Part shown: positions 1 to 6,537 of the stretch, one piece after another
How the letters are laid out: the number at the start of each line of letters is the position of its first letter
Numbering within the stretch: the stretch's first letter is position 1
Virus record (IMG/VR): IMGVR_UViG_2585427756_000018
Reading direction: 5' to 3' (one strand)
Length of the DNA stretch: 6,537 nucleotides
Source of the DNA: a virus
Lineage: Duplodnaviria; Heunggongvirae; Uroviricota; Caudoviricetes
The notes under the pieces: generated by a model
Told to the model about the DNA's origin: nothing
Seen by the model: only the letters and a program-made list of their open reading frames with translations
Databases searched by the model: none
Translations under genes and position numbers: made by a program

Positions 1-953
1 GTCCAGATATGGAACGTGATGGAGCGCGGCGGCGGAATTTCATTATCCGCGGCGCTGAAAAACGTCAGACCGTCACGGGTCCACATCCCCGTGTTTTCAC
101 AGATCCACCGCCCGTTGCTCTGGTCAAGCTCAGACTGATGGATCACGCAGCCATGATGTTCACAGAGGTAGAAAACGCTTTCGGGGCTGTCCTTCTCCCA
201 TTTAAGGCCAAAAGGCGTGGATTCATCGCCAAATTTCAGATACTGCTCCTCCCCACAGTGTGGGCAGGGCACATAAAAACGCATGAAATGCGCCGACTCG
301 TTGGCCGCTTTTTCGATCTGGCAGGTGCCTTTGATTTTAGGCGTCGAGCCGCGAATGGATTTGGGCCATACAGAGCCCTCAATACGTTTATCCCCAAGCA
401 GGGTTGGCGAACCCTCTTTTTCGACATCCGGTTCGAACGAGGAAAGTTCGTCATAGCAGACCACGTCCACGGATTTTTCACGGTAGTTTTTGGCGGCAGC
501 GCCGCCCAGGCACCAGAAGCCCACACCCGATGAAAAGCGTTTCAGCGTGAGAGTATTGTCACGATGTTTACGCCCCAGCCATGGAGAAAGGTCTTTCAGA
601 CATGGCACATCCCGAATCGTCGCCTCCACGTGAGACTTCATAAAATCTTCAGCGGCAGAATCCGTGGGCTGAAAAAGCAGACTGTTTCGGGATTTATGCT
701 CAATAAAATACCCGACCACCCCCAGCAACATCTTTGTATAGCCAACACGGGCAGATTTAATCAGATTAACAGTCCGGATCTGATCATTCCCCATGCTGTT
801 CATGATGGCGATCTGGAACGGCAGCGTTTTCCATTCTCCCTCACCATATGAAGATTCTTTAGGCAGATAATAATTTTGATCAGCCCATTCAACTGGCGTC
901 ACCGGCAATGCCCTTATCAGGGGCTGTAATGCTGTTGTGACAGCACTCATCAT
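1..953 (-). CDS. A: Terminase large subunit, lambda gpA-like, N-terminal ATPase part (partial; continues beyond window start)
   Basis: Minus-strand frame open from ATG at 953-951 to nt 1, so absent from the ORF track. Translation MMSAVTTALQPL...LIKSARVGYTKMLLG (P-loop-like KSARVGYTK at nt 732-758)...MRFYVPCPHCGEEQYLKFGD...ITFHIW parallels lambda gpA nearly residue for residue, from memory. Start lies 1 nt after the Nu1-like stop. Plus-strand ORFs 9..533 and 564..851 are antisense to it. Confidence 0.9.
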   Translation of the reverse strand, partial: MMSAVTTALQPLIRALPVTPVEWADQNYYLPKESSYGEGEWKTLPFQIAIMNSMGNDQIRTVNLIKSARVGYTKMLLGVVGYFIEHKSRNSLLFQPTDSAAEDFMKSHVEATIRDVPCLKDLSPWLGRKHRDNTLTLKRFSSGVGFWCLGGAAAKNYREKSVDVVCYDELSSFEPDVEKEGSPTLLGDKRIEGSVWPKSIRGSTPKIKGTCQIEKAANESAHFMRFYVPCPHCGEEQYLKFGDESTPFGLKWEKDSPESVFYLCEHHGCVIHQSELDQSNGRWICENTGMWTRDGLTFFSAADNEIPPPRSITFHIW

Positions 954-954
954 A

Positions 955-1464
955 TTATTCAGTTGTTGCTCTGATATATTCATCGAGTAAATCCGGTAAT
1001 TTATCCCCCGCCCGCGCACACTGATTTGCCCCCTTCGCAATAAGGGTTTTCAGATGGTCAAGATGGCGCGGTGTTAAATCAGGAAACTGTCGCTGCATGG
1101 ATAAAGGGATGGAATCAAGCGTACTGGATAACGCCATTGCCAGCTTGCTGAGAGCAAAAATACAGAACCCGGTATCAATAAGTTTTCCTTTTGACACCTC
1201 ATTTTTTAACTGCTGTGTAACAGCCTGTTCTGCTGTCAGTTCCCATCTGGCAATAAGCAATTTCTCCTCATAGTCGTCTTCGCTATCACCATCAGGCACA
1301 TCGTTTTTACTTCTTCTCAGATACGATATGTAAAAATCGCGCCAGGCATCCAGATCCAGTTGCCCTCGCTTATTCGATATCGGGGCACCCGGCAATTTCT
1401 GCAATCTGCGAAGCTGGCGATCGGTCAGACTTAAATGCCTGGCAACTTCAGTCTGCGTAGCCAC
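955..1464 (-). CDS. nu1: Terminase small subunit, lambda Nu1-like
   Basis: ORF-track 169 aa. C-terminal half (FCIFALSKLAMALSSTLDSIPLSMQRQFPDLTPRHLDHLK...LLDEYI) aligns with lambda Nu1 from memory; N-terminus (TQTEVARHLSLTDRQLRRLQ) is HTH-like. GTG start at 1464-1462 with GAGG about 6 nt upstream and an in-frame TGA just before it. Sits between cos and the large subunit as in lambda. Confidence 0.85.
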   Translation of the reverse strand: MATQTEVARHLSLTDRQLRRLQKLPGAPISNKRGQLDLDAWRDFYISYLRRSKNDVPDGDSEDDYEEKLLIARWELTAEQAVTQQLKNEVSKGKLIDTGFCIFALSKLAMALSSTLDSIPLSMQRQFPDLTPRHLDHLKTLIAKGANQCARAGDKLPDLLDEYIRATTE

Positions 1465-1506
1465 TCCTCACCTCGCAAAAACTCTCACTTCACAATCACA
1501 ACAAAA

Positions 1507-1610
1507 CCGGTCATGTCCGGCTTACATGTCTATTTTTTGTGCATGTCCGGTTCACAGAAGACCTCTTTTTTTATTTTTCATATAGTTAACTTGAAGAGAA
1601 ACCGGACATG
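1507..1610. promoter_or_regulatory. cosB-like terminase-binding region: three copies of a 9-mer (two direct, one inverted) flanking an AT-rich spacer
   Basis: CATGTCCGG at 1512-1520 and 1542-1550, inverted copy CCGGACATG at 1602-1610, plus a partial CATGTC at 1525-1530. A T-rich spacer (1552-1600) separates the inverted copy from the direct pair, matching the lambda R3-I1-R2-R1 layout between cosN and the Nu1 start. Confidence 0.6.
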
Positions 1611-1647
1611 GTTCCCGGAAAATTTTCATAAATAGCGAAAACCCGCG

Positions 1648-1659
1648 AGGTCGCCGCCC
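1648..1659. promoter_or_regulatory. cosN cohesive-end sequence (12-nt overhang)
   Basis: Plus strand AGGTCGCCGCCC is the reverse complement of GGGCGGCGACCT, the lambda 12-nt cohesive end. The flank CTCGCGGGTTTTCGCTATTTATGAAAATTTTCC (reverse complement of 1615-1647) matches the start of the lambda left arm as I recall it. Confidence 0.85.
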
Positions 1660-1705
1660 CGTAACCTGTTGGATCGACGGAAAGGACCCGAAAACGAGAA
1701 TGATT
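1660..1705. promoter_or_regulatory. cosQ-like segment next to cosN
   Basis: CGTAACCTGTTGGATCGACGGAAAGGACCCGAAAACGAGAATGATTATCAC closely resembles the lambda right-end sequence that holds cosQ, recalled from memory. Exact extent uncertain. Confidence 0.55.
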
Positions 1706-1807
1706 ATCACTTACAGCAAGAATCGAATCTGATCTATTATGGTGCTTGCTATTATGTGCCGGCACAAGTGCGTCGTTTACCGTCATTTCACACAGAGGCA
1801 TCATCAA

Positions 1808-2059
1808 ATGAAAATCAGAAATATTCTCGCTATCTCCCTTGCAACATCATCCTTCAGTTGCCTGGCATTTAAATCCTCGCCCAATGTGCTACCAGGACCA
1901 ACGAATCAACTAACTGCGGTAGAAAGTAAAATTATCGGACATTTTTATGCCCCACACAGTGCATTACCCGGAACAACCATCACAGGGACATGTGACGCCT
2001 CCCCCGTCCCGGGATGCACCTGTCCGTTTTGTACTATGCTGCGTAGCCAAAACCGATAA
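1808..2059 (+). CDS. Hypothetical small secreted cysteine-rich protein (83 aa); doubtful
   Basis: Internal ATG of ORF 1739..2059 with GAGG 9 nt upstream. N-terminus MKIRNILAISLATSSFSCLA looks like a Sec signal peptide; C-terminus has CDASPVPGCTCPFC (four Cys). No family recognised; overlaps the alternative 1947..2300 frame. Confidence 0.3.
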   Translation: MKIRNILAISLATSSFSCLAFKSSPNVLPGPTNQLTAVESKIIGHFYAPHSALPGTTITGTCDASPVPGCTCPFCTMLRSQNR

Positions 2060-2120
2060 CATCCGCATTTACCTGGTATTACATGATGAGTTCACGCAGC
2101 GACTGATAGAGGAAGGAAAG

Positions 2121-2300
2121 ATGGTTAGTAAAAGCAAGGCGCATTGCCGCCGCATGCTGCAGGCATTGCAACAGACGAGAGCAGGTATTTTTGACCAGTT
2201 GGAAAACTGCCAGCATACTTTGCCCGAGTATATCGCCATCTCATCGGAAACCAGTGCAACTCTTATTCATCGGGTTCCACCAGAGAAAAAGAAGAAATGA
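2121..2300 (+). CDS. Hypothetical protein, 59 aa
   Basis: ATG at 2121 preceded by a strong SD (GAGGAAGGAAAG). MVSKSKAHCRRMLQALQQTRAGIFDQLENCQ...PPEKKKK. The ORF track extends this frame to 1947 (117 aa) but that start has no SD. Followed by a hairpin terminator. No family recognised. Confidence 0.4.
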   Translation: MVSKSKAHCRRMLQALQQTRAGIFDQLENCQHTLPEYIAISSETSATLIHRVPPEKKKK

Positions 2301-2305
2301 ACAGT

Positions 2306-2337
2306 GAGGCGTTGTGTGGCATACAACGCCTTCTTCC
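2306..2337. terminator. Candidate bidirectional intrinsic terminator between convergent genes
   Basis: Perfect 8-bp stem GGCGTTGT (2308-2315) / ACAACGCC (2323-2330) with 7-nt loop, followed by TTCTTCC on the plus strand and a T-rich run on the minus strand. Lies between the 3' ends of the plus gene ending at 2300 and the minus lipoprotein gene ending at 2423. Confidence 0.45.
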
Positions 2338-2422
2338 ATCATTCCTCGTCAGCCATGACAAAAATATAACCGCTGGCTCTTTCATTTTTCTCCTGCGTCC
2401 AGCCCCTCTCTACCTGGAAGCA

Positions 2423-2749
2423 TCAGGGACGTGACGGCGTAAAGATAAATTGTCTCTTCACTCCCTGACAGGGGCGATTCTTTTCAAATCGCCATTTCGC
2501 CATGGCCTTCACCACTTCATCACGAAACAAATTATGAGGCTCTGAGCGGAGAAAAACGATCCGTGTCACAGTCCCATCAGCACCAATATCGAACTTAACC
2601 TCAACCAGCCCCTTGATATAATTTGCTGCAGCATATTCCGGATATCGTGGATACACCGTCACTAATTGCCGGGGCTCATCAGCTTTTTGCTGTGAGCATC
2701 CCACTGCCAGGACAGATAACAGAAAAAGTAGTAAAAGGCGTCTTTTCAT
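2423..2749 (-). CDS. Lipoprotein consisting of a TonB C-terminal-like domain (108 aa)
   Basis: ATG at 2749 with AGGA 6 nt upstream. MKRRLLLLFLLSVLAVGC has a signal peptide and lipobox-like AVGC. The rest (YPRYPEYAAANYIKGLVEVKFDIGADGTVTRIVFLRSEPHNLFRDEVVKAMAKWRFE) matches the TonB C-terminal domain pattern (compare E. coli TonB ...[44 protein letters not shown], from memory). The ORF track 126-aa version starts further upstream without an SD. Confidence 0.8.
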   Translation of the reverse strand: MKRRLLLLFLLSVLAVGCSQQKADEPRQLVTVYPRYPEYAAANYIKGLVEVKFDIGADGTVTRIVFLRSEPHNLFRDEVVKAMAKWRFEKNRPCQGVKRQFIFTPSRP

Positions 2750-3059
2750 TTTTATTCCTACGGGTCTTATTCTGACAATATATCCTGTGTTCCAGACTGC
2801 CACATCACCACATCCTGTGCCATTATCTGACTCACATTACATACATCGCATCGGGATACAGTAGTAGCACTTTCTGTAATACAGCTTCCTGTTTCTTCCA
2901 CCATCGCACCGGGATAAACCCGCGAATCATTAACGCGGTAAAAACCCGGTGTGCATCGTTTTTAATTATCCCCGCACACTCGCGCAGAGGAGTCTCCCTG
3001 TCGGGCTGCGGTCTCTGTTAATGAGGGAATATAGCGACGATACGGCGCATCAACAAAAC

Positions 3060-3518
3060 TTATTTCAGGCACTGAGTGCGGATATAGTCCTGTGCCCCTT
3101 CCAGTTGCTTGTGCATCGTCATCAGCCGCTCTCTGAGGGTGAAATAATCCCGTGTAACGGTGTCTGCCAGTTGGGGGCCGGTTGCATTATCCACGCCGGA
3201 GGTGGTGGGGGCTTCACGCACGGAGCCTGGACAGGTGGCGTTGATCCGCAGGCGCTTACGACCAGCGGCAACGTCAGCGCGAAGAGTTTCATTTTCAGCT
3301 CTCGCATCGGCTAATTCCCTCGAGTATTTTGCATCGAGCGCAGCAACATCGCGCTGGCGCACCTGCATATCAGTAATGGTTGCGTTCGCCAGCTTCAGTT
3401 CACTGGCTTTGTTATCGCGCTGCGCTTTGTAGGTAATCGCGTTATCACGGTAATGGTCTGTTGCCATCCACAGCGCACCACAGGCCACCAGCAGAATAAC
3501 GATAAACGCGGAAAGCAT
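3060..3518 (-). CDS. Rz: Rz inner-membrane spanin (i-spanin)
   Basis: [35 protein letters not shown]...[28 protein letters not shown] parallels lambda Rz from memory. N-terminal TM segment, then coiled-coil-like region. ATG at 3518 preferred over the ORF-track GTG at 3533. Confidence 0.9.
3122..3307 (-). CDS. Rz1: Rz1 outer-membrane lipoprotein spanin (o-spanin), embedded in Rz in the +1 frame
   Basis: [61 protein letters not shown]: lipobox VSAC, proline-rich mature part, very close to lambda Rz1 (…[14 protein letters not shown]…GIISPSERG). Entirely inside Rz, as is characteristic. Confidence 0.9.
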
Positions 3519-3529
3519 TCGGTTTATGT

Positions 3530-3661
3530 TCACCCCAGCAACCCCGACGAAGACAACATCATCCAGGCCATGGAAAGAAAAAGAGCAACCAGCATTAGTG
3601 AAAATGAAATGCCGACAATTACACAGAGGATCTTCGCCAGCGTTATGAGTTTGTCTGACAT
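3530..3661 (-). CDS. Hypothetical small membrane protein, 43 aa, single predicted TM helix
   Basis: ATG at 3661-3659 with strong SD GGGAGGA about 6 nt upstream. [43 protein letters not shown]. Its TGA stop (3532-3530) overlaps the GTG/ATG region of Rz. The ORF-track 73-aa form has no SD at its start. Confidence 0.5.
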
Positions 3662-3675
3662 GCTTAATCCTCCCT

Positions 3676-3858
3676 TCACGATTTCAACGCAATGACCAGT
3701 TTTGCCAGCCCATACAGCATCGGGGACACAGCAACACCGACCGCCACCCACTTAATGGCAAAAGCCAGTGCTCTGCTGATGTCATCAGTTACAGGCGCTT
3801 TCAGTTCAAGGCCATTTTTCATAGTCAACCTCAACAGAATTCGTTTACACTTCGCCAT
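3676..3858 (-). CDS. Hypothetical small protein, 60 aa (alternative start 3822 gives 48 aa), hydrophobic C-terminal segment
   Basis: [66 protein letters not shown] lies 3 nt before ATG 3858; GAGG lies 6 nt before ATG 3822. Its TGA stop sits immediately 5' of the SD of the next small gene (AAATCGTGAAGGGAGGATTAAGCATG), implying an operon. Confidence 0.45.
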
Positions 3859-4014
3859 GTTCTCCCTTGCCTTACTCAAGGTCAGAAACACAAAACCTCG
3901 CTTGGTGCCAACAAACGGGGTTTTTACTTTTATTCACTTACGTTTCGCCAGTTCGCAGGATTTCGTGTTATCCGCCCGCGTGGCCATTCCTCATTTTTCA
4001 GCAAAATATTCTGC

Positions 4015-4548
4015 TTATCTGTCGATACCCCAGCACGCCAGCGCGCTCTCCTGGTCACGACGGGATACCTGACCGTAACAGTTGTTTGAACGAATACGGC
4101 AGTCTCTGCCACCGTCCTTAATCCACCAGCGAATCGCTTCGCAGGCACCTTTTCGATCACCAGCATTAATTCGTCTGTAAAACGTCGACGGGAAACACTT
4201 ACCGGGACCAATGTTGTACGGACAGAATGACGCGATCCCCGCTTTCTGGGGTTCGGTCAGCGGCACTCTGATGTTTTTCTCCACCCACGCCAGCGCTTTA
4301 TCACGCTCAATGGCGTTAACCTGGTCGCATTTTTCCTTCGACAACTTCATGCCCGGAACGACAGGTTTGCCATCCACCATGATGGCACCACGGCAGATGG
4401 TCCAGATACCTGCACCATCACGGTATGCTGTGGTGTGGTTGCCTTCCTTTTCATCCAGAAACTGGTCGAGAATGTCAGGCGCAGGCGCACCAGCGGCAAT
4501 CAGCGCCAGAACGGCAGCCGACAGGCCGTATTTGATTTTGGTGTTCAT
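4015..4548 (-). CDS. R: SAR endolysin (T4-lysozyme-like, phage 21 R21 type)
   Basis: 177 aa. N-terminal Gly/Ala-rich weakly hydrophobic signal-anchor-release segment (KYGLSAAVLALIAAGA). E-x8-D-x5-T catalytic spacing in DEKEGNHTTAYRDGAGIWTICRG, as in T4 lysozyme and R21. RINAGDRKGACEAIRWW resembles R21 INQGDIKGACDQLRRW, from memory. Confidence 0.9.
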   Translation of the reverse strand: MNTKIKYGLSAAVLALIAAGAPAPDILDQFLDEKEGNHTTAYRDGAGIWTICRGAIMVDGKPVVPGMKLSKEKCDQVNAIERDKALAWVEKNIRVPLTEPQKAGIASFCPYNIGPGKCFPSTFYRRINAGDRKGACEAIRWWIKDGGRDCRIRSNNCYGQVSRRDQESALACWGIDR

Positions 4549-4584
4549 GGATATATTAAATATTCAGCCGCTGTCCCTGGCCCA

Positions 4585-5475
4585 CTAAATACGCACTTTA
4601 AGATAAGTCAGCCCCGGATGAAGCCAGTAAGCCGGCACTTTTTTAAAGGGTGGAGTATTAAAATCACGAAGAAGAGCCTCCCGCACAATTGCATCCTTAT
4701 CAGCACCACTGGCCAGCGCTTCAATCTCAGCGGCTACCTGAAGATATCCCATGCAACGGCCAACGCGCTTCATCAGCCCCTGCTTTTTATTGTTCTTCAG
4801 GTAATCAATGGCAAATTCAATGAGCTCCTCACTGTGCTGGTGCGATGGAGGTGTTACTTTCCCATTTTCTGAGATGGTTATTTTCCCAGCATCACCGGAT
4901 ACAACAAAGGATGGCCGGTTACACTCCCATTCCAGCTCACTGAAATTATCATTATGAATACTGAAACACTCTGCGAGATTTCTGCTCATCACTTTCCGAC
5001 AATAATCGTCAAACGCAGCAAACTGCTTTTCATCGCCAGAAGGCACCAATATCGACCATTTCTTATTCAGCTCAACGACGTAGCTCTCCAGTTTTTCAAT
5101 ACGTGATTCAACATCATCTTTTTCTGACCGCAGTGTTGACGGCGGCATCTTCAGAGAACAAGTAATTCTTCCCGGTAGCTTTCCTTTGTAGGTTATCAAC
5201 ACATCCTGCGCCTCTAAAATTACGGGGCGCTTTTCCGGCAACGGTTCGTTCCATTCACATAACCCGGCAGCAACATCCATGAAAAACTGCTTCGCCTGCT
5301 TTTTCGCCTCAGCTTCGTAAAACTCCAGCGTGGCACCTTCAGTACGGTCAAGACTAATCGCCACATCTGGCAACAACAGCGACGCTTGCCCGTCACCTTC
5401 CGGCTTCACAGTAACAGTAACCTTATCCCCGTAATTATTTATCCCCTTAACAACCAGTTCATATTTTTTATTCAT
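4585..5475 (-). CDS. Hypothetical 296-aa protein inserted between pinholin and endolysin; family not recognised
   Basis: Uninterrupted ORF (track 4585..5478 uses GTG; ATG at 5475 preferred). SD GGGGAGAG lies inside the last codons of the pinholin gene, 7 nt before the ATG. Predicted soluble (no long hydrophobic stretch), with a probable coiled-coil stretch (DDVESRIEKLESYVVELNKKW). Hand-counted GC is about 40-42% on two 60-nt samples versus about 57-58% in terminase and endolysin samples. Confidence 0.8.
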   Translation of the reverse strand: MNKKYELVVKGINNYGDKVTVTVKPEGDGQASLLLPDVAISLDRTEGATLEFYEAEAKKQAKQFFMDVAAGLCEWNEPLPEKRPVILEAQDVLITYKGKLPGRITCSLKMPPSTLRSEKDDVESRIEKLESYVVELNKKWSILVPSGDEKQFAAFDDYCRKVMSRNLAECFSIHNDNFSELEWECNRPSFVVSGDAGKITISENGKVTPPSHQHSEELIEFAIDYLKNNKKQGLMKRVGRCMGYLQVAAEIEALASGADKDAIVREALLRDFNTPPFKKVPAYWLHPGLTYLKVRI

Positions 5476-5479
5476 CACT

Positions 5480-5695
5480 TTACTCTCCCCGCGCCGCCTT
5501 ACGCCGGTCCTCTTTGATTTTGAAATACAGGTTAGTCAGGTACGTCAGCAGCCCAAACAGCAGACTCCCCAGCACGCCTATTGCCGCCCACTGAGACGGG
5601 GAAACCCTGTCCAGCAACTGCAGGAACCAGTAGCCCGTTCCCACCGCTGACGTGGTGTATGACACACCTGTTGTGATTTTTTCCATCTGGTACAT
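5480..5695 (-). CDS. S: Class II holin (pinholin), phage 21 S21 family, dual-start 71/68 aa
   Basis: [71 protein letters not shown] is near-identical in pattern to S21 (…[26 protein letters not shown]…[20 protein letters not shown], from memory). Two TM segments, the first SAR-like. Two in-frame ATGs at 5695 and 5686; GGGAGA lies 6 nt upstream of the first. The ORF-track 89-aa form starts upstream without an SD. Confidence 0.9.
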
Positions 5696-5736
5696 ACCCC
5701 GTCTCCCGTTATCCGGAAGCTCACAACAATATAAAG

Positions 5737-5758
5737 ACCACCGGCACACACCGATGGT
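5737..5758 (-). terminator. Candidate hairpin with U-rich tail between the truncated upstream gene and the pinholin
   Basis: Minus-strand RNA ACCAUCGG-UGUGUG-CCGGUGGU forms an 8-bp stem with one G-U pair, followed by CUUUAUAUUGUUGUG. It lies in the 76-nt gap between the upstream stop (5772) and the pinholin start. Function is speculative (attenuator, terminator or RNA stabiliser). Confidence 0.3.
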
Positions 5759-5771
5759 CCCTTGCGCAGGC

Positions 5772-5971
5772 TTACATCATCATGTCGCTGTCAGGTGTGG
5801 GTTCACCGCCATCTGAAGCACTCCCGTCACCCGCGATACCTTCCGGCTCCGGAACCGCTGGTACGCCCAGCAGCTCATCCAGAATGGCATCCACTTCTGC
5901 ATCAAGACGCGACTCAAGGTTCTGGCGGAGTTTCTGTTTCAGTGCGCTCAGGACTTCTTCAGAGCGCAGGA
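5772..5971 (-). pseudogene. 3' fragment (66 codons) of an unidentified gene whose 5' part is cut off by the IS insertion
   Basis: Minus-strand frame open from the IS boundary to TAA at 5774-5772: …[65 protein letters not shown]. No start codon; the frame runs straight into the IS left end. The two plus-strand ORFs here (5762..5974, 5782..6000) are antisense to it. Confidence 0.5.
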
Positions 5972-6025
5972 TGAACCGCCCCGGGAATCCTGGAGACTAA
6001 ACTTCCTGAGAAAGAGGTAAACAGG

Positions 6026-6537: not shown

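Follow-up and report, generated by a model that had tools for sequence, protein, structure and literature searches.

A phage-21-type prophage of Escherichia coli encodes a lipoprotein with an isolated TonB C-terminal domain, a possible decoy for TonB-dependent import

Within the late region of a phage-21-type prophage there is a gene encoding a lipoprotein of 108 amino acids, and this protein comprises a lipoprotein signal peptide, a very short linker and an isolated TonB C-terminal domain. It has the fold of TonB, is held under purifying selection and is widespread in E. coli. Related genes of phages and plasmids lie beside bacteriocin immunity genes, and we therefore favor, tentatively, a reading in which the protein is an energy-uncoupled decoy for TonB boxes that dampens the TonB-dependent import of bacteriocins and phages.

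The DNA analyzed (the window, by which we mean the whole stretch of 6,537 nucleotides) corresponds to the late region of a lambdoid prophage and is read on the minus strand, as indicated by open reading frame (ORF) calls and Pfam matches. The genes are arranged in the order P21-type holin, DUF1327/YdfR-family ORF, lysozyme, Rz with embedded Rz1, the TonB_C gene, the cos region and the Nu1-type small terminase (Table 1). The small terminase is the next late gene downstream of the TonB_C gene, across cos. The prophage is of the phage-21 type and belongs to E. coli; bases 1-5971 of the window match a prophage of E. coli LC-1302-2020 with 100% identity, and an IS3-family element starts at position 5972. 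An Rfam search of the window gave the IS3 frameshift pseudoknot as its sole match, and the PADLOC models of catalogued anti-phage defence proteins gave none.

Table 1. Features of the late region of the prophage, listed in the direction of minus-strand reading.
Feature	Coordinates	Strand	Evidence and remarks
P21-type class II holin S	5480..5695	-	Pfam PF04971, 111.8 bits; PGAP coordinates
DUF1327/YdfR-family ORF	4585-5478	-	
Endolysin (phage lysozyme)	4015..4548	-	Pfam PF00959, 86.5 bits
Rz i-spanin	3060..3533	-	Pfam Phage_lysis, 161 bits; directly upstream of the TonB_C gene
Rz1 o-spanin, embedded in Rz	3122-3307	-	Pfam Rz1, 71.6 bits
Segment homologous to lambda sequence upstream of bor	2942..3049	.	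Kept here although bor is absent
Upstream 45-aa ORF (phage 21 CPT_21_72)	2767..2904	-	ORF list, phage 21 record; accompanies the TonB_C gene
Weak extended -10-like element TGTCAGAAT	2769..2777	-	Manual reading; candidate own promoter
Shine-Dalgarno AGGA, 6 nt before the ATG	2756..2759	-	Read from the sequence
CDS, 108-aa lipoprotein with TonB C-terminal domain	2423..2749 (including stop)	-	ORF, Pfam, structure model
Signal peptide and lipobox, residues 1-18	2696..2749	-	Read from the translation
Linker SQQKADE, residues 19-25, from lipid anchor to domain	2675..2695	-	TonB alignment begins at residue 23-26
TonB C-terminal domain, residues 26-108 (E. coli TonB 153-235)	2426..2674	-	Pfam, phmmer, AF2, Foldseek
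Possible two-way terminator: hairpin with 8-bp G+C-rich stem GGCGTTGT/ACAACGCC	2308..2330	.	RNA fold and sequence
Terminase small subunit (Nu1 type)	955..1464	-	Pfam Phage_Nu1, 67.9 bits; PGAP name

The ORF of the 108-amino acid protein runs on the minus strand from an ATG at 2749 to a stop codon at 2423-2425. Its N-terminus MKRRLLLLFLLSVLAVGC matches the rule for lipoproteins, with initial Lys and Arg residues, a hydrophobic core, the lipobox LAVG and Cys18 (codon 2696-2698), giving the layout MKRR-LLLLFLLSV-LAVG-C18-SQQ. The sorting rule for lipoproteins in E. coli is that Ser, and not Asp, at position +2 predicts the outer membrane. Here the +2 residue is Ser, there is no Asp, and the lipobox with its Cys follows a signal that is both basic and hydrophobic, so that each of the sequence features of an outer-membrane lipoprotein is present. 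The protein is thus predicted, from these features, to be sorted to the outer membrane. It has neither a transmembrane anchor nor a proline-rich spacer, and seven residues separate Cys18 from the domain that follows.

That domain is clearly related to the C-terminal domain of TonB. Residues 33-99 match the Pfam TonB_C profile (PF03544) at 49.2 bits against a cut-off of 24.6, and TIGR01352 (tonB_Cterm) is matched at 47.4 bits against a cut-off of 27.1. When compared with PDB sequences using phmmer, residues 23-103 align without gaps to residues 150-230 of E. coli TonB, with E = 1.4e-14; the identity to TonB 150-235 is 38% over 86 positions, again gapless. An AF2 model built on 38 diverse homologues has a pLDDT of 86, and an earlier model made from 11 close homologues, with a pLDDT of 55, was discarded. 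The best Foldseek matches to the model are TonB C-terminal domains, with E values from 1e-7 to 1e-6 and TM scores of 0.8-0.93. They include 1u07, 2gsk_B (rmsd 1.0 Å over 79 columns, TM 0.92) and 2grx_C (TM 0.93), and the model overlays the chains of TonB bound to BtuB (2gsk_B) and to FhuA (2grx_C) to ~1 Å. In the BFVD viral fold library nothing matched at E <= 0.001.

At the level of individual residues, the aromatic core of TonB, comprising F180, F202, W213, Y215 and F230, corresponds to F53, F75, W86, F88 and F103. The YP motif and the β3 strand are also present, and it is the β3 strand of TonB that pairs with the TonB box (PMC11658791). Three residues of TonB that are implicated in contacts with its receptors are altered, with Q160 replaced by Y, R158 by T and R166 by Y. 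The position of Q160 is variable across the family, and that of R166 is Tyr throughout the prophage group. The last four residues of TonB are absent.

The full-length TonB equivalogs (NCBIfam PRK10819) match the protein only through model positions ~150-240, and the best of these scores 69.2 bits against a cut-off of 315. An energy transducer has an N-terminal inner-membrane anchor to ExbB-ExbD and a proline-rich spacer that spans the periplasm. In this protein residues 1-18 are a cleavable signal in place of the anchor, and the spacer is lacking. With full-length models matched by their C-terminal third only, and with neither anchor nor spacer, we conclude that this is a TonB-domain protein and not a TonB, and that it cannot be energised by ExbB-ExbD. 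It shares its fold and clear homology with the C-terminal domain of E. coli TonB (~150-239; 1U07, 2GSK, 2GRX), but would be lipid-anchored to the opposite membrane. An earlier note on this DNA had read from the letters a 108-residue ORF, a lipoprotein signal peptide and an isolated TonB C-terminal domain without proline-rich spacer or ExbBD-interacting helix, and all three readings are borne out. Two of the computational checks that it proposed, a search with the Pfam TonB_C profile and a structure prediction, both return the TonB C-terminal domain, and its hand count of ~48% GC is close to the 46.8% computed for the gene.

A Shine-Dalgarno sequence precedes the gene and coincides with a ribosome-binding site annotated in the record of phage 21. 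The consensus promoter scan upstream of the TonB_C gene found no promoter on the minus strand; manual reading shows a weak extended -10-like element as a candidate for the gene's own promoter. Three relatives have promoter-like sites 15-45 nt ahead of the ATG, and we regard these as leads only. In no region did the consensus scans for promoters and terminators exceed the expectation from shuffled sequences. The 45-amino acid ORF that accompanies the gene on its upstream side may not be a real gene. On the downstream side a hairpin is placed between the TonB_C gene and the convergent orf59, where it possibly acts as a terminator in both directions. It is not a canonical terminator by the terminator scan, and the RNA fold of the region downstream of the TonB_C gene is no better than that of shuffled sequences.

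The earlier note had placed the gene in a position like that of bor in lambda. This is correct in that the gene lies downstream of Rz. However, the TonB_C gene has the same orientation as the late genes, bor being encoded on the other strand, and in phage 21 the two coexist, with bor located between Rz and the TonB_C gene. Since phage 21 carries both, the TonB_C gene is not a replacement for bor but occupies a slot of its own. Bor/Iss of lambda is likewise a small lipoprotein of the outer membrane, and in lambdoid phages its gene also comes just after Rz, but the sequences are unrelated. The note had stated this too, and indeed searches of Pfam, NCBIfam and PHROGs gave no Bor-family match for the 108-amino acid protein, and the bor of phage 21 is a distinct, adjacent gene. 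The absence of homology, together with the coexistence of both genes in phage 21, rules out a Bor homologue. The resemblance to the lambda bor-promoter region that the note gave for 2944-3059 corresponds to genuine homology, in that window positions 2942-3049 share 79.8% identity with lambda 46868-46974, a segment 116-222 nt upstream of the bor ATG. The RNA fold of this segment is no better than that of shuffled sequence.

The gene and its domain are already present in databases, and the bare observation is therefore known and not new. The protein is 100% identical to CPT_21_73 of phage 21, annotated as 'TonB C-terminal domain protein', and to RefSeq WP_000830178.1, which is given the PGAP name 'TonB family protein'. 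The same protein is found in phages ev017 and Perceval and in several ECOR-derived phages, and a 72%-identical allele occurs in Stx1a phages and in JLK-2012. In the literature searched we found no functional study of the protein. Of 5426 complete E. coli genomes, 1617 (30%) contain the gene by blastn, in one to four copies each; 1225 of these genomes carry it at >=95% identity and 392 at ~73%. It is very common in both human and animal isolates of E. coli. Comparison of the two allele classes gives a dN/dS of 0.12 at a dS of ~1.5, and for the domain alone the ratio is 0.11. This is purifying selection, and we conclude that the protein is functional.

In PHROGs the protein is assigned to phrog_1267, which bears the label 'Rz-like spanin'. 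An o-spanin is a short lipoprotein rich in proline, and its gene lies within that of the i-spanin or overlaps it; a u-spanin has a lipobox together with a C-terminal transmembrane domain. The TonB_C gene stands apart from Rz, 310 nt downstream of it, and its product folds as a globular TonB domain and lacks a hydrophobic segment at the C-terminus. A spanin is thus ruled out, and by Pfam the lysis cassette is already complete with Rz and Rz1. The label looks as though it was assigned by position.

What is new lies in the relatives of the gene: those adjacent to spanin genes in varied lysis cassettes, those with immunity, exclusion or bacteriocin-plasmid neighbors, and a parallel set of lipoproteins with the C-terminal domain of TolA. 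An exhaustive HMMER search gave 2795 matches. Among the best of these are many full-length proteins of 107-133 amino acids with 35-46% identity, most of which have a lipobox. In all the prophage relatives examined the lipobox is L-x-[GA]-C with Ser, Ala, Thr or Val at +2, and in most relatives the linker is 7-8 residues long. This architecture is kept at 35-50% identity across genera. Natural soluble relatives that have SPase-I signal peptides also exist. Viral scans with two queries (P0041 and P0071) gave no match, and a scan of genome contigs returned solely a 418-bp contaminant contig.

In the prophages examined the gene is co-oriented with the late genes, and in all but one it follows the spanin genes and precedes the terminase; in the exception (L024) there are no lysis genes upstream of the TonB_C gene. 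In at least nine prophage contexts it lies just downstream of the spanin genes, with differing types of holin, endolysin and spanin. Relatives of 30-50% identity are found directly after the spanin genes of several lysis cassettes. The cassettes of E. coli and Rahnella have Rz/Rz1, and a Salmonella-type element combines a GH19 endolysin with DUF2514; elsewhere a GH24 lysozyme occurs together with LysC, and Klebsiella phages have the GH108-like and GH19 types. In different phages the slot between lysis genes and terminase also holds bor, KilA-N, a bacteriocin module or Ivy, and this stretch behaves as a hot-spot for accessory genes.

Other relatives are found in the company of bacteriocin genes. 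On the Serratia chromosome and on conjugative plasmids the gene of a secreted TonB_C protein precedes, on the same strand and with a gap of 67 nt, an immunity gene of the colicin-E1 type, and the pair is convergent with a pore-forming colicin. The N-terminus of this colicin contains ...GDSMTVTG... followed by a glycine-rich stretch, in which DSMTV is TonB-box-like; we take it to resemble the DTMVV TonB box of colicins B and D. In some Serratia strains a SIR2 gene takes the place of the colicin. A Pantoea prophage has the order holin, lysozyme, Rz, DNase bacteriocin, its immunity gene, TonB_C and terminase, and in another prophage an orphan DNase immunity gene is followed by TonB_C. There is also an integrase-linked island in which TonB_C occurs with or without a pore-forming colicin.

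In Klebsiella the window protein matches 43 plasmid records. On IncF plasmids the TonB_C gene is followed by that of an entry-exclusion lipoprotein of the Exc2 family, and next come a cloacin immunity gene and a truncated rRNase toxin. The plasmid p69-3 is a ColRNAI bacteriocin (klebicin) plasmid of 10 kb. On it a lipoprotein with the TolA C-terminal domain and a secreted TonB_C protein are encoded in one operon with an overlap of 4 nt, and this operon adjoins cloacin-like toxin, immunity and lysis genes. The TonB_C protein of p69-3 is 44% identical to genuine TonB as against 23-33% to the prophage group, and such exported domains were probably captured more than once, judging from these identities.

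TonB and TolA are the two periplasmic hubs that are needed by group-B and group-A colicins and by many phages. Copies of the TolA C-terminal domain in lipoprotein form, with 123-144 amino acids and matching PF06519 at 83-86 bits, are present in 745 plasmid records. The lambdoid phage mEp460_ev081 has such a gene between Q and the lysis genes, and the phage type is found in 888 of the 5426 E. coli genomes (16%). Their PGAP name is 'cell envelope integrity protein TolA'. Like the 108-amino acid protein they comprise a lipobox and an isolated C-terminal domain and are carried by the same kinds of mobile element, but the domain family is a different one. The literature searched held no functional study of these lipoproteins; the one mention, in a 2023 paper, is a descriptive listing of 'TolA' and 'TolB family' proteins from a plasmid of this kind (PMC10269471). 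Nor, in the available literature, did we find any note of exported TonB and TolA C-terminal domains recurring beside immunity and exclusion genes.

The presence of stand-alone exported TonB and TolA domains on the same kinds of mobile element, in one case within a single operon, is hard to explain otherwise than by interference with those two pathways. We suggest as a possible generalization, put forward with some reserve, that mobile elements of the Enterobacterales practise a 'transducer mimicry'. They would export or anchor copies of TonB_C and TolA_C as a general entry exclusion, soaking up the TonB, TolA or TolB boxes of invaders or occupying receptors, and so conferring a broad tolerance. 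The gene in the window would be the representative of the TonB arm in E. coli prophages.

For the 108-amino acid protein itself we envisage the following mechanism. The Lol pathway would place the lipoprotein in the inner leaflet of the outer membrane. There the complete TonB C-terminal domain, unconnected to ExbB-ExbD and to the proton-motive force, would sit a few nanometres beneath the outer-membrane receptors. It would bind TonB boxes by β-strand addition in the manner of TonB, either those of TonB-dependent transporters or those of group-B colicins threading through a receptor. Because it could not pull, it would compete with scarce host TonB and lower TonB-dependent import. The benefit selected, for prophage and host alike, would be tolerance to TonB-dependent bacteriocins, microcins and phages. 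The immunity and exclusion neighbors and the TolA_C parallel provide independent comparative evidence, by which the idea is partly supported.

There are precedents for such an inhibition in the laboratory. When the periplasmic part of TonB is overproduced, import that depends on TonB is inhibited (Howard, Herrmann, Stratilo & Braun 2001, J Bacteriol 183:5885, as cited in PMC9841981), and TonB-box peptides inhibit infection by phi80 and killing by colicins (as cited in PMC9841981). An unenergised domain anchored at the outer membrane should therefore compete with host TonB. The engineered fragments, like our protein, put an isolated TonB domain into the periplasm by means of a foreign signal peptide, but they are overproduced, soluble laboratory constructs, whereas this is a natural, lipid-anchored protein encoded by a mobile element. 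Also comparable are Llp of T5 and Cor of phi80, N15 and HK022, superinfection-exclusion lipoproteins described as blocking phage entry at the TonB-dependent transporter FhuA from the periplasmic side (10.64898/2026.03.26.714494; PMC11436027). These too are small phage-encoded lipoproteins of the outer membrane, the predicted location of the 108-amino acid protein. They bear no relationship to it in sequence or fold, since in Pfam it matches TonB_C only. Moreover, Llp and Cor act on one receptor and their genes lie beside tail genes, while the proposed target here is the shared TonB box, and the gene is beside lysis genes. We propose that the protein belongs with the envelope exclusion proteins of mobile elements, by analogy, with the laboratory constructs as precedent for its mechanism.

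Several points count against the decoy reading. The replacement of the receptor-contact residues Q160, R158 and R166 is one of these. Bacteriocin or immunity genes lie near TonB_C in only ~6 of the ~17 distinct contexts examined, and there are none in the E. coli window; the bacteriocin-linked relatives are just 30-38% identical to the window protein, the argument from the family as a whole spans identities of 30-50%, and an Erwinia relative lies among metabolic genes. A block of TonB would probably impair the iron uptake of the host. In TonB the N-terminus of the C-terminal domain leads towards the inner membrane, so a tether at the outer membrane might be sterically awkward. The scan of the window also gave no convincing promoter for the gene alone, and if the gene were expressed from the late transcript only, protection of the lysogen would not be its role.

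Some of these data could be accounted for by a different binding partner. The domain might bind host TonB, forming heterodimers of C-terminal domains, or else ExbD, periplasmic binding proteins or peptidoglycan, and so sequester TonB at the outer membrane or tether the envelope, although we consider this unlikely. In the phmmer alignment the aromatic residues F202, W213, Y215 and F230 are all counted as conserved (taking F88 as equivalent to Y215), and work from the Postle laboratory reportedly has these four mediating contacts between TonB C-terminal domains in vivo. The replacement of the three receptor-contact residues would suit this reading. The same aromatic residues form the core of the fold, however, so that their conservation is not diagnostic, and a short tether at the outer membrane would fall short of ExbD. 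In addition, the dimeric forms seen in TonB crystals are reported to be absent in vivo (PMC3005593).

A role as an accessory of late lysis is rather improbable. The protein would then be made from the late promoter and act at the outer membrane or peptidoglycan shortly before lysis or in the course of it, where it might aid or time the spanin step or loosen links of the outer membrane. This would be consistent with the co-oriented position just downstream of spanin genes, with the result of the consensus scan, which gave no clear promoter of its own within the window, and with the PHROGs label. But each cassette already has a complete spanin pair, and relatives are found on plasmids and chromosomal islands that have no lysis genes. 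The stretch between lysis genes and terminase is, as noted above, a general hot-spot for accessory genes, and we know of no role of TonB in lysis.

The same binding chemistry might serve the physiology of the host and not its defence, modulating the uptake of siderophores, haem or B12, or surface signalling of the FecA type, in the lysogen, with virulence or metal homeostasis as the benefit. Phage 21 also carries genes of sitBCD, an iron/manganese ABC transporter that provides a TonB-independent route of metal uptake. These genes could compensate for a weakened TonB function, and the frequency of the TonB_C gene in human and animal isolates is also in keeping with such a role. Yet the repeated linkage to immunity and exclusion genes, and the lipoproteins with TolA domains, point to a block of import and not to nutrition, and we find this explanation quite improbable. 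Finally, an inert remnant, a tonB fragment acquired by a phage and carried without function, as the names 'partial tonB-like' and 'TonB fragment' in some deposited records would have it, is effectively refuted by the selection and conservation data, the gene being intact in >1600 genomes and having gained a lipoprotein signal peptide and a ribosome-binding site.

If the protein is indeed a decoy, roughly one E. coli genome in three contains a prophage gene altering sensitivity to TonB-dependent colicins, microcins and phages. Sensitivity to conjugates of siderophores and antibiotics, the albomycin-type and cefiderocol-like 'Trojan horses', would be altered too, and iron acquisition could shift. 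This would bear on host range in phage therapy, on bacteriocin-based probiotics, on competition in the gut and on siderophore-linked drug uptake. Superinfection exclusion would gain a mechanism aimed at a shared energy-coupling step and not at a single receptor. It would also explain two widely misnamed sets of genes, the 'TonB family protein' and the 'cell envelope integrity protein TolA' of phages and plasmids. Should transducer mimicry hold more generally, its TonB arm would be present in 30% of complete E. coli genomes and in phage 21, and its TolA arm in another 16% of these genomes as well as in hundreds of Klebsiella plasmids.

In Serratia, the gene for a secreted TonB_C protein belongs to a three-gene module that is mobile, being found both on the chromosome and on plasmids; its other two members encode a pore-forming colicin and an immunity protein of the colicin E1 type. 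The colicin carries a TonB-box-like motif, DSMTV, close to its N-terminus. In the prophage at locus L068 the TonB_C gene is accompanied by an orphan DNase-immunity gene, and the 127-aa ORF ahead of them has weak, below-cut-off similarity to the YebF family (NCBIfam PRK13680, E = 5e-5; YebF_not_Cmi, E = 5e-4). The immunity protein for colicin M has a YebF-like fold. This stretch of the prophage is possibly a small island directed against bacteriocins. In one further prophage (L012) the TonB_C lipoprotein gene is directly followed by a homologue of Ivy, the inhibitor of vertebrate lysozyme (68.5 bits, with the CKPHNC motif), so that this slot holds a further protein with a protective role in the periplasm.

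Lambdoid phages also encode lipoprotein versions of the TolA C-terminal domain, with lengths of 123-144 aa. Such proteins are present in 888 of 5426 E. coli genomes, and on plasmids they occur in 745 records; all have received the name 'cell envelope integrity protein TolA' from the annotation pipeline. The two types of domain come together in a two-gene operon on p69-3, a 10-kb bacteriocin plasmid of the cloacin type, where the gene for the TolA-domain lipoprotein and that for a secreted TonB_C protein overlap by 4 nt.

Features of the window and of loci of relatives or comparison elements (L-numbers)
Location	Coordinates	Strand	Feature
Window	1739-2059	+	Unannotated ORF near cos
Window	2121-2300	+	59-aa ORF
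Window	2942-3049		Segment of ~108 nt, located upstream of bor in lambda
Window	4585-5478	-	DUF1327/YdfR-family ORF, 297 aa, between holin and endolysin
Window	5972-6537		IS3-family element
Window	6026-6352		orfA of IS3-family element
Window	6307-6423		ALIL frameshift pseudoknot of IS3-family element
L079 (phage mEp460_ev081)	3489-3917		TolA C-terminal domain lipoprotein
L077	6348-6782		TolA C-terminal domain lipoprotein
L078 (K. pneumoniae plasmid p69-3, NZ_CP025459)	2477-2848		TolA C-terminal domain lipoprotein
L078	2115-2848		Two-gene operon, TolA-domain lipoprotein and secreted TonB_C protein
L058	4001-6510		Serratia three-gene module
L071			Serratia three-gene module
L075	5001-7498		Serratia three-gene module
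L068 (prophage)	2974-3357		127-aa ORF
L012 (prophage)	6449-6871		Ivy homologue
L083 (phage 21, OL657228 21967-24502)	8968-11001		sitB, sitC, sitD, iron/manganese ABC transporter genes

The sit genes of phage 21 adjoin its tail-fibre genes; metal uptake by that route does not need TonB.

The TonB-C lipoprotein belongs to phrog_1267, labeled 'Rz-like spanin', and this label seems to propagate into phage annotations such as NC_004914.3 and PV189404.1. The protein does not qualify as a spanin, and we rejected that assignment. In the assembly of Modestobacter excelsi, one contig of 418 bp (NZ_SJEX01000172.1, L021) encodes the first 67 residues of the E. coli TonB-C protein with 100% identity, and is almost certainly contamination.

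Within the window, the 59-aa ORF (phrog_4843, 156 bits; hypothetical protein WP_000253883.1 in PGAP) is convergent with the TonB-C gene, the two having a hairpin at 2308-2330 in common; in the phage 21 record, by contrast, the annotation of this region consists of small ORFs on the opposite strand. Read from an internal Met, the ORF near cos has a signal-peptide-like sequence, MKIRNILAISLATSSFSCLA, and then a tail rich in Cys, TGTCDASPVPGCTCPFC. No family matched this ORF, which may be spurious. The bor-upstream segment, present in 432 phage records, is retained here without bor. It contains nested inverted repeats (CACCGGG...CCCGGTG), and its predicted RNA fold is no better than that of shuffled sequence. 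For the DUF1327/YdfR-family ORF there is an end-to-end match to phrog_1085 (630 bits); the identical sequence in E. coli LC-1302-2020 is called an incomplete pseudogene by PGAP, though the ORF in the window is intact.

The start of the IS3-family element, which looks IS629/IS1203-like, coincides exactly with the end of identity to the LC-1302-2020 prophage. Since the element disrupts the DUF826 gene directly upstream of the holin, the lysis cassette may be separated from the late promoter in the strain from which the window derives.

Follow-up and report, generated by a model that had tools for sequence, protein, structure and literature searches.

The analysed window comprises 6,537 nucleotides of a virus of the class Caudoviricetes (IMG/VR record IMGVR_UViG_2585427756_000018). 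All relevant genes of this E. coli prophage sequence are carried by the minus strand and together form a lambdoid late/lysis region. The upstream part contains a class II (phage 21 S-type) holin gene (5480..5695; PF04971, E 1.5e-32), the 71-aa translation of which starts with MYQM, and an ORF of the DUF1327/YdfR family encoding 297 aa (4585–5478). These are followed by the gene of endolysin R (4015..4548), a 177-aa protein of the Phage_lysozyme family (PF00959, E 2.4e-24; phrog_7); its N-terminus is weakly hydrophobic and appears to resemble a SAR domain. The i-spanin gene Rz (3060..3533; PF03245, E 2e-47) has the o-spanin gene Rz1 embedded within it (3122–3307; PF06085, E 4.4e-20). A TonB_C lipoprotein gene, clearly accessory, is located just downstream of the Rz region (2423–2803), and the small terminase subunit is encoded at 955–1464.

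A gap of about 480 bp between R and Rz had been pointed out in a sequence-only reading of the window; measured on the minus strand from the end of R (4015) to the start of the longest Rz ORF (3533), it is 481 nt long. The same reading had described two small ORFs with credible ribosome-binding sites in this gap, and all the described elements are present. The span of 3530–3891 assigned to them corresponds to the two longest ORFs, 3676..3891 (71 aa, GTG start) and 3530..3751 (73 aa, GTG start). The likely coding sequences are shorter: orfA, encoding 60 aa, and orfB, encoding 43 aa. PGAP calls exactly these two genes in identical genomes (3676..3858 and 3530..3661), both as ‘hypothetical protein’, and many E. 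coli genomes carry annotations of identical products. Their products are referred to below as A and B.

Structure of orfA and orfB and their junctions

The gene orfA (3676..3858, minus strand; WP_001446668.1; phrog_1115) starts with ATG. Its product consists of a basic N-terminal segment, with a net charge of +5 ahead of the helix, and one C-terminal hydrophobic helix, and the conserved unit is formed by the last ~38 residues. The 19-residue Kyte–Doolittle maximum is 1.88, above the usual threshold of 1.6, which both peptides exceed; a first peptide of 48–60 aa with a hydrophobic C-terminus, as initially proposed, is borne out. An AF2 model of the 71-aa form contains only helices 2–26 and 34–70 (pLDDT 74.5), with a long helix across the conserved core (pLDDT 82–88). 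The 71-aa form itself was rejected, since its GTG codon, replaced by CTG in 3 of 25 variants, is not conserved and is disrupted by indels. An internal in-frame ATG (3820..3822), preceded by GAGG (3832–3829) at a spacing of 6 nt with a Shine–Dalgarno (SD) duplex of −6.8 kcal/mol, may serve as a second start; the resulting 48-aa form is the one picked by many gene callers. Both ATG codons are kept in 25/25 distinct variants, each with an SD-like element, and the 60-aa form differs from the 48-aa form by the additional basic residues K3, K5, R6 and R10.

The gene orfB (3530..3661, minus strand; WP_001280932.1; phrog_4906) also starts with ATG. Its product contains one strongly hydrophobic helix with a predicted N-in topology, a Kyte–Doolittle maximum of 2.89 and a net charge of +1 N-terminal of the helix. 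The orfB SD/anti-SD duplex has an energy of −11.3 kcal/mol, compared with a window background mean of −3.45 and 1.9% of positions at or below −10, so the description of a 43-aa single-TM peptide with a strong SD holds. A 73-aa form starting at GTG was rejected, as this codon lacks an SD (−1.5 kcal/mol). The stop codon of orfA (TGA, 3678–3676) lies directly against the orfB SD (AGGGAGG, 3675–3669), and 7 nt separate the latter from the orfB ATG; this TGA-AGGGAGG junction (3669..3678, minus strand) is as claimed from the letters of the sequence.

The stop codon of orfB (TGA, 3532–3530) overlaps the GTG of the Rz ORF (3533–3531) in a GTGA motif (3530..3533, minus strand), in line with the overlap that had been placed in the Rz start region. 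PGAP chose an alternative ATG start of Rz at 3518. Translated from GTG, Rz begins with MNINR, a basic N-terminus as in the Rz of phage 933W (MNRV), which would be lost with the ATG at 3518. A well-spaced SD is absent for both candidate starts. This packing, in which orfA ends right before the orfB SD and the orfB stop shares nucleotides with the Rz GTG, fits the translational coupling that had been proposed.

Between R and orfA, a hairpin is followed by UUUUGUGUUU (3892..3924, minus strand), a U-rich run. The hairpin, found by a terminator scan and by folding, resembles an intrinsic terminator; in the window copy, a G-to-A change weakens the stem (−12 kcal/mol, z −1.15). The majority variant, with G in place of A, has a 13-bp stem with −18.9 kcal/mol and a z of −2.7. 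The scan lists this hairpin, its total count not being above that of shuffled sequences. A simple consensus scan found no σ70-like promoter near orfA and orfB on either strand. A terminator-like hairpin upstream and no promoter found would fit Q-antiterminated late transcription.

Coding evidence and family assignment

About 220 related loci were gathered from viral contigs and annotated genomes, and distinct nucleotide variants were compared. Variable sites fall mostly on the third codon position (17, 7 and 36 sites at positions 1, 2 and 3 for A, and 12, 7 and 17 for B). In these pooled, non-independent and recombining short sequences, many copies of which are identical, pN/pS is 0.28 for A, 0.20 for the A core and 0.40 for B, and the annotated frame has the lowest value of the six. 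Copies with an alignment covering at least 90% of their length numbered 210 for the A core and 163 for B; frameshifts, sought as counter-evidence, and premature stops were found in none of them. The hydrophobic helix is kept in all A and B variants, and each peptide has the predicted transmembrane helix ascribed to it. The genes orfA and orfB thus look real and protein-coding, and the view of them as conserved small ORFs of the lysis cassette stands. Two antisense ORFs on the plus strand, 3692..4072 (126 aa) and 3453..3695 (80 aa), were rejected: the opposite-strand frames have higher pN/pS, and some contain stops.

Both products correspond to PHROG families over their whole length. The orfA product matches phrog_1115 (E 3.7e-42, residues 1–60 on positions 8–67 of the 67-position profile), as well as phrog_4493 and phrog_3246; that of orfB matches phrog_4906 (E 2.1e-23, residues 1–43 on positions 7–49 of 49). 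None of the orfA families has an assigned function. Since the matched PHROGs carry no function, membership shows only that these ORFs recur in phages. An established lysis-accessory annotation was looked for, and the names obtained were ‘hypothetical protein’ in PGAP and PHROGs with no function assigned; no PHROG ‘lysis’ family matches either product. Among Pfam families, none was found for orfA and only DUF3930 for orfB, with an E of 0.08, below the cutoff. No NCBIfam family was found for either. PADLOC defence models gave zero families for A, B, the further peptides C, D, E and F described below and the associated lipoprotein. The impression that the peptides are unlike Hok/Gef or holins is therefore upheld by the Pfam, NCBIfam and PADLOC searches. 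Rfam contains no match in 3400–4100, the sole match in the window being ALIL at 6307–6423.

Profile searches with A/C yielded 256 clusters, all named hypothetical or uncharacterised; where a source is named, it is nearly always Escherichia or Salmonella, and one cluster is labelled Pseudomonas aeruginosa. For B, an exhaustive profile search of 1.84 billion proteins yielded only 29 cluster representatives and no distant family, and the relatives of B in large protein searches are almost only from E. coli. The source names of A and B relatives in protein searches are hypothetical, uncharacterised or membrane protein. A scan of one genome per species gave pattern matches only, with none confirmed.

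A homologue of orfB has been recorded as XECs191 in E. coli O157:H7 Sakai. It is 67% identical to the orfB product over 43 aa and matches the B homologue located between ant and Rz of 933W. XECs191 was listed as a ‘novel small gene’ among translated intergenic ORFs (Hucker et al. 2017, PMC5597208), with the following values in LB: RNA RPKM 30.0, RIBOseq RPKM 12.6, RCV 0.43 and coverage 0.55. The prediction for its product was an inner-membrane protein with one TM helix (PMC5597208). The RIBOseq signal, obtained from uninduced cultures, is weak and concerns a prophage different from that of the window; XECs191 also differs from orfB in having a longer, TTG-initiated form of 49 aa (PMC5597208). 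The supplementary tables of that paper (PMC5597208) give neither a function nor a lysis context for XECs191. The listed RIBOseq data offer weak, independent published backing for the translation of orfB. Apart from XECs191 and functional precedents, the literature search returned nothing specific on these peptides.

Micro-ORFs between endolysin and Rz genes in related loci

Many E. coli chromosomes carry a copy, with 100% identity, of the 701 nt that run from the end of R to the Rz start; 986 of 5,426 complete E. coli genomes contain at least 80% of this stretch, and in the plaque-forming PhiR12 phages its identity is 96%. A is found in PhiR12 and PhiR5 phages. The genes were looked for in the Qin prophage of K-12 and are absent there. 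Lambda, the R and Rz genes of which overlap, is not known to possess these peptides either. Their absence from Qin and lambda indicates that they are dispensable for lysis.

The R-to-Rz content was surveyed across related loci, as had been advised, and the interval proved to be a variable slot with six architectures. The window type is A-B (556 nt); the others are A-B-A′-C (772 nt), D-B-A′-C (711 nt), E-A″-F-C (771 nt), ant-D-B-A′-C in Stx-type cassettes and ant-B, which is the arrangement of phage 933W itself, with B unannotated. The six peptide types are all 28–60 aa long with one hydrophobic helix each. A and C are homologous: they have PHROGs in common, and there is a naturally occurring chimera. 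The same A core carries five different N-termini, its N-terminal segment being exchangeable. Junctions are tight in all classes: B is joined to A′ by GTGA or a 2-nt gap, the 772-nt class using the same GTGA overlap as orfB and Rz, and C is separated from Rz by 1 nt.

The idea of A and B as a pair has to be given up in its strict form. The two are not obligate partners, since B stands alone between ant and Rz in 933W and A stands alone in another locus (L085); the order is reversed, with B followed by a 38–40-aa A′, in the Stx-type and 711-nt cassettes. A and B form part of a wider, shuffled collection of micro-ORFs comprising A/C, B, D, E and F.

In about 200 related loci, the micro-ORFs nearly always lie 3′ of an endolysin gene where one is included (locus L084 deviates), and they always lie 5′ of Rz or of a small lipoprotein gene. 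This position within the lysis cassette holds with three endolysin families (Phage_lysozyme, GH108 and Peptidase_M15_4) and three holin families. An A-B unit, ~80% identical, also follows a GH108 endolysin accompanied by different holins, and in GH108 cassettes it precedes a 60-aa lipoprotein (phrog_7528) instead of Rz. Arrays of the A family are found after an M15-peptidase endolysin, with B present in one such locus. E. coli STEC308 has a GH108 cassette in which the usual place of the spanin genes is taken by A, B′ and the lipoprotein; up to the terminase gene, no annotation of Rz/Rz1 is present (within 11 kb). A tie to the pinholin/SAR-endolysin system is not upheld, as A-B also follows GH108, A arrays follow M15-peptidase endolysins and other holins are involved. 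Occurring after three endolysin families, the peptides accompany the distal end of lysis cassettes in general, not the pinholin/SAR type in particular.

Possible functions of the micro-ORF products

A and B would count among the small accessory membrane proteins that phage lysis regions are known to encode. The preferred interpretation, with a probability of about 0.4, is that orfA and orfB are genuine late lysis-operon genes and that their products would be single-helix accessory modulators of the inner membrane, most probably tuning holin triggering in an antiholin-like manner. Transcription would probably depend entirely on Q-antiterminated read-through that begins at the late promoter, and translation would probably proceed as a chain, with A followed by B via its strong SD and by Rz via the stop/start overlap. 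A and B may then enter the inner membrane when lysis takes place. In each peptide, the transmembrane helix would be what is conserved and does the work; in the A family, N-terminal segments are interchangeable. By adjusting holin triggering, the peptides could affect lysis timing as accessory factors, not as core lysis effectors. On this reading, A and B would belong to a shuffled micro-gene set (A/C, B, D, E and F) that is found in different combinations, distally in the lysis cassette, in lambdoid phages of Escherichia and Salmonella.

A role in holin function or timing is favoured because the site, presumed expression time and size of the peptides fit it, because a precedent exists in ORF52 of phage BSPM4 and because of the possible dual start of orfA. 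BSPM4 ORF52 is a 64-aa protein with a single TMD that binds the holin and delays lysis (PMC11657625). The orf52 gene is located outside the BSPM4 lysis cassette, while those of A and B are inside theirs. Like phage-encoded antiholins and other holin modulators, which are tiny membrane proteins acting at lysis, A and B are tiny and phage-encoded. The two candidate starts of orfA, conserved, 12 codons apart and with four additional basic residues in the longer form, recall dual-start holin genes (phage 21 S71/S68). The peptides differ from holins in having no sequence similarity to holin families, and from class II holins in having one hydrophobic stretch each instead of two transmembrane domains; in place of the charged C-terminal tail of the latter, A ends with KS and B with the uncharged SSSGLLG. 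Unlike antiholins, A and B are not bound to one holin family. The lack of specificity for a single holin or endolysin argues against classical cognate antiholin pairing with the TMDs of one holin, and the wide variation in copy number and order, typical of accessory/moron genes, speaks against a timing role.

Another small membrane-anchored accessory protein, the Mu releasin gp25, is found near a SAR endolysin and controls the release of endolysin from the membrane (PMC9239132). It has 99 aa, a DUF2730 domain, N-out/C-in topology and an acidic cytoplasmic domain of 73 aa (PMC9239132). A and B have 43–60 aa and no extramembrane domain, do not match DUF2730 and are found beside non-SAR endolysins as well; membership in the Mu releasin family was rejected, since they lack both DUF2730 and the cytoplasmic domain.

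A bolder extension of the timing reading, which is doubtful, is that the single-helix families, at least five in number (A/C, B, D, E and F) and shuffled between cassettes, represent a previously undescribed class of lysis-cassette proteins that would set the timing or sharpness of lysis through helix–helix contacts within the inner membrane. In GH108 cassettes showing no Rz/Rz1, these proteins might form an alternative last-step module with the 60-aa lipoprotein, and they might, given the unannotated B-type genes of most Stx-converting phages, influence the timing of Shiga-toxin release.

Several other explanations have to be weighed against modulation of holin triggering. It seems unlikely that the peptides are moron cargo that benefits the lysogen or keeps competitors out, for instance through superinfection exclusion at the inner membrane, and that only resides in the lysis cassette, comparable to bor and lom in the late regions of lambda. 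The great differences in content, copy number and order between otherwise similar cassettes are in its favour, as are the dispensability of the peptides, which are absent from Qin, and the accessory TonB_C lipoprotein gene just downstream. A small lipoprotein follows the array in many loci, and some phage lipoproteins, such as Cor and Llp, act as exclusion factors. Cargo of this kind would, however, be expected less readily from genes in sense orientation, tightly packed into the translation of Rz, for which no promoter of their own was found, with the terminator-like hairpin upstream and not downstream, and without a PADLOC match. The low transcription and ribosome occupancy of the B homologue in uninduced Sakai, as listed in PMC5597208, also agree with a moron, but this signal could stem from spontaneous induction in a few cells.

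The constant position of the arrays directly upstream of Rz or the lipoprotein of phrog_7528 brings in the outer-membrane step of lysis: the peptides might assist, gate or partly replace spanins together with the following Rz/Rz1 or the 60-aa lipoprotein. The overlap of the orfB stop with the Rz start points the same way, and so does the STEC308 cassette, although the absence of spanin genes in GH108-type loci covers 11 kb only. Such a role is rather improbable. i-Spanins have an N-terminal TMD and a long periplasmic coiled coil, whereas the predicted periplasmic part comprises ~12 residues in B and 2 in A, so that the two peptides cannot bridge the periplasm as i-spanins do; no match of A or B to PF03245 or to spanin PHROGs was found. 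The lipoprotein, for its part, has no C-terminal TMD and is therefore not a u-spanin. It is also improbable, and somewhat more so, that the ORFs act as coupling leaders, delivering ribosomes to Rz while the peptides themselves matter little. The GTGA overlap, the lack of a well-spaced SD at either candidate Rz start, the very strong SD of orfB and the equally tight C-to-Rz and B-to-A′ junctions of other classes could all be read in this way, but purifying selection is seen at the amino-acid level, the hydrophobic helix is kept in all variants, the peptides also precede unrelated genes (the lipoprotein, A′ and C) and lambda-type cassettes express Rz without such a leader. Least probable, and very much so, are membrane-depolarising toxins of the type I TA kind or chance ORFs without function. 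Type I toxins (Hok/Gef, TisB, Ldr, Ibs, ShoB) are like A and B in size and hydrophobicity and are often prophage-borne, and neither A nor B has an assigned function. Against toxins stand the lack of a Pfam or NCBIfam toxin family match, of an Rfam antisense RNA in the region and of a promoter found nearby on either strand, together with the sense orientation of the genes in the operon; against both toxins and chance ORFs, the antisense frames have worse pN/pS and contain stops, and intactness in 163–210 copies with third-position-biased change argues against chance.

The lysis of Gram-negative hosts by phages is usually described in terms of a holin, an endolysin and spanins, with few known regulators, and the lysis cassette considered here holds in addition a family-rich set of membrane peptides of 28–60 aa. 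Shiga-toxin release depends on phage-mediated lysis, so a peptide affecting lysis timing would bear on toxin output; if an effect on lysis timing or toxin release exists, the importance of the set would rise sharply. If the peptides are inert cargo, the correction of annotation is still useful. Both genes, being short, lend themselves to mutation and expression, which makes their role directly testable. The existence of the ORFs is not new, as databases list them as hypothetical proteins and RIBOseq flagged one homologue. As far as the searchable literature shows, shuffled single-helix micropeptide genes inside lysis cassettes have not been described before, and neither has the largely unannotated B of most Stx-converting phages. 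Homologues of B occur in 276 phage records, including those of 933W, phi24B and Min27; most of these are Shiga-toxin-converting phages, in which B is mostly unannotated, the reference phage 933W among them.

Micro-ORF families in the R-to-Rz slot

In related loci, the slot of orfA and orfB, between the endolysin gene R and Rz, also holds further single-helix micro-ORF families, designated C, D, E and F. They are seen at L155 (3001–3349) and at L217, L138 and L059, which belong to the interval classes, groupings of the loci by R-to-Rz architecture. Family C comprises a 28 aa homologue of the orfA core (MSAELIRAMAFAIRIVAIAVLVWAIRWW); D has about 31 aa, E 34–50 aa and F 49 aa. The copy number and order of the micro-ORFs differ among loci. 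An unannotated orfB homologue is located in phage 933W (L224, 3421–3570) between Rz and ant, the gene that lies ahead of the micro-ORFs in Stx-type cassettes.

Several database proteins (P0094, P0079, P0097 and P0108) resemble fusions of B to A. Such entries come from loci where orfB is followed by A', another micro-ORF of the slot, and where the last part of orfB is overlapped by an ORF in the A frame. Gene-caller artefacts or rare frameshifts probably account for them, not true fusion proteins.

The hairpin preceding orfA and GH108-type cassettes

Between R and orfA (window 3892–3924, minus strand) is a hairpin that resembles a terminator and is followed by a U-rich tail. The hairpin is strong in most related cassettes, with a stem of 13 bp and −18.9 kcal/mol, and a single G-to-A change weakens it in the window copy. 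Judged by eye, a comparable hairpin whose stem differs in sequence appears to precede orfA in GH108-type cassettes.

The lambdoid GH108-type cassette of E. coli STEC308 (L225, NZ_CP091020, 4404–7707; further loci L091, L100, L109 and L125) has the following order: two holins, GH108 endolysin, A (60 aa), the B-like B' (44 aa) and a lipoprotein. The lipoprotein (60 aa, phrog_7528) contains an LVGC lipobox, and its mature part of 30 aa has three cysteines. The annotation of this cassette shows no Rz/Rz1 ahead of the terminase gene.

Holin S and the flanking genes

The N-terminus of the window holin, MYQMEK (5684–5695, minus strand), preserves the dual-start motif of phage 21 S, with both of its Met codons in frame. 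The S21 extension is MKS, whereas the three-residue extension of the window holin lacks a basic residue, so the longer product may be a weaker antiholin. An IS3-family insertion sequence (window ~5950–6537, plus strand; first ORF 6026–6352; ALIL frameshift pseudoknot 6307–6423, Rfam, 120 bits) is found a short distance upstream of the holin gene, thus separating the late promoter region from the lysis cassette, and could affect late transcription in this prophage copy.

Inserted between S and R is a 297-aa ORF (window 4585–5478, minus strand) that starts two bases past the S stop codon and carries a DUF1327 (YdfR family) domain at its N-terminus. In strain 7/2, where this region is identical, the ORF is annotated as a truncated pseudogene. 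Downstream of Rz/Rz1, a 126-aa lipoprotein-like ORF (window 2423–2803, minus strand) with a TonB C-terminal domain occupies the position held by bor in lambda and 933W and is probably an accessory (moron) gene.
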